Source: a plasmid. Taken from it: a stretch of 64,000 nt of DNA. A program made the position numbers and the translations under genes. Position 1 is the first letter of the stretch; each line of letters begins with the position of its first letter. The notes beneath the pieces are model-generated. The model was not told the origin of the DNA. It saw only the letters and a program-made list of their open reading frames with translations, and did no database searches. Where the stretch lies: the sequence record AP029161.1; one strand, given 5' to 3'. Shown piece by piece: positions 1 through 64,000 of the stretch.

Positions 1-231
1 AATGCGGTAGGTGGATATTACTTTAATGGTATTTATTATGATGCCTACGGCGGATATTACTATAATGGTGGTTACTATACTTCTTCAGGAGTTTTCTTTG
101 GAGGTATTGGTGGATATTATAGAGGAGGTCTCTTCTTCGATATTTATGGTGGATATTATAGTGTAGAAGGCTACTATTATGTCCCATATGGTGGTTATTA
201 CGATCAATATGGTATTTACCATGCTAGTTAA
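1..231 (+). CDS. C-terminal fragment (5' partial) of Gly/Tyr-rich repeat protein (GGYY / GYYY repeats)
   Basis: Frame 1 is open from the window start to TAA at 229-231. Translation is dominated by G-G-Y-Y repeats (…GGYYFNGIYYDAYGGYYYNGGYY…YGIYHAS*). It is followed by a terminator. Confidence 0.5.
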   Translation, partial: NAVGGYYFNGIYYDAYGGYYYNGGYYTSSGVFFGGIGGYYRGGLFFDIYGGYYSVEGYYYVPYGGYYDQYGIYHAS

Positions 232-337
232 TTCTGTTTTATTGCAAATAATTAAGAGTTATTTTTAATTACAATGAAAACTCTTCTTTTGCTAGAATTT
301 TGATCAGTATATCTGAAAAGCCCCAAATGTAGAAAGA

Positions 338-370
338 GATAGCCCCACTCTAAGAATGGGGCTTTTTTAT
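338..370 (+). terminator. rho-independent terminator
   Basis: GC stem agcccca / tggggct with 8-nt loop, followed by TTTTTTATTTT. Confidence 0.6.
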
Positions 371-397
371 TTTGGCTTGGAAATTTTGAAAAGTTTG

Positions 398-413
398 ACA
401 GTCAATTGACTGT
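398..413. promoter_or_regulatory. 16-bp perfect palindrome ACAGTCAATTGACTGT (operator-like), copy 1
   Basis: Exact palindrome. An identical copy at 19646-19661 lies immediately upstream of the HTH regulator gene 19196-19624. Confidence 0.5.
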
Positions 414-485
414 TACGCTATTTGCGAGAAATTATTTTTTGTATTACAGTTAACTAGACATAGCATATAGTCTGTTTTGCATTTT

Positions 486-512
486 AACCCCTCCGTCCAA
501 GAGGGGTTTTTC
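486..512. terminator. hairpin cccctc-N7-gagggg flanked by T/A runs; probable bidirectional terminator downstream of fic
   Basis: GC-rich hairpin in an AT-rich context at the 3' end of the minus-strand ORF 511-1329. Confidence 0.45.
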
Positions 513-1329
513 ATTCTTCATCAGTTAATAATTCATCACTAGGTTTTTTAATTGAAATAATTTTTGCCATTAAATTAATTAAAATGTAGCAAGAATCAAA
601 GTCGATTTTACCATTGTCTTCTTTTCGGATTCTATGGGCAGTTCTGAGACCTTTAATGTATTGCCTTCTTCTTTTCCCTGTGGACGGGAATTCGATTTGA
701 TATTTTCCATTAGAAAATAAAATATCTAGAAAATACCTTGCCGTTCTTCCATTGCCATCATGAAAAGGATGGATGGCAAAAAAATGAACTAAAAATTTAG
801 AGCAAACTATTTCTAAATGCTTTTTATTATTAAAATCAAGATTTGCAAACAGCTTATCCCAGACACTTTTTAAATTTGGTGCAATTTCTTCTGATTTAAC
901 GCCAAGAAAGGCATGTTTGTCTGCAATGCCATCTCCATCCACCTTTACATCTTCATTAAGGATTCTAAAGCGTCCAAGTTTTTTCACTTTAACGTTTTTA
1001 AAAATTTCTTGATTGATATTCAAAATCAAATTCACAAACTCAACACTATTTGTTGGGAATGGAAAGTAACCTTCTTCAATTTTCAATTTAATTTTGGAAC
1101 AATTGGCAGCGATTGTTTTTTGATTATTTATTAGAATTTCATAGTCAATGACATTTTTAAAATCATCAGTTTCTAATTGTAGTAGGCGTTCATCAATGAG
1201 CTGACATAATTTTTTATCTTGATTGCATGAAAAATGATTGACTAATATACTCAATGAATTGCATTTTTTACACAGTTTTTTCTTGTTCAAGATAACGAGC
1301 AACCTCAAAAATATCTTCAAAAGCAACAA
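511..1329 (-). CDS. Fic/Doc family protein (AMPylation-type toxin)
   Basis: Canonical Fic motif HPFHDGNGRTARYF (HxFx[DE]GNGRxxR). The start overlaps the end of the upstream ORF. Confidence 0.85.
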   Translation of the reverse strand: MLLLKIFLRLLVILNKKKLCKKCNSLSILVNHFSCNQDKKLCQLIDERLLQLETDDFKNVIDYEILINNQKTIAANCSKIKLKIEEGYFPFPTNSVEFVNLILNINQEIFKNVKVKKLGRFRILNEDVKVDGDGIADKHAFLGVKSEEIAPNLKSVWDKLFANLDFNNKKHLEIVCSKFLVHFFAIHPFHDGNGRTARYFLDILFSNGKYQIEFPSTGKRRRQYIKGLRTAHRIRKEDNGKIDFDSCYILINLMAKIISIKKPSDELLTDEE

Positions 1330-1894
1330 TCGGTATATTATCTAATAAAAAGCTATTATAATCAAATAATCCCAAGGGTAAATAAGTTCTTTTTTCTTCA
1401 TTATTAAATTTTTGTTTAAAAAAGTTTTTTATCAAGTTTTTATCAATTAACTTATTATTAGTTTCTTCATGATAAGTTAATTTCCATGGGTTATCGAGTC
1501 CATTGGCTTTTTCTTCGTGTGTTTCTTCGACAAGACTTCTTGGTGAGAGTCTTCCATAAACACTGAGGACGACAGAAATCAGATCTAATAATTTTGGAGA
1601 AAAGGAATTCTCTTTATTCTGAATTTCCTGAAAAGCCTCGTGTGAAGCTTCTACTTTATAATAGGGGTCAGTCGGGTTTTTTAGAGCGTTATAAACTTTT
1701 CTATTTACAGGACCATATTTCCACGCTTCAAATTCAATTCCTTCCACTTCACTATCTAAATCATAGGCTAAAGCCGCACCGTAGCAATAATAGGCAAGTT
1801 TCTGAAGTTTCAGCGTGGTAAGATCATTTTTAGGATCGCTACTGTACTTTTTAGTAATTTCATAAACAAAACTAATATCTTTCATGGGTATCAC
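1268..1894 (-). CDS. Panacea-domain (DUF4065, SocA/GepA-like) putative antitoxin
   Basis: N-terminal region …LTTLKLQKLAYYCYGAALAY… resembles the DUF4065/SocA family. It lies directly upstream of, and overlapping, the Fic gene (toxin-antitoxin-like arrangement). Confidence 0.5.
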   Translation of the reverse strand: MIPMKDISFVYEITKKYSSDPKNDLTTLKLQKLAYYCYGAALAYDLDSEVEGIEFEAWKYGPVNRKVYNALKNPTDPYYKVEASHEAFQEIQNKENSFSPKLLDLISVVLSVYGRLSPRSLVEETHEEKANGLDNPWKLTYHEETNNKLIDKNLIKNFFKQKFNNEEKRTYLPLGLFDYNSFLLDNIPIVAFEDIFEVARYLEQEKTV

Positions 1895-2340
1895 CTAATG
1901 GCTGTAGGATAGCGTTATTTCAGAAAAACAACGGACTAAGCTGATTATATAGCAATTTATCTATAAGTCATCCATTTCGACAAAATAAATATTATCTTAA
2001 TATTCTCATATAAATGCATGTTAAAACTCAACAAGTAGAGGAAAATAAAGGGTCTAATTATAGGAAAAGAATGCTTAATATAGGGACATTGCAAAATACA
2101 GAGGACTCGGTGGTCTGCAAAGGCTTGCGGTAAAGTCTGCTATTATATCAACAATTCCCCTAATTTAAATGTACAAAAAACACTTAAAACTTCCACGCTC
2201 CCCACACAACATAATGGGAGTTATCATAACTGATTGTTATTATGCACTAATTTTAGGCGGATAATCTGCCAGTATATTAGCAAGTATCCTATCCGCATAG
2301 CCATTTACTCACCACATCTTGCTAATACAATAGAGGGATT

Positions 2341-2382
2341 TATATCAAAATGATATTGACTATTATATCATTTTGATATAAT
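2341..2382. promoter_or_regulatory. higBA promoter/operator: 16-bp perfect inverted repeat (tatatcaaaatgatat / atatcattttgatata) with 8-bp spacer, overlapping TTGAC(-35) and TATAAT(-10)
   Basis: Seen directly in sequence about 40 nt upstream of the HigB start. Confidence 0.5.
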
Positions 2383-2421
2383 ATCGAAGCATTGGATGAC
2401 CGATAGCTAAGGAGGGCTGGT

Positions 2422-2736
2422 GTGAGGATTATCACTACAGGTGTTTTAAATGAGTACATGGAACAATATCCCGATGCCAAATTATGGCTCAAAAACTTTA
2501 AGACACTCGCTGGCTCTGCAAAATGGACTTCATTCGCTGAATTAAAACAAGACTATCCTCAGTCTGATATGATTCCAACAGACACTACAAAGGACACTAG
2601 AGTCGTGTTTGATGTGAAAGGAAACAAATATCGCATGGTCACACACGTTAATTTTAAATTTCAGTTTATTTATTTGAAAGCGTTTTGGACGCACGCTGAA
2701 TATTCTAAAGTAAATTTAAGATTCTATGCTTTATAG
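2422..2736 (+). CDS. higB: HigB-type mRNA interferase toxin
   Basis: C-terminal similarity to E. coli HigB (…VFDVKGNKYRMVTHVNF…AFWTHAEYSK versus FNVGGNELRVVAMVFFE…VMTHKEYD). YPQ motif near the N-terminus. Followed 2 nt later by an HTH antitoxin. Confidence 0.7.
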   Translation: MRIITTGVLNEYMEQYPDAKLWLKNFKTLAGSAKWTSFAELKQDYPQSDMIPTDTTKDTRVVFDVKGNKYRMVTHVNFKFQFIYLKAFWTHAEYSKVNLRFYAL

Positions 2737-2738
2737 AG

Positions 2739-3113
2739 GTGAATATGTACTTAAGAGGATTTGAAATCAAACCCATTCATTCAGATGAAGATTATACAAA
2801 AGCAGAAGAGTTTGTTTCTCAATTAGAAAATAAAGAACTTAATGAAGAGGAAGAAAAATTGCTTTTGATTCTTTCTGAATTAATGGGCTATTACGATGAA
2901 AAATATATTATTCCTAAATACAAACTGACTCCACAAGAATTGATTCAATATCTGCTGGAAGAAAAAGGATTTTCGCAAATACAATTAGCAGATTATTTAG
3001 GAGTGCAACAACCAAATATCAATGCAATTCTTAAAGGAACGAGAGATCTTTCTAAAGATTTAATGAAAAAAATTCACGAAAAATTTAAAATCCCATATGA
3101 TTCCATGTTTTAA
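2739..3113 (+). CDS. higA: HigA-type antitoxin, XRE-family HTH
   Basis: C-terminal HTH (GFSQIQLADYLGVQQPNINAILKG). Gene order is toxin-then-antitoxin, as in higBA. Confidence 0.65.
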   Translation: MNMYLRGFEIKPIHSDEDYTKAEEFVSQLENKELNEEEEKLLLILSELMGYYDEKYIIPKYKLTPQELIQYLLEEKGFSQIQLADYLGVQQPNINAILKGTRDLSKDLMKKIHEKFKIPYDSMF

Positions 3114-3137
3114 GCTTTTAGAAGAGCATTTTTAAAT

Positions 3138-3815
3138 CTATTTTAATTTGGTAAGCAATTCTTCATACATTTCTTTATCTACATCTAAAATCATATCTTT
3201 ATTTTCTTCGACAACTTTCCTTATTCTTCCTTCATAATTGCTATATATGTCTCCTTTTTTCTTACCGTTATATGATTGCTCAGCTTTTCTTACAACATTA
3301 TAATATTCAAATTTTAAGTGTTTAACTATAAATATATCTAATAAATTAGCGGTTGATTCCCATTTTTTTTCATTTTCTTCATATTCTTGAGCCTGTCTCA
3401 TTTTTTCTTTTTCAAGTTGTCCAATCTTTGACTCCATTTCTTTTATTTGTCTCTTTGCTGATTCTAAAGATAAATTATTATTTCTATTATATATTTCAAT
3501 AACTTTCGGCTTTATAAATCTAAGATATACATAAATATACAATAATGAAAGAACCAAAGGAACAATCCAATACACTTGACCATATATATTAAATGTAAGA
3601 AATGTATTTGATTCTAAATAAAATTTTGCATGTGAAACTCTTTCAACAGGGTTACTGACATTACCTAGTAATAATACACCTGCAGCTTTCCAGTTATGAA
3701 TTAAGAAGAATACAAGGTAGGTTCGCCAAAGAGGGTCACTCACTCTGTGATTAAGAAACTCTAATACAAATTCACTTAGCGTTTTTGGATTTTCACTATT
3801 TGTTTGAGTATTCAT
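3138..3815 (-). CDS. membrane protein (2 predicted TM helices) with C-terminal coiled-coil; unknown function
   Basis: Hydrophobic segments LVFFLIHNWKAAGVLLLG and YWIVPLVLSLLYIYVYL. K/E-rich C-terminus. Confidence 0.4.
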   Translation of the reverse strand: MNTQTNSENPKTLSEFVLEFLNHRVSDPLWRTYLVFFLIHNWKAAGVLLLGNVSNPVERVSHAKFYLESNTFLTFNIYGQVYWIVPLVLSLLYIYVYLRFIKPKVIEIYNRNNNLSLESAKRQIKEMESKIGQLEKEKMRQAQEYEENEKKWESTANLLDIFIVKHLKFEYYNVVRKAEQSYNGKKKGDIYSNYEGRIRKVVEENKDMILDVDKEMYEELLTKLK

Positions 3816-4085
3816 GTCACTGCTTTCTTAGTGAGATAACTATTAAATATTTACAAATTTTGTCACTGCTTTTTATTAAAATAAGACTAAAGTTATATAA
3901 AAATAAAGTAAATATCCTTATTTTTATATAACTTTAGTCTAGATTTTGACAGCTATAAAAATTACTAAGTCCTTTCAATCCTCTCGAAATTCAAACAATC
4001 CAACAACTTAAATATCTGTTCCAAATATTTCTCTTTAATATTAGCTATAATTTGGTTTTTTATCTAATAATTTATTGGATTAATT

Positions 4086-4415
4086 ATGCTAAATATTGAA
4101 GATTTTAACAAATATGATTTTTCTGACGTGCTTCGCTACATGAAAAAATACGTAGATATTACCATCGAAGATGCAAAAGATGGGCAAATAAATGAAGCAC
4201 TAGAAACCGTGAGCGTGGATGAAGTCATGCTTTTTATTGTAAATTATAATATCAATGACGTTAAATATCGGAGCGAGGAGTTTTTAAGATTGTTGTCTAT
4301 GTATTTAAACGAAGAAATCAAAAGCTATATTTTAAGCAAAGGTTTTAATGTTAAAAATTCTTATTTTCTTAAAGATAAATTAGGGAATATCATTTTTAAT
4401 ATATTTGATAAATAA
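4086..4415 (+). CDS. hypothetical protein
   Basis: ORF with an upstream AT-rich promoter-like region. Confidence 0.35.
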   Translation: MLNIEDFNKYDFSDVLRYMKKYVDITIEDAKDGQINEALETVSVDEVMLFIVNYNINDVKYRSEEFLRLLSMYLNEEIKSYILSKGFNVKNSYFLKDKLGNIIFNIFDK

Positions 4416-4426
4416 AAGATTCATTA

Positions 4427-5191
4427 TCACGCATAATCAAGTAATTTAGGCAAATTAATTTGGTGTAATTTTAACTCGTTCTCAATTTCATGTTTTAAAA
4501 TTTCAAGCTTTTCTCCATGAGTATAGCCCATTATATTCTCAATTACTAGTTCATATTTATCATCACTAGATTGTAGAGTTCTATAATATAATTGCTTTAG
4601 GCATGAACCATCTATTTTTAAATATACTCTATTTGAATTGGTATCTAAGAATATTTTAAAATGACTAAAACCTTTTCCAGTATTTTCTGTTTCTATATCT
4701 AAATAAAAACTAGATATTTCTTTTTTATTTAAAGTTTCATTTATGTATTTCCCCATATATTCACTAGCAGAAATAATTTTATGAACCTCACCCATTTTAG
4801 AGCTAAAATAAAATTCATAGAATTTCATATTATCAAAAGATAAATTCCATTTATTATTAATAAATTTACAAAAATAATACTCTCCTACTTTTATTGGAGA
4901 ATTTTGATAATCTATTATATGTTTTGCATATTTTTTATCACTCAATAAATATTCCCAATTTGCTGGTTCCAAAATTTTTATAATGTGCAATTTTTCCATA
5001 GAGTTTTCATATAAAATAGGTTTATTTGTTTTATCATCTCGAATAGGTATTACTGTATATTCTAAACCAATTGGATGGGTTAATGTTTTTACTTCTGGTA
5101 TTCTAATATTATAATGAGTATCATTTTCTACAAAATGAATAAATCGTTGCCATCTTTTTTCTGTCTCTAGTTCTACTAAGTACATTCTCAC
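4427..5191 (-). CDS. hypothetical soluble protein (254 aa), second gene of an antisense two-gene cassette
   Basis: ORF only. Overlaps the upstream small membrane-protein ORF by about 70 nt, so the true start is probably an internal codon. Confidence 0.35.
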   Translation of the reverse strand: MRMYLVELETEKRWQRFIHFVENDTHYNIRIPEVKTLTHPIGLEYTVIPIRDDKTNKPILYENSMEKLHIIKILEPANWEYLLSDKKYAKHIIDYQNSPIKVGEYYFCKFINNKWNLSFDNMKFYEFYFSSKMGEVHKIISASEYMGKYINETLNKKEISSFYLDIETENTGKGFSHFKIFLDTNSNRVYLKIDGSCLKQLYYRTLQSSDDKYELVIENIMGYTHGEKLEILKHEIENELKLHQINLPKLLDYA

Positions 5192-5441
5192 TTTTTTTAG
5201 TTAATTTTTTAATTTTCTTAACTTCATTTTCTAATTTTTTATCCAAGTGTAAAGTTATAAATAAAAAAATTGAACCAATTACAAAATTGATAAGTAATTC
5301 AATTAAATCAAAATTATTTTTTAAATTTCTCAAATAATATAAAAAGAAAATTGCAATAAATATTAAGAGAATATATTTTTTTCTACAAATAAATTTCAAA
5401 ATATTTAGAAATATTTTTTTTAATGCTTGTGTATTAATCAC
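5121..5441 (-). CDS. small membrane protein (2 TM)
   Basis: Hydrophobic segments ILLIFIAIFFLYYL and FVIGSIFLFITL. Confidence 0.35.
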   Translation of the reverse strand: MINTQALKKIFLNILKFICRKKYILLIFIAIFFLYYLRNLKNNFDLIELLINFVIGSIFLFITLHLDKKLENEVKKIKKLTKKSENVLSRTRDRKKMATIYSFCRK

Positions 5442-5638
5442 TATAATCCCTCTATTTACAAATTTAACTGAAATTTATAAATTACATATAGATACATTTA
5501 TGTCAATTCAACTAAATATATTTATTAATACGCAATAGAATAAGTTAATCTGATTTCACCAAAAAAATTCTTAATTTTTGACATTAAAGGCTCCTTTTTT
5601 ATTATGTAGCCTCTTAATTAGAGGCTACATTGTGCTTT

Positions 5639-6037
5639 TTACTTTTTAGAGTTTTCCCAAAATTCTTTTTTTCTTAAAGCAGCAATATACAAGGTATATA
5701 GTATTTTATATATTCTAGGATTTTGATCTGAGTTATAATCAAACATTGATAATTCTTTTAAAAATCTATCAAGCCTATGAGATTCTAAATACTGCATAAA
5801 ACCACTTCCCGATACAATTGAAATTAATAATTTATTTAACTCATGAATTCTCTCTGACATATTTTCGTCATACCTATCAGCATAAGCACCCCAGTTACTT
5901 TCTATTAATTCATTGACTAATCTAATACCTTCTATTTTATATTCCTCATGATTTTTATTTTGATGAAAGTTAAAGTCTTCAATCAGTAATGCTGTTGCAG
6001 TACAGTAAAAACGTGTGTCGAATGCTATTACGCTCAT
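5639..6037 (-). CDS. hypothetical early protein
   Basis: ORF in the early-left operon. Confidence 0.4.
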   Translation of the reverse strand: MSVIAFDTRFYCTATALLIEDFNFHQNKNHEEYKIEGIRLVNELIESNWGAYADRYDENMSERIHELNKLLISIVSGSGFMQYLESHRLDRFLKELSMFDYNSDQNPRIYKILYTLYIAALRKKEFWENSKK

Positions 6038-6082
6038 AATTAATCCTTTTTATATTGTAGTATTATATTTATTTGCCGCTGA

Positions 6083-6457
6083 TTAAGCGGCTTTTTTATT
6101 TCCAAACACTGCATTAAATAGTTTATCTCTAATATCTAAATCAAACATGTCTTCAACATTATAAAAATCAAACTCTTTTTCATCGCAAAATAAATGTAAT
6201 TCGTTTTCAAAATCACTTGATTCGTCGTATGTGATTTCATTGATTTTATATTTACCAGTAAAATCAACCGCAACTTCATTGTCAAAATCATAGTATTCGT
6301 TAAAAAGATATATATATTTCATATCTTTTGATATAAATATTAATTGCTCCAAACCATCAATCTTATCATCATAACAAGCTTCTTCGTAAATAAAGTCATT
6401 CGGAGATAAGTTTAACTCTGTTGATGCAAGATTAAAATAAGAATCTATTTTATTCAT
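6083..6457 (-). CDS. highly acidic early protein (D/E-rich), first gene of the early-left operon
   Basis: Start codon preceded by the conserved leader CCCAAAGGGAGAACTGAA. About a quarter of residues are D/E. Confidence 0.5.
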   Translation of the reverse strand: MNKIDSYFNLASTELNLSPNDFIYEEACYDDKIDGLEQLIFISKDMKYIYLFNEYYDFDNEVAVDFTGKYKINEITYDESSDFENELHLFCDEKEFDFYNVEDMFDLDIRDKLFNAVFGNKKAA

Positions 6458-6671
6458 TTCAGTTCTCCCTTTGGGATTTGTGTTGATGTGAAACTTTTTG
6501 TCTCACATATAATTGTTTACATCCGTTTAAACATTTTGTCAAACATTTTAGTTGATTAATTTAAAATATTTTTTTTATTTTTGTTTGACAAAAATTTATT
6601 TACATGTAAATATTTATTTGTGGAACGATAGTCGACCACACTAAACAAATCCCTTAGGGAGAACTGAAATG
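6458..6671. promoter_or_regulatory. divergent early control region 1: mirrored conserved leaders (6458-6475 minus orientation; 6651-6671 plus orientation) flanking an AT-rich core with several TTGACA-like boxes
   Basis: Leader motif CCCwwwGGGAGAACTGAA-ATG on both sides. Homologous architecture is seen at 52529-52724. Confidence 0.55.
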
Positions 6672-7058
6672 GTAAATAATAAGATTCTATTACCTCTTCG
6701 CAATATTAATTTATTGGATCTTAATCCAAATGATACTGTCATTTTTTCAAACGGTGAGCAAAGAAAAGTTAAAAAAGTACAAATAGATAATGAACAAAAG
6801 GTTTATTATTTTGATATAGAATTTGATAAAGCTATTAAACTTCATCCAGAATCAAGAACAAAATCAAAAAGTAATTTATTTTACATTGATGGCAAATACA
6901 TAGAAGATGAAAACAACAATTGTGTGAACATTGTTTCAATTTTGCCTTGTAACTCAGATCAGAAAATAACATCAAAATATGCACACTATTCTAAAGAAGA
7001 GTTGATCTTACAAATCGAGAACTTATTAAGAAGCACAAAAAAGCTTGCCTCAAACTAA
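6669..7058 (+). CDS. hypothetical early protein
   Basis: ORF directly after the conserved leader. Confidence 0.5.
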   Translation: MVNNKILLPLRNINLLDLNPNDTVIFSNGEQRKVKKVQIDNEQKVYYFDIEFDKAIKLHPESRTKSKSNLFYIDGKYIEDENNNCVNIVSILPCNSDQKITSKYAHYSKEELILQIENLLRSTKKLASN

Positions 7059-7079
7059 AAATTATTTGGAGAAATTAAA

Positions 7080-7307
7080 ATGAAAGCATCTCAAGCAATT
7101 GAACTTATGCAGATGATAATTGATATTTATGGAGATTGTGATTTTTGGATATTCAATGACACATACGGAGATCATAAAGTTCAATCCATCAAATTTGGAA
7201 AAAATAAATTAGGTAAAGACGTTGTGTTTCTTGACTTTGACGACAAAGAAGATGGGAAAGATAAGGAATTTACATTAAAAGATTTAAATGAAGTTAAAGC
7301 ATCTTAA
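7080..7307 (+). CDS. small acidic hypothetical protein
   Basis: ORF. D/E-rich. Confidence 0.4.
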   Translation: MKASQAIELMQMIIDIYGDCDFWIFNDTYGDHKVQSIKFGKNKLGKDVVFLDFDDKEDGKDKEFTLKDLNEVKAS

Positions 7308-7338
7308 TTAATTTAGATAATCAGAATGTAGGAATATC

Positions 7339-7605
7339 ATGAAAGTAACTAATAAACACAAAGTAAAAAAAATTATTCAAAATATCTTTCTTATTTTAAG
7401 AAAAGACGCAAAATGTAGCAGATGTGAAAAAGATATTTTTAATATAATTCATGATTTTCAAGCAAGATTAAATTCTAAGGATTTTGATTTAAAATTTAGA
7501 TGTAAAAATTGCAAGCATGACTATGTAATGGGAATTAAATACAAAGCAATTGATAAAATTATAGATAGAATTGACACAATTAATTACTATACAAATTTAA
7601 AATAA
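7339..7605 (+). CDS. small Zn-ribbon-like protein (CxxC…CxxC)
   Basis: CSRCEKD … CKNCKHD. Confidence 0.4.
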   Translation: MKVTNKHKVKKIIQNIFLILRKDAKCSRCEKDIFNIIHDFQARLNSKDFDLKFRCKNCKHDYVMGIKYKAIDKIIDRIDTINYYTNLK

Positions 7606-7848
7606 AGGATATTTCATGAATTCTGAAATTATAGTTATTTGTATATATTCTTTTCTCTTTTTACTTTATGTAGTTGCTCAAATAGTGTTTTTAGTAGGAC
7701 TAAATGATATAAGAAAAATTTGTAGAAAGAGGAAATAATAGAAATGTTTTATCAAGACAATTTATGGCATTCGAGAAGAAAATTATGGACTAGTAGCAGC
7801 ACTTTCAAAATTTTGCGAACTATATTCTAAAGACAAAAATCAAGAGCA

Positions 7849-8613
7849 ATGCTAATATTAGCATTGCTTACTAAGATTTATTATTTTGAAGGGAATTATA
7901 TGAATTGCGTTAAAAATTCAAAGCTTCAAGAAAATTTAAATTACTTTACTGATCATTTTTTAATTGTTGAATCGGATATTCATTTTGTAAAATCATTTTT
8001 ATGCCGAAGAGAAAAAACAACCTCTTATGCATTTAGAGTTATATTTTCACAAAACTATATAACTATTTATGGAGATATAGGTAATCTGTGCTTTAGTAAT
8101 ATCAATCATGATTTAAATGATAAAGACCCTTTGAATTGGCTTCTTTCAATCAATAAAAGTAATATTGATTATTTAATGAGTAAAGTCCCTTTAGTATTCA
8201 AGTCTGCTGTTTTTGAGTTTTCAACTAATAAAGCATTAGAAAAACTTCGCGAATTAGAATTAGATCTTGAAAATGAAATTAAGGAAGAAAAAGAGTTTGA
8301 CGAAGATTTCGATTACTATGAAGATAAGATGTTTTTTCAAAGAGAAAATGAAAAAATAAAAGAGTATGAAGATAAAATTAAAAAAATACGAGTGCTTAAA
8401 AAGGACTTGATTGATTTATCAGAATTTGAGTTTGTTCAACGATATATCAATGATTTAAACTTTACTAGCTTTACTGAAGGAGATATTTTTAAAGATTATA
8501 CTAGCAATGCTTATATTACGGCGGCCGCTTTATTTAAATTCTGTGAATTATATATTGATTATAAAAATAATAAAATACAGTTTCAAAAGAATATTGCTAA
8601 TAAACAAGCATAA
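7849..8613 (+). CDS. hypothetical protein
   Basis: ORF only. Confidence 0.35.
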   Translation: MLILALLTKIYYFEGNYMNCVKNSKLQENLNYFTDHFLIVESDIHFVKSFLCRREKTTSYAFRVIFSQNYITIYGDIGNLCFSNINHDLNDKDPLNWLLSINKSNIDYLMSKVPLVFKSAVFEFSTNKALEKLRELELDLENEIKEEKEFDEDFDYYEDKMFFQRENEKIKEYEDKIKKIRVLKKDLIDLSEFEFVQRYINDLNFTSFTEGDIFKDYTSNAYITAAALFKFCELYIDYKNNKIQFQKNIANKQA

Positions 8614-8641
8614 CAGATGTTTTAATTTGAAGGAGTAAATT

Positions 8642-9364
8642 ATGACTAAGGTTTTAATTTTAGATACTGAAACTACAGGACTCGATAAAAGATCTCATTC
8701 AATAGTTGAAGTTGCAGCTATTAGCGTTGATTTAAGGTATAAAAAAATTGAATCACAAAGAGCTGGTTTAATTTACGCAGTAACTAATCTCGATTCTGAA
8801 AATTTAACTGGAATCACTCAAGAAATGCTTGATGGTGTTAAAAATGCTACTGACGACCCATTTGATACAATAAAATTAATGGCTAACTATTGCGATTGCA
8901 TTGTGGCTCATAATGCTGAATTTGATAAAGGATTCGTTGAAGCAAGAGGAATTATTCTAAAGGGTAGGAACAATCTTCCTTTAGAATGGATTTGCTCTTA
9001 TCGCGACCTTGAGTATGACCTTCCAACAATCAATAAAAAATTAGGGACACTTGCAGAGGCTTATAGCGTAAATTCAGGTGGAGCACATAGAGCATTAGCT
9101 GATGTTACTATGCTCGCTCAGGTCCTCTTTAAATTACCTAACATCGAAGAGCAAATTATTAGAGCAATTGAAAATAAGAAAAAGCCTGAGATAAAAATTA
9201 TCTCGCTAGCACATTACGATAGAAAGGATGATGTAAAAAGGGCTGGCTTTAGATGGGACCCACAAAATAGAATCTGGTGGAAAAGCATCAGAGCAGCTAA
9301 TGAAAATGAATTAAGAAATATAATTGATATACTTGGGTTTGATGTGAAAATTTTAACTCATTAA
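8642..9364 (+). CDS. DnaQ-like (DEDDh) 3'-5' exonuclease with C-terminal W-rich tail motif
   Basis: Exo I ILDTETTGL, Exo II HNAEFDKGF, Exo III HRALADV. C-terminal …KRAGFRWDPQNRIWWK… resembles DUF5710-type tails. Confidence 0.8.
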   Translation: MTKVLILDTETTGLDKRSHSIVEVAAISVDLRYKKIESQRAGLIYAVTNLDSENLTGITQEMLDGVKNATDDPFDTIKLMANYCDCIVAHNAEFDKGFVEARGIILKGRNNLPLEWICSYRDLEYDLPTINKKLGTLAEAYSVNSGGAHRALADVTMLAQVLFKLPNIEEQIIRAIENKKKPEIKIISLAHYDRKDDVKRAGFRWDPQNRIWWKSIRAANENELRNIIDILGFDVKILTH

Positions 9365-9384
9365 TAATAATTTGAGGTTCAGTA

Positions 9385-9666
9385 ATGTTTGAATATTTAA
9401 TATTAAATGATTATGAAATCAATAACAGAGTCCCAAGCAATGAAGATTGGGAAAAATATGGTGAATTCTTTAAATCAAATTGGTCTTCTGAAAATTTAAA
9501 AAATGTAGCACAAGAGTATTTTTCAAAAAAGCATGATGGAACAAATGATTTATCCGAAAAAATCATATTTATAAAAGAAAATAAACTTTACTCAGAAACT
9601 AAAAAGTTTTCTGTAGAGGCAATACCTGTTTTAGAATTTCATGCTAGTGAAGAAGATTTAATATGA
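9385..9666 (+). CDS. hypothetical protein
   Basis: ORF only. Confidence 0.35.
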   Translation: MFEYLILNDYEINNRVPSNEDWEKYGEFFKSNWSSENLKNVAQEYFSKKHDGTNDLSEKIIFIKENKLYSETKKFSVEAIPVLEFHASEEDLI

Positions 9667-10085
9667 ATTTGAAGAAAAAAAATCGCAAAAGAAAAGAACT
9701 TACTGAACATCAAATTTTATCGATGAGTAGTGAAGAATGGCGTGCATATAAAAAAAGGCAATATCGAGCAAATAGAACTCCAGAGCAGCGAGAGAAAGAA
9801 CTTGCTAAACGTAGGGTAAATAGACCTAAATTAAAAACAGGTAAAAAGGCTCCAGTTTGGTTTGTAGACTTATTAAAGCTTCCAAAGGGAAAATATTTAG
9901 CTAAAGATATTGCTAATAAATTAGGAATTTCAGACAGAAATTTGAAAATAGTTTTGCGCAAGAGAGGAATTGAACCAGCAGGAACTGAATTAATTGACGG
10001 CTATTATTGTGCGTATTATCTTACATCTCAATTTAAAAGTTTACCGAAAGAAGAAATTGAAGACGCTAAAGAAAAATTAAAATAA
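9663..10085 (+). CDS. basic protein with C-terminal HTH-like segment (possible transcription regulator)
   Basis: K/R-rich N-terminus. The segment …LAKDIANKLGISDRNLKIVLRKRGIE… is HTH-like. Confidence 0.35.
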   Translation: MNLKKKNRKRKELTEHQILSMSSEEWRAYKKRQYRANRTPEQREKELAKRRVNRPKLKTGKKAPVWFVDLLKLPKGKYLAKDIANKLGISDRNLKIVLRKRGIEPAGTELIDGYYCAYYLTSQFKSLPKEEIEDAKEKLK

Positions 10086-10089
10086 ATAT

Positions 10090-10398
10090 TTGACACTTTA
10101 TTGTAAATATTTACTAGTCATGTTATTCTTTTATTTGTTGAATATATGGAGGTTTATCATGAACTTTATACAATTAGATTTATTTGGTTTAAGTGCAGTA
10201 GTAAAAAAAGTAATAGATAAGGTTTGCTACGAGTCCAGATATTTAATCGAAAAAGTAGGTGATATCTACTGCTGCTATGTTCAAAAAAGAAAAGGTAAAG
10301 GCCGTTGGTCTAAAAAAACTTTAGTTGATAAGTCAAAGAAATGTTTTCATATTGAATATGCTAGTAATGACTTGGGTTTAAAGTTAAAGGGTATTTAA
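10090..10398 (+). CDS. hypothetical protein
   Basis: ORF only. Confidence 0.3.
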   Translation: MTLYCKYLLVMLFFYLLNIWRFIMNFIQLDLFGLSAVVKKVIDKVCYESRYLIEKVGDIYCCYVQKRKGKGRWSKKTLVDKSKKCFHIEYASNDLGLKLKGI

Positions 10399-10659
10399 AT
10401 GTTCTTACATTCAAGAATATTTATTTTATCTTTATTTACTTCAATATTTTTATCAACTATTTATTTAATAATTAGTTGCATAAAAGTCTCTTTTGATGTT
10501 CAACTTTTTAGACCTGACTATTTAAAATATTTATATTTTAATTTATTATTTTTTATACTAATTATTTCTTCAATTTATTCATTCGTGATATTTTGTAAAA
10601 GAAGAAGAGATAAAATAATTCTAAAAAATAGAAAAAAATTTAATGATGATTATAACTAA
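10399..10659 (+). CDS. small membrane protein
   Basis: Two hydrophobic helices. Confidence 0.35.
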   Translation: MFLHSRIFILSLFTSIFLSTIYLIISCIKVSFDVQLFRPDYLKYLYFNLLFFILIISSIYSFVIFCKRRRDKIILKNRKKFNDDYN

Positions 10660-10678
10660 TTGAATTTAGGAAATATTA

Positions 10679-11002
10679 ATGGAAACAAAACACTCTGATA
10701 ATGATGTAGATTATTTTGAAAATTTAACTAAAAAATATGATATTAATCCTTTGCTTTTTCATAAAGCTGTGAACGCTTTTCCAGAATTTATAGAAGCAAT
10801 AAACCTAAGTGATGATCAAGCTAGGATCTGGGCTGAAAAACAGCAATATTCAAAAGCTTTAAGATTCTTTCTTAAAAGTAGATTTCCATTGGATTGGCAA
10901 AATATTGTGAATAAAATAATTAATAAAAATAATGAGCCTTTACTTGGAAATAAAGGAGAGATTCAAGTCGATATATTTACTGATAATGATAAATTGTCAT
11001 GA
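10679..11002 (+). CDS. hypothetical protein
   Basis: ORF only. Confidence 0.35.
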   Translation: METKHSDNDVDYFENLTKKYDINPLLFHKAVNAFPEFIEAINLSDDQARIWAEKQQYSKALRFFLKSRFPLDWQNIVNKIINKNNEPLLGNKGEIQVDIFTDNDKLS

Positions 11003-11568
11003 GTGCATTTATTTTTGACAATTTTTACCGCTATTCTTCTATAATTAGTGCATGGCCTGATGGCACATTTTTAATACCTCAAAGTACAGAAAAATACGAT
11101 AAAAAATTAGATAAATACTTACGTGATAAATATTATTTAGAAGTATATTCCAATAGCCCTTATTCTTACTTTATAAGTCCACACGAAAAAACATTAGAAA
11201 AAGCAGAAAGTAAAGCTTACAAGATATTCTTAAATTATTTGAATTGTAAAAATCATGAATTTGAACGTCAAGATTATTTTAGAGGTACTGGAATTTGTCG
11301 TAAATGCGATTTATTTTCTTTTAATGCTTTTACACCTGTTTTTAGATGTGTAATTTGCAATATTCCTACTGCTTATTGTCATGATGATGAATACAAATTT
11401 TATTGTGAGGGACACAAAGATCTTAATAAATCACAATACTTTGCTATCCTCCAAAACAATATGATGAGGTCTAAAAGATGTTATGAAAGGATTGCAGAAA
11501 TAAATGATGAATATAATTTTGCACAATTTAATTATATGGTTGAGAGAATTTACTTTGATAAAAGATAA
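10999..11568 (+). CDS. Cys-rich Zn-finger protein
   Basis: CRKCDLF…CVICNIP…CHDDEYKFYCEGH. Confidence 0.4.
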   Translation: MSAFIFDNFYRYSSIISAWPDGTFLIPQSTEKYDKKLDKYLRDKYYLEVYSNSPYSYFISPHEKTLEKAESKAYKIFLNYLNCKNHEFERQDYFRGTGICRKCDLFSFNAFTPVFRCVICNIPTAYCHDDEYKFYCEGHKDLNKSQYFAILQNNMMRSKRCYERIAEINDEYNFAQFNYMVERIYFDKR

Positions 11569-11887
11569 TTTTTCTTATTGAACGTAGAATCTGATTAGTA
11601 ATTGTGCCGAGGAAAATAAGGTGGCGGATCTTTTGGGGGATCGTAAATAGAACATCTTTTAGGATTTACCCAATGGCAAGGAAACCTATATTGTAAGACT
11701 AATAATCCTACTAACGATACAAGTACAAAAAAATATTTCTTCATTTGAACCTCTATTAGATTTTAGGAATTTATTTTTATAAGTATGGACAAACATTTAT
11801 TAATTTATTATAAATGTTATGTCAATCGTTATCTCAAAAAGTCAATATGTGTTTTTATTCCTTTAGATAAATTTGAAAGGAAATTTT

Positions 11888-12259
11888 ATGGTTGCTAAAA
11901 AAACTAGAAAGTCAACTGCAAAAAAAACTGGAGCAAAAAAAGCGACTCGTAAAAAGTCAACTAGAAAAACGTCAGTAAAGAAAAAGAAGGTAGCTGGTAA
12001 AAAGACTACTAAGAGGAAAACTATAAAAAGAAAAACAGCAAAAAAGACAACTAAAAAGAAGACTACAGCAAAAAATAAAACTACTAAACGCGGTCGTCCA
12101 AAAAAAGCTGGAGCAAAAATAGCTAAAAAACGAGGTCGTCCTAGTAAATTAGAGAAATTAAAAAAGAAAACACGGACTAGAAAATCCAAGAAATCATCTT
12201 CAGAATCGGGTCCTGACGAATATACACAATCATTAAATGTAAATCTGATAACAAAATAA
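11888..12259 (+). CDS. histone H1-like / AT-hook DNA-binding protein (K/A/T-rich)
   Basis: About 45% Lys/Arg with KKT/AKK repeats. Two AT-hook cores (KRGRPKKAG, KRGRPSK). ATG at 11888 with an AAAGGA ribosome-binding site; the listed TTG at 11873 is less likely. Confidence 0.65.
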   Translation: MVAKKTRKSTAKKTGAKKATRKKSTRKTSVKKKKVAGKKTTKRKTIKRKTAKKTTKKKTTAKNKTTKRGRPKKAGAKIAKKRGRPSKLEKLKKKTRTRKSKKSSSESGPDEYTQSLNVNLITK

Positions 12260-12271
12260 GGTTAAATATAA

Positions 12272-12880
12272 TTGAAAAACTTACTGGATACAAATCATTT
12301 AAAAGTATGGATTAGTATATCTGGCTTAGGTAAGTTATGGTCCAATGAAGCAAAAAAACTAAGTGATGCTTGTAAAAATTTTAGCATCACATTTATATTC
12401 GGATTTATCATATCAACAGTAACAAAATTAGATTTAAGTTCACTATTCAATGACTATTTGTTGATAATAATTTACATAGAATTATATTTGTCGCTAACTT
12501 TTATTATTTTTGATTTTCTTCATTTCTTTTTCCCTTTTATTTTTGCATTATTCATCAAATGCGATTATGAGAAAAAAAGAAAATATTTTTTAAGTACCAG
12601 AGATAAATCTGATCTAATTGAAAAAGGATATTTGAATTATGATCGCGAAAAAGATTATACAGAAAAAATAACTAATGAAACACGTGATTTATACTTTTAT
12701 ACCATAATACAGCAATCCTTCTTTCTTTCAAAAGTCTTTATATCTATTATAATATTTCTATTATTTATATTATTTATGTTCATTATTACTAAAATTTACT
12801 ATTTTTGTGCTCCATTTTTAATACCAATAATAATATTTTTTTCTTTAAGACACTTAAGAAATAAACATGACAATATATGA
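12272..12880 (+). CDS. polytopic membrane protein
   Basis: Several long hydrophobic helices. Confidence 0.4.
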   Translation: MKNLLDTNHLKVWISISGLGKLWSNEAKKLSDACKNFSITFIFGFIISTVTKLDLSSLFNDYLLIIIYIELYLSLTFIIFDFLHFFFPFIFALFIKCDYEKKRKYFLSTRDKSDLIEKGYLNYDREKDYTEKITNETRDLYFYTIIQQSFFLSKVFISIIIFLLFILFMFIITKIYYFCAPFLIPIIIFFSLRHLRNKHDNI

Positions 12881-12912
12881 ACTAAAATTTTATGAAAAGA
12901 TAAAATATAAAT

Positions 12913-14013
12913 TCATTTTATAAACCGACTATACAGCTCTGATATTTTTCCACCGCTTTGAAGAAAAAATGAATTTTTTTCGTTGCTATTTTCATGAATA
13001 AAATATTTGTATTTGTTTGTCTTATTTTTAAAATCATTTTTTAACTCATACTCAGCATCTTCTCTTGAATCAAAGTACTCAATAAATTCTGAAATATTTT
13101 CTACTCCGTGCTGAGGATAGGTTGAGTTAATCATTTCCAAAAAAAGATGTTTTAAAGAATTATTAATATAAAAATAAGAAGATACATATTCTCTTCTATA
13201 ATATTTACTTTCATCTTTTTTAACCTGCAAAATAGAAGGAAGAGGAATGCCAAACCTACCACCATCACACCATACCAAAATCAATTCACCAATTTTGGTT
13301 TCTTTGTATTTAATTGTTAAAATGTCGGTGTAAGATTTCTGATCGTTAAAAACTAAAACCCAATTTTCAAAATATTCTCTATTAAATTTACTTTTCTCAG
13401 AAATTATTGAAAAATTAGGATCTGGTTCATAATAAAAATGCAGTTTAGTATCATTTACATAATTGTATTTCCAATTATTTTTATCTTTAAGATAAGTCAT
13501 TATTTTTTCATTTGGAGTTTTGTCGATATTAAATCTTTCACGGTACATGTCTTCTATTTGTTTAGGAGTTGCGCTTCCATTCTTTGGTGTATTGCTGCTG
13601 CCAAGTCTCGTGTAAACTACACCTGCTCTAATTGTATCTTTTCCTTGACCATAGTCTTGCGTTAGAAAATAAGGTTTATGATTTATGTTTTGAATTTGAA
13701 TAATATCTATAGGATTATCTCTGTAATTTAAAGCAAATAACTTTATATTAGGAAGATTATTTAATCTTGCATTTTTTACTAAGTCCATTAAGTCATTTTC
13801 TTTTTTTCTCTTAATATCATTTTTAATATCAAAGAAATTTTTATCGTCATCAACGCCAAAAATAAGATATTTATACTTGCTATCAGTTTTTGAATTTGCA
13901 AGACATAATATGTCATGAATTAAATCTGAATTATTTTTATGATATTCTCTTTTAAAATCTATAAATTCACATTCTTGATTATTAATCAATTGCTTAATTT
14001 CTTCGTGATTCAT
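12913..14013 (-). CDS. AlbA_2 (Schlafen-like, divergent-AAA N-terminal domain) protein; candidate defence / abortive-infection factor
   Basis: N-terminal ECEFIDFKREY…DILCLANSKTDSKYKYLIFGVDDD matches the AlbA_2 signature (E.EfK…AfANt.GG.liiGV.D). Antisense to the flanking phage genes. Confidence 0.5.
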   Translation of the reverse strand: MNHEEIKQLINNQECEFIDFKREYHKNNSDLIHDILCLANSKTDSKYKYLIFGVDDDKNFFDIKNDIKRKKENDLMDLVKNARLNNLPNIKLFALNYRDNPIDIIQIQNINHKPYFLTQDYGQGKDTIRAGVVYTRLGSSNTPKNGSATPKQIEDMYRERFNIDKTPNEKIMTYLKDKNNWKYNYVNDTKLHFYYEPDPNFSIISEKSKFNREYFENWVLVFNDQKSYTDILTIKYKETKIGELILVWCDGGRFGIPLPSILQVKKDESKYYRREYVSSYFYINNSLKHLFLEMINSTYPQHGVENISEFIEYFDSREDAEYELKNDFKNKTNKYKYFIHENSNEKNSFFLQSGGKISELYSRFIK

Positions 14014-14063
14014 TATTCCTCCAATAAATTTTAACTATATATTTTGTTTAAAACTTTTCAACT

Positions 14064-14079
14064 AATTTAGACAGTCCGT
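14064..14079 (+). promoter_or_regulatory. late-operon motif copy a (AATTTAGACAGTCCGT), 34 nt upstream of the terminase small subunit
   Basis: One of six near-identical copies. Confidence 0.5.
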
Positions 14080-14112
14080 TACAAACCCAATAAATTATTT
14101 TTTGGGGGTGTT

Positions 14113-14577
14113 ATGAAAAAGCAAACTAAAAAAATAAAAAACCCAAAAGGATCTGGTCGAAAAAAACTATTTCAAGAAAAGTATCACGAAGAAATTATTC
14201 AGACCATGAAAAAAGGCCAAGGAGTTTCATTTTTTGCAGCTAAGATAGGAGTTTCAAAACAAACCATCTACAACTGGATTAACGAAAATGTAGAATTTAA
14301 GGAATCATTTGAAATTGCTCAGACAGCATGCCAAGCATTTTGGGAGAATTTGGCTTTAAATAATGCAGTAACAGCAAAAGGAAATGGGAATCAAATACAA
14401 TACCAAATGAGTAAAAGATTTAGAGATGACTATGCTGATTCTTCTCAAATAAATATTTTTAACTCTAATAATCAAAATGTAAATAGATCTATAAAAGATA
14501 TGACAAGAGAAGAACTAGAAGCATATGAAAAAGATTTACTTCAAAAGTTGAATTTAGAAAGCAATAATGAGCATTGA
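14113..14577 (+). CDS. terminase small subunit (HTH-containing)
   Basis: HTH segment GVSKQTIYNWI. Overlaps the terminase large subunit start by 11 nt. Confidence 0.6.
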   Translation: MKKQTKKIKNPKGSGRKKLFQEKYHEEIIQTMKKGQGVSFFAAKIGVSKQTIYNWINENVEFKESFEIAQTACQAFWENLALNNAVTAKGNGNQIQYQMSKRFRDDYADSSQINIFNSNNQNVNRSIKDMTREELEAYEKDLLQKLNLESNNEH

Positions 14578-15982
14578 TATTCAAGAAAGAATTGCAATTC
14601 TTGAAAAGCTAAAAAAGATAAAAGAAAGAAAAAAAGAGCAAGATGATTTTCTATCCTTCTGTATAAAAAGTTTTCCCAGATATAAAGCTGGTTGGGTCCA
14701 TGAAGAAATTTGTAAAAAGTTAGAAAAATTTGCTCATGATGTTTATCTTGAAAAATCTCCTAGACTGATGATCTTTATGCCACCAAGACATGGAAAATCT
14801 TTTTTAGTTAGCGAAAGATTTCCTGCTTGGGTTTTAGGTAAATACCCTTATTTTGAATTTATTTCTGCAACATATGGAAAATCTTTAACACAAGGCTTTT
14901 CAAGAAAGTGCAGAAATTTAATTCACTCAAAATGGATAAAAGAAATATTCCCTAACTTTGACTTAAAGAAAGATAGTAAATCAGTTGATTTTTGGGAAAC
15001 AACTTATGGTGGAGCTTTCATCGCAACTAGTATTGGTGGATCAGTAACTGGTAAAGGCGCACACATTTTATCAATTGATGATCCTCATAAAGGTATAGAA
15101 GAAGTTTTATCAGAAGTGATGAGAAACAAAACTCATGATTGGTATAAAACAGATGCTTTTACACGTCTTTTACCTGGCGGTGGAGTAATTTTAACTCTTA
15201 CGAGATGGCACGATGATGATTTAGCAGCAAGAATATTAGCAGAAGATACGGATAATGAATGGGAAGTAATTTGTTACCCAGCGATAGCTACTGAAGATGA
15301 AGCGCATAGGAAAAAAGGAGAAGCATTACATCCAGAACGTTATCCTTTAAAAATGCTTCAAAAGCTTTTAAAAACCCTTGGTTCGTTTTTCTTTAATGCT
15401 CTCTATCAACAGGACCCAGTGCCTGCTTCTGGAACAGTATTTAAAAAAGAATTTTGGAGATTCTATAATGAGCGATTTACTTTTTACGACAAAATTATTC
15501 AGGTTTGGGATTTAAGTTTTAAGGGTGACGAGAAAAGCGACTATACTGTGGGGCAAGTTTGGGGCAAAAAAGGAGCAAACTTTTATTTACTCGATCAAGT
15601 ACGAGGTCAATGGGAATTTACTCAGCAAATTGAACAAATAAAAATGTTATCAAAAAAATATCCACTTGCATATTCAAAATACATAGAAGAAAAAGCTACG
15701 GCGACAGCGGTTATTTCTACACTCAAAAAAGAAATTACAGGTTTAATTCCATTCAATCCAAAATCTGATAAATACTCACGAGCTTTAGTTGCACAGCCTC
15801 CACAACAAGCAGGAAATATTCATCTACCTAACCCTCAACTAAATCCTTGGGTAAACGATTATATTGATGAACATTCTCGTTTTCCAAAAGGCAAAAATGA
15901 TGATCAAGTCGATTGTACAAGTTTGGCGATGATTCAATTAAATAATAATGGGCTGGAGCATTTAAAAGCTTTGGTTTCTTAA
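14567..15982 (+). CDS. terminase large subunit
   Basis: Walker A FMPPRHGKS, Walker B ILSIDDPH, conserved YQQDP. Nuclease-like C-terminal region with acidic residues. Confidence 0.85.
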   Translation: MSIDIQERIAILEKLKKIKERKKEQDDFLSFCIKSFPRYKAGWVHEEICKKLEKFAHDVYLEKSPRLMIFMPPRHGKSFLVSERFPAWVLGKYPYFEFISATYGKSLTQGFSRKCRNLIHSKWIKEIFPNFDLKKDSKSVDFWETTYGGAFIATSIGGSVTGKGAHILSIDDPHKGIEEVLSEVMRNKTHDWYKTDAFTRLLPGGGVILTLTRWHDDDLAARILAEDTDNEWEVICYPAIATEDEAHRKKGEALHPERYPLKMLQKLLKTLGSFFFNALYQQDPVPASGTVFKKEFWRFYNERFTFYDKIIQVWDLSFKGDEKSDYTVGQVWGKKGANFYLLDQVRGQWEFTQQIEQIKMLSKKYPLAYSKYIEEKATATAVISTLKKEITGLIPFNPKSDKYSRALVAQPPQQAGNIHLPNPQLNPWVNDYIDEHSRFPKGKNDDQVDCTSLAMIQLNNNGLEHLKALVS

Positions 15983-16812
15983 ATTTTAAATCCGAAATGC
16001 TTAAATGCTTTTTCTAGTAAATTCTTTTCATCTTCGGTTAGATTATTTTCTAAAATGTAGTTGCTAAATTTTTCGCTAGTAAATTTTTTACTTTCTTTTT
16101 GGGGAACGCGTTCCCCAGTCAGCCCACAAATTAAATTAAGCTCATCGATTAGTTTATCATCGCTTTCCCATTTTTTCTTGGAAATATTACAAAGAGAACG
16201 AAGGCTGAATTTTTCAGGGAACTCTTTGATTAACTCTCTTGCTTTTATTGGCCACTGACCAACTTTTATTATATTTTTAATATATTTTTTATCTCGACTA
16301 AATTTTTTCGCTATGTCGTCAGCATCCCATCCTTGCGCAACTAGATCAGCGTAGCCCTCAGCTACATCAATTGGATGCAAGTCTTCACGTAGTAAATTTT
16401 CAATTAAAGCATGTTCAGTTCGTTTTGAAGAATTAGATGAGTAAACTTTAAGATTAGCTTTAATTTTTTCAATACCAAGTTCTTTGCATGCTAAGATTCT
16501 TCTATGACCAGCGACAGCAATTAGTTCAAAATCATCACCATCAATGTTTCTCCTAACCTCAACTAGAACTGGCTGGATCACTCCCTCACTTGCAATACTA
16601 TTCTTTAAATCCAAAAATTCAGGTTTACTAATATCAATTCTGTTTCTAATATTTTCATTTAATTTTATCTGATTTACGTTTAATGCCACTGTTTTATTTT
16701 CTTCAGCAGCTTTTTCATAAAGTAAAACAGTATTTAGTCTATCAGAATTAGAAACAACGCTAGCAAATCTACTTAATTTTTCAGCTTCAATCGCTTGACT
16801 AATAGTACTCAT
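15979..16812 (-). CDS. parB: ParB-like partition protein
   Basis: ParB box GHRRILACKELG. Located downstream of parA. Confidence 0.8.
   Translation of the reverse strand: MSTISQAIEAEKLSRFASVVSNSDRLNTVLLYEKAAEENKTVALNVNQIKLNENIRNRIDISKPEFLDLKNSIASEGVIQPVLVEVRRNIDGDDFELIAVAGHRRILACKELGIEKIKANLKVYSSNSSKRTEHALIENLLREDLHPIDVAEGYADLVAQGWDADDIAKKFSRDKKYIKNIIKVGQWPIKARELIKEFPEKFSLRSLCNISKKKWESDDKLIDELNLICGLTGERVPQKESKKFTSEKFSNYILENNLTEDEKNLLEKAFKHFGFKI
16101..16116. promoter_or_regulatory. GGGGAACGCGTTCCCC 16-bp perfect palindrome (candidate parS), copy inside the 3' part of parB
   Basis: Exact palindrome, GC-rich in an AT-rich context. A second copy lies upstream of parA. Confidence 0.5.
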
Positions 16813-17690
16813 ATTTCAAGATCCTCTATTTCGATAGAATTTAAACTGTAATTTTCTTTCTTAATTTCTAATTTAGAAGTTGCTCCTGTAATTTCTTTCT
16901 GTGCTAAATCAATCTGTTTTTGAACTTCTTCAGCTAGGCTCAAATATGCTTTTGAAATTGGGCTTTTTTCTTTATAAATAATTAGTGCTTGATGTTTCAT
17001 CGATGCACCATAAATCATTTGCGAAAATGGAATAATAGTTTCAAAAATGTGGATATCATTTTCATTACCTATTTTTCTTAGAAGCTTTTCACCTGCTAAT
17101 TGGAATGCGCTTTTTTTATCGAATTTCTGAATTACACATCCAAGCATTTTTAGATTTGAATTGTAGTATTGTTTTATTTTTTCGGCATTGCCAACAACCA
17201 TTGCTAGCCCGTCAATCACGTCGTTTTCAGCAAACATTGGGACCAAGTAAAAATCACTCTCGCGAAGTGCTGACTGAAAAAGGCAATCAGGATTCGGATT
17301 TGTATCAATGATGACAAAATCATAACTATTGCGAACATCACTTAAAACATCTGCTAGCAAAAAAAGTTGTTCGGGCTTTCCTGTATGACGTAAAACTATT
17401 TCCTCTAAAGCTGTCGAACTTGGCAGTAAATCTAAATTCTCTACATTTGTTTTCACTGCAAACTTTTTAAAATTAACTTTTTTTAAAATTGCATTAGCTA
17501 CAGATTGTTCTGATTTTAATTCACGACTACGAACATTCAACAATTCAGTAGCATTAGCTTGATAATCGAGGTCCACCAAAAGAACTTTTTTTCCTGAATA
17601 AGCAAGGCATGAAGCTAAATTAACAGCACATGTTGTTTTTCCAGAACCTCCCTTCTGAATTGTGACCGTTATAATTTTTCCCATTCTCAT
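16809..17690 (-). CDS. parA: ParA/Soj-family partition ATPase
   Basis: Deviant Walker A QKGGSGKTT. Confidence 0.85.
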   Translation of the reverse strand: MRMGKIITVTIQKGGSGKTTCAVNLASCLAYSGKKVLLVDLDYQANATELLNVRSRELKSEQSVANAILKKVNFKKFAVKTNVENLDLLPSSTALEEIVLRHTGKPEQLFLLADVLSDVRNSYDFVIIDTNPNPDCLFQSALRESDFYLVPMFAENDVIDGLAMVVGNAEKIKQYYNSNLKMLGCVIQKFDKKSAFQLAGEKLLRKIGNENDIHIFETIIPFSQMIYGASMKHQALIIYKEKSPISKAYLSLAEEVQKQIDLAQKEITGATSKLEIKKENYSLNSIEIEDLEI

Positions 17691-17762
17691 TCTCCTTTAA
17701 TAAAATTTTTAATTAAAAATATTTTATTAAATTTTCATGTGATTAAAAGAGTCAAAAAAAAT

Positions 17763-17778
17763 GGGGAACGCGTTCCCC
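17763..17778. promoter_or_regulatory. GGGGAACGCGTTCCCC palindrome copy 2, about 70 nt upstream of the parA start (candidate parS / par operator)
   Basis: Identical to 16101-16116. Confidence 0.5.
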
Positions 17779-17849
17779 TAATTTTACTAACTAAACGTTT
17801 AAATTTAATTTGTATATAGTTCCACTAATTTAATTTATAAGTAAACATT

Positions 17850-18503
17850 TTAGTTGAACATTCTTCCAGTTTTTTGAATATTTTTTTCTACTTCTTTTGC
17901 CTGAAGTGCTAATTGTTCAATTATTTCTTGATGAGGTCTATTTTTAAATTTATCTATTACAGCTCTTCGTTCAGGATTATCAGGTGGTAGAACAGTTAGT
18001 ATAACAGCTGCCATATTCTCCATATTTCCTTCTAATTGCTTAACCTTTTCCTCTAACTTAGATACTCTTTCAACATCTGCTTTATCGTTAATTTTAACAT
18101 CCAATTTTGTAATGTCTTCAACTGTTGCAACTGTTGATCTAGAAAGTCTCTCTCTATTTATGTAGTTCAAAACGCCCGATGATGGAGCAAAGTAATTTTT
18201 TTTGTAAATGAAATTTGGATCATTAGGTTTAACTTTCCAAACTAAAACTCCTTTAAGTATAAGTTTCTCCCTTAGCGAATCAAAAGATTGTCCTTCTGAA
18301 ATTAAACCAGCTCTTTCAAAATCATGTCGATAAAGCAAAACAAATTCTCCATCTCTTTTTTCTAATGGAGCTTCAACAAAAGCGTTTAGTAAAAAATGAG
18401 CTAGTTTCGATGCACTTTCAATTTTTTTTCTTCGTAAAAATTGTTCCAAGCTTCCATAGACCTTATATTTACCATTTACAGCCATGTTACTTCGTCCTTC
18501 CAT
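17850..18503 (-). CDS. putative plasmid-type replication initiator / DNA-binding protein adjacent to iterons
   Basis: Sits between parAB and the iteron array. No recognisable catalytic motif; the assignment rests on context. Confidence 0.35.
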   Translation of the reverse strand: MEGRSNMAVNGKYKVYGSLEQFLRRKKIESASKLAHFLLNAFVEAPLEKRDGEFVLLYRHDFERAGLISEGQSFDSLREKLILKGVLVWKVKPNDPNFIYKKNYFAPSSGVLNYINRERLSRSTVATVEDITKLDVKINDKADVERVSKLEEKVKQLEGNMENMAAVILTVLPPDNPERRAVIDKFKNRPHQEIIEQLALQAKEVEKNIQKTGRMFN

Positions 18504-18620
18504 AGTAGATAAATGACTAGGAAAAATATTACCATTTCATTTTTTTTTGGTCTAGCGTAGTTAGTTAATTTCTGACTGTGAGTAATGTAACATTCGCTAA
18601 TTTAAATGTTGTTACTATGG

Positions 18621-18800
18621 ATTTACTACGAATTTACTACGCTATAATTTTAAGCTACTACGAATTTACTACGCTAAAGTAACAGATCGTAGTAAATTCG
18701 TAGTATGAAATTTTAATAACTATTTAATATTATTAAAAATACTAGTTTATGAGTGCGTAGTAAATTCGTAGTAAATTCGTAGTAAATTCGTAGTAGATTT
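18621..18800. repeat. iteron array: 11-bp unit ATTTACTACGa in direct (18621-18674) and inverted (18688-18797, including 4 tandem copies) orientation
   Basis: Seen directly. 11-bp periodicity, no spacers (not CRISPR). Lies in a 690-bp non-coding region next to rep/parAB. Confidence 0.7.
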
Positions 18801-19195
18801 TTTTTAAAAGGTGCTATTTTATTAAATAAGTCTGCTATAGTAATGTACGGAAAAACACCTATGCTCAACGATTAGGGCAACATCAAAAAAATACGATCCC
18901 AATGATATTTTGAATCGATGTAGCTTGTGTCCGCAGTTTAAGCAATCTGAAAATTAAAAATTTGTGGGCGGCCACATGGTGCGAAATTTTCTTTGAAAAT
19001 TATCGCACCTATCTTATCGCTAGTACAAGCATGTTAGTACTAGCGTCTTGTAGTCATGATCCTAGAAAAAAATAGTCGCCAGAGTATTTTAAACTTATAG
19101 TAAGTGAGATTTTAAAAATAGATGTTCCAATAGTCATCAGATTTTTTAATGAGCCTTAAAACGGCTTAAAATGATTTTGTTTATTTTTTATGCAT

Positions 19196-19624
19196 TTAGC
19201 GTTTTTTTAAAACAAGTTCCCATTCATAGCCCAGACCTTCAACGACTTTATTAAACGTAGAAATAGAAGGTTCACGCTTTCCATCTTCGTATTGTGAATA
19301 AGATGTTTTTGCGCAATTCAATTTGTCGGCAATTTTAGATTGTGAGAAATGTTCTTTATTCCTAATACTTTTGAATATTGTGGATGTAGCTAGTTTGAAG
19401 TTTTTAAACTTAATGTAAAATCGAACATCATCAACAATTTCAAGAGTAAAATCATCATCCTTAAATTTTTCTTTCGAATTACAATTGAACATTAAAAGTA
19501 ATCGATTGTTTAGTTTGCTAAAAAGATCTTCAACATCAGCCGTAGAGATTTCTAAAACATCAAGCAGTTCAATTTTTGCAATCCATCGTTCATTTTTAAA
19601 ATAGTATTGGCCTTCCAAGTTCAT
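19196..19624 (-). CDS. XRE-family HTH transcriptional regulator (repressor-like)
   Basis: C-terminal HTH …FSQSKIADKLNCAKTSYSQYEDGKREPSISTFNKV…. The palindrome operator lies 22 nt upstream. Confidence 0.6.
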   Translation of the reverse strand: MNLEGQYYFKNERWIAKIELLDVLEISTADVEDLFSKLNNRLLLMFNCNSKEKFKDDDFTLEIVDDVRFYIKFKNFKLATSTIFKSIRNKEHFSQSKIADKLNCAKTSYSQYEDGKREPSISTFNKVVEGLGYEWELVLKKR

Positions 19625-19645
19625 AAATTTTTCTCCTAAATTTCG

Positions 19646-19661
19646 ACAGTCAATTGACTGT
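19646..19661. promoter_or_regulatory. 16-bp palindrome ACAGTCAATTGACTGT copy 2, in the divergent region between the HTH regulator and 19684
   Basis: Exact copy of 398-413. Confidence 0.55.
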
Positions 19662-19683
19662 ATAAAAAATATTTATTTTTGCA

Positions 19684-20013
19684 ATGGATAAAAAAAAGTA
19701 TTTTTGTAAAAATTGGGAACAAATGGAGGGACCTATGCAAAATTATATTTCGGTCACAGAATCAGAAATTGAAAAAATTAAAAATGAATTTGAATTTTAC
19801 ATAAATAAATTGTCAGAGATAAGTTCAATTTTAAATAATGAAATGGAAGCTTCTTTAGTCCTTCTATCTGCTGCAAGAATAAATATAGATAATATAAATG
19901 ATAAGTTTAAAGTTGATTTTCCTTTGGCTGCTGAGCTATATAAAAATTTGTCTACACAGGTTAAAGATTTTGAAGATGAAATTGCAGCTCATATAATTGC
20001 GGCTAAAAAATAG
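19684..20013 (+). CDS. hypothetical protein
   Basis: ORF divergent from the regulator. Confidence 0.4.
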   Translation: MDKKKYFCKNWEQMEGPMQNYISVTESEIEKIKNEFEFYINKLSEISSILNNEMEASLVLLSAARINIDNINDKFKVDFPLAAELYKNLSTQVKDFEDEIAAHIIAAKK

Positions 20014-20581
20014 GGGTTTTATTATGGCTTTTAATTATAAAACAGCTTCCAAAGAAGAAAGACAAAATGAATTTAATAGGATTGCTAAAATTACAGGAGA
20101 TAATCAAATCCATACAAAAAAAGAGCTTCATTATCTTCCTGAGATTTTAAGAGATGATGAGGAATTACTTGCATTTTCATCTGGGTTTATGGACGGAAAT
20201 TCTTGGCTTATAGCTTTAACTGATAGAAGAATTATATTTTTAGATAAAGGAATGATTTATGGATTAAAACAATCATTTATTGATATTGATAAAATAAATT
20301 CAATTTCTTGCTCTTCTGGTATTTTATTTGGAGATATTATAGTAACAGATGGTGCAGTACAAAGAAATATTTCATATGTGGAAAAACATACTGTTAAATT
20401 ATTTACCAATAAAGTTCAAGAGGTTATAGATTCTAGGAAAAAAACTAAGGAAGATAATAAATACAACTTTAACCAAGGCTCAATTATTGAACAACTAGAA
20501 AAGTTAGCCGCTTTAAAAGACAAAGGAATTTTAACTCTATCTGAGTTCGAAAATCAAAAACAAAAATTACTTAATTTATAA
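19997..20581 (+). CDS. bacterial PH-like domain protein with C-terminal SHOCT domain
   Basis: C-terminus IEQLEKLAALKDKGILTLSEFENQKQKLL matches the SHOCT pattern. The middle segment …LIALTDRRIIFLDKG… is bPH-like. Confidence 0.45.
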   Translation: MRLKNRGFIMAFNYKTASKEERQNEFNRIAKITGDNQIHTKKELHYLPEILRDDEELLAFSSGFMDGNSWLIALTDRRIIFLDKGMIYGLKQSFIDIDKINSISCSSGILFGDIIVTDGAVQRNISYVEKHTVKLFTNKVQEVIDSRKKTKEDNKYNFNQGSIIEQLEKLAALKDKGILTLSEFENQKQKLLNL

Positions 20582-20635
20582 TTACTATTTGGACATTCCG
20601 TTTATCTCTTCTTAATATAAAAATTAGGAGGAGAT

Positions 20636-21994
20636 ATGAAAAAGATTCAAAATCTCAAAAAAACAAATGAATTAAATTTAGATGGCTGGCAAGATGTAAA
20701 GAGAGGTTTAAACTCTTTTAAAGACAAAAGAAATTCTATTCAATTAACTGATTTTTCGGTCAGTAAATCTTATGCTGATATTCTTTACAAAACCGATAGC
20801 CTAGCAAAAAAAATAGTTAACGAACCAGTTGAAGACTCGCTTAGAGAAGGTTTTAGTTATGTTCTTAAAAGAAAAAAAGAATCTGAAAAATTAAACCATG
20901 AGTTTAAACGTTTGCACTTAAGAAACAAAATAGAGTCAGCTTGGAAAGATGCAAGAAAATATGGAGGAGCTGTACTTCTTTTTGGGTTTGATGATGGAGA
21001 TACGTTAGTAAATGAATTGGAAATAGAAAAAATTAAAGGAATAAAATGGATACTTCCTTTTAATAAACATCAAATACAAGCAGAAGGAATTGATGAAAAT
21101 TTAGAGTCATCAAACTTCGGAAGACCTTTATTTTATAAATTTAACTATTCAAATAATTTTAAAGAAAATAACAATGTTGTAGAAAAATTCCACGCTTCAA
21201 GATGTATAGTTTTTGATGGAGATATTTTAGATTATGAAAGTTTTAAAAGAAATGGATTTTTTCACGAAAGCATTCTAACCTCAATTTATCCAGCCCTAAA
21301 AAATTACAATATAGCCCACGAAAGTATAGCCGCTGCATTTCCTGAAATATGGCAAGGAATTTATAAAATTCCGTCATTTATGGATGCAGTAGCTTCTAGC
21401 AATGAGGAATTAGTTAAAAAAAGAATCCAAATAATGGATGATATGCGCTCAAATTTTAGGGCATTAGTTTTAGGTGAAGGTGAAGATTTTGACAGAAAAG
21501 CTTTATCATTTGCAGGAATTCCTGAACTATTAAATAAAGTGACAGAAAGACTTGTTGCTGTAGCAAAAATGCCACACACAAAATTACTAGGTGAAGGTAG
21601 CCAAGGAAATACTAGCGGACGAACAGAGCAAACTGAATGGTACGATATTGTTTCTCACATTCAAGAACAATATCTACAACCTAAATTAGAAACTATTGGA
21701 GAGTATTTAAAACAATATATTTGTCAAGATAAAGAGCAGGAAATACAAATAGAATTTAATTCTTTGTACCAGCAAGATCCATTAAAAGAAGCTGATGTCT
21801 ATTTAAAATATGCACAAGCTGATAATCTTTATATTAATAACCAAACAATAGATCCGCATGAAGTAGCGCAATCAAGATTTAGTGGGCTTAAATTTGGAAA
21901 TAGAATTATTCTTGATAAAAAAATAAGAAAGGCTAATAAATTAACTTCTGAGATTACAGAAAATAATGGAAATAGCGAGCCAGAAAATGAATAG
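20636..21994 (+). CDS. putative portal protein
   Basis: Size 452 aa. Immediately precedes the MuF-like minor head gene. No motif-level proof. Confidence 0.45.
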   Translation: MKKIQNLKKTNELNLDGWQDVKRGLNSFKDKRNSIQLTDFSVSKSYADILYKTDSLAKKIVNEPVEDSLREGFSYVLKRKKESEKLNHEFKRLHLRNKIESAWKDARKYGGAVLLFGFDDGDTLVNELEIEKIKGIKWILPFNKHQIQAEGIDENLESSNFGRPLFYKFNYSNNFKENNNVVEKFHASRCIVFDGDILDYESFKRNGFFHESILTSIYPALKNYNIAHESIAAAFPEIWQGIYKIPSFMDAVASSNEELVKKRIQIMDDMRSNFRALVLGEGEDFDRKALSFAGIPELLNKVTERLVAVAKMPHTKLLGEGSQGNTSGRTEQTEWYDIVSHIQEQYLQPKLETIGEYLKQYICQDKEQEIQIEFNSLYQQDPLKEADVYLKYAQADNLYINNQTIDPHEVAQSRFSGLKFGNRIILDKKIRKANKLTSEITENNGNSEPENE

Positions 21995-22829
21995 CATTCA
22001 ATTTATTGAATATGCTCTTTTGAATTCAAAACCAAATTTAAAAGTCAGAATTCAAGCTGAACCTCCAATTTCTCTTGAACGTCAATTTCAAAATGAAGTT
22101 CAAAATTTAGTAAAACCATTTTTTAAGAAATTTAGAAATGATTTACTTTTAAAATATAACAATTGGAATGATAAATATTCTTTAAATTTAGATTCTGAAG
22201 ATGAAGAAGATAAGAGTGATATTGAAATATTTTTCAGTAATATTTTAAAAGGATTAGGAATTTATTTTAGCTATAAAGTTTTAAAATCATTAATTAGTAA
22301 TTTTGCACAAAAGATTTTTTTCTTTTCAAAAAACAAATTATCTAATCAGTTGGAAAAAATATTTGGATTGAAGCCATTTTATAGTCAAGAAAATTTAAAA
22401 ATAGCAATTAATTTATGGGTGGAAAAGAACATAACTAAATTGAATAATAATTTAATTCAGTATGTAAATAATAATAAACTTACAATTTATTCAATGCTTG
22501 AAAAAGAAGAAAAAGGAAAAGATTATTTAAAAAAACAAGTAATTGAAAATGAATTTAAATTTGAGTCTTCCATTGCCTTCTTAGCTCGTGATCAGGTTTC
22601 TGGGCTTGACGGCTTATTAACTAAAATTTTGCATGCGGAAATAGGTTTGGACGATTTTATATGGTCAACATGCAGAGATGACAAAGTAAGACCCACACAT
22701 CGAGCACTAGAAGGTAAGCTATGTTCTTGGTCTAACTTACCGAAATCAAATGGAATTTATATATATCCAAGTTCAGAAAATGGTTGTAGATGTGTTGCTC
22801 GCCCATTAGTTAGTCGCAAATTAATTTAG
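21966..22829 (+). CDS. MuF-like (SPP1 gp7 family) minor head protein
   Basis: C-terminal …CRDDKVRPTHRALEGK…ENGCRCV… resembles the Phage_Mu_F signature. Confidence 0.55.
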   Translation: MEIASQKMNSIQFIEYALLNSKPNLKVRIQAEPPISLERQFQNEVQNLVKPFFKKFRNDLLLKYNNWNDKYSLNLDSEDEEDKSDIEIFFSNILKGLGIYFSYKVLKSLISNFAQKIFFFSKNKLSNQLEKIFGLKPFYSQENLKIAINLWVEKNITKLNNNLIQYVNNNKLTIYSMLEKEEKGKDYLKKQVIENEFKFESSIAFLARDQVSGLDGLLTKILHAEIGLDDFIWSTCRDDKVRPTHRALEGKLCSWSNLPKSNGIYIYPSSENGCRCVARPLVSRKLI

Positions 22830-22838
22830 ACAGTCCGT
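22823..22838 (+). promoter_or_regulatory. late-operon motif copy b
   Basis: AATTTAGACAGTCCGT overlapping the MuF stop codon. Located 22 nt upstream of the 22860 ORF. Confidence 0.5.
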
Positions 22839-22859
22839 TTTTAATTAAATATTTTTTAA

Positions 22860-23975
22860 TTGATTCAAGAAAATAATTTTTTGAATCCAATGGAGATTTT
22901 TTTAATGAGTGCCAATGTTTTTCCAAGTTACTCAAGGCAAGTAACAAATTATACTTTACAAAGTGAAGAGAGTGAATCTATTAATTTGCAAGGTTTGCAA
23001 TTTAACTATAATGAGTCTCAATTTATAGCTACAGTTAACAATAAATATGAGAAAATTATTAACTTTAAAAGAGAAGGTAATAATATATTTTTTGAAACTG
23101 ATTCTTTGTTAATCACGCCAGATAGTGGCAAACCTACAACTAATATTATTGTCAAAAATAAAACGAAACAAATACTTTCTTATAACTTATATGTAGTTCC
23201 ATGGTGTGATACTTATTTTGATGAAATTTGTGATATTAAGAAATCGATAGCAAATAGCTCATTTAATTTTAATAAAACATTTCCATCTATTGAGTTTATA
23301 CCATCTAATTCTATTACTACCTTAACTCATAATTTAAATAGAAGTGTCGCTGATCTGACAGTTAGGATTTTAGACTTTTCTGAAAATCCAACTATTAAGA
23401 GGCCAATATATGGTAAATTTATTGGTGGTATTTTTAATTATGAAAATGTTGTTATCTCACAAAATGTTTTAAACCCAAATAATGCTATTGATGTTAAATT
23501 TAATTCAGACGTAAAGCCAAGCTATTGTCTCATGAAATTAGAAGGTAGAAATTTAACATTAGAATTTCTCGATAGTCAAAATAAAAACTTTAACTTTTCA
23601 AATAGAAATTTAGACCAAGGTGCTTCTGATTTATTAAAACACAATTTAAACATTGATATTTCAGTCTTGCCAATCCATGTGAAAATTGAGTACTTAGTAA
23701 ATGGAAAAGCTGTTTTTGTCCCTGCTAACAAACCTAGAACATTAAAATTTAGCAAGATTGGAAATAGCACGTTAGCTAATCTTTTGAATCAAGATATTCT
23801 TTCAGACTCAGGAAATATTGTATTAATTATTTCAAATGAAAATCCTAAAAAAGAAATCACAATCAGCAATAATGTTGGATTAATTGCAAATAATTTTAAA
23901 TCAATTGGTTATACAATTGATGTTAATGAGGTATTTGTTGGATTAACTTTGCACATTGAATTAAAACAAGAATAA
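22860..23975 (+). CDS. hypothetical N/S/T-rich protein (371 aa), late-expressed; possibly virion-associated
   Basis: ORF. The start codon is uncertain (TTG at 22860, ATG at 22890 or 22904). Confidence 0.4.
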   Translation: MIQENNFLNPMEIFLMSANVFPSYSRQVTNYTLQSEESESINLQGLQFNYNESQFIATVNNKYEKIINFKREGNNIFFETDSLLITPDSGKPTTNIIVKNKTKQILSYNLYVVPWCDTYFDEICDIKKSIANSSFNFNKTFPSIEFIPSNSITTLTHNLNRSVADLTVRILDFSENPTIKRPIYGKFIGGIFNYENVVISQNVLNPNNAIDVKFNSDVKPSYCLMKLEGRNLTLEFLDSQNKNFNFSNRNLDQGASDLLKHNLNIDISVLPIHVKIEYLVNGKAVFVPANKPRTLKFSKIGNSTLANLLNQDILSDSGNIVLIISNENPKKEITISNNVGLIANNFKSIGYTIDVNEVFVGLTLHIELKQE

Positions 23976-23987
23976 GAAGGAAATAGA

Positions 23988-24206
23988 ATGAAAAATATTG
24001 AATCACTAAACGTTTCTGACTTAAATTTAGTAAATAAAAATCAAGAAATCATTGAGAATAAATTAAACTCTATAATCATTCAATTCAATGAATTAAAAGA
24101 GGAATTTAAAAAAATACCAATTGGAGCAAGTGCTTCTTCATTATCTGATTTGCAATTAAAATTAAATAACTTAGAAATAAAGCTTAACAATATTATAGGA
24201 GAATAG
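23988..24206 (+). CDS. small coiled-coil protein
   Basis: ORF only. Confidence 0.35.
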   Translation: MKNIESLNVSDLNLVNKNQEIIENKLNSIIIQFNELKEEFKKIPIGASASSLSDLQLKLNNLEIKLNNIIGE

Positions 24207-24207
24207 T

Positions 24208-24981
24208 GTGATTGATTTGTTTGATAAGTTACAACTTAATATCTTAAAAGTTAATAAACTTTTAGAAAAAAAAGTAAATAAAGTTTTTTATGATACTACT
24301 GAATATAAATCAAAAGTAAACGGTGATATAGAGATTAAAGCGATTTCTAAAGGTAATCCAGTTCAACAAAATGTAGTTATAGGTAATAACAATATATCGA
24401 TTTATAAAGATTTTATTGGAGGAATATTTATTGATTCTTTCCTTGGAAAGTCAAAAGAATCTGATGTTTTTGGTAGTAGTATAAGAAGATTCTATGATGG
24501 TAGAAATGGAACTGAATATACATATAAATTAAAAATTAGCAAGAATGATACAATAAAAATTTCTAATTTGGAAAGCAATAGTAACTCAAAAATTACAAAT
24601 CCAAAAATACAAATTAATAATAAAGATGTAACCACAAACGTATATTCAGAATTAATAAATTATCAAATGACTGAAGTGACTTCAGCTTCAGATAATAAAA
24701 GATTTGATAATTTTACGGTTGGAGAAATTTATAATTATTCATTATACGAAAGAAATTATAATGGAAAATCTCCGGGTGAAGGAGGAAAAGTAGGTAGATT
24801 TAAATTTAGATATTTAGGAAAAACAGAAGGTACAATTTATAAACTTGATACTTATGACATTGAAATAATTGAAAAAGAAGGAGATGGAGTTCCATTCCCT
24901 CATGGTCAAGTGAGTATTTCTTTTAAATTAGATATTGATTTAATTAATTTTGATTCAAATATAGTGAAAGGTATAAAATGA
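24208..24981 (+). CDS. hypothetical protein (257 aa)
   Basis: ORF only. Confidence 0.4.
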   Translation: MIDLFDKLQLNILKVNKLLEKKVNKVFYDTTEYKSKVNGDIEIKAISKGNPVQQNVVIGNNNISIYKDFIGGIFIDSFLGKSKESDVFGSSIRRFYDGRNGTEYTYKLKISKNDTIKISNLESNSNSKITNPKIQINNKDVTTNVYSELINYQMTEVTSASDNKRFDNFTVGEIYNYSLYERNYNGKSPGEGGKVGRFKFRYLGKTEGTIYKLDTYDIEIIEKEGDGVPFPHGQVSISFKLDIDLINFDSNIVKGIK

Positions 24982-25262
24982 GATCCTTAGTTGAAATAAG
25001 AAAAATAACTTACTTAAAAATAAACAACTGCATAGAACTAATTAATGAGTTGAATAAGATACTAGATTTAAACTCTGAGGAAATCAAAAAAGAAGAAGAA
25101 AATAAAAATAAAATTTCTTTACCATACCTCGATAGTTCAATAGTCTTATGTGAGAATTTAATTTCCGAATTGAAGAGAAAAGTTTATTTAGTTGATTATT
25201 TGTCAAAAAAGAATAATGAATGCATAGAAAAGTATAACTTATTGATGGAGAAAATTAGCTAA
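24978..25262 (+). CDS. small coiled-coil protein
   Basis: Overlapping start/stop codons suggest translational coupling. Confidence 0.35.
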   Translation: MRSLVEIRKITYLKINNCIELINELNKILDLNSEEIKKEEENKNKISLPYLDSSIVLCENLISELKRKVYLVDYLSKKNNECIEKYNLLMEKIS

Positions 25263-25837
25263 TGAGTTTGACTATTAAATCAATTGATGAAAAATTAAGT
25301 AATATAGTTACTGAAACAGATAGTCTTTTCGATAAAGCTAGATATCTAGTAAAAAACGATAAAGATATTTTTATTAAATTGATGGAGTTTGAAAAAAATA
25401 TTGATTTATTTTTGAATAATATTCCAGATGTTTTTGAAAATAATTCAGTTTTTATTAAATTAAAAGAAGATAAAATTCCAGAAATTATAGTAAAATTTAA
25501 ACAGATTTTAATTGAATGTGGTTGTTTGGAATTATCTAATCTTGGAAATTCTGAAAGAAATTTTTTAATAAAAGATAAAAATGAAAAAACATTATTAGGT
25601 CTACTATTAATAGATAAAATGAAATATAAACAATATTTTGGAGATCCTGAAGATCTAAATTTAGAAGAGCTTATAAAAACAAATTCAGAAATTAAGAATG
25701 CAGTAAAATCTATTTATAATGTTTTCAAAGATGCTAAAATAGAAAAGAAACTTAAGTTTGAACTATTTAGTGATATTGATATAATAAAAATTAAAAATAG
25801 AGTAAAAAAATATTATGATATTGCAAAACAATTATAG
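25262..25837 (+). CDS. hypothetical protein (191 aa)
   Basis: ORF only. Confidence 0.4.
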   Translation: MSLTIKSIDEKLSNIVTETDSLFDKARYLVKNDKDIFIKLMEFEKNIDLFLNNIPDVFENNSVFIKLKEDKIPEIIVKFKQILIECGCLELSNLGNSERNFLIKDKNEKTLLGLLLIDKMKYKQYFGDPEDLNLEELIKTNSEIKNAVKSIYNVFKDAKIEKKLKFELFSDIDIIKIKNRVKKYYDIAKQL

Positions 25838-25843
25838 ATACTT

Positions 25844-26644
25844 TTATTTTTCAATATAATATTCTAATGTAAAATTACTAAATACTCTGCATGTATCGTT
25901 ATTTGTACAATCCCCATAAGATCCAAATCTAAATCCATTAACACGAAGTAAAATAAAGTCTAAACCCTTAATAGGCAATTTCTTTACTTCGTTGTTTTGG
26001 ATTTTTTCAGCCACTTCAGAGCAGCTGCCTGCATTTTTGTATTTAATTGTATCGATAGCAAATTCAAAAGTTGAATACAATCCTTTGAAAGATTTGTAGC
26101 ACAATAAATAACTACTAGTATGATATGAATTTCCAACTGTTCCCCATATTCCAATATCTATGTGATATTTATCGTCAGAACCTTTTCCATCAACTGATTT
26201 TATTGGATCGAATGCAATTTTATCAGGAATCTTGATAAATGAATGCTTATCATTTGGAAATAGAGAAGATTTAGAAATTGAGTAATTTGTTGAATCAAAT
26301 ATTCCATCTGATTCAACTAGATTTTTATAATCAAAATCAGCATTTATCTCAGCATCAATTTTAAAATCTGATGTTTCATTGTTTAGAGTTAATTTCCCAT
26401 TTCCAAAATGCAAAACAGATTCTTTTTCTTTAACCGCAATTGGATGAAAATCAGGTGGATTTACTGGCGGTAATGGTGCTTCTGGCTCTAATGGTGGAGG
26501 ATTAACTGGTTTATTTTGAGTTGGTGTTTCTATATTTTCACTTCCTGCATTTGAAGCGTTACCGCTACTTTTTTGATTTTCACCTTTATTACAAGAAACA
26601 GTAAGTAAAGGAATTAAAAGAAAAGGAAGCATCATTTTTGACAT
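25844..26644 (-). CDS. lipoprotein with Pro-rich linker (candidate superinfection-exclusion protein)
   Basis: Signal peptide plus lipobox LLTVSC. Linker PPPLEPEAPLPPVNPP. Antisense to the late genes. Confidence 0.5.
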   Translation of the reverse strand: MSKMMLPFLLIPLLTVSCNKGENQKSSGNASNAGSENIETPTQNKPVNPPPLEPEAPLPPVNPPDFHPIAVKEKESVLHFGNGKLTLNNETSDFKIDAEINADFDYKNLVESDGIFDSTNYSISKSSLFPNDKHSFIKIPDKIAFDPIKSVDGKGSDDKYHIDIGIWGTVGNSYHTSSYLLCYKSFKGLYSTFEFAIDTIKYKNAGSCSEVAEKIQNNEVKKLPIKGLDFILLRVNGFRFGSYGDCTNNDTCRVFSNFTLEYYIEK

Positions 26645-26735
26645 ATATTTTTCCTTAAAAAAACAATTAAATATTAAATTAAACTTAATGAATATAGCAT
26701 GTTTAAGAATTTTATCAACATTTTTAAATAATTAT

Positions 26736-27089
26736 TTAGGCAAGCAGATCTTCAAACAGGTCTTTCAATTTGCTTGAAGAATGTTTCGAGTAAAGTTTAA
26801 CAAGTTTTCTAAACTTTTCATGACTAAATTTTTTCTTAACTTTTCCATTTTTTATCAAGTCAAGATATTTATTTTTAATTTTATTGCTACAGTATAAAGA
26901 TTTTTTCGTTTTATTTATTTTAATATAGCCATCATGTTTAAAATTATTCCTTTTAAAAAACATAGTAATAGCTGAATGACTTGTGCCAAGTAATTCAGAT
27001 AATTCATAAAGAGTGTATTGTTGATTTGGATTTAAATTTAATATTTTTTCTGACCATTTAGGAAGAGGTCTTCCTCCTTTAAATTCCAT
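26736..27089 (-). CDS. small basic DNA-binding-like protein, paralog of 27089-27493
   Basis: Shared N-terminal pattern W…LNP…YTLYELSELLGTSHSAI versus W…LDP…YSFEDLSLIFNKSKNAI. Confidence 0.4.
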   Translation of the reverse strand: MEFKGGRPLPKWSEKILNLNPNQQYTLYELSELLGTSHSAITMFFKRNNFKHDGYIKINKTKKSLYCSNKIKNKYLDLIKNGKVKKKFSHEKFRKLVKLYSKHSSSKLKDLFEDLLA

Positions 27090-27493
27090 TATTTCTCCAA
27101 TATTTTACACAGTTCTTTTGCTATATTTTTGTCTGACTTAGCACTAATCGTTAAAAATAGATTAATTTTATGTTCAAGTTTTTCTTTTCTCTTAGCTATT
27201 TTTTTTATATCGCATACAATTAATTCATCAACAAGACCTTTTTCTCTCAATAGTTTTTTTTGTATTCCTGTTCTTATGTCTTGACCTAAAAAAAGACAAA
27301 CTCTCGATCTTAAATGTATTTTGCGATATCGCGATGGTTTAATTTTTGCTTTTCTTATTTGACCTTCAATAGCATTCTTACTTTTATTGAAGATAAGACT
27401 TAAATCTTCAAATGAATATTCGATAGTAGGATCTAAATCAAAAAATCCCGTTACCCAATCAGCAAAAGATCTTCCTCTATATGTCTTTATCAA
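27089..27493 (-). CDS. small basic DNA-binding-like protein, TTG start preceded by the conserved early leader
   Basis: Leader ttcagttctccctatggg at 27494-27511 in minus orientation. Confidence 0.45.
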   Translation of the reverse strand: MIKTYRGRSFADWVTGFFDLDPTIEYSFEDLSLIFNKSKNAIEGQIRKAKIKPSRYRKIHLRSRVCLFLGQDIRTGIQKKLLREKGLVDELIVCDIKKIAKRKEKLEHKINLFLTISAKSDKNIAKELCKILEK

Positions 27494-27566
27494 TTCAGTT
27501 CTCCCTATGGGATTGGTTTTACATTGACGGACTGTCTAAATTGTTTAGTTAAAGAGACTGTCCGTC
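27494..27566. promoter_or_regulatory. divergent regulatory region: early-type leader (27494-27511, minus orientation), late motif copy c in minus orientation (27527-27542), variant GACTGTCCGT in plus orientation (27556-27565)
   Basis: Head-to-head arrangement between the divergent operons 27493← and 27601→. Confidence 0.5.
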
Positions 27567-27600
27567 AAAGTGCTTTTATATTGAGCTATGAGGAGGCTTC

Positions 27601-28767
27601 ATGTCAACTGGGTACAATTTTGTAAAAATAAATACCGACAAACCGCACATAACATCGCAGGGTTTTTTAAGATGCAAGGTTGCAGCAAGTAAAACAGGAG
27701 TCTTCACTTATTATGATAAGCACGGAAAAATTAGAAGAGAGTTAAGACTACCAGAGGAAGTCTTTAATAAAGATAGCATGGCTAGTTTGGCGAATATTCC
27801 TTTTACTAATGATCATCCTTTAGAAGCTGTTAATGCTTTTAATTCAGAAAAATATACTAAGGGTTTTACAGATTCTACAGTTCAACAAAATAAAGATTTA
27901 CTAGAAACCTACGTAACTATTACTGATGCAAAACTAATTCAAAATATTTTAGATGGAAAAAAAGAAGCATCAGCAGGATATTCGAGGGATTTAGAATATA
28001 AAAGCGGAGAATACGAAGGAAAACCATACGACTGCATTCAAAGAAATATTCGCTACAACCATTTAGCTCTCGTAAATAAAGGTAGAGCAAATAAAGATGA
28101 AGAATTAGCAAGAGTAAAGTTAATTTTAGATTCAGCAGATGCTGAAGATGATATTTCGATAGAAATAGAAAATGAAAATTTAAATAGTTTAGAAAAAGAA
28201 GGAGAAAAATTTTCTATGAAGTTAAATTTAGATGGTATTGATCACGAATTTACAGATGCTAATTTAGCAATTGCTGTAAATGATAAAATAAATAAAGATC
28301 TATTAAAAATAAATGAACTAAAAAATGCAAATGAAGATTTTAAGAAAAAGCTTGATGCTGTTAGTGCAGAAAAAGACGCTCTTAAGCTTAATTTAGATTC
28401 ATTAAGCAATGAAATTAATGAATTGAAAAACGCTCCAAAAATTGATGATAAATTGATATTAGAAAAAGCAAACGAATTAATTGAAGTTAAATCTTTTGTG
28501 GCTAGAGCCTTACCAAAGCTAAATCTAGACGGACTCAGTGCGGAAGAAATCAGAAAACAATTTGTCTCAGAAAAATTTGGAAAAGAACATACTAGTGACA
28601 AATCGATTGATTACATCAGAGCTTCATTTGATGCGTTTAAGAAATTAAATAACGTTACTAATAATGATGCAGAAGCAAAAGCAGTGGCGAGTCATTTTCA
28701 AAATAGCACTAATGATTCAAGAGCTTCAGCAAGAGATAATTATATGAATAAATTTTCTGGTAAATAA
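27601..28767 (+). CDS. putative capsid scaffolding / prohead core protein (coiled-coil C-terminal half)
   Basis: Position upstream of the capsid genes. N-terminal …GVFTYYDKHGKIRRELRLPEEVF…IPFTNDHP DUF2213-like segment. Long K/E/L-rich coiled coil. Confidence 0.45.
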   Translation: MSTGYNFVKINTDKPHITSQGFLRCKVAASKTGVFTYYDKHGKIRRELRLPEEVFNKDSMASLANIPFTNDHPLEAVNAFNSEKYTKGFTDSTVQQNKDLLETYVTITDAKLIQNILDGKKEASAGYSRDLEYKSGEYEGKPYDCIQRNIRYNHLALVNKGRANKDEELARVKLILDSADAEDDISIEIENENLNSLEKEGEKFSMKLNLDGIDHEFTDANLAIAVNDKINKDLLKINELKNANEDFKKKLDAVSAEKDALKLNLDSLSNEINELKNAPKIDDKLILEKANELIEVKSFVARALPKLNLDGLSAEEIRKQFVSEKFGKEHTSDKSIDYIRASFDAFKKLNNVTNNDAEAKAVASHFQNSTNDSRASARDNYMNKFSGK

Positions 28768-28784
28768 TAATAAGGAGAAATTTA

Positions 28785-29270
28785 ATGGGTTATAGCATGT
28801 ATATGGATATCGCTTATGCTGGTCAATTAGCAGATATAAATACATATATTGCAAGAACATATTCAGCAAGTGAGGATATTCCATTAGGAGTACTTGTTGC
28901 AAGAACTGAATTAGGGAAAGAAGATGCAAAAAAAGCAATTAAAAAAGAAGACGAAATTCTAGGAATATCAATGAGAGATGTTTCTGCAATTAATGATGGA
29001 ACAGATGGTTTTAAAGCTAAATCTCCATTAGCGGCAATAAGTTTTGGTTGTATTTATGTTGCCGTTGAGTCGGATGTTAAATCTGGCCAACCTGTTTTTG
29101 TAAGAGTAGTAGAAGATGGGTCTTTAAAAGTTGGCGGATTTTCTGGAAAAGAAGATTCAACAAAATCTAATACATTAAAATTAAAAAATGCAAAATTTGT
29201 AACATCTGCTCCAGCGGGAAAGATTGCGCAAGTAGAATTACTTGGAAATCTTGAGCTTGTTGCAGTTTAA
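28785..29270 (+). CDS. head protein (possible decoration / minor capsid protein)
   Basis: Position only. Confidence 0.3.
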   Translation: MGYSMYMDIAYAGQLADINTYIARTYSASEDIPLGVLVARTELGKEDAKKAIKKEDEILGISMRDVSAINDGTDGFKAKSPLAAISFGCIYVAVESDVKSGQPVFVRVVEDGSLKVGGFSGKEDSTKSNTLKLKNAKFVTSAPAGKIAQVELLGNLELVAV

Positions 29271-29289
29271 ATAAGGAGTCAATTAATTA

Positions 29290-30189
29290 ATGAATGATAC
29301 GTTTTATGTAGAAGAACAGCTTAAAAATATAATTCCCAAAGCCTATGAAGCGAAATTTCCAGCATTGAAAGCTAAAGAAATTTTCCCTGTCGATTATTCA
29401 GATGGTAATGGCGTGGACGTGATTGAATGGTATTCATATGGTGCAAGGGGTATTGCCAAAATTATTGCAAGTTACGCAGCTAAAGATATTCCACGAGTAG
29501 ATGTTGATGGAAAAAAGAATTTTATAAAGGTTTTCTCTGGTGGAGATTCTTTTGGGTACAGTATCGATGATATTAGAAAATCTCAAAGAACAGGAAAATC
29601 ACTCGAAGTTAGCAAAGCAACTGCTGCTTTAAGAGCAAATGAAGAGCTTATAGAGCGTATTGCATTTAAGGGTGATCCTAAATTTGGAATTTTAGGAATT
29701 TTAGATCATCCAAATATCCCAAGATTTTCTACATTAAAAAGTTCTACTAATAAATTTGCATGGAAAGATAAGTCAGCAAAAGAAAAACTAGACGATTTAT
29801 ATGCAATGTTTAACACAATTACAAAATCTACTAATGATATGGAAACGCCTGACTCTATCGCTTGGTCACCTGATATTCATAATTTTATGCACGAAACTCC
29901 TTATTCAGATAGGGATGCAACGCCAATTATTGAAATATTTAAAAAGGCAAAACCTGAAATAAAAAACTTTTTTAAAGTTCCTCATTTCAGCAAAGCAGGA
30001 GCAAATGATTCAGATATCGTAATAATGTTTAATAAAGATCCTGAAAAAATATGTCTTAAAATTCCACATGAAACAGAGTTCCTACCTCCGCAAACAGAAG
30101 GATTGGAACAGGTGGTTTATACAACTCTTAGAATTGCTGGGGTTGTTATTTTTATGCCATTTTCTGTTCTTATTGGTGAGGGTTATTAA
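29290..30189 (+). CDS. putative major capsid protein
   Basis: 299 aa ORF following the scaffold in the canonical order. Confidence 0.45.
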   Translation: MNDTFYVEEQLKNIIPKAYEAKFPALKAKEIFPVDYSDGNGVDVIEWYSYGARGIAKIIASYAAKDIPRVDVDGKKNFIKVFSGGDSFGYSIDDIRKSQRTGKSLEVSKATAALRANEELIERIAFKGDPKFGILGILDHPNIPRFSTLKSSTNKFAWKDKSAKEKLDDLYAMFNTITKSTNDMETPDSIAWSPDIHNFMHETPYSDRDATPIIEIFKKAKPEIKNFFKVPHFSKAGANDSDIVIMFNKDPEKICLKIPHETEFLPPQTEGLEQVVYTTLRIAGVVIFMPFSVLIGEGY

Positions 30190-30512
30190 TGAAAATCAAG
30201 TCAAATTTAAATTACATTCACTATTTCGAAAACGTTGCGATTTTACCAAATGTAAATAATATTAGCGAAGATGATTATAATAAAATCAAAGATAATCCAA
30301 TTTTTAAATACAAAAATGATGAAGGTTATTTTGAAACTAAATATGAATTTAGTCTTCAAAATTTAAATCCAGCAAGAGCAATTAAGTCTATAAATGATTG
30401 CATTGATGTGAATTTACTAAATAGTGAGCTGGAAAAAGAGACAAGAGAATCAGTTAAAAAAGCTATCATTAATAGAATTAAAGATATTTCAACTCCTGAA
30501 GAAGTGAAATAA
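30189..30512 (+). CDS. head-tail connector / head completion protein (putative)
   Basis: Position. Translationally coupled ATGA overlap with the next gene. Confidence 0.3.
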   Translation: MKIKSNLNYIHYFENVAILPNVNNISEDDYNKIKDNPIFKYKNDEGYFETKYEFSLQNLNPARAIKSINDCIDVNLLNSELEKETRESVKKAIINRIKDISTPEEVK

Positions 30513-30863
30513 ATGGAACTTACAGCAGATTTTCTTAAATCAATATTTCCTGAATTTAAAGATTATGAAAATAAAACGATCCAATATTTTATTGATTCAA
30601 ATTCTAAGAAGTTAAATAAAGATTTTTATAACATTGATTGGGAAATGGCTGTATTAAATTTATCTGCACATCAAACTTTATTAGCTAAAAAAGGTTCAAA
30701 CAAAAAAGGTGAATTAGTTTCTGAAACGATTGCGGGTGTGGACAGAACCTATAAAACAAGTCACACAAATCCAAACGATTCTTATTTTTTATCAACTATT
30801 TATGGCTCTGAGTATCTGAGGATTAAAAAGGAAAATTCATATTTTAGAGGTTTCACTACATGA
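30513..30863 (+). CDS. head-tail connector protein (putative)
   Basis: Position only. Confidence 0.3.
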   Translation: MELTADFLKSIFPEFKDYENKTIQYFIDSNSKKLNKDFYNIDWEMAVLNLSAHQTLLAKKGSNKKGELVSETIAGVDRTYKTSHTNPNDSYFLSTIYGSEYLRIKKENSYFRGFTT

Positions 30864-31378
30864 AAGTTTCTATTAAAGAAAAAATAAATATCAATTTAAA
30901 AAAGAAACTTAATGAAGTCTGCTCTTATGAAGCTTTAGTTGGAATAAACGAAAGAGATGCTCAAAAAAAGAAAACATATTTTAGTTATTCTGAGAAAAAT
31001 GGAAAGCAATTAAAATTTTCAAAAGATGTAACTCTTGGAGAAGTAGCTGCAATTCATGAGTTCGGCGACCCATCTAATAATATTCCTGAGCGTTCATTTT
31101 TACGTGACACGTTAGAAATAAAAAAAGATGAAATTATAAATAACATTAAAGAACAAATAGAGACGGCAATAAAAAGTAAATCAAGTGCAAAAATGGCTGT
31201 TAAAGCGATTTCTAATGATTTTCTGAACAAGGTTCAAGAAAGAATTTTAGATGGAATCGAACCACAACTAAGCTCTGAGACAGTTGAAAGAAAAGGTCAT
31301 GATTTACAATTAGTGGATACTGATCAGCTATTTGATTCTATAAAAAGCAGGGTAAATAAAAAAGGTGTTTCATCATGA
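30860..31378 (+). CDS. head-tail joining protein (putative)
   Basis: Position only. Confidence 0.3.
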   Translation: MKVSIKEKININLKKKLNEVCSYEALVGINERDAQKKKTYFSYSEKNGKQLKFSKDVTLGEVAAIHEFGDPSNNIPERSFLRDTLEIKKDEIINNIKEQIETAIKSKSSAKMAVKAISNDFLNKVQERILDGIEPQLSSETVERKGHDLQLVDTDQLFDSIKSRVNKKGVSS

Positions 31379-31710
31379 ATATTTTAGAAATGATGGAAGA
31401 CAAGCAAATAAATATCAAAATTTTAAGAAAAAATCCTGCAAGATTTGAAAGAGGAAGGGAAATAAAAGATTCTGCTAATGAATTTGAATTAATAGGTTTC
31501 GCTTCACCTACAAAAAATAATTCCTCTACTCAAAGCCAAGGGTCTTATTCTTTTACTTCATTAGATGTTTATACTGAAGTAGAACTGCTTACGGATGATA
31601 ATGAAAGTAAAATAGCTGACAGAGTCATTATAAATAATAAAAAATACAAAATATTAGGATGTAATTTTTGTCATGATTTTTATATCTCGCAAGGAGAATT
31701 AGAAAAATGA
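31375..31710 (+). CDS. tail completion protein (putative)
   Basis: Position only. Confidence 0.3.
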   Translation: MNILEMMEDKQINIKILRKNPARFERGREIKDSANEFELIGFASPTKNNSSTQSQGSYSFTSLDVYTEVELLTDDNESKIADRVIINNKKYKILGCNFCHDFYISQGELEK

Positions 31711-32192
31711 GTTACATCGAAAAATTTAAGGATTATTTATATGATTGGTTAGTGGGATTTGGCGAGGTTCGCTTTGCAAATCAATCCGTAGGAATTCCAA
31801 AATATCCTTTTATTATTTGCAGCATTAAGTCAATCAATAAAAGAGGTTTAGATCAAGAAATTTTGAATTTAAAAGATGATGAAGTTTTAAGATATGGTTC
31901 TAGGGATTTTAATGTTTCAATAGATATCTACGATAATGAAAATGGAAATGCTCAAGAAATTGCACAAAATATAGCGGATTATATAGATTCGAGAAGTACA
32001 AGTTTATTCTTTAGACAAATAAATTTTGTTTTAAATAGCGATGTTAAAATTGTAGATTTAACAACCCTAATTAAAACAAAATTTGAACAAAGAGTTCATA
32101 TTGACTTAACAGCAAAATACACTGCAAATATTAAAGAAAAAATTGAAACAATTGAATTAAACAAAATTAAAATAAAAGGAGAATTTAACTAA
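31707..32192 (+). CDS. tail terminator / completion protein (putative)
   Basis: Position only. Confidence 0.3.
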   Translation: MSYIEKFKDYLYDWLVGFGEVRFANQSVGIPKYPFIICSIKSINKRGLDQEILNLKDDEVLRYGSRDFNVSIDIYDNENGNAQEIAQNIADYIDSRSTSLFFRQINFVLNSDVKIVDLTTLIKTKFEQRVHIDLTAKYTANIKEKIETIELNKIKIKGEFN

Positions 32193-33283
32193 TGGTGTCA
32201 GTCAGTAACGTTGTCGAAGTTAATTTATCTCGACAAACAGCAGTTCCTAAAGAGGAAACATTTAATGTCCCATTAATATTAGGATTTAATAATTTACCTG
32301 CTTTCAATGATAAATTAGCACTGGAGTTTTATGACCCAAGTGAACTACTAGACCCTAGTATTGGGTTCACAAGCACAAGTAAAGAATATTTGATGGCACA
32401 ACAAATCTTTATGCAGGAGCCATCAATTAAAAAGTTTGTGGTTGGAAAAAGAAAAGTAAGTGTAGTAAATCCAACAGATGCAACAAAATCAATTTATAAA
32501 ATTACTGATGACCTAGATGAAATTATTAGAGCAAATAACAACTGGTACGCTCTTTTTCTTGCTGACTTTTCAGAAAAAGATGACTTAATGCAAGCGTGCA
32601 AATGGGTTGAAGCGAGTAAAAATAAAATTGGTTCTTTTAGATCTGCTGATAAAAATATTTTAGATAGTTCAAAAAATTCTGATATTGCAAATACTTTAGC
32701 AGCAGTTGGATTTAATAGATCAATGTTAACCTACCATGCAACAAATAATGAATTTCCAGAGGCTGCAATTTTAGGAAAATTTCTATCAAAAGAAGCTGGA
32801 ACATACTGTTTAGCACATAAAAATCTAAACGGGATAACAAGTCAAAATATTTTGGATAGAGAATTTAAAGCAATTCAAAACGCTTCTTGTAATGTTTATA
32901 CTGATATTCTCAGTACTCCCACATTTCAAGACGGTCGTGTATTAAATAAAGTTACTAATTTTATAGATAATCCTATTACAGAAGATTCTCTTAAAGCAAA
33001 ATTACAATCAAGAATTTTCGGTACATTTTCATTAGTTGATAAAGTTTCTTATGATAGTGATGGACTTTTAATAATCGAAAACCAAATAAGATCTGTTTTG
33101 GAAGAATTTGAAAAGAAAAAAGCTATTCTTAAAGGTTGGGAAGTTAGAGTTCCTAAATTAGAAGAAATAATTAAAAAGTATAAGGAAGACAGACAGAAAA
33201 GAGAACTAAATAATATTTGGTTTAATGCAATAATTAATGGAGCAATACAAAAAGTTTCAGTAAACGGATTTATTTCATATTAA
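32192..33283 (+). CDS. putative tail sheath protein (short, PBSX XkdK-like position)
   Basis: Gene order sheath, tube, chaperone, tape measure. Confidence 0.35.
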   Translation: MVSVSNVVEVNLSRQTAVPKEETFNVPLILGFNNLPAFNDKLALEFYDPSELLDPSIGFTSTSKEYLMAQQIFMQEPSIKKFVVGKRKVSVVNPTDATKSIYKITDDLDEIIRANNNWYALFLADFSEKDDLMQACKWVEASKNKIGSFRSADKNILDSSKNSDIANTLAAVGFNRSMLTYHATNNEFPEAAILGKFLSKEAGTYCLAHKNLNGITSQNILDREFKAIQNASCNVYTDILSTPTFQDGRVLNKVTNFIDNPITEDSLKAKLQSRIFGTFSLVDKVSYDSDGLLIIENQIRSVLEEFEKKKAILKGWEVRVPKLEEIIKKYKEDRQKRELNNIWFNAIINGAIQKVSVNGFISY

Positions 33284-33300
33284 TTTAGAAAGGTTAAATA

Positions 33301-33759
33301 ATGGCGATAGCAACTTACTCTCCAAAAGATGTAAAAGTCGTAGTTGGTGCAGCACCAATGGTTGGTTTTGCAGATGGGAGTTTTGTAGATGTTGAATATA
33401 ACGAGGAGGCTTTTAAACCATTTACGGGCGCAGATGGTAATCATGCTCGCACAAAAAATGCAAACGAAAGCGGAAAAATTACAATCAAATTAAGTCAGAC
33501 TTCTCCATGCAATGATATTTTATCTGTAATCCACAACGTGGATAGAGAAACAGGAAATGGCATTGTTCCAATTATTATCAAAGATAATTATGGGACAACT
33601 TTAGTTGTTGGAGCTGAGTGTTACATCGAAAAATCTCCAAAAATTGGTTACGGAAAAGAAATCGAAGGAAGAGAATGGGTTTTTTATGTAGCTAAATTAA
33701 AAATGCATCTTGGCGGAAATAATGTTTATGGACAACTTTATGATGGAGGTAATAAATAA
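33301..33759 (+). CDS. putative tail tube protein (XkdM-like)
   Basis: 152 aa. Immediately upstream of the chaperone / tape-measure genes. Confidence 0.45.
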   Translation: MAIATYSPKDVKVVVGAAPMVGFADGSFVDVEYNEEAFKPFTGADGNHARTKNANESGKITIKLSQTSPCNDILSVIHNVDRETGNGIVPIIIKDNYGTTLVVGAECYIEKSPKIGYGKEIEGREWVFYVAKLKMHLGGNNVYGQLYDGGNK

Positions 33760-33761
33760 TA

Positions 33762-34295
33762 ATGAGTAAAGATTTAGGAAAAGATTTATTCACTGCAATT
33801 AATTTAGATGGATATGAATATATTTGTTATCTATGGAATTCAGATAAAGCTGCTCGCTGGGTAAGGCGGTGTCAAGAAATATTTTTTAAACCTATTGCAG
33901 CTACAATCGGGAAAAATATTTCAGTTGAACAATTTTCACCAGATGAGTTTGAATTAAAAAATATGCAATTAGATATCGAAAATGGTTTTAATTCATTTTT
34001 AAACTCTGTTGATGAAGTAAAATACGTTCAATATTTGAAAGAATTATTTGCTGGAGTTGCATACAAAAATAATTCAATAAATTTTGAAATGCATTTCAGA
34101 GGAAAAATGCTCCATATGCACAAACTCGCATACAAAATTTTGGAGTTTCAATTAGCGGATTTTTTCGACGCCGTGAGAGGCGGCGCATCGAGATACCTCT
34201 CTCAGGCATCGAACAAAAAATCCATCAACTTGACGGAGGAGAAATTGAATGGGGAGTCTGGCGATTGGTCGCAGGAAGGCTTGGAAACCCAGTAG
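33762..34295 (+). CDS. tail assembly chaperone (gpG / XkdN analogue), 0-frame product
   Basis: Position upstream of the tape measure. Contains the slippery heptamer T_TTT_TTC at 34160-34166. Confidence 0.55.
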   Translation: MSKDLGKDLFTAINLDGYEYICYLWNSDKAARWVRRCQEIFFKPIAATIGKNISVEQFSPDEFELKNMQLDIENGFNSFLNSVDEVKYVQYLKELFAGVAYKNNSINFEMHFRGKMLHMHKLAYKILEFQLADFFDAVRGGASRYLSQASNKKSINLTEEKLNGESGDWSQEGLETQ

Positions 34296-34408
34296 AAATT
34301 AAAAATAATTGGTCTCTATATGATGTTGCAAATGCTCATGATTATCTTGATTTAAAGCAAGAGCAAGAGCATCTAATGAATGAATACATGAAGAGTAAAA
34401 AGCAATGA
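33762..34408 (+). other. predicted -1 programmed-frameshift fusion product of the tail chaperone (gpGT analogue)
   Basis: The -1 frame is open from 34166 to TGA at 34406-34408, which overlaps the tape-measure ATG at 34405. A GC-rich structured patch begins 2 nt after the heptamer. Confidence 0.5.
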
Positions 34409-37400
34409 CAATAATTCAAGATTTGCAGATTAAAATTGACTTTATACTAAATGAAAAGCAATTAGAAAATCTTGAAAAAATACTTCATAATATTAAGGCG
34501 GATTCTTTAAGTTTAGGAAAGAGTCATGAGGAAATAAATAAAAAGCTAAAAGAAACTGCTAATATTTATGCTAAAGAGATATTTAGTAAAAGAGAAAATT
34601 TAAGCTTAAATAGAAAGCTGAGTGACTCTCAACATAAATTCAACGAAGCTATCAAACAAACAAATAAGCTTATTGCTTCTAGTAAAGATTTAACTCAAGA
34701 CCAGTTAAAACAATTTCAAATTAAAGCCCCATCAGCTCCTAGAATTCCTCGACAAAAAAAAGAAGTAGTTGTCGAAGAAATTAAAAAAGTAATTCAAGAA
34801 AAAGTTCAACCTAAAGTTGAAAAAAAAAGAAGATCTTTGCCTGATGCTAAACTAAGGATTCAGGAACTCGAAAATAATCTTTTTAGCGGATTTTTTAATA
34901 AAAGCTATGGTGTAACTCCAACTTTTCTAAAAAACATAGAAAATCAAAAACCTAAAGATAATACATTAAATTTAGGAAGTAATTTAAATAAAAATATCAA
35001 CGCAGCTAATAGCAGCGCAATCAATTTGAAATCAAATTTAAATTCATTGAATTCTATTTTTTTAAATACGACTAAAATTAAAGTTCCTCTTCCACAAATT
35101 CCAATTCAAAATCCTGTACAAAATATTCCTATTGCTCCAAAAGTACCCAATTTTGTATTAGAAAAAAATTCAGGTATTGTTAAGGATTTAAATTTAAAAA
35201 TAAATTTTGACTTAAATGATCAACAATTAAAAGCATTAGAAAATACAATTCATAATATAAAATCTGAAGCTTTAGGTTTAGGTCATAGTCATGAAGCTAT
35301 TAATAAAAGTATTCAAAAAAATGCGAATTTGTATGCAATTGCAACATTGGATGCAGAAAATAAGTTAAATCAATTAAGCAACTCTGATTATGAATTTGCA
35401 GAAGCTTTAAAACAATCTAATTTAGGGATGTATGAAGATATCAAATTAAAAAGCATACAAGCTAAAGAAGGAAGCAAAGTATATCAAATTAATACAAAGA
35501 TTATTGAATCTCAAAAAAGATATAATGATTTAAAAAGACAAGGCGCAAATTTCACTTCGTTTTCTGACTTTCTTAAGAAAGAAGCTTTAGTTGAAAAGCA
35601 AATTCAAGACCAGAATAATAGAAATTTATTGAAAAAAATTGTTCTATATAAAGATTTATCTACTCAAGTTGCAAGTACAGGAAATAAAATAGCTCAGTCT
35701 AATCAAACAATAAATAAGAGTTTAACTAGTGCAAATTATAGAATAAATAATTTTTCAGATAATCTAAGAAATTTTACTTCTCAATTAATGTTTGTAAATC
35801 CTGCAACAATGTCCTTTGCTTTTGCTCTCCAAGGCTTTGGGCAAATGTTTAAATCTTTATCGGTTATTGCTCAAAATTCTACCGATATTGTTAAAAAATC
35901 TATTGCTTCCTTGCAACAAATTATTTTTGGATTGGGAGTTGCTGCCGCTGGAGCTGCAGGCAGTGTAGCTTATATTTCACTTTCAACAGCTAAATATGCT
36001 GAAGATATTAAAAAGAATTCTGAAATTATTGGTATGAGCGCAGACGAGTATCAGAGAATTTCTTATGCTGCAAAAATTAGTGGAATAAATCAGCAGGAAA
36101 TGGCCAGTTCTATGTCTGGTTTATTTCAAGCATTAAAAACTAATAAAGATGGAACTCTTTCAGAAGTTCAAGAGAGGTTTATAAGTTTAGGAGTTGCATT
36201 AAAAAAGTCCAATGGTGAAGCAAGAAATGTATCTGAAATTCTTAGTGATGTAGCAGATAAATTTTCTAAAATAGATTCTCCAGTTAAAAGAGCAATATTA
36301 GCGGCTGAATTATTTGGTGAAGGCGGTAGAAAAATGCTGCCATTTTTAAGCGAAGGTTCAGAAAAATTAAGACAACTAGGAATTGAAGCTGAATTGACTG
36401 GAAATGTTTTATCTGATGAACAAGTTACTAAATTAGTTATTTTGCAAAATAGTTATCGCCGTTTAACTTCAATGTTGCATGGATTAAAATTATCAATTGG
36501 TATGAGTTTAATCCCATTTATGAGTAATGTTATTCGTAGACTTTCTGATTGGTACGAAGCTAACGGGATGATTATACGTCAAAATCTATCTTCATTTTTT
36601 ACAAATGTTTCTGATAGCCTTGGGCGTTTTGCTCAATTAATAAGAAACACATATAATGTAATAACTGGATTTGCGGAAGGATTGGATAAAATAGGAATTT
36701 CTCTTTCATTTATTTCAAAAATATTATTACTTTTTGCAAGCTGGAAATTATTTGGAATTATCGGAAATATTTTATTAGGAAAATCAACTACAGGATTTTT
36801 TGGATTTATAGCCTCCAAATTTAGATGGCTTTATGCTGTTATCGCTGGGTTTTTTACTAGCATAGCTACATTTGCAACAACTCTAATTGCTGCATTTGGC
36901 TCAGGCGGATTAACTGGAGTATTAATATTTTTGGGAGATGTGATTTTAGGAATATTGGGGGCATTATTTACTGTTCCTGTTTTAATTGGCCTTGCTGTAG
37001 CTGGAATATTTTTATTAATCCAAGATTTTCTAACATGGATGGAAGGTGGAGATTCTTTATTTAAGCGGATGTTTGGTGATTGGGAGCCAGCGAAAAAGAA
37101 GATAGATGAATTTATTGAAAATGTTAAACTATTTTTTAAAAATATGTGGCAAGATATAAAGAACTTCTTCATAGAAAAATTTATAAATCCTATTAAAGAA
37201 CATGGTTTAGTCGGGATTGTAGAAGCATTTGGAAATTTATTTATAAAAATATGTGAACTAATTGTAAAATTCACTTTATATTTAGAAGATAAATTCGTTG
37301 AAATATGTTCTTCATTATTTGATATTATTGCTGAATACTCGCCTAAGTTATTTAGCTATATTTGTGATAAAATAAAAGATTTATGGAATTTTTTAAAGCC

Positions 37401-37917
37401 ATATTTAAAAACATTTTTTAACTGGATAATATATTCTACTCTTGACGGATTTAAATCTGTTGGTGATAAAATATATAATGTATTCATAAAAATCGTTGAT
37501 GATATTAAGAAAATATTTTTGGGATTATTTGATTGGCTTGGTAGTAAATTAAATAAAGGTTGGGATGCTTTTAATAATTTTTTAGGGCTAAGTAATCCTT
37601 TTGGTCTATCTAAAGGCAATTCTTATATGATTAAAGCAATTAGTGATGAAAATGGTAAACTTAAAATAATTGAAGAAAAAGAACCTAGTAATAAAAACCT
37701 AGATAATTCTTTAGGATTCTCTTCTGGAATTCCTAGACTTAATAATAATATAAACAACACTAATAAAAATGTTAATTTTAATATTCAATCTCCTTTAAAT
37801 TTAAATGTATCTTCTAATTCAGATCCCCAAGAAATCGCTAGCATGGTTCAAAAAACATGGACTGAAAACTGGGAATACCAAATGCGAATTGCAAATGATA
37901 ATATTTATAGAGGTTAA
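34405..37917 (+). CDS. tail tape measure protein
   Basis: 1170 aa, coiled-coil rich. Internal duplicated segment. C-terminal Gly-rich hydrophobic block. Confidence 0.8.
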   Translation: MTIIQDLQIKIDFILNEKQLENLEKILHNIKADSLSLGKSHEEINKKLKETANIYAKEIFSKRENLSLNRKLSDSQHKFNEAIKQTNKLIASSKDLTQDQLKQFQIKAPSAPRIPRQKKEVVVEEIKKVIQEKVQPKVEKKRRSLPDAKLRIQELENNLFSGFFNKSYGVTPTFLKNIENQKPKDNTLNLGSNLNKNINAANSSAINLKSNLNSLNSIFLNTTKIKVPLPQIPIQNPVQNIPIAPKVPNFVLEKNSGIVKDLNLKINFDLNDQQLKALENTIHNIKSEALGLGHSHEAINKSIQKNANLYAIATLDAENKLNQLSNSDYEFAEALKQSNLGMYEDIKLKSIQAKEGSKVYQINTKIIESQKRYNDLKRQGANFTSFSDFLKKEALVEKQIQDQNNRNLLKKIVLYKDLSTQVASTGNKIAQSNQTINKSLTSANYRINNFSDNLRNFTSQLMFVNPATMSFAFALQGFGQMFKSLSVIAQNSTDIVKKSIASLQQIIFGLGVAAAGAAGSVAYISLSTAKYAEDIKKNSEIIGMSADEYQRISYAAKISGINQQEMASSMSGLFQALKTNKDGTLSEVQERFISLGVALKKSNGEARNVSEILSDVADKFSKIDSPVKRAILAAELFGEGGRKMLPFLSEGSEKLRQLGIEAELTGNVLSDEQVTKLVILQNSYRRLTSMLHGLKLSIGMSLIPFMSNVIRRLSDWYEANGMIIRQNLSSFFTNVSDSLGRFAQLIRNTYNVITGFAEGLDKIGISLSFISKILLLFASWKLFGIIGNILLGKSTTGFFGFIASKFRWLYAVIAGFFTSIATFATTLIAAFGSGGLTGVLIFLGDVILGILGALFTVPVLIGLAVAGIFLLIQDFLTWMEGGDSLFKRMFGDWEPAKKKIDEFIENVKLFFKNMWQDIKNFFIEKFINPIKEHGLVGIVEAFGNLFIKICELIVKFTLYLEDKFVEICSSLFDIIAEYSPKLFSYICDKIKDLWNFLKPYLKTFFNWIIYSTLDGFKSVGDKIYNVFIKIVDDIKKIFLGLFDWLGSKLNKGWDAFNNFLGLSNPFGLSKGNSYMIKAISDENGKLKIIEEKEPSNKNLDNSLGFSSGIPRLNNNINNTNKNVNFNIQSPLNLNVSSNSDPQEIASMVQKTWTENWEYQMRIANDNIYRG

Positions 37918-37922
37918 TTAGT

Positions 37923-38498
37923 ATGGGGCTATTAAGTTTTTTTCAAAACGGTAAATCATGTTTGGCTTTTGATGATTTGGATATTGATGTTTCTTTATCA
38001 GAAACTCATTCATACGAGTCAGATATTACCAAAAACCCAGTCGAAAAAGGTTCTCCAATTTGTGATAATATTGTGCATAAACAACCCAAAGTTTCTATTA
38101 AAGGTTTATGCAGTCCATTGAAAATTGAATACTTAGGCGGAATAAAAGCTATGTCCGCTCAGTCTTTCGTCCAAAATAAATGGCAACAATTATTAAAATT
38201 AAAACTATCAGGTGAAACTCTTACATTATTTACAGGTCTTGATATTTATCCTGATATGATAATGACAACTTTGAATAAAACAAGAGACGCTTCAAACTCA
38301 AATCATTTAGAATTCACAGCTACTTTTGAAAGAATAAAAATTGTTCCAGTTGAATATACTTCTTTAAAAATAAATATGCCAAAATCTGCAAGCAAATCAA
38401 AAGTAAACTCAGAAAATAAAACTAATGCTGGATTACAAGAGAAAAAACCCGCAAGTAACTCATATATAATTGGTTTAAAGAATTTATTTGGTTTTTAA
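37923..38498 (+). CDS. hypothetical tail-associated protein
   Basis: Position after the tape measure. Confidence 0.3.
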   Translation: MGLLSFFQNGKSCLAFDDLDIDVSLSETHSYESDITKNPVEKGSPICDNIVHKQPKVSIKGLCSPLKIEYLGGIKAMSAQSFVQNKWQQLLKLKLSGETLTLFTGLDIYPDMIMTTLNKTRDASNSNHLEFTATFERIKIVPVEYTSLKINMPKSASKSKVNSENKTNAGLQEKKPASNSYIIGLKNLFGF

Positions 38499-38532
38499 AT
38501 TATAATAATTAGTAAAATAATATAAAATAAAT

Positions 38533-38548
38533 AATTTAGACAGTCCGT
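38533..38548 (+). promoter_or_regulatory. late-operon motif copy d, 40 nt upstream of the methyltransferase gene
   Basis: AATTTAGACAGTCCGT. Confidence 0.5.
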
Positions 38549-38587
38549 TAATTCTCTCCTATTAAAAATTTAGGAGGTTTTTTATTT

Positions 38588-39433
38588 ATGCAACCAGCAT
38601 TTAGCTACTATGGCGGCAAGTGCCGCATGGCAAAAGAGATTTTAAAATTGACACCCAATCACGTAACTTACGTGGAACCTTTTTGTGGTTCTGCTGCAGT
38701 TTTATTCAAAAAGAATTACATAGAGCCATCAAGTAAATATCAGGAGGTTATTAATGATAGTAATGGGTATTTAATTAATTTTTATCGTCAATTAAGAAAC
38801 AACGGAGATCAGTTAATTGAAAAACTTGAACAAACTCTTTATTCAAAAGCTGAGCATGAACTAGCAATTAAAATTGCTAAAAATCTTGATCAGTATTCCG
38901 AGCTTGAGAGAGCATGGAGTTTCTATGTTAATATTCAGCAATCATTTTCTAGTTCTTTAAATAAGGTTTGGAATATTTCCAGATGCTCAAAGAGCATGTC
39001 GTTTACATGGGTAAATAAGTTAAAAAATTTAAGAGAAATTCACTCAAGGCTTTTAGAGCTTACTGTAGAAAACGAAGATGCAATTAAATGCATTCAGAAA
39101 TGGGATGATCATGGGGTCTTTTTTTATGTAGATCCTCCTTATATTAATACTGATTGTGGGCATTATAAAGGTTACACTGTAGAACAGTATAAAGAGCTTA
39201 TTTATACTTTGGATCACTGCAAAGGTTCTTTTATTTTATCATCATATGAGAATGAATACTTGCCTAAAAAATGGAAAAAAGAGTTTCATGAACTGAAAGT
39301 AACATTTAATTCAAAAATAAAAGATAAGTCTCGGACAGAAGTTTTAAGTTTCGTAGATCGTTCTCGCTATATTAAAGATGAAAAAATCAAGGAAAATGCT
39401 AAAAAATTTGGGGAGTTATTAAGGGCTGTATAG
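38588..39433 (+). CDS. N6-adenine DNA methyltransferase (Dam / D12 class), orphan
   Basis: YYGGK, EPFCGSAAV and DPPY motifs. No adjacent restriction gene. Confidence 0.85.
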   Translation: MQPAFSYYGGKCRMAKEILKLTPNHVTYVEPFCGSAAVLFKKNYIEPSSKYQEVINDSNGYLINFYRQLRNNGDQLIEKLEQTLYSKAEHELAIKIAKNLDQYSELERAWSFYVNIQQSFSSSLNKVWNISRCSKSMSFTWVNKLKNLREIHSRLLELTVENEDAIKCIQKWDDHGVFFYVDPPYINTDCGHYKGYTVEQYKELIYTLDHCKGSFILSSYENEYLPKKWKKEFHELKVTFNSKIKDKSRTEVLSFVDRSRYIKDEKIKENAKKFGELLRAV

Positions 39434-39446
39434 AATATTTAGAACA

Positions 39447-39761
39447 CTATTTTTTTCTTTTAATTTCATAAATCGTATCGTTTAAAGTATCGTGATCAAA
39501 TCCAATATAATCTTTTGTTATTTCAACTATTTCTTTTGAAGTTGAATGTGATATTTCATTTTTTTTCATCTGCAATTTACTTTTCTTTAGTTCTAGTTCT
39601 TGAATTTCAATTAAATGTTTATCAATTTGCAAATCTATTTCTTCTATATCGAGATCGATATTTTTAAATTCTAAATTAATTATATTTCTTAACTTGTCTA
39701 GCTCTTTTTCTAACATCACAAGAATCCCTCGAAACCAAAATATGATACTATATACTATCAT
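39447..39761 (-). CDS. small coiled-coil protein
   Basis: ORF only. Confidence 0.3.
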   Translation of the reverse strand: MIVYSIIFWFRGILVMLEKELDKLRNIINLEFKNIDLDIEEIDLQIDKHLIEIQELELKKSKLQMKKNEISHSTSKEIVEITKDYIGFDHDTLNDTIYEIKRKK

Positions 39762-39822
39762 AAATATTATTAATTAACATAAAAAATATAGAAACATTTA
39801 AATAAATGATTTTAGTATACTT

Positions 39823-39838
39823 AATTTAGACAGTCCGT
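39823..39838 (+). promoter_or_regulatory. late-operon motif copy e, 34 nt upstream of the baseplate-module start
   Basis: AATTTAGACAGTCCGT. Confidence 0.5.
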
Positions 39839-39871
39839 TCTTCTTTTTTTAAATTGAAAAGAGGAGGTTTT

Positions 39872-40189
39872 ATGGCTTTATTTGAAATCCCATTAATAAA
39901 ATATAAATATTATGAATTTTCAGTTCCTCTTGATGGAATCTTATATAATTTTGAATTTTGCTGGAACGAAAGAGCTGAAAGATTTTTTATTAGCCTTTTT
40001 GATTCAGAAAAGAACTTAATTATAGCGAGTGTCCCTGCAGTTTTAAAAATCCCACTTTTTTATGGAATAAAAGAAAAAAGACTCCCTAAAGGACAGCTAT
40101 TATTTATAGACACGACTAATTCATTAAAAAAACATAATTTTGAGGATTTTGGAACAAAAATAAAATTATTTTATGAAGGAAAAAATTAA
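39872..40189 (+). CDS. baseplate-module protein (putative)
   Basis: ATG at 39872 with an AAGAGGAGG ribosome-binding site. Confidence 0.35.
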   Translation: MALFEIPLIKYKYYEFSVPLDGILYNFEFCWNERAERFFISLFDSEKNLIIASVPAVLKIPLFYGIKEKRLPKGQLLFIDTTNSLKKHNFEDFGTKIKLFYEGKN

Positions 40190-41019
40190 TGGAAAAGGAA
40201 ATGCAATTTGAAAGGAATATTTCAATTATTGTCACTCCTTCTATTGGTGGAGAAGGTTTAATTTTTAAAAACTTTAGAATTAATTTTGAAGTACAAAAAA
40301 GTGTTGAAAAAAAAGTACAAAATACAGCAAAAATTCAAATATACAACTTAGGAGATAATTCGTTTAATTTTATAAAACAAAATAATATGGTAGTAACAAT
40401 TAAAGTTAGATGGAAAGATCAAACCGATAAATTACTATTTTTTGGCAAAATTAATAGAGCTTCTAAAGAAAAAAAAGATACTGATTGGATTATAAAAATT
40501 GAATCAGGAGATTCAGGAAATGCTTATAATTCAGCAAAATTAAGTAAATCTTATCCTGAAAAAACTACTCATACAAATGTATTTGAGGATTTAAAAAACG
40601 AATTACTCAAAGGAAATATTATAAAAGGTATAAAAGGTTTTTTCTCAAGTGATAATTTATTTAATAATGGATTTGCAGCGCATGGAAACGTTGGAAATTT
40701 AATGGATAATATTCTTACAGCTAATAATTACGAATGGCAAATTAATAATGGAATACTAGAAATTCAAAAAAAAGGAACTTCTAATCAAATAATTAAATTA
40801 AGTTCAGAAAGTGGTCTTTTAGATTCTCCTGAAGTTACTGAAAATGGAATTAAGGCAACATGCTTATTGCAATCTGAAATCGCCCCGTTAAGACAAGTTT
40901 ACGTCGAGAGTCTTTACATTAAAGGTGTTTTTATTCCTACAAAAGTTACTCATTCAGGAGATAATTTAGAAGGAAAATTCCAAACAACATTCGAAACTAG
41001 CGAGAAGAAAAAGAAATGA
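40189..41019 (+). CDS. baseplate / tail protein (XkdQ-like position)
   Basis: Gene order only. Confidence 0.3.
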   Translation: MEKEMQFERNISIIVTPSIGGEGLIFKNFRINFEVQKSVEKKVQNTAKIQIYNLGDNSFNFIKQNNMVVTIKVRWKDQTDKLLFFGKINRASKEKKDTDWIIKIESGDSGNAYNSAKLSKSYPEKTTHTNVFEDLKNELLKGNIIKGIKGFFSSDNLFNNGFAAHGNVGNLMDNILTANNYEWQINNGILEIQKKGTSNQIIKLSSESGLLDSPEVTENGIKATCLLQSEIAPLRQVYVESLYIKGVFIPTKVTHSGDNLEGKFQTTFETSEKKKK

Positions 41020-41789
41020 GTACACCTTCATTTTATCAAGTAATATTTGATACAATTGATTCTCATATCAAAAAAATTCACACATCTATGCCTGCTATAG
41101 TAAAATCATATGATGAGAAGCTTCAAAAAATTTCTGTGCAACCATGCTTTATGGATAAAGAAATTGATGAAATAACAGGACTGGAAATACCTAAACCTTT
41201 ACCAGTTATCCAATCTGTTCCAGTTTTATTTCCAAGAACAAAATTTTCTTACATTCACTTTCCAATTGATATAGGTGATTATGTTTTGTTAATTTTTACA
41301 GAAAGAAGCATTGATAAATTTACGCAAATTGGTGGTCTTGTTGAGTCCGATGCTAATTATAAACATGAACTAACTGATTGTGTTGCTCTAGCTGGCTTTT
41401 ATCCTTTTTCTCATCCAATGCTAGGTGTAGACAAAAAAGCTTTGCAAATAGTAAATAATTTGTCAGAAATTAAGCTAGCAGAAGATGGAAAAATTTATTT
41501 GTCAAATCGTGGAGCTGTTTCTGCAGAAGCTAAACTTCCAGATGAACCTTTAGTTTTAGGAAATATATTAGTTGAATTTTCTAATAAATTAATTGAATTA
41601 ATTGATAAAATAGCAGACGCTTTACAAAAAAATATAGGGGTTGGCAATTTAGGAGCTCCAGTTCCTGCTTCTCCATCACTAATAGCTGAATTAAAAAAAA
41701 TTCAAATTGAATTAAAAAACAACAAAAGTATTTATTTAGATAACAGTGAAACAAATATAAATTCAAACCATTTTTTTGGAGAAAAATAA
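41016..41789 (+). CDS. baseplate protein (putative spike/hub-associated)
   Basis: Gene order only. Confidence 0.3.
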   Translation: MSTPSFYQVIFDTIDSHIKKIHTSMPAIVKSYDEKLQKISVQPCFMDKEIDEITGLEIPKPLPVIQSVPVLFPRTKFSYIHFPIDIGDYVLLIFTERSIDKFTQIGGLVESDANYKHELTDCVALAGFYPFSHPMLGVDKKALQIVNNLSEIKLAEDGKIYLSNRGAVSAEAKLPDEPLVLGNILVEFSNKLIELIDKIADALQKNIGVGNLGAPVPASPSLIAELKKIQIELKNNKSIYLDNSETNINSNHFFGEK

Positions 41790-42016
41790 TGCCTTATACA
41801 AGTGCGGATGGAAAAGCTATTTATTTAAAAAATTTAAAAATTTCACTAAATATGTCTGACTCTGATGCAAATCAAGAAATATTAGACAAGCAAGCTGAAG
41901 CTTTTGCTAAATCAATAGAAGAAATTTTACCTTTAATTTTAGTGACTGTGAGTCCATTAGGATTAGCAAACCCAGCTGGAAAAGTTGAAGGTATAGCTTT
42001 TGGTAAATTGTCATGA
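41789..42016 (+). CDS. small baseplate protein (XkdR-like position)
   Basis: Gene order only. Confidence 0.3.
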   Translation: MPYTSADGKAIYLKNLKISLNMSDSDANQEILDKQAEAFAKSIEEILPLILVTVSPLGLANPAGKVEGIAFGKLS

Positions 42017-42390
42017 TTGATCTCAAACTAAATGATGAGAACGATTTAGTTATTAATCATACAGGTGATTTTGAGTTAATAAATAACGAAAAAGAATATT
42101 ACAAACAGAAAGTAAAGTTAGAATTAAATACATTTTATAGCGAGTGGTTTTTAGATTCTGAAGTAGGTCTTGCTTGGCATGAGATGTTAGGAAATAAAGA
42201 TTTTGATGAATCCAAATTAAATTTATATTTAAAGAAAAAAATTGAAGAAATAGATGGAGTTAAAGAAGTTGAAATAATTAGTTCAGATTTAAATAGAGAA
42301 AAAAGACATTGTAATATAAGTTTAAAAATAAAAACAAAAAATGAGATTATCCAACTAAATAATATTAAAGCAGGTAACAAAAATGGATAA
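42013..42390 (+). CDS. baseplate protein (XkdS / DUF2634-like position)
   Basis: Size 125 aa and position before the J-like gene. Confidence 0.35.
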   Translation: MIDLKLNDENDLVINHTGDFELINNEKEYYKQKVKLELNTFYSEWFLDSEVGLAWHEMLGNKDFDESKLNLYLKKKIEEIDGVKEVEIISSDLNREKRHCNISLKIKTKNEIIQLNNIKAGNKNG

Positions 42391-43555
42391 AAAGTATGGT
42401 CTAACTAAATCTGGATTTGTAAAAAAAGATTTTCTTACTTGCTATTCGGAAATAAGCGAATCTTTTAAAAGTAAAATAAATCAAAATATTGATTTAAGTC
42501 CTACATCTGTTTTTGGAAATATAATAGGAATTTTTGCAGAAAGAGAATCTTTATTGTGGGATGGATTACAAGAGTTAAGTACAGCTATGAATCCAAATAA
42601 CGCCACAGGAATACCATTACAAAATGCTATAGCCATTAATGGAATTTCAAAACAAGAGGCGACAGCTTCAAAAGTTGTTCTAACATTTTCTGGAAAAATA
42701 GGAACAAAAATTCCAGCTGGAACAGGTGTTGCAATTCCTGATACTTCTTATCAATTTAATACAAAATTAGACTCAGTAATTGGACAAAATGGGACTGTTG
42801 ATATTGAAGCTGAATGCTCAATTTTAGGAGAAGTAAAAGCTTTAGCAGGAAGCATTACTAAGATTTTAAATCCGATTTATAATATTGAGTCATGTGCAAA
42901 CAAAAATGATGCGGTTGTGGGTCAATTTGAAGAAACGGAAGAAGATTTAAAAATTAGAAGATTGCAATTACTGCAAAGAGCTGGTTCAGCAACTGAAAAA
43001 GGAATTCGTGCAGCAATACAAAAAGTTGAGGGTGTTAAAACATCTATATTATTAAATGCTGAAACTTCAAAATATATTCCTTCTGGTTCAATTCATTTGT
43101 ATGTCGAGGGTGGCGAACCATTGGCAATTGCAAATGCAATTAATAATTCAAGAGGTGGTGGCTGCCTCTTATATTCAGATGAAAGTTCTATTAAAAATAC
43201 CATAAAAGATTCTCAGGGAATCGACAGAGTAATTTCATTTTCTCGACCAAAAGAAAAAATAATTTATCTTTCAATTGCTTTAAAAACAAATTCAGATTTT
43301 CCTGTAAATGGATTTGATCAAGTTAAAAGTTCAATTATTGATTATGCAAATAAAAATTTAACGATTGGAAAATCACTAATAAATTCCTCTTTATATGTAC
43401 CTATAAATTCTGTTAGTGGAATAATAGGAATTCAAATTTATCAAGGAATAGCTCCTAATCCAACCGATTCAATAAATATACAAGTAGAGCCTATTGAATA
43501 TGCCAAATTAGATACATCAAGAATAAATTTTATTGATTGGAAAGGTAAATTTTAA
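42383..43555 (+). CDS. baseplate J-like protein
   Basis: 390 aa at the XkdT position. Confidence 0.45.
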   Translation: MDKKYGLTKSGFVKKDFLTCYSEISESFKSKINQNIDLSPTSVFGNIIGIFAERESLLWDGLQELSTAMNPNNATGIPLQNAIAINGISKQEATASKVVLTFSGKIGTKIPAGTGVAIPDTSYQFNTKLDSVIGQNGTVDIEAECSILGEVKALAGSITKILNPIYNIESCANKNDAVVGQFEETEEDLKIRRLQLLQRAGSATEKGIRAAIQKVEGVKTSILLNAETSKYIPSGSIHLYVEGGEPLAIANAINNSRGGGCLLYSDESSIKNTIKDSQGIDRVISFSRPKEKIIYLSIALKTNSDFPVNGFDQVKSSIIDYANKNLTIGKSLINSSLYVPINSVSGIIGIQIYQGIAPNPTDSINIQVEPIEYAKLDTSRINFIDWKGKF

Positions 43556-44134
43556 TTGGAAAAAATAGAAAATCATGCTGAAGAAGCTAAAAAAAGATTA
43601 TTAAAACAATTTCAAAATAGCAAAATATTAAATGATTTTGTTGAAACAATTGGAGAAAGATTTCAAGAATTAGAAGATGAGCTTTTTAATTTATATTTAC
43701 TGAATTATTTGAATGCAGAAGGAAATAAACTAGATGATTTTGGAGATATTATTGGGTCTTTGAAAGCTGGACTTGACGATGAGAAATTTAAAAACTTGTT
43801 AACTGCAGCTATTTGCGAAAATAATTCAGAAGGAACAATTGAAGATTTAATTCAGATTTGTAGACTCTTAACCCGTCCAAAAAAGGTTTTACTTTTTGAA
43901 TCCGCTCCTAATCAAGTTTCTTTAGTTTCTATCAATCCTCAGCCTCTTGCAGATTTAAAAACAATTTCCAGAGCATTGAGAAGTTCAAAACTTGCTAATT
44001 CAGAACTTTCTACATTTTTAATTAATTTAGACAGTCCGTATTTATTTTGCGAAAGTCAATTCATAAAGCCATGCGGATTTGGAATTGAAGAAATTCCAAA
44101 ATCTGGTGGAAGATTTGCGATAGAATTGGAGTAA
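43556..44134 (+). CDS. baseplate / tail-fibre base protein (XkdU-like position); contains late motif copy f at 44014-44029
   Basis: Gene order. An internal copy of AATTTAGACAGTCCGT lies near its 3' end. Confidence 0.3.
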   Translation: MEKIENHAEEAKKRLLKQFQNSKILNDFVETIGERFQELEDELFNLYLLNYLNAEGNKLDDFGDIIGSLKAGLDDEKFKNLLTAAICENNSEGTIEDLIQICRLLTRPKKVLLFESAPNQVSLVSINPQPLADLKTISRALRSSKLANSELSTFLINLDSPYLFCESQFIKPCGFGIEEIPKSGGRFAIELE

Positions 44135-44136
44135 CA

Positions 44137-44823
44137 ATGACAGTAGAAAGACCTGATGAATTTCCAGAATGGGCTACAAAAAATGAATCACTGATAAAAT
44201 CGCCCACAATTGAGAAGAGAAAATTAGGATATTCGATAGACTCTACAACAGGACTTCCTGATATCCCATCTTTAAAAGGTGAAAACTGGTTTAGGAATTT
44301 AGTATATAAATGGTTAAAGTATTTTGATGATAAAGTTTCTAATATAAGTTTCTCTATAAATTCTTTGTCTATTTCAAGTAAAGAAAAAAAGATCGATCTA
44401 AATAAATGGTATGATTTGGAATCTTTTGTTGTTCCAAAAGGAAAATGGCTTTTTATTATTTCTTTTAATCATTCAATTATGCGAGAACAACAACTTTCTA
44501 ACATTGAACAATCACCTGTTTTTATTTGTGGTATTAGTAAAAATAGAGGTGAGCTTTCAGATATAAAATCAGGCACTAATATTGAAATAGTAAAAAGAAT
44601 TCTTAGTTTAAGTGAGGTAGGGAATACTCTTTATAGTTCATATTTAGCTAAAGAATATGAGCAAGGAAAATTAGGTGCAGCAGTAGAAAATATTGGTTAT
44701 TCGTGTGTAATAAATGAACCAGTAGATACAACATATTATATTAAAGATTTATGTTTTTCGTTTCCAAATGGGCAGGATATTTTTAAAGTATTTTATCAAA
44801 TTAACGCAATTAAATTAGGATAA
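44137..44823 (+). CDS. putative tail fibre / receptor-binding protein
   Basis: Position after the baseplate genes. Confidence 0.3.
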   Translation: MTVERPDEFPEWATKNESLIKSPTIEKRKLGYSIDSTTGLPDIPSLKGENWFRNLVYKWLKYFDDKVSNISFSINSLSISSKEKKIDLNKWYDLESFVVPKGKWLFIISFNHSIMREQQLSNIEQSPVFICGISKNRGELSDIKSGTNIEIVKRILSLSEVGNTLYSSYLAKEYEQGKLGAAVENIGYSCVINEPVDTTYYIKDLCFSFPNGQDIFKVFYQINAIKLG

Positions 44824-44833
44824 AGGAGTATAA

Positions 44834-45205
44834 ATGTCAGAATCCAAAGAAGATATTGCCGCAGCTGTACGAGAGTTTTTTATTGCAATTAAATCTTCTC
44901 CAAATACCATGATTTTATTATTGGTTTTAGTTTGCGTTGGTTTTTCCTCATTGGTTACTTATTTAGTTTTTCAGAATTCAGGACAAAATAGTAAATATTA
45001 TTCTGAATCTTTAATGAATCAACTTCAAGTTGCTAATCAGCAAGTGAAGCAATTTAATGAAAATATATCAGTTACTAATATTGCTTTAAGTCAGCTTAAG
45101 GAACAATTTTCTGATTTTAAATCAATGCAAAGTGAAATTCAAAGTTCTATCAAGGATCATGAGAGAAGGCTTATAAAAATTGAAGTTAAGGAAGGAATTA
45201 GGTGA
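44834..45205 (+). CDS. putative holin (single TM plus coiled coil)
   Basis: TM segment MILLLVLVCVGFSSLVTYLVF. Overlaps the endolysin start. Confidence 0.35.
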   Translation: MSESKEDIAAAVREFFIAIKSSPNTMILLLVLVCVGFSSLVTYLVFQNSGQNSKYYSESLMNQLQVANQQVKQFNENISVTNIALSQLKEQFSDFKSMQSEIQSSIKDHERRLIKIEVKEGIR

Positions 45206-45630
45206 ATAAATTATCAGAAAATTTTTCATTAGAAGAATTTGAATATTCAAATAAAGCATTAGAACTTTCAGTAAAAAATAAAGCTCCTGAAAATGTTGTT
45301 TTAAATTTGAAAGCAATGTGCGAAGGATTATTGGAAATATTAAGGGAAAATTTAAATTGTAGTATTAAAGTTTCTTCAGGATATCGCTGCCCAGAACTAA
45401 ACAAAGCAGTAGGTGGAAGACCTAATTCTAAACACATGCTCGGACAAGCGGCAGATATTTATGTTGATAAATTCTCTGCTCTAGAATTATTTAATTACAT
45501 CAAAAATAATAAAGATAAATTTGATTATGACCAGCTTATTTTTGAAAAATCAGGGGCAAAAAGATGGGTTCATATTTCATATGTAAGTACTGAAAATAAT
45601 AGAAAACAAGATTTAATTTTGAGTTTTTAA
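45202..45630 (+). CDS. endolysin, peptidase M15 family (L-Ala-D-Glu / D-Ala-D-Ala peptidase type)
   Basis: SGYRC…N..VGG..NS.H..GQAADI … WVHISY zinc-ligand pattern. Confidence 0.75.
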   Translation: MNKLSENFSLEEFEYSNKALELSVKNKAPENVVLNLKAMCEGLLEILRENLNCSIKVSSGYRCPELNKAVGGRPNSKHMLGQAADIYVDKFSALELFNYIKNNKDKFDYDQLIFEKSGAKRWVHISYVSTENNRKQDLILSF

Positions 45631-46200
45631 ATGAGTTTAAAATATAAGATAATATTCATTTTAATTATTATTGTTTCATCATTTCTTATTGGGAGAATAA
45701 CTTCACCTGAAAAATTAATTACTGAAACTAAAATTGAAAAGTATCGGGATGAGGAAGCGATTAAAGTTGCTGTTGAGCAAGCAATTCAAAAAACTCGTGC
45801 TGAATTTAAGAAAAAGGTTGTCATCGACAAAACCAAATTAAAAGATGGGACTGAAACTTTACATAAGGAAATATTTAGCGAAGGAATAATGCTTAGCGAG
45901 AAATTAAACTTAGGAATCCAAAAAGAAGATGTCAGAGTTAGAGAGTATCAATTAACCGAGTTTAAAAGCCCTTTAAAACGCTTCTCTGTAAATATTGTTG
46001 TAGGAGTTGAATATCTTATTCCTAACAATATTAATGAATTTAATTTAAGCAATTTTAATAAATTCGATGCCTATGCTTCAGGCAAAGCTTCTTTAAGAGT
46101 GATTGATAATTTTTGGTTCGGAACAGGCGCAAAAAAATATTTAACAAAAGATCAAAATTTTGTTTTTTCAGAAATCGGATACCATACTTATTTATGGTAG
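45631..46200 (+). CDS. membrane-anchored protein (possible spanin)
   Basis: N-terminal TM segment. Position after the endolysin. Confidence 0.3.
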   Translation: MSLKYKIIFILIIIVSSFLIGRITSPEKLITETKIEKYRDEEAIKVAVEQAIQKTRAEFKKKVVIDKTKLKDGTETLHKEIFSEGIMLSEKLNLGIQKEDVRVREYQLTEFKSPLKRFSVNIVVGVEYLIPNNINEFNLSNFNKFDAYASGKASLRVIDNFWFGTGAKKYLTKDQNFVFSEIGYHTYLW

Positions 46201-46226
46201 TGTAAAAATGAAAGGAAGAAAAACGC

Positions 46227-46868
46227 ATGGATGCTGTTTTTGATAAAATTTTTAAAAATGGAATTTTAAACAAATATAAGGTTGAGCGAATTACAGGACG
46301 TGAATATTGGGATATTTTTTATCGAGAATTTGAGCAAGATAATCTTCAAAAAATAACTTTCATTAGAGAAGGACTTCTCACTGAAGAGCAGAAAGAAAAA
46401 AGAAAATCTTTAGAAGAAAGATATAAGTCTGAAAAAATTGAAAATTACATTGTTGTAAAAGATGGTGATTTAAATATTGCTTTGTTTAGAGGTGAACAAA
46501 AAGATATCGATATTTATTACATGCGACATGCAATTGTTAGAAAAGAATATCGTGGAAAAGGAATTTATAACGATTACCTAGATAAGATTATAGAATACGC
46601 AAATGAGCGTGGATTCTTACAAATTATAAGCTGTTTTGTTTTGTCCAACATAGATATTTATCGAACTAAAACAAAAAAAGATTTTTATATCACAGCAACC
46701 GAAACTCATGCTGAATGGGGACAAATTGGGTGGCTATGTAAATTCCTAAATGAAGATTTAAGAAAAGCTTTTCTTTTTAGATGTGGGAATATCGAATTTT
46801 CTAAAAAGCTTTATAATAATTCTGAAAGAAGCGCAAATAGCTTTATAAAATTTCTAAACGGATTTTAA
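46227..46868 (+). CDS. GNAT-family acetyltransferase (moron)
   Basis: Motif A-like RKEYRGKGIYNDYLDKIIEYANERGF. Confidence 0.5.
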   Translation: MDAVFDKIFKNGILNKYKVERITGREYWDIFYREFEQDNLQKITFIREGLLTEEQKEKRKSLEERYKSEKIENYIVVKDGDLNIALFRGEQKDIDIYYMRHAIVRKEYRGKGIYNDYLDKIIEYANERGFLQIISCFVLSNIDIYRTKTKKDFYITATETHAEWGQIGWLCKFLNEDLRKAFLFRCGNIEFSKKLYNNSERSANSFIKFLNGF

Positions 46869-46937
46869 TCTTTTTTTATTGACTACTAAATTTTTTTTTG
46901 TTTTCATTTATACCTTAGTTCAAATATTGAGGAATAA

Positions 46938-47462
46938 ATGAAGTATATTTTTGTGTTTATCATCCCATTTATTTTATTTGTGATCTATTTTTATTCTGAT
47001 GATGACAAAATATTTCTTCCAGATAAAGAAGCGGCTAAAAAATTAGATGAGGCAATTGAACTTTGCTTAATAAGATTTAACGTAATGAAATCTGTACTTT
47101 CAAATATGTATAATGAAAGATATTCTTTTAAAAATGATAATAATGGTTATATATTTATTGATTTAATTAGAGAATTTAACATCTCTAAAGATAGATGTAT
47201 TTCATCACAAAGTAATATTAAAGAAATTTTAAATAATTATAAATTCACAAGAGAAATGGAATATAAATTCGACAAAGCTTCAAGTAAAATTGATTTATAT
47301 TATGATTATAATAGAAAATTTTCATATGAATTAACAAATTATATTAATGTAAAAATTTTAAATTCAAGCGATTTTAATACTTTCTTTTATTTAAGTGGGC
47401 ATAGAGAATTAGCAGAATTACTAACTGCTTTTTTAAAAGCTGAAAATCAGAGAAAAATTTAA
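46938..47462 (+). CDS. hypothetical protein with N-terminal hydrophobic segment
   Basis: ORF only. Confidence 0.35.
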   Translation: MKYIFVFIIPFILFVIYFYSDDDKIFLPDKEAAKKLDEAIELCLIRFNVMKSVLSNMYNERYSFKNDNNGYIFIDLIREFNISKDRCISSQSNIKEILNNYKFTREMEYKFDKASSKIDLYYDYNRKFSYELTNYINVKILNSSDFNTFFYLSGHRELAELLTAFLKAENQRKI

Positions 47463-47474
47463 TAAAGGAGTTTT

Positions 47475-47885
47475 ATGAAAAGATGTTTAATAGTTTCATT
47501 TTTACTAAGTCCTTCAATTTTATTTGCTTCATATAAAATTGATTTTAATCTATATCCTCATGAGAAAGGAGGGAACTCAGATGCTTCAACTTTTTCATCT
47601 TCAAAGCTAATAAATTTTCCTAAAAATTATATTGGTAAAACAATTACAGCTCCGATACTTTACTGTTTTACGTCAGAATTAAAAGGAAAAGATTTAAATA
47701 ATAAAGAAGTACTATTTGATGGTGTGAGGTGTGCATCTGGAGATATTTCGGTAGGTGTTATAATGGATTTAAAAGACAGAGAACTAGCAAAAAATGATAA
47801 ATATAGAAATGTAACTGGAAAAATTGTTGCTACTGATCCTGGTGGATTTAATATCCTTATAATAAAACCTGAAATACTTAAATAA
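47475..47885 (+). CDS. secreted protein (signal peptide)
   Basis: MKRCLIVSFLLSPSILFASY. No lipobox Cys. Confidence 0.4.
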   Translation: MKRCLIVSFLLSPSILFASYKIDFNLYPHEKGGNSDASTFSSSKLINFPKNYIGKTITAPILYCFTSELKGKDLNNKEVLFDGVRCASGDISVGVIMDLKDRELAKNDKYRNVTGKIVATDPGGFNILIIKPEILK

Positions 47886-47962
47886 CTAATTAAAATTATT
47901 TATTTTTATCTTAATTTTAAAATTGTGATTTACGTAATATTTTAATATTATTAATTTTCTTA

Positions 47963-49567
47963 TTATTCATATATTTCTTTAATAAAATCTTTAAATGCTT
48001 CAGCTATTTCATATAGAGTAATACTACTATTTAATTCACTTTTTTGATGAAGAATTTCTTGATTTAAATTTAAAATTTTATTTGATTGTTCAATAATTTT
48101 TTCTACACCAAAATTTTTTAAATTATCTTTATTTATAAATAAAATCATCATCCAATTATATATATTTACATACTCAATTTTACTAAATATTGATTCAATT
48201 TTATACTCCCTGTAAAATTCATTTAAAACAAACTCTCTAAATAGATAATATTCTACAGGAAAACCAAAGAAATTACATTTTTTATGATATACAATAGTGA
48301 TAAAGTAGAGTTCTTTAAATTTTAAATAGTGATCGAAATTTTCTTTTACTATGTTATTAATTAAAGAATTCCAAAAATTATGAATTATACTTTGATTATT
48401 AAAATCTTTAAGATTTGTATCTCCTAATCTTAGATGGTTACATAAAACCTTTAAATTTTCTTCTAGTTCAAATTCATTTAAATGTATTTTTTTGGAAATT
48501 CTCCTTATTAAATCATTTAAAGTATTAAATTTTACTAGCATACTATAGCTATGGTAATCAGAATTGCTATTATTTAAATTAAAATATAGCATAAATTCAA
48601 AGTAATCAATTATTTCTATAATCTCTCTTGTGCTAAATATTTTTAAAAACTTAAGCTCATCAGGAAGAGATTTTGTTTCATTTAAAATAAATGGAAACAT
48701 GTTGTTATTAATTTTTTTATGCAAAATATTATTTAATATCTCAGGAATTATATCTAATTGAAAATATTTCGCATTTAATTTTTCGATCATTTCAATAGCA
48801 TTGTTTTTATTGTCATTTTTCGAGTATCCAAAGGGGACTATGTATTTTCTCCTGTATCTGAGTAAATTTGATAATAAGGCCCAACGGTCTTCTTCTTTTA
48901 ATGAACTTCGATCAAGATCATCTAAAATTATTACTTTAATTTTGTTATCGTACCATAATTCAATAGATTCAAAAAAACAATTATAAATGTATGATATTTT
49001 TAATTTATTTGTTGCAAAAATAAAAGGAATAATTAAAAAAATGAAATAAATAATTGTACTGTATGATGAATAATCAAAACCGACAATTTTTTTAAAATAT
49101 AATTCATTATAAAATATAATCAAAATTGATAATATAAAATAATAAATGGAAAAAAATATTTTCCAGTGTTTTGGTGCTATATGTGAATACGCTTCATCTA
49201 AAGTAGAAATTCCAAAAAAAGAAATTTTCTTTTTATAATATCTACTATTCAAGCATAATTCATGAACTACTCTATCTGAAAGAGCGGATTTACCCGCACC
49301 CCATTCACCAATTATAAACACTGTTTTATTATTTCTATCTAAAAAAGCTTTAATTTCACTAATTTTATTAGTATGATATTTGAATTCTATAAAATCCGAA
49401 GGAGTATTATTTTTATCTATTTCATTCCAAAATAGATAAAAAGATTCTTTCAATATTTCATAGTATGTATATATGTTAAAAATTCTTTTGATTTTATTAG
49501 TACAATTATCTTTTAATTTAATATATTTTTCAGATTTTATCATACAAATTATTTCACCAGTGTACAC
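47963..49567 (-). CDS. KAP-family P-loop NTPase
   Basis: Walker A GEWGAGKS. Hydrophobic TM insert between Walker A and B (…FFSIYYFILSILIIF… / …IIYFIFLIIPFIF…). Walker B VIILDDLDR. Confidence 0.7.
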   Translation of the reverse strand: MYTGEIICMIKSEKYIKLKDNCTNKIKRIFNIYTYYEILKESFYLFWNEIDKNNTPSDFIEFKYHTNKISEIKAFLDRNNKTVFIIGEWGAGKSALSDRVVHELCLNSRYYKKKISFFGISTLDEAYSHIAPKHWKIFFSIYYFILSILIIFYNELYFKKIVGFDYSSYSTIIYFIFLIIPFIFATNKLKISYIYNCFFESIELWYDNKIKVIILDDLDRSSLKEEDRWALLSNLLRYRRKYIVPFGYSKNDNKNNAIEMIEKLNAKYFQLDIIPEILNNILHKKINNNMFPFILNETKSLPDELKFLKIFSTREIIEIIDYFEFMLYFNLNNSNSDYHSYSMLVKFNTLNDLIRRISKKIHLNEFELEENLKVLCNHLRLGDTNLKDFNNQSIIHNFWNSLINNIVKENFDHYLKFKELYFITIVYHKKCNFFGFPVEYYLFREFVLNEFYREYKIESIFSKIEYVNIYNWMMILFINKDNLKNFGVEKIIEQSNKILNLNQEILHQKSELNSSITLYEIAEAFKDFIKEIYE

Positions 49568-49633
49568 GAATAGAAAAAAAACTAATCCGAGTATTATAAC
49601 ATAGATATTAAATTTCTAAATAATTGCATCTAT

Positions 49634-50251
49634 TTATTTGTTTTTTTTCTCTCTAATCAATCTTCTCTGCTCATTTCCAACCGCTTGCATTCTTATAAAG
49701 TATGATCGATGCCTATACCCAGCTTCATAATATTCAGGTTCGTGAATTAATCTAAAAAGTTCATCAGGGGATTTTTTTAAAGCTTCCTCGGCTTTTTCTT
49801 TTCCAATAGCCTTAATTGCTCCACAGGCATGAGCGATAAAAGCAGGTCTTGCAATTTCTGGGCGTTTTAAACACTTGGCTAGCAAACGTCGGGTCCAGTT
49901 ACCAATCCTTTTGTCTATGTGATATAGTAAAAAATTTGGAGCGCATTTTAATTTTGTGTCTTTACCTCTTTTTTCTATGCTAATCTTTTTACGATTCAAA
50001 ATATGCTGAATCTCTTTTTCTGCAAATTCAGCATCTTGAATTTTATCAGCTTTAATAAGCATTATAGAAAGTCCCTTTTTTTGACTTTCTGATAACTTAT
50101 CCCCGTCTTTAAATGAGCAAATAATAGAAGCTATGGCTTCAACAAATTGCGGGTCCACCTGCTTAACTGTTTGTGGAATTTTAATTTTGCGAAGCTCTTC
50201 CCTAAACTCACTTTTTTGATTTCTAAGATAAAGAGATCTATTTTTGCCCAT
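49634..50251 (-). CDS. possible pyrimidine-dimer DNA glycosylase (T4 endonuclease V-like); start taken at internal Met
   Basis: Weak similarity to T4 DenV (…AKCLKRPE… versus …AECLKRGF…; N-terminal LRNQKSEFREELRKI versus LADQHLMAEYRELPRV). The listed ORF extends to 50323. Confidence 0.3.
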   Translation of the reverse strand: MGKNRSLYLRNQKSEFREELRKIKIPQTVKQVDPQFVEAIASIICSFKDGDKLSESQKKGLSIMLIKADKIQDAEFAEKEIQHILNRKKISIEKRGKDTKLKCAPNFLLYHIDKRIGNWTRRLLAKCLKRPEIARPAFIAHACGAIKAIGKEKAEEALKKSPDELFRLIHEPEYYEAGYRHRSYFIRMQAVGNEQRRLIREKKNK

Positions 50252-50271
50252 TATACAACCATTTCTGATAG

Positions 50272-50718
50272 TTAAAATTCGCCATCTGCACATTGAAGAC
50301 AGGTAAGTCCCAGCTTGCGCCACATATCAACTACTTGTCTACGATCATCAACGCAAAAAATCACGTCATATTTTGGCTGAATGTGCAAATTGTAGATCTC
50401 TTGCTTAATCACTGCATCCTGTCGAAAATCTTGATCTTTTCTCATTAGCAGTAAATCGTAATATTGATCATGGGTGGCTAGCCATTCTTCAGTTATTTTT
50501 CTTGTAAATTCATTTCTACCAGTAACTAATATTATTTTGTGAGAATCTTTAAAACTTGAAATTATTGAAGCGCACCAAGTGTTTAACTTATCTTGAATTA
50601 TATTTTCATCTTTTGAAAATGATTTCCAATCTTTTTTAGTTCCTGCAATAAAGCATCTTCTGTGCTCACAATCTGCTAAAGTTCCATCCAAATCGATTAT
50701 AATTGCTTTTTGTTTCAT
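50272..50718 (-). CDS. HAD-superfamily phosphatase (nucleotidase / PNK-phosphatase-like)
   Basis: Motif I IIDLDGTL a few residues after the internal Met, which has an AAGGA ribosome-binding site. DD motif VDDR near the C-terminus. Confidence 0.6.
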   Translation of the reverse strand: MKQKAIIIDLDGTLADCEHRRCFIAGTKKDWKSFSKDENIIQDKLNTWCASIISSFKDSHKIILVTGRNEFTRKITEEWLATHDQYYDLLLMRKDQDFRQDAVIKQEIYNLHIQPKYDVIFCVDDRRQVVDMWRKLGLTCLQCADGEF

Positions 50719-50732
50719 AATTTTTCCTTTTA

Positions 50733-51440
50733 TTAATACATTGGGCTTTGTTGATATAGAGCACTCCAAAATGTTTTATGAATATTATCTTTCAATAATT
50801 GATAATCAAATCTATCACTTAAAAATTTTCCATCATCATCAATAGCTTTATAAATTAAATGTTTCCATTCTAGTTTTTTAAATTTGGTCATTAAATAAGC
50901 TGTATTATCATTAAGAGACCATCTTGATCCAACATGAATAAAAATACCACCTTTTTTCATGTGTTTTCTTATTAACTGATTTAAGCATTGTTTCATACTA
51001 TCTCTTATTAATTTATTATTTAGTTTGTGCTCATCATTAATAAAATCATCTGTTATAATTAAGTCATATCTAGCTCCTTTTAATAGGGATAAATTGCTGT
51101 ATGAATTAAAATTTAAATTTGTACATGAGAAATTTTCACGTAATTTTATCTTACTTAATATTTTAAATTCTCTAAATATTTTTTCAGAAGAATAATTATT
51201 TGTCCCTACTACACAAATATTTATTTTATCATTTTTAGAATATAAATAACTTGGTAAGTATTTACAGAATAATTCAGTTTTTAAATGCCTTGGAGGCAAG
51301 TCAAATATTAAATACGATTTATTTTTGAATAAATTTGTTTCAATTTCATAATCTATCTTTGATAATATATCATCAATATAAGGATACATTTCAAGATTTA
51401 TAAATTTTTTAACAAAATAATTTCTAAAATTGTTTTCCAT
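50733..51440 (-). CDS. terminase-large-subunit ATPase-domain paralog lacking the nuclease domain (remnant or repurposed ATPase)
   Basis: Collinear with the terminase large subunit 14567: PPRHLKT versus PPRHGKS, LIITDD versus ILSIDD, GSRWSLND versus LTRWHDDD, ALYQQSP versus ALYQQDP. It ends right after YQQSP. Confidence 0.55.
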   Translation of the reverse strand: MENNFRNYFVKKFINLEMYPYIDDILSKIDYEIETNLFKNKSYLIFDLPPRHLKTELFCKYLPSYLYSKNDKINICVVGTNNYSSEKIFREFKILSKIKLRENFSCTNLNFNSYSNLSLLKGARYDLIITDDFINDEHKLNNKLIRDSMKQCLNQLIRKHMKKGGIFIHVGSRWSLNDNTAYLMTKFKKLEWKHLIYKAIDDDGKFLSDRFDYQLLKDNIHKTFWSALYQQSPMY

Positions 51441-51506
51441 GTAATAATTCTTTCATTTAAGTTGAATTTATTGAAATAGTTAGCTCTAAAAAGTAATAGG
51501 TATCTA

Positions 51507-51920
51507 CTAAAAGGGAATATCATCCATCATAGGTCTTGAATTTGAACTAAATTCAGAATCATATCCATCATAATCATCTGTTTTTTTATCTCCATTACTC
51601 TCTAAAAATTGCATGTTATGACCAAGGATTTCTGTCGCATAACGTTTTTGTCCTTGCTGATCTTCCCAAGAGCGAGTTTGAAGTTCTCCCTCGATATAAA
51701 GTAATCTTCCCTTTTTTAAATATTTTCTTGCATTTTCTGCATGATTTCCCCACAAAATAACTCTGTGCCATTCTGTTTTAGTTTCTTTTTTCCCATCTTT
51801 AGTCCAAGTCTTACTTGTAGCGAGGCTTAATGTGCAAACATTATGACCCGATGTTGTTGCTCGTAATTCTGGATCTTGACCTAATCTTCCTACTAAAATA
51901 ACTTTATTTACGCTCGACAT
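51507..51920 (-). CDS. ssb: single-stranded DNA-binding protein
   Basis: OB-fold SSB signature [14 protein letters not shown]…WHRV…, acidic C-terminal tail DDIPF. Confidence 0.9.
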
Positions 51921-51952
51921 TTATTATATTCCTTTTAAAAATTAATTTTATT

Positions 51953-52528
51953 TTAAACAATAGCCAAAACTTCTTCTCTACCTGCTTTACTCCCGCAAGG
52001 TATTTCATATCCTTTTCTAATTGCTTCTGCTAAAGCTTTTTTATCTACAATTTTAATAGTTTTTTCTTCAATAAATTCTTGAGGTATTTTGCTTTCATCT
52101 AATTGATTGACAACGTTTTTAATATCAGAAAAATCAACATTCCAATTAATCGCTTCAACTCCACCTTTGTTTCTAATTTTAAAAGATTTAATTGAGCCAT
52201 GTATTTCTCGAACATTATTTTCTAGCATGATATTTAAAGTTTTCTTGTAAATATCATCTTTAATTTTTGCAAGTTTTGTTTGTTTAATTTTAATATCTTT
52301 TATTATTTCATCAAATTGTTTCATTTGAATATCTAAAGCATCAATTAAAAAAATCATTTTGTCAGTAGCTACTTGTGAATTAACTTCTGCAATATCTAGC
52401 GATGGAATTAAATCGTCTGGAATTTCTCCAGCTGTTACTTCCAAATATTCCAAGAATTCTGCTAATTTTTTTTGAGTTTCGGCGAAAGGAATTATTGCAG
52501 GAATAATAGCATTATCTTTTTTAGCCAT
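51953..52528 (-). CDS. Gp157-like protein (Sipho_Gp157 family candidate)
   Basis: Size and position next to SSB/RecT. Weak compositional similarity only. Confidence 0.3.
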   Translation of the reverse strand: MAKKDNAIIPAIIPFAETQKKLAEFLEYLEVTAGEIPDDLIPSLDIAEVNSQVATDKMIFLIDALDIQMKQFDEIIKDIKIKQTKLAKIKDDIYKKTLNIMLENNVREIHGSIKSFKIRNKGGVEAINWNVDFSDIKNVVNQLDESKIPQEFIEEKTIKIVDKKALAEAIRKGYEIPCGSKAGREEVLAIV

Positions 52529-52724
52529 TTCAGTTCTCCCTTTGGGATAGGTTTTAAAATCGTCACAACGACGACAATGTTATTTTTACCACGTTGTAAA
52601 TATTTGTCAACGGGTCGATATTAAAAAAATATTTACAATTATCAATTGACAAATATAAAAATTAATTTTATTTTATATTTGTTACTTTTTAATCAACTCA
52701 AATCCCAAAGGGAGAACTGAAATG
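52529..52724. promoter_or_regulatory. divergent early control region 2 (mirrored conserved leaders at 52529-52546 and 52704-52724; AT-rich core with TTGACA boxes)
   Basis: Same architecture and leader as region 6458-6671. Confidence 0.55.
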
Positions 52725-53720
52725 GATACACAACGTCAGTGGAACGATTCTAAGAATCAGAAAACACCAATAATAAGTGAAAAAGACTTAAAGGAATTAT
52801 CAAAAAGATATTCTGAATATTCAATTGAAAAATTAGATGCTTTACTCAAAACAATAATTGTAAAAGAAGTTACACTAGCTGAAGTAGAAGCTTTTTTATA
52901 CATTGCTAAACAATCTGGATTATGTCCATTCAAAAAACAAATTCAGCTAATAGATTTTAAGGGAACTAAAAGACCATATACTACTATAGATGGCTTTAGA
53001 GTATTGGCTGAAAGAAGTTCGCAATATGTAGGTCAGACAACTCCATTATTTTGTGGGAAAGATAAAATATGGACTGAAGTATGGACGGAAAATACTCCGC
53101 CACTTGCAGCTAAAGTGGGAATTCTTCGTAAAGGATTTTTGGAACCTATTTTTGCTATTGCAAAATATTCTTCGTACAACAGCGATACTCCTACTTGGAA
53201 AAAAATGCCAGATGTCATGTTAGCAAAATGCGCTGAAGCATTAGCTTTTAGAAAAACATTTCCAGATAATATGTGTGGTTTATACACACTTGAAGAAATG
53301 ACTCAAGCATCTAGTGAATTTAGTAATGAAATTGAATCACAAAATACAGAAATAAAATCAATTACACCTAAGAGTAAAAAGACAGAAATTATTTCGGATG
53401 TGATTGAAGTTAAAACAGAACCTGAAAAAATAGTTAGTGTTCCTGAAGATGTTGTTAAAGCTAAAAATAGTTTAGAAAAAAAAGTGCAGTCTATAGACTG
53501 CAATGAAGATTATGAAGCCGTTTATAATGGCTGCGATGTACACAGAAGAAAATTATGGGATTTATTTAGGGAGTTAAAAATATTTTCAGAAGTAAAAAAT
53601 GACCCTAAAAAAACCGTTGAAGTATCTAAATATTTTGCAGAAAGATGCTTTGGCGTGCCACTTAATCAATTGCAAGAACATTTATTATCGCTGCAAGAAG
53701 AATATTTAAATGCTTGTTAA
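52722..53720 (+). CDS. recT: RecT-family single-strand annealing recombinase
   Basis: …MLAKCAEALAFRKTFPDNMCGLYTLEEM… signature. SSB-adjacent recombination module. Confidence 0.7.
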   Translation: MDTQRQWNDSKNQKTPIISEKDLKELSKRYSEYSIEKLDALLKTIIVKEVTLAEVEAFLYIAKQSGLCPFKKQIQLIDFKGTKRPYTTIDGFRVLAERSSQYVGQTTPLFCGKDKIWTEVWTENTPPLAAKVGILRKGFLEPIFAIAKYSSYNSDTPTWKKMPDVMLAKCAEALAFRKTFPDNMCGLYTLEEMTQASSEFSNEIESQNTEIKSITPKSKKTEIISDVIEVKTEPEKIVSVPEDVVKAKNSLEKKVQSIDCNEDYEAVYNGCDVHRRKLWDLFRELKIFSEVKNDPKKTVEVSKYFAERCFGVPLNQLQEHLLSLQEEYLNAC

Positions 53721-54010
53721 AATGGTAGTCAATTTCGAGTCGTAAATTTTTAGGTTTCCTATATGTATTATATAATTTTGAATTTATTAATAATAATTTT
53801 TAGCAATAAAAAAATTTTAAAAATTTAATTTATAATGAAATATATTATTTATTTCTCAAGTATTATAGATGTATTCTTTATATTATTGATAGTAAAGTTT
53901 TTTATGCTAATTTATCTTGAATTAGTAGATTTTTTATATAATATAAATTAATACCATATATTTGTATGGTTCTATAAATTGTCCTTATTATTAAAAAAGG
54001 AACTTTATTA

Positions 54011-54247
54011 ATGTTTGTATTATTTGAAAAACTATTACGTAAAATTTATGGGATAAAAGAAAATGAATTAAACATAATTTCTGTAAGTAAAGATAAAGAT
54101 GAAAATATAGTAGTAGAATATAAAGAAACAATAAGTAGAGTAGTATATAAAGATAAACTGAAAAACTTAGAGCTCAATACTAAACAAAATATTGATATAA
54201 AAAAATGTAGTGCAAAGCTAATTTCAAAAAATTTAGATTTAGAATAA
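54011..54247 (+). CDS. small K-rich hypothetical protein
   Basis: ORF after a 290-bp AT-rich gap. Confidence 0.25.
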   Translation: MFVLFEKLLRKIYGIKENELNIISVSKDKDENIVVEYKETISRVVYKDKLKNLELNTKQNIDIKKCSAKLISKNLDLE

Positions 54248-54261
54248 TAGAAGGAGTAGAT

Positions 54262-55455
54262 ATGCAAAATAATAGAAATAATTTGAGTAATCCGAAATAT
54301 TTATGGTTCTTTGTAATGTCATTTACAGTAATTATGATTTTTGCGAATTGGTTTGATCCCAGACTAATTTTAATTCCTTTTTTTAATTTAGAAACTGATG
54401 CTGGAACTTTAATCTTTCCACTTACATTTTTAGTTTCAAATATCATTACAGAAGTATATGGATACAAACATGCCAGAAAAGCTATTTGGTGCGGCTTTGG
54501 ATTTAATTTATTTGGCCTCTTATTTGGCCAGTTACTAATACATTTTCCTTCTCCAATTTATGCTGATAATGTAGCTTTTGATTCTGTAATTAAAAAAAGC
54601 TCGATTATTGTAATTGCTTCAATGATTAGCTATCTTGTTTCAGAGCCATTAAACTCATATATAATGTCCAAAATGAAAATTAAATTTAAAAATTTAACTG
54701 CTTTGAGATTTGTAATGTCAACTTTTTTTGCTGCATTTGTTGATTCTATTGTTTTTACAGCGATAGCATTTTCTTGGTACTTAAAAATTGAAGACTGTGT
54801 AAAATTAGCTTTAACTATGTGGATGTTAAAAGTTTTAATTGAATCAATTGGTACATTATTTTCTGTTAGGCTAACAAATTACTTAAAAAATAAAGAAAGA
54901 ATAGATATTTATGATCGAAAAACAAAATTCAATATATTTAGTTTAAACACAAATTACACTACTGAAGATAATGAATACAAAAATAATTTATCAAGTATAA
55001 ACTCAGAAAACAATACTGAATATTATATAACAAATGATTTAACTGAAAAAGAAATTGAAAGCTCATGGAATTTAGTAAAAAATTGTTTTTGGTCTGAAGA
55101 GATTCCTTACGTTAAGTTCAAAAGTGCTTTAAATAATTCATTAAATTTTTGCATTGTTAATGTAAATTCGGGTCATATATGTGGGTTTGGAAGAGTAATA
55201 ACTGATTACTACACTTATGCATATTTATGCGATGTCGTGATTCATCCTGAATATAGGAAAAAAGGATTAGGAAATATATTAATTGACAATATTTTAAATC
55301 ATAAGGATTTACAGGGATTGAAAACTATAAATTTACGTACAACTAAAGAAGCTAAAAAAATATATATTAAAAATGGTTTTAAATTAGCAAAAGATCCTGA
55401 ATATATTTTAGAAAAAGAAGATTTAAATATTTATAAAAAATTTAAGGCAGTTTAA
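54262..55455 (+). CDS. fusion protein: YhhQ/Vut_1-family (queuosine-precursor transporter-like) membrane domain plus C-terminal GNAT acetyltransferase
   Basis: N-terminal …IFPLTFLVSNIITEVYGYKHARKAIW… and multiple TM helices. C-terminal GNAT motif A …VVIHPEYRKKGLGNILI…. Confidence 0.6.
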   Translation: MQNNRNNLSNPKYLWFFVMSFTVIMIFANWFDPRLILIPFFNLETDAGTLIFPLTFLVSNIITEVYGYKHARKAIWCGFGFNLFGLLFGQLLIHFPSPIYADNVAFDSVIKKSSIIVIASMISYLVSEPLNSYIMSKMKIKFKNLTALRFVMSTFFAAFVDSIVFTAIAFSWYLKIEDCVKLALTMWMLKVLIESIGTLFSVRLTNYLKNKERIDIYDRKTKFNIFSLNTNYTTEDNEYKNNLSSINSENNTEYYITNDLTEKEIESSWNLVKNCFWSEEIPYVKFKSALNNSLNFCIVNVNSGHICGFGRVITDYYTYAYLCDVVIHPEYRKKGLGNILIDNILNHKDLQGLKTINLRTTKEAKKIYIKNGFKLAKDPEYILEKEDLNIYKKFKAV

Positions 55456-56104
55456 CCTTAATTATTTCTCCAAGTATTTCATAATTTATATTTAGCTCTT
55501 CGATCTGAGAAGATTCTTTATCAATACTGCCTAACAAAATTCTTTTTCCATTAATCAAAATTCTTTTTAATGATATTTTATCTTTATATTTAATAGCACA
55601 AATTGTATCATTTTCAGGTTTTTTATTAATATTTACAAACCAAATTGAGCCTTCATTAAAAATAGGTTTTATAAAATCATCAAATTTAAAGCCAAATATC
55701 TTATCGTTTATATATTTTATATCAATATCAGTATCAGTGTAAAACAAAGCTTCTTTTGAATCAGAAGGACTATAAACTGGAATATTTTTCAGTGTTTTCT
55801 TTGGAATAATACTAACATCTTCAGTGTAAATTTTCTTGACTCCTAGAATATCATCAAGTGAAATATTATACCCATTATTTTGAAAATAATTAGCAATTTT
55901 TTTCAAAACCATTTTAGAAATGTATTTCGTTTTTTTTGTTTCATCATTACTTAATAAACGATAAAAAACAGATGAAGAAACGTCTATAGCCTCAGCCAAA
56001 GCATTTAAAGAAAAATTAGAGTCTTTATCTTTTTTTAAATTTATTAATTTAATTATCTGATTTTGAATATGATGCGTATTTTCGACGCTGTCCCACGCTG
56101 CCAC
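55442..56104 (-). CDS. cI/LexA-like repressor (N-terminal HTH, C-terminal S24-like domain)
   Basis: HTH …LNALAEAIDVSSSVFYRLL…. C-terminal …EGSIWFV…ISLKRIL… resembles the S24 Ser/Lys region. Divergent from the replication gene. Confidence 0.5.
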   Translation of the reverse strand: MAAWDSVENTHHIQNQIIKLINLKKDKDSNFSLNALAEAIDVSSSVFYRLLSNDETKKTKYISKMVLKKIANYFQNNGYNISLDDILGVKKIYTEDVSIIPKKTLKNIPVYSPSDSKEALFYTDTDIDIKYINDKIFGFKFDDFIKPIFNEGSIWFVNINKKPENDTICAIKYKDKISLKRILINGKRILLGSIDKESSQIEELNINYEILGEIIKVKLP

Positions 56105-56232
56105 GACATCTCTCCTAAATTTTTAAAATTATATTGCTAAAAAAATCGTTATGCTTTATAAGCATATTCAACACTTAGCATTATCAAGGAGATAAGTGAA
56201 GTGGTTTAAAAAAAAAGAGGCGCACATTTTGA

Positions 56233-57537
56233 ATGCACACCACTACCGCAAATAGAATGTATCTCAAATGTGCACAAAAATCAAATATTTCGCACAGGGA
56301 GAGCTACGTGTCTGATTTTATTATGTCAAATGCTTACCAAAAATCCTCCAAAACCAGAAAAACATACAAAAATAAATTAATTTTAAGACCGATGAAAGAG
56401 GGTTATACGCTTGGGCATGCTCAAAAAGAAGCTTATAATGGTGGACGCTCATTAAGAGCGATTTGGTCAAATTCGAGTTTAAAGCCAAATCAAAAATTAG
56501 TGTTGTTGTGTCTTGCGTCCCACTTAAATTTCAAAAATACTTTTAAAGCTTGGCAGAAAATTTCTGCAAAACAAATTGCAAGTGAAACGCAATTTGGAAT
56601 TCGTACTATCCATTCTATTTTAGCTGATTTAGTAAAAAATGGTTATTTGTTAAAAAAACAAAATTTTTCAAGCAAAACTTTTTTACAAGAAGAAAATAGT
56701 TATTGTTTATCAGATAAGCTTTTTGATGAGCATGTTATTTATTTGCAAAAAAGTTTTATCCCCAAGCACGATGAGCACGTTAAAGAATTTAAGCAACAAA
56801 AATTTGCAAAAAAGAGTTATATACCTTCTGCAAAACCTGCAGAGGCGGTAAGCAAAGCCTGCAACCCTGCCTTGCAAGATTCGCAAGCCGCCATTGCAAA
56901 ACCTGCAGACGTTTTTCCTCTTGTATTTTCCCCTAATTTTCTCCCTTTAAATAATTCCATGTGTGGTGAAAATAAATCACACACAAAAAATGAACATAAA
57001 AATAGCAAAAATTTAAAACAGGCAAGTATTATTGTTTGCGAGTTGCTTAAGCATAAATTAAATAAACGCTTTATCCCAAATTTTGAATGTGAGGGCATTA
57101 TAGAAAGGTCAATAAGCAAGCTTAATATTATTGATATTAAGATAATCTTAGACTTTTGTAAGGAAGCAATCTCTAATCCCAATTACAAGAAGATTAACAG
57201 TTATGAAAATATTGAAGTTATTTTCATTCAAGAGCTTGAAAGTTTCATTAATGATAAAAATTATATTTCAAATTTCAGAATTTCAGATCATAAAGAAATA
57301 AAAACGGAGATAATTAAAGCTGAACCTCTTGCAGAAAACAAAACTCAAACTGTAATAGAAGAATATCCTGAACCATTCAAATCATGGTTCAAGACGCTCA
57401 ACGAAACAACAAAAAATACTATTCGAAAAGAAATAAAAATTCATGGCAGAGTTAAATTTTTTAACTTAATCCTTCCATCCGTAAGAGCTTATAAATCCTT
57501 TATAGAGCAATTAGACTCAGAAAGAAGGGCTGCATGA
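56233..57537 (+). CDS. replication initiation / replisome-organiser-like protein (winged-helix N-terminus)
   Basis: N-terminal …NQKLVLLCLASHLNFKN…ISAKQIASETQFGIRTIHSILADLVKNGYL… typical of phage Rep/DnaD-like wHTH domains. Confidence 0.5.
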   Translation: MHTTTANRMYLKCAQKSNISHRESYVSDFIMSNAYQKSSKTRKTYKNKLILRPMKEGYTLGHAQKEAYNGGRSLRAIWSNSSLKPNQKLVLLCLASHLNFKNTFKAWQKISAKQIASETQFGIRTIHSILADLVKNGYLLKKQNFSSKTFLQEENSYCLSDKLFDEHVIYLQKSFIPKHDEHVKEFKQQKFAKKSYIPSAKPAEAVSKACNPALQDSQAAIAKPADVFPLVFSPNFLPLNNSMCGENKSHTKNEHKNSKNLKQASIIVCELLKHKLNKRFIPNFECEGIIERSISKLNIIDIKIILDFCKEAISNPNYKKINSYENIEVIFIQELESFINDKNYISNFRISDHKEIKTEIIKAEPLAENKTQTVIEEYPEPFKSWFKTLNETTKNTIRKEIKIHGRVKFFNLILPSVRAYKSFIEQLDSERRAA

Positions 57538-57794
57538 TTAATAAATATTGCTACGTGTGCAGCTTCCCGATTGTTTTTTCAAAAACCAGAACAAAAAAAT
57601 ATTACTGCGAAAAGCATAATATTTGTGCTACCGAAAAAACAAAGATTCTGAAAAAAAGAGGTCGGAAAAAGCTTGATGAAATAGATAGAATAGAAAAAGA
57701 AATAGAAAGAAAAAAATATAAAAAAATACTGAATAGAGACTATTATAATTTCGTAGTAAGAGAAAAAAGACAAATTAAAAAAGAATCGAGATAA
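57534..57794 (+). CDS. small basic protein
   Basis: ORF only. Confidence 0.3.
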   Translation: MINKYCYVCSFPIVFSKTRTKKYYCEKHNICATEKTKILKKRGRKKLDEIDRIEKEIERKKYKKILNRDYYNFVVREKRQIKKESR

Positions 57795-57983
57795 TTTTTT
57801 TCGTATTTTACCACTACCTGATGGTAAAATACCCTTAAAAAAAGTCAGACAAAAAAATCGACACATGAGATTTTTTAAATTACATTTTTATCAGAACCCT
57901 TTTATAAAATCGTTCCTTTAGGAATAGCCGAAGTAAAAAGTAAAAGGGTTCACAAGAAACCATTCCCTTTGGGAGTACCGAAA

Positions 57984-58574
57984 ATGCAGAGTATTAAGAT
58001 AATTAATACCTCTAATAATGAGGTATTTTATGCTACTGAAAAATCAGTAGGATTTGATATTGCAGCGGATGAAAGTGTTTTAATTTTACCGCTGCAAGTT
58101 AAAAAAATAAAAACTGGCTTAAAATGGAAAATAGAAGATAATTCTGAATTAATAAGCATAAAAGAGGCTGCTAAATTAGTTAAATGCTGCACCTCAACAA
58201 TCCATCGACAATGTAAAAAAGGTAGGCTTAATTTTGAAAAAATAGATGGAGTTTATTTTATAAATAAGGATCATCTTTTATCGTATTTTAATAATGAAGA
58301 AATAATCGATTTACCTGAAAAATATGAGCTTCAAATAAGACCTAGAAGCTCCTCACTACTAAAAGAAAAACTTCATATACAAATAGGAACAATTGACCCT
58401 GATTACACTGGTGAAATTTGTATTATCGCACAAAATATTTCTTTTAAACCAAAATTAATTTTAAAAGGGGAGCGGATTGCTCAAGGAATAATATCGAAAG
58501 TTTGTTTAGCTGAAAACGTATTTAGTAGAAATATAATTAGAAACAATAATGGTTTTGGGAGTACTGGAAAATGA
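57984..58574 (+). CDS. dut: dUTPase (trimeric type) carrying an inserted Xis/AlpA-type HTH domain
   Basis: Motifs YAT…VGFDI, RPRSS, GTIDPDYTGEI, GERIAQ, GFGSTG. A roughly 55-aa insert, ISIKEAAKLVKCCTSTIHRQCKKGRLNFEKIDGVYFINKDHLLSYF, matches the HTH_17 pattern. ATG at 57984 follows the leader variant GGGAGTACCGAAA. Confidence 0.75.
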   Translation: MQSIKIINTSNNEVFYATEKSVGFDIAADESVLILPLQVKKIKTGLKWKIEDNSELISIKEAAKLVKCCTSTIHRQCKKGRLNFEKIDGVYFINKDHLLSYFNNEEIIDLPEKYELQIRPRSSSLLKEKLHIQIGTIDPDYTGEICIIAQNISFKPKLILKGERIAQGIISKVCLAENVFSRNIIRNNNGFGSTGK

Positions 58575-58771
58575 ATAATTTAAATTTACATAAAGAATAT
58601 ATGGATAAAATTGAAGATATAACTAAATCATATGCTTTTATGAAAAAGATTATTAGAGAAAATAATGTTCAAAAAAATATTGTAAATAACAAAAATATTT
58701 ACGTATCACTTATGAATTTAAAAAAGTCTGTTGAAAATCTTATGTTTACATATCAAAGAGATAAAAAATGA
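58571..58771 (+). CDS. small hypothetical protein
   Basis: ORF only. Confidence 0.3.
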   Translation: MNNLNLHKEYMDKIEDITKSYAFMKKIIRENNVQKNIVNNKNIYVSLMNLKKSVENLMFTYQRDKK

Positions 58772-58998
58772 TAAACAATGAAAATAAAAATAATTTTTCT
58801 ATAAATAAGTATTCTAAAACTGAATTATATATTAATTGTAAAATATTAAAAGAAATTAATGATGCAAGAAAATTAATCGGATTAAAAGAACTTTCACAGA
58901 AAGATAGAAAATGCATTTGTTGTAATAAAATTATTAAGAATTCAACATCTGAAAGACTTTGTCAAAGTTGCAGAAATAACGCAAATAATACTTATTAA
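58768..58998 (+). CDS. small Cys-rich (Zn-ribbon-like) protein
   Basis: CICCNK…CQSCRNN. Confidence 0.35.
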   Translation: MINNENKNNFSINKYSKTELYINCKILKEINDARKLIGLKELSQKDRKCICCNKIIKNSTSERLCQSCRNNANNTY

Positions 58999-59011
58999 GG
59001 AATTTTAAAAT

Positions 59012-59275
59012 ATGGAAGAAAATAATTTAATTAAATTTTTAGAAGATGAAAATAATCAATTAAAAATTGAAATAGATAACTTAAAAAATGATAAAAAAGT
59101 TTTATTAAATTTAATTGAACAAATTTCTATTAAAACAGTAAATCAGCTTTCAAATTTAGAAAAAACTCTTTCATACTTCAGAGATTTTAATAACAAAATT
59201 AAGGCTCCTCCTCCATCTACATCTAAAGCTCCTGAACCAAATTTAAATATCTGTAATAGAAGGTATGCTCCATGA
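59012..59275 (+). CDS. small coiled-coil protein
   Basis: ORF only. Confidence 0.3.
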   Translation: MEENNLIKFLEDENNQLKIEIDNLKNDKKVLLNLIEQISIKTVNQLSNLEKTLSYFRDFNNKIKAPPPSTSKAPEPNLNICNRRYAP

Positions 59276-59478
59276 AATATAACAAAATAGATAAAAGAAA
59301 AAACAAGAAGCTATTAGAATATTATATTATGGCAATTGAAAAATTTGGAAATATTTCTACCGTATCAAAACATTCCAAAATTTCTAAAAGCACTCTAAAG
59401 AAAATTTCTCTTGGTGAAAATCCAACAACAAGAACATATCAAAAATTAGAAAATTTTGTCTTAAACCTTGAGTCTTAA
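59272..59478 (+). CDS. small HTH-like regulator
   Basis: …FGNISTVSKHSKISKSTLKKI…. Confidence 0.35.
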   Translation: MKYNKIDKRKNKKLLEYYIMAIEKFGNISTVSKHSKISKSTLKKISLGENPTTRTYQKLENFVLNLES

Positions 59479-59496
59479 TTATAAAAGGATTTTAAA

Positions 59497-60126
59497 ATGA
59501 CTGCATTGTCCTCAAAAAATGAAAACGAAGCTTTAGAAATATTGTTAACTAATTTAGATGAAACAAAAACTATAACTGATGAATTTTTAGCAGAATTCGC
59601 TGGAGTCAGAAAGGACAATTTTAATCGGCGAGCCGATCAGCTAATTTCAATGGATGTAATCGGTAATTTTAATAAAGTAACAATTGAGAATCTGAATAAC
59701 ATTGGACATATTAATAAAAAAATAATCAGAAAATATTCTCTTCCTGATGTTATCCTTGTTTTGAGCCAATATGAAAACTCCTATCAAAGAAGAGCATTAA
59801 AAATATGTAGGCTAGCTCTACAGAAGTTTGTTAACGAGTCTGTGCAAACCTGTACTAATTTAATGCCCAGAAATTCAACAATTCCAGCTCCTCTTTACGC
59901 TGAAAATATTTTTGGTGAATTGGTAAAAGTAGGATCGACAACTAAAAATATTTTGGACTTGAGTTATGAAGATTTAATTGAAGCAAAGCTTTCGCATATC
60001 CAAAAAATTATAATCGGATTAAATAAAAAACAGAAACAATTCAGTGAAGAACTCTTACAAATAAAAAATTCAAAATTAAACAAAATATCGAAAGTTGTAA
60101 AAGAATTAAAAGCTTGTGGCGTTTGA
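59497..60126 (+). CDS. hypothetical protein
   Basis: ORF only. Confidence 0.35.
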   Translation: MTALSSKNENEALEILLTNLDETKTITDEFLAEFAGVRKDNFNRRADQLISMDVIGNFNKVTIENLNNIGHINKKIIRKYSLPDVILVLSQYENSYQRRALKICRLALQKFVNESVQTCTNLMPRNSTIPAPLYAENIFGELVKVGSTTKNILDLSYEDLIEAKLSHIQKIIIGLNKKQKQFSEELLQIKNSKLNKISKVVKELKACGV

Positions 60127-60255
60127 AATTAGCCCAAAAACTAGAGTGGCCAGCGCATGCCGCTGACCCCTACTCGATTACCGAAATGCTATAAAGCATA
60201 CAGAACTATAGAATAACATGTAGTTTTGTAAAAGCAATACGAAAGTTAAAAATCT

Positions 60256-61215
60256 ATGAATGCTTCATTTATAAAGCTATCGTTTCCATTAAGTGCAAAA
60301 TTGGGGATACCTAAAGCATTAATTTTACAACGCATTTGCGACTGGATTAGATATAATAAGACTAAAAAAAATATGAATATTAATGGAAATGTATGGGTCT
60401 ATAGATCTGCAAAAGAGCTTGCAGATGATTTAGATGGCAATTTTTCCATTAGATCTATTGAAAGACATTTAAATTCTCTTATTAAAAACGGTTGGATAAT
60501 AAAAGAAAACTTTAATAAAAATACTTTTGATAGGACCTGTTGGTATACGGTCAATGCAAAAAAAATAAAGGAAACTTTTAATAATTGGGAACTTGAAACA
60601 AACTTTAAAGATTCTGACCTAATTGATGATCTCGATCCGTCACATCTGTCGGATTCGTGTCCGACAGATGTGACGGATCGAGATCATCAAGTTGTCGGAA
60701 TGGATTCCGACAATCATGAAAATCTCCCTATATATAATAAAAGAGAAGAAATAAAAGAAGAAAAAAAGAAGAAGATTGCAAAAAAAGAAAATTCTTGCTT
60801 GAAAGAAAAAAAACTTAATGAACGAGCCTCTCAAATGCTTAAGTCAGGGATTGAGGCTTATGTCAAAGCTTATGAGTATCGTTACAAAGCAAAATTTCTT
60901 GATTTTCCCACTCTGAGTCGCTCAATTCAACAAATCATAAAAAAAATGGGCACATCATTTTCGGAACAAAATTTAATTGATTGCATCAATTGCTATATGC
61001 GCTCTCAAAATTCATGGCATGTAACTAAAGGCCATTCGCCACTTTATCTAGCATCAGATATTCAAGGAATTTTTGCAGCGACTCAGAACAAACAGCAAAT
61101 CAAGACACAAACACAGGCACGCAAGGACGACGTTTCACAGTCAATCGACACTAACATCATCAACGCTATCAACTCGCTTAAAAACGAAAAGAATAATGAA
61201 ATTTTGGAGATTTAA
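60256..61215 (+). CDS. replication-organiser-like protein (wHTH N-terminus) containing a long internal inverted repeat
   Basis: N-terminal …ALILQRICDWIRYNK…SIRSIERHLNSLIKNGWI…. Perfect 29-31-bp arm inverted repeat at 60623-60690 inside the ORF. Confidence 0.45.
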   Translation: MNASFIKLSFPLSAKLGIPKALILQRICDWIRYNKTKKNMNINGNVWVYRSAKELADDLDGNFSIRSIERHLNSLIKNGWIIKENFNKNTFDRTCWYTVNAKKIKETFNNWELETNFKDSDLIDDLDPSHLSDSCPTDVTDRDHQVVGMDSDNHENLPIYNKREEIKEEKKKKIAKKENSCLKEKKLNERASQMLKSGIEAYVKAYEYRYKAKFLDFPTLSRSIQQIIKKMGTSFSEQNLIDCINCYMRSQNSWHVTKGHSPLYLASDIQGIFAATQNKQQIKTQTQARKDDVSQSIDTNIINAINSLKNEKNNEILEI

Positions 61216-61253
61216 ATTTTGATTAGTATTAAAGCAAATCTGGAGATTATTAA

Positions 61254-61463
61254 ATGAGCAAATTAGGAAAGCGATACATTAATGAGATCTGTAAAAATAA
61301 TTGCAGAGCAGGTGAAACAAAAACTTTAGATTCTGTTTGCAAAGAGTTTATTTCATTAAAGACAAAAGCGATTAATAAAAAATACGAATTATTAAAAGCG
61401 ATAGAAGATATCGATGAATTTATTTTATTTTGTGAAGAAAAAATTAGCAATCTTAAAATGTAA
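61254..61463 (+). CDS. small protein, paralog of 61761-61967
   Basis: MSKLGKRYINEICKNN versus MSGLGKQYIANILNNG. Confidence 0.35.
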   Translation: MSKLGKRYINEICKNNCRAGETKTLDSVCKEFISLKTKAINKKYELLKAIEDIDEFILFCEEKISNLKM

Positions 61464-61483
61464 TTAAAAAAAGGATTTTTAAA

Positions 61484-61747
61484 ATGATTTTTATTGATGG
61501 AACATTTAAAGATACAATTCTTAAAAAGTATAAAAGTTTATCTTGTACTCCTAAAAAATGTTCAGCGTGTAAAAAAGAACCATGGGAAAATGGAAAGTTT
61601 GAATTTTGGATTTCAAAAGACAATGTTGGGTACCTTCGAACATGTTTAAAATGTGGAGAAAGTCAGACTTTAGCAACTCCCAAAAAAATAAAAGACCAAA
61701 TTCAACTTAATAAGGTAATTTTTAATCTTACTTCTAAACTTAAATAA
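61484..61747 (+). CDS. Zn-ribbon protein
   Basis: CTPKKCSAC…CLKCGES. Confidence 0.35.
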   Translation: MIFIDGTFKDTILKKYKSLSCTPKKCSACKKEPWENGKFEFWISKDNVGYLRTCLKCGESQTLATPKKIKDQIQLNKVIFNLTSKLK

Positions 61748-61760
61748 AATTGGAACAATT

Positions 61761-61967
61761 ATGAGCGGACTAGGAAAACAATACATTGCAAATATTTTAA
61801 ATAATGGTAGTAAAATTGGCACCACAAGATCGCCTAATCCAAATTATAATTTGACCATTTTATGTAAAGAAAAAGCTTTAAAAAAAATTAATGAACTTTC
61901 TGAAGCAATTGTAGAGTTAGAAAAATTTGTCATTAAATGCGATGAAATAATTAAGGAAATTAAATGA
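61761..61967 (+). CDS. small protein, paralog of 61254-61463
   Basis: See the paralog at 61254-61463. Confidence 0.35.
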   Translation: MSGLGKQYIANILNNGSKIGTTRSPNPNYNLTILCKEKALKKINELSEAIVELEKFVIKCDEIIKEIK

Positions 61968-62350
61968 AAAGTTATAAAACAAAAATTAACAAAGAAATTT
62001 TAGAGCTAGCAAAATCTATAGGCACTGAAATAAGAGTTGCACCTACTTTAAAAGACGCAAATATCGATTGGCTTTCTGAAAAAGATAATGAACTTTTATC
62101 TTTATATACTAACGGAATTATTTTTGTAAAATCCGAATCAAACTACAAGCCAAGAGATTTAAATTTAGTCGTATTGCATGAAATTGGTCATGTTTTTATT
62201 CAACATCATCAAATGAGAGGTTTTAAAATTGAAGATAAGACGGAAGAAATTGCAGCTAATTGTATTTCTTTTTCTTTAGCATATTTGATGGGTTTAAAAG
62301 TTTCAGATCATATGATTGAGCAATTTAATAAATTTAATGAATTAACTTAA
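61964..62350 (+). CDS. ImmA/IrrE-family Zn metallopeptidase (HEIGH)
   Basis: HEXXH motif in LVVLHEIGHVF. Overlaps the preceding small gene. Confidence 0.5.
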   Translation: MKSYKTKINKEILELAKSIGTEIRVAPTLKDANIDWLSEKDNELLSLYTNGIIFVKSESNYKPRDLNLVVLHEIGHVFIQHHQMRGFKIEDKTEEIAANCISFSLAYLMGLKVSDHMIEQFNKFNELT

Positions 62351-62363
62351 GGGGGTAATTAAA

Positions 62364-63032
62364 ATGACTATTACAGCATTCATTGGTCAAGAAACTTCGA
62401 ATTTGTTCTCAAGATTAAGTGTTGATAAAAGGTTTAAATTAAGAGAATCATCTCATGTAATTTCATTTGATATGGTTGTTAGAGCGTATATTGAAGAATT
62501 TTTTTTAAAATTTAAAACTACCAATAAAGAAGAAGAATTGATAATTAATAAATGCAAAGAATTAGCATCGATTTTAGTTGATACAATCAAAGAAGAAAAA
62601 AAAATTTTACAAGGAATAATGGATATAAAAGCAATAATAGAATTAAGTCAAGATTTTGATTTTTTTAATACTAACGAAAATAAATTAATGAAAAAGGATA
62701 AAGTTTTGCAACTATCAGAAGAAAAATGCTCTGAAGTTATTAATGGAATTAGTAGCGGACTGTTTTTTGAATGGCTTGAAGTTGAAATTTTAAAATGCGC
62801 TAATAACGGTTCAAGTTTATTATCATATAAAATCTTATTCGAAGAAAGATATAAATACTCAGGGATAAAATTAAAACTATTTCATTTTGATAGAGAAAAT
62901 AAAATAAACTTTATAATAAAGCATCTAAAAAAACTTAACTATTCAGTTAAAAAAAGAGATATTATAAAAAGAAATATATTTTTTAAAAAGAAAATTGTTG
63001 GATTTAAATTTGAAATATCATGGGATGAATAG
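62364..63032 (+). CDS. hypothetical protein
   Basis: ORF only. Confidence 0.35.
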   Translation: MTITAFIGQETSNLFSRLSVDKRFKLRESSHVISFDMVVRAYIEEFFLKFKTTNKEEELIINKCKELASILVDTIKEEKKILQGIMDIKAIIELSQDFDFFNTNENKLMKKDKVLQLSEEKCSEVINGISSGLFFEWLEVEILKCANNGSSLLSYKILFEERYKYSGIKLKLFHFDRENKINFIIKHLKKLNYSVKKRDIIKRNIFFKKKIVGFKFEISWDE

Positions 63033-63043
63033 GAGATTTTAAA

Positions 63044-63367
63044 ATGACATCTATAGATAATTTTAATGCAGATTATGTAAAAAAACTCGCTTCATTAGAA
63101 GCGCAAAAGGATAATGAAATATTTACAAATGATACTGATAAATTAATAAATATTTTAAAAGATTTAATTTTAAAAGACAAACAGAAAAAATTTGTTCTTG
63201 TTACAAATAATAATTGTCCAGAATTTAGTAGTTATATTAAAAAGCATAACAAAAATAAAAATCTAATAAACTATTTTGAAACTTTAGGCTTCAAAGTGGA
63301 ATTTAATCACACAAATGTAAGATCTTTTAAGGGTGGTGAGTTTTTTTCGCTTAAAATCGAATGGTAA
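63044..63367 (+). CDS. hypothetical protein
   Basis: ORF only. Confidence 0.35.
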   Translation: MTSIDNFNADYVKKLASLEAQKDNEIFTNDTDKLINILKDLILKDKQKKFVLVTNNNCPEFSSYIKKHNKNKNLINYFETLGFKVEFNHTNVRSFKGGEFFSLKIEW

Positions 63368-63394
63368 AATTTATTTAAACTAAGAGGATATTTT

Positions 63395-63859
63395 ATGGAT
63401 AATTTTGAAGAAAGATGTGTCGCTATTATTCGTGAAATTTGTCAGCGTTGTGAAAAAACATTATCCGAAAAGTATATAATTTCATGGCTAAAAAGCTGTA
63501 ATAAACTAGGAGAGAAGAAGGCTTATCTTGCTTTGTCTGAGATTTATAAAAAAGCAAAGCAAGGCTATCAAATTCCCTCTATTTATGAGTTTGAACAGCT
63601 TGCTAATGAAGAAACAGAATCTAATTTATTGATAGCAGATAAAATTGTGCAAGCTATGAGCTTGTTTGGTGGTTATAGAAATGATGAAGCAAAAAAATTT
63701 ATAGGTGAATTGGGTTGGAAAGTTGTACAAAATAATGGAGGCTGGCAAGAAATGTGTTGGTCTGCTAATGTTAAATATATTGATGTACTGAAAAAGAGGC
63801 TTAAACAACAAATTAAAGATGTTAAAAATCAAGATAATAATGTGTTGATGATTTCTTAA
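63395..63859 (+). CDS. hypothetical protein
   Basis: ORF only. Confidence 0.35.
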   Translation: MDNFEERCVAIIREICQRCEKTLSEKYIISWLKSCNKLGEKKAYLALSEIYKKAKQGYQIPSIYEFEQLANEETESNLLIADKIVQAMSLFGGYRNDEAKKFIGELGWKVVQNNGGWQEMCWSANVKYIDVLKKRLKQQIKDVKNQDNNVLMIS

Positions 63860-64000
63860 GTATTTGCTACTCCTATCTATCTGCTTTAGAGAGCAAAGTT
63901 AAGAGATAGGAAAAATAAAATGATTTCAGAAAGCAAGCCTAAATATTCAAAAAACATGCTACCAAATATTGACTATGAAGAGCTAGAAAATCCTACACTT

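What the first reader, a model, noticed from the sequence alone, without database searches (positions are those of the whole stretch)
57984..58574. dUTPase with a Xis/AlpA-type HTH domain inserted in its core
All five trimeric-dUTPase motifs are present. Between the strand TGLKWKI and motif II RPRSS there is an insert of about 55 aa. Its sequence, ISIKEAAKLVKCCTSTIHRQCKKGRLNFEKIDGVYFINKDHLLSYF, fits the excisionase/MerR-like HTH_17 pattern. Phage dUTPases are known to moonlight as signalling proteins: staphylococcal Duts carry a divergent extra region that binds the Stl repressor. An embedded DNA-binding module would be an unusual, direct link between dUTP metabolism and transcriptional or excision control.
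Basis: partly seen in the sequence, partly recalled or inferred. Interest (0 to 1): 0.6.

Follow-up and report, generated by a model that had tools for sequence, protein, structure and literature searches.

The report
Phage dUTPase with embedded DNA-binding domain
A phage-plasmid of the bacterium Pigmentibacter ruber encodes an apparently intact dUTP-cleaving enzyme with a small DNA-binding-type domain spliced into one surface hairpin; the design turned up in only one small phage family among 1.8 billion representative proteins, and its second function is untested.

Summary
Window 57984-58574 (+) is one uninterrupted 196-codon gene. All five trimeric-dUTPase motifs are present. A roughly 55-residue insert (residues 53-107) scores above Pfam's threshold for HTH_17 and is predicted with confidence as a MerR/Xis-class winged helix. 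Removing the insert in silico restores one continuous dUTPase match.

The same 196-codon gene occurs in four other independent assemblies, in the same slot of related phage early regions. An exhaustive profile search of 1.84 billion representative proteins found no second family with this design. The insert is under purifying selection (dN/dS about 0.22, core about 0.08). It evolves about three times faster than the core, and its recognition-helix and wing region has a different phylogeny from the core. It was lost cleanly in one lineage and lost its recognition helix in another, so it is an accessory, diversifying module.

The carrier is a ParA/ParB phage-plasmid with no integrase found, so an excisionase role is unlikely. 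Best reading: a working dUTPase trimer displaying three lineage-specific DNA-binding modules. It resembles the variable motif VI of staphylococcal phage dUTPases but sits at a different site and is a recognisable DNA-binding fold. DNA binding, trimer geometry and enzyme activity are inferred, not shown.

The parts
57984..58574 (+). Complete CDS of the dUTPase with nested HTH_17 domain (196 aa plus stop). Identical to 'hypothetical protein GTC16762_33120' of Pigmentibacter ruber.
57984..58139 (+). N-terminal dUTPase segment (residues 1-52), containing motif I SVGFDI (58044-58061) and the long strand ending TGLKWKIE.
58140..58304 (+). Insert (residues 53-107). The Pfam HTH_17 match covers residues 57-104 (58152-58295). 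Predicted topology: strand 56-58, helix 59-65, helix 70-78, strands 84-87 and 90-94, helix 95-103.
58191..58217 (+). Predicted recognition helix (residues 70-78, STIHRQCKK). T72, R75, C77, then K79 and G80, are invariant in the six family members. Positions 74, 76 and 78 vary between lineages.
58209..58254 (+). Gene nucleotides 226-271 (codons 76-91, end of the recognition helix plus the wing). The quartet-informative sites that contradict the core phylogeny cluster here, indicating recombination within the insert.
58293..58316 (+). Acidic return linker (residues 104-111, NNEEIIDL), predicted with low confidence (106-110 below pLDDT 50), so probably flexible.
58305..58571 (+). C-terminal dUTPase segment (residues 108-196): motif II RPRSS (58338-58352), III GTIDPDYTGE (58386-58415), IV GERIAQ (58467-58484), V RNNNGFGSTG (58539-58568).
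57858..57886 (+). Candidate sigma-70-type promoter (TCGACA, 17 nt, TACATT). The ATCGACACAT box is conserved upstream of the gene in six of the seven related loci.
   Evidence: and reading; inferred, not tested
57894..57951 (+). Conserved leader hairpin (GAACCCTTTT...AAAAGGGTTC with an inner TTCC..GGAA stem). Some pairs are changed on both sides in related phages.
57965..57975 (+). CCCTTTGGGAG: a mini-hairpin plus ribosome-binding site. It is one of six copies of CCCWWWGGGAG in the window, each just upstream of the first gene of a block.

Best explanation
The gene encodes a bifunctional phage protein.

The dUTPase part is a normal, catalytically competent trimeric dUTPase that hydrolyses dUTP for the phage-plasmid.

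A 55-residue MerR/Xis-class winged helix-turn-helix has been spliced into the tip of the beta-hairpin just before motif II. A trimer would therefore display three such modules. Each is joined fairly rigidly on its N-terminal side and flexibly on its C-terminal side.

I propose that the modules bind specific DNA sites, most likely on the phage-plasmid's own genome. The enzyme would then act as a lineage-specific regulatory or architectural DNA-binding factor, or be tethered to phage DNA. The function is accessory rather than essential and diversifies by recombination.

Shown: the architecture, its fold class, its rarity, purifying selection on both parts, mosaic evolution of the recognition-helix and wing region, and secondary loss in two lineages.

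Inferred: trimer formation, enzyme activity, DNA binding and its targets.
For: - **Intact enzyme.** All five motifs and the conserved catalytic positions are present. The core model matches solved trimeric dUTPases with target TM up to 0.84. Core dN/dS is about 0.08.
- **Genuine DNA-binding fold.** HTH_17 scores above the gathering cut-off. AF2 gives pLDDT of about 87-94 across the insert in the full-length model and 84 for the insert alone. The nearest solved folds are all DNA binders: BldC, Pukovnik Xis (rmsd 1.1 A), TraN, pSK1 Par, MerR N-domains and P2 Cox.
- **Residue pattern.** T72, R75 and K79-G80 on and after the recognition helix are invariant, while positions 74, 76 and 78 vary.
- **Selection.** Insert dN/dS is about 0.22 across divergences with dS above 1.
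- **Specificity-like behaviour.** Cores that are 94-96% identical carry inserts only 64-69% identical. Quartet sites in codons 76-91 support a different tree from the core (5 vs 11 in the insert, 44 vs 3 in the core; Fisher p=2e-6).
- **Accessory nature.** The insert-free P0007 nests inside the insert-bearing clade (80% bootstrap). P0008 has lost exactly the recognition helix and first wing strand but keeps all dUTPase motifs, and it is seen in three samples.
- **Context.** A conserved slot in the early/replication region, downstream of the replication initiator, at the head of its own leader.
Against: - No DNA target was identified, and no repeated motif was tied to the protein.
- The insert type does not track the replication-initiator type, so a coupling to the origin is not supported.
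- Three modules with C3 symmetry cannot all engage one straight DNA, unlike the head-to-tail arrays formed by BldC or Xis.
- Typical HTH_17 wings carry an arginine that is not conserved here.
- Two lineages do without the module.
- dS is close to saturation, so the dN/dS values are rough.
- Foldseek E-values for the 63-residue model are weak (0.04 and above), although the TM scores are good.
Confidence: 0.5

Rival explanations
1. The winged helix is used as a protein-protein specificity module rather than for DNA binding. This would be the functional equivalent of motif VI of staphylococcal phage dUTPases, which sets the affinity for the SaPI repressor Stl. The partner could be a repressor of a satellite, a host factor or a defence component.
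For: - The insert is hypervariable relative to the core, recombines and is dispensable, as described for motif VI (PMC4914113).
- Relatives with the same N-terminal signature carry unrelated 17-34-residue segments at the same hairpin tip. The site therefore behaves as a general variable surface, not a dedicated DNA-binding position.
- Anti-defence-type genes (Acb2/Tad1 hairpin family) lie a few genes downstream in related phages.
Against: - The residues typical of HTH_17 recognition helices (T72, R75, K79-G80) are invariant, and the helix and wing region is strongly basic.
- All close structural neighbours are DNA binders.
- No candidate partner was identified.
Confidence: 0.2
2. The insert is a decaying or neutral passenger. 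A domain was inserted by chance into a tolerant loop, and the protein works simply as a dUTPase.
For: - The insert was lost completely in P0007 and partly in P0008 without loss of the dUTPase motifs.
- The same hairpin tolerates unrelated extra segments in relatives.
- The insert evolves about 2.7 times faster than the core at non-synonymous sites.
Against: - dN/dS of about 0.22 is far below neutrality across synonymous divergence above 1.
- The reading frame and length (196 codons) are preserved in five independent genes.
- The fold-defining and helix residues are invariant even in P0006, whose insert is only 26-33% identical to those of P0001-P0005.
- The fold is predicted with confidence.
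Confidence: 0.12
3. The insert acts as an excisionase or recombination directionality factor, or as an AlpA-type activator of excision, tying dUTP metabolism to excision.
For: - Weak similarity to excisionase profiles: PHROG 2907 (E=8.6e-6 for the insert), PHROG 66, and TIGR01764.
- Pukovnik Xis and P2 Cox are among the nearest folds, and P2 Cox is the only PDB sequence hit (E=0.24, not significant).
Against: - TIGR01764 scores below its cut-off (20.4-23.4 against 28.8), and there is no Phage_AlpA hit.
- The element has ParA/ParB. Its size and GC content match a 67,953-bp circular plasmid.
- No integrase or recombinase was found among the ORFs scanned in the window.
- The gene sits in the replication/early block, not next to an attachment site.
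Confidence: 0.05
4. Artefact: a frameshift or misassembly has fused two separate genes.
For: None found.
Against: - The two dUTPase halves flank the insert in one frame, and neither half is a viable gene alone.
- The identical architecture is found in five further protein clusters from independent isolate and metagenome assemblies.
- The genome is a hybrid long- and short-read assembly.
Confidence: 0.01

Closest known systems
Trimeric dUTPases of Staphylococcus aureus phages (80alpha, phi11) with the extra motif VI
   Same: Both are phage-encoded trimeric dUTPases with all five catalytic motifs and one lineage-specific extra segment. In both, the extra segment is far more divergent than the rest of the enzyme and is dispensable (here: lost or truncated in two lineages; in staphylococcal phages: not needed for catalysis). 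In the staphylococcal case it carries a second, regulatory function (PMC4914113).
   Different: Motif VI lies between motifs III and IV (residues 95-127 of Dut80alpha), is about 30 residues long, and works by binding the Stl repressor protein. Here the insert lies between motifs I and II, is about 55 residues long, and matches a DNA-binding family (Pfam HTH_17). No Stl-like partner or satellite is known for this host.
Small stand-alone MerR/Xis-class winged-helix proteins (BldC, mycobacteriophage Pukovnik Xis, phage P2 Cox, TraN of pIP501)
   Same: They share the fold and size with the insert: strand, helix, helix, two-stranded wing, helix. Target TM scores are 0.75-0.85 and rmsd 1.1-2.2 A. 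They belong to the HTH_17 / excisionase-type sequence family.
   Different: From my own knowledge of the BldC and Xis structures, those are free proteins that assemble head-to-tail on direct DNA repeats. Here the module is nested inside an enzyme and would be held in threefold symmetry. It scores below the excisionase model cut-off, and no integrase partner was found.
Other dUTPases with extra segments (Enterococcus phage VPE25, 233 aa; relatives P0121, P0129, P0158, P0189, P0211)
   Same: They show that phage-type dUTPases tolerate insertions in surface loops. P0121 to P0211 carry 17-34 extra residues at the same hairpin tip and share the N-terminal sequence signature of this family.
   Different: The VPE25 insert is an acidic helical segment at another site, before the TGI strand, and shows no HTH by eye (not profile-scanned). 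The inserts of P0121 to P0211 are unrelated in sequence and too short for a winged helix. Among the retrieved dUTPases in which both motifs could be located, 173 have exactly 15 residues between the TG[L] strand and motif II.

Membership tests
Trimeric dUTPase (Pfam PF00692) | Profile match above the curated threshold | tested here: met
   47.7 bits against a cut-off of 22 for the native protein, split in two stretches. 53.2 bits as one stretch after in-silico removal of the insert. PHROG 135 dUTPase E=5.9e-29.
Trimeric dUTPase (Pfam PF00692) | Five conserved motifs with the catalytic residues (motif I Asp, motif II Ser, motif III Asp, motif IV Gln, motif V Arg/Phe/Gly-Ser-Thr-Gly) | tested here: met
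   D25, S122, D138, Q167, R186, F191 and GSTG 192-195 are all present. They coincide with invariant or nearly invariant columns of a 100-sequence alignment.
Trimeric dUTPase (Pfam PF00692) | NCBIfam equivalog-level score (TIGR00576 / NF001862) | tested here: not met
   80.2 bits against 102.55, and 77.6 against 103. The shortfall is expected because the insert splits the match. This bears on automatic naming, not on the fold.
Trimeric dUTPase (Pfam PF00692) | Jelly-roll fold of solved trimeric dUTPases | tested here: met
   The AF2 model (mean pLDDT 86.8) matches H. pylori, R. prowazekii, E. coli and M. tuberculosis dUTPases with probability 1.00 and target TM 0.75-0.84.
Trimeric dUTPase (Pfam PF00692) | Homotrimer assembly and dUTP hydrolysis | not testable with these tools
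HTH_17 (Pfam PF12728), MerR/excisionase-type winged helix | Profile match above the gathering score | tested here: met
   32.5 bits in the full protein and 35.6 bits for the insert alone, against a cut-off of 27. Profile positions 2-49 of 51 are covered. The same domain is precomputed for P0001-P0006.
HTH_17 (Pfam PF12728), MerR/excisionase-type winged helix | Winged-helix fold | tested here: met
   Predicted strand-helix-helix-hairpin-helix with pLDDT of about 90. Nearest solved folds are BldC, Pukovnik Xis, TraN, MerR N-domains and P2 Cox.
HTH_17 (Pfam PF12728), MerR/excisionase-type winged helix | DNA binding | not testable with these tools
   Needs EMSA, DAP-seq or ChIP.
Excisionase / recombination directionality factor (NCBIfam TIGR01764) | Profile match above the curated cut-off | tested here: not met
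   20.4 bits (full protein) and 23.4 bits (insert) against 28.8.
Excisionase / recombination directionality factor (NCBIfam TIGR01764) | A partner integrase and an integrative lifestyle | tested here: not met
   No integrase or recombinase was found among the 40 larger ORFs scanned. ParA and ParB are present. Size and GC content match the circular plasmid pGTC16762-2. About 4 kb of that plasmid lies outside the window and was not seen.
AlpA (Pfam PF05930 Phage_AlpA) | Profile match | tested here: not met
   Not among the hits at E<=10 for either the full protein or the insert.
MerR-family transcription regulators | N-terminal winged helix followed by a coiled-coil dimerisation helix and an effector domain | tested here: not met
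   The insert ends after the third helix at residue 103 and returns to the dUTPase strand at residue 112. There is no MerR or MerR_1 Pfam hit.
Staphylococcal phage Dut 'motif VI' class | Extra segment located between motifs III and IV | tested here: not met
   Here the insert lies between motif I and motif II. Motif VI is residues 95-127 of Dut80alpha.
Staphylococcal phage Dut 'motif VI' class | Extra segment much more divergent than the conserved core | tested here: met
   P0002/P0003: core 96% identical, insert 64%. P0004/P0005: core 94%, insert 69%. The phylogenies are discordant, p=2e-6.

The most novel reading that the evidence does not exclude
The protein could be a nucleotide-gated DNA-binding switch. 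In this reading the occupancy of the dUTPase active site controls whether the three embedded winged helices can engage DNA. Motif II begins eight residues after the insert's return linker, and motif V closes over the active site. The dUTP level would then directly set transcription or replication of the phage-plasmid. This would be a one-polypeptide version of the 'dUTPase as signalling protein' idea proposed for staphylococcal phages.
Probability: 0.12. Interest if true: 0.8.

Novelty: new variant of a known kind. Interest (0 to 1): 0.55.

Why it matters
Phage dUTPases are the textbook case of a metabolic enzyme with a second, regulatory role. In the known cases that role is carried by a short, structurally idiosyncratic segment that binds another protein. 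Here the accessory segment is a recognisable DNA-binding fold, so the second function can be tested directly with DNA-binding assays with and without dUTP, and with helix swaps between natural variants.

Nature has also supplied the controls. There is an insert-free orthologue (P0007) and an orthologue missing only the recognition helix (P0008), both in the same genomic slot.

The gene is also a clean example of domain nesting at a beta-hairpin tip that leaves an oligomeric enzyme's motifs intact. In addition, it identifies a family of ParAB phage-plasmids in the little-studied Silvanigrellaceae, which includes emerging human pathogens.

Tried and rejected
1. A profile of the six insert segments searched against the 5.8-billion-protein collection found nothing. 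The query is too short for the word index, so the donor of the insert remains unknown.
2. A profile of the insert against all six-frame ORFs of the window and the related loci found no paralogue. The free-standing HTH_17 gene in the Fluviispira prophage (L009 5054-5461) was not hit either. Local duplication as the source is not supported.
3. The scan of species-representative genomes returned only ordinary Gemmatimonadaceae dUTPases.
4. Enterococcus phage VPE25 and vipetofem dUTPases aligned over 92% of the query and looked like a second example. Their insert is at a different site and is not an HTH.
5. Hits with three or more matched stretches, or one long stretch, in the exhaustive search (P0124, P0146, P0169, P0214, P0123, P0148, P0236, P0230) have no HTH. 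P0251 is an unrelated protein with multiple HTH_17 repeats.
6. The PLSDB plasmid collection has no near match to window 52-62 kb.
7. The afdb50 fold library was unavailable. The viral fold library matched only the core, with query TM about 0.55.
8. Rfam gave no hit anywhere in the window.
9. There is no compositional difference between insert and core (GC 26% against 28-30%). I saw no obvious direct repeat when reading the junction sequences by eye.
10. Coupling between insert type and replication-initiator type was tested and not found.
11. I saw no intein-like signature in the insert sequence when reading it.

Full report
**1. The observation**

Window 57984-58574 (+) is a single ATG-initiated ORF of 196 codons. 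The start codon lies 8 nt after a GGGAG ribosome-binding site. The upstream in-frame TTG at 57969 would overlap that site, and all homologues begin MQSIK or MLSIK.

Pfam finds dUTPase (PF00692, E=1.6e-12) in two stretches. Between them it finds HTH_17 (PF12728) on residues 57-104 at 32.5 bits, against a gathering score of 27. The insert alone scores 35.6 bits. A construct with the insert removed gives one continuous dUTPase match over profile positions 8-129. NCBIfam and PHROGs agree on dUTPase. They give sub-threshold or weak excisionase-type hits for the insert: TIGR01764 at 20.4-23.4 bits against 28.8, and PHROG 2907 at E=8.6e-6.

All five dUTPase motifs are present: SVGFDI, RPRSS, GTIDPDYTGE, GERIAQ and R...GFGSTG. 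All seven columns that are invariant in a 100-sequence alignment carry the conserved residue. The one correction is that the insert sits at a hairpin tip, not in the core of the fold.

**2. Not an artefact, and rare**

The protein is 100% identical to 'hypothetical protein GTC16762_33120' of Pigmentibacter ruber. That genome was assembled from both long and short reads (PMC11385108).

Five further protein clusters (P0002-P0006, 51-77% identical) have the same two Pfam domains. Four of them (P0002-P0005) are exactly 196 codons on independent isolate or metagenome contigs. P0006 ends at the canonical GSTGK once TGA is read as a stop.

An exhaustive HMMER search with the family profile against 1.84 billion cluster representatives found a single representative matching end to end (P0004). 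The next hit is the insert-free P0007, and only two hits fall below 1e-30. Candidates with several matched stretches have no HTH.

Other resources also lack this architecture:
- the INPHARED phage collection;
- BFVD viral structures, where the best query TM is about 0.55, meaning the core only;
- solved structures;
- the searchable literature, where no paper holds both 'dUTPase' and 'HTH_17'.

Only the best 150 of 13,002 dUTPase hits were listed. A very divergent second example therefore cannot be strictly excluded.

**3. Structure**

AlphaFold2 with a 100-sequence alignment gives mean pLDDT 86.8 and pTM 0.71. A long strand (39-52) leads out of the jelly roll into the insert. The insert comprises strand 56-58, helix 59-65, helix 70-78, a two-stranded wing (84-87 and 90-94) and helix 95-103. 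An acidic linker follows (residues 106-110 have pLDDT below 50), then strand 112-119, which ends in motif II.

The core matches solved trimeric dUTPases with target TM up to 0.84. The insert modelled alone (pLDDT 84) is closest to:
- BldC (target TM 0.80);
- mycobacteriophage Pukovnik Xis (rmsd 1.1 A over 47 columns);
- TraN, the pSK1 Par DNA-binding domain, TniQ N-domains and MerR-family N-domains;
- P2 Cox. P2 Cox is also the only PDB hit by sequence, at E=0.24, which is not significant.

The fold class is therefore the MerR/Xis-type winged helix, and every close structural neighbour is a DNA binder. Within the family, T72, R75, C77, K79 and G80 on and after the recognition helix are invariant. 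Positions 74, 76 and 78 vary. The position of the hairpin tip in the assembled trimer could not be computed here.

**4. Genomic setting**

The window is a phage-plasmid.
- A myovirus-type morphogenesis block lies at about 20-48 kb: portal, head protease, major head protein, sheath, tape measure and baseplate.
- The large terminase is at 14567-15982.
- ParB (15979-16812) and ParA (16809-17690) lie next to it.
- The early region runs from 51.5 kb: RecT, a CI-like repressor on the minus strand, an O-like replication initiator (56233-57537), an 86-aa ORF, the dUTPase gene, small ORFs, and a second initiator/DnaD-like gene.

Window GC is 27.83%. The circular plasmid pGTC16762-2 is 67,953 bp at 27.75% GC. 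No integrase or recombinase appeared among the 40 larger ORFs scanned.

The order SSB, Gp157, RecT, repressor, replication initiator, small ORF, dUTPase is conserved in the related contigs.

**5. Evolution of the insert**

Three forms occupy the same slot:
- with the insert (P0001-P0006);
- with only an 8-residue extension (P0007, Fluviispira vulneris);
- with an insert missing exactly 19 residues, the recognition helix plus the first wing strand (P0008, in three samples). P0008 no longer matches HTH_17 but keeps every dUTPase motif.

A neighbour-joining tree of core columns recovers the eight proteins as a clade (100% bootstrap). It places P0007 with P0001-P0005 (80%). P0007 falling outside all the insert-bearing proteins gets 5%. 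The simplest history is one gain, one complete loss and one partial loss.

Pairwise Nei-Gojobori estimates give a median dN/dS of 0.078 for the core and 0.228 for the insert. dS is about 1.1-1.3, near saturation, so these values are approximate.

The insert is the variable part. P0002 and P0003 have 96% identical cores and 64% identical inserts. P0004 and P0005 have 94% and 69%. Among quartet-informative sites, the core supports (P0002,P0003)|(P0004,P0005) by 44 to 3. The insert supports (P0002,P0004)|(P0003,P0005) by 11 to 5 (Fisher p=1.9e-6). The discordant sites cluster in codons 76-91. Flanking genes follow the core tree, and the replication-initiator type tracks neither the presence nor the type of the insert.

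Base composition gives no sign of recent acquisition, and no donor gene was found.

In the wider sample, 173 of the dUTPases in which both motifs could be located have exactly 15 residues between the TG[L] strand and motif II. A handful of relatives with this family's N-terminal signature carry unrelated 17-34-residue segments at the same tip. The site is therefore a tolerated, hypervariable surface in this clade.

**6. Interpretation**

Both parts are maintained by selection, and the enzyme part looks fully competent. The embedded domain has the sequence, fold and conserved helix residues of a DNA-binding winged helix. Its exposed helix and wing positions diversify and recombine in the way specificity determinants do. 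The module is also dispensable.

I therefore favour a bifunctional trimeric dUTPase that displays three lineage-specific DNA-binding modules and acts on the phage-plasmid's own DNA as an accessory regulator, architectural factor or tether (confidence about 0.5).

Rivals:
- The main rival is a protein-protein specificity module analogous to motif VI of staphylococcal phage Duts (about 0.2).
- A neutral passenger (about 0.12) is disfavoured by the dN/dS values and the preserved frame.
- An excisionase role (about 0.05) is disfavoured by the plasmid lifestyle, the absence of an integrase in the window and the sub-threshold excisionase score.
- An artefact is excluded.

**7. Comparison with what is known**

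The closest functional analogue is the 80alpha/phi11 dUTPase with motif VI, which is hypervariable, not needed for catalysis and confers Stl binding (PMC4914113). Motif VI, however, lies between motifs III and IV and matches no DNA-binding family.

The closest structural relatives of the insert are free-standing Xis, BldC and Cox-type proteins.

The protein is a member of the dUTPase and HTH_17 families. It is not demonstrably an excisionase, an AlpA or a MerR regulator. I rate it a new variant of a known kind.

**8. Side observations**

The gene heads its own expression unit:
- a terminator-like hairpin (57804-57831) follows the previous gene;
- a sigma-70-like box (57858-57886) comes next;
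- then a conserved leader hairpin (57894-57951), where 5 of 20 predicted pairs change on both sides in relatives. The whole leader folds with z = -3.75;
- then CCCTTTGGGAG.

CCCWWWGGGAG occurs six times in the window against none expected, always just upstream of the first gene of a block.

Noticed in passing
window 6465-6475(-), 6651-6661(+), 27501-27511(-), 52536-52546(-), 52704-52714(+), 57965-57975(+): The motif CCCWWWGGGAG (a CCC/GGG mini-hairpin overlapping a GGGAG ribosome-binding site) occurs six times against zero expected. Each copy lies 9-10 nt upstream of the start codon of a gene that opens a block, including two divergent pairs. It may be a phage-specific translation or regulatory signal.
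   Followed up: partly
window 57795-57983: The dUTPase leader is structured (RNA fold -42.2 kcal/mol, z=-3.75). It contains a terminator-like hairpin (57804-57831), a conserved ATCGACACAT promoter-like box, and a roughly 58-nt hairpin (57894-57951). The hairpin is conserved in six related phages, with 5 of 20 pairs changed on both sides and some G-U wobbles. There is no Rfam match.
   Followed up: partly
window 60623-60690: A perfect 31-nt inverted repeat with a 6-nt spacer lies inside the second replication-initiator/DnaD-like gene (60256-61215). It is a candidate replication origin embedded in its initiator gene.
   Followed up: no
window 14567-17690: ParA (16809-17690, -) and ParB (15979-16812, -) sit next to the large terminase (14567-15982, +). 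Together with the myovirus structural block at 20-48 kb, this makes the element a phage-plasmid. Its size and GC content match pGTC16762-2, which the genome announcement lists only as a 'plasmid'.
   Followed up: partly
window 511-1894, 12913-14013, 47963-49567: Possible accessory or conflict genes on the phage-plasmid: a Fic/DOC protein (511-1329, -) next to a SocA/Panacea antitoxin-domain protein (1268-1894, -); a Schlafen AlbA_2 protein (12913-14013, -); and a 534-aa protein with a weak nSTAND3 NTPase match (47963-49567, -).
   Followed up: no
L006 11540-11767, L009 11919-12260, L013 2251-2487, L014 5669-6016: Related phages carry an Acb2/Tad1-hairpin family gene (a family of anti-defence nucleotide sponges) a few genes downstream of the dUTPase. 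I did not check whether the window has an equivalent gene.
   Followed up: no
window 58185-58187 and 58212-58214 (Cys68, Cys77): Two cysteines in the insert are invariant in all six family members: one in the turn before the recognition helix and one inside it. This includes P0006, whose insert is only 26-33% identical to the others. They may be plain core residues, or a redox or metal-sensitive pair.
   Followed up: no
L015 965-1567 (P0006): The database protein P0006 (200 aa) reads through a TGA as Trp. With the standard bacterial code the gene ends at the canonical ...GSTGK, so the extra WLIIIK tail comes from the gene caller's choice of genetic code.
   Followed up: yes
L009 5054-5461 (-): The Fluviispira vulneris element, whose dUTPase lacks the insert, encodes a separate 135-aa HTH_17 protein next to RecT. 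It showed no detectable similarity to the insert profile. I did not examine whether it supplies an equivalent function in trans.
   Followed up: partly
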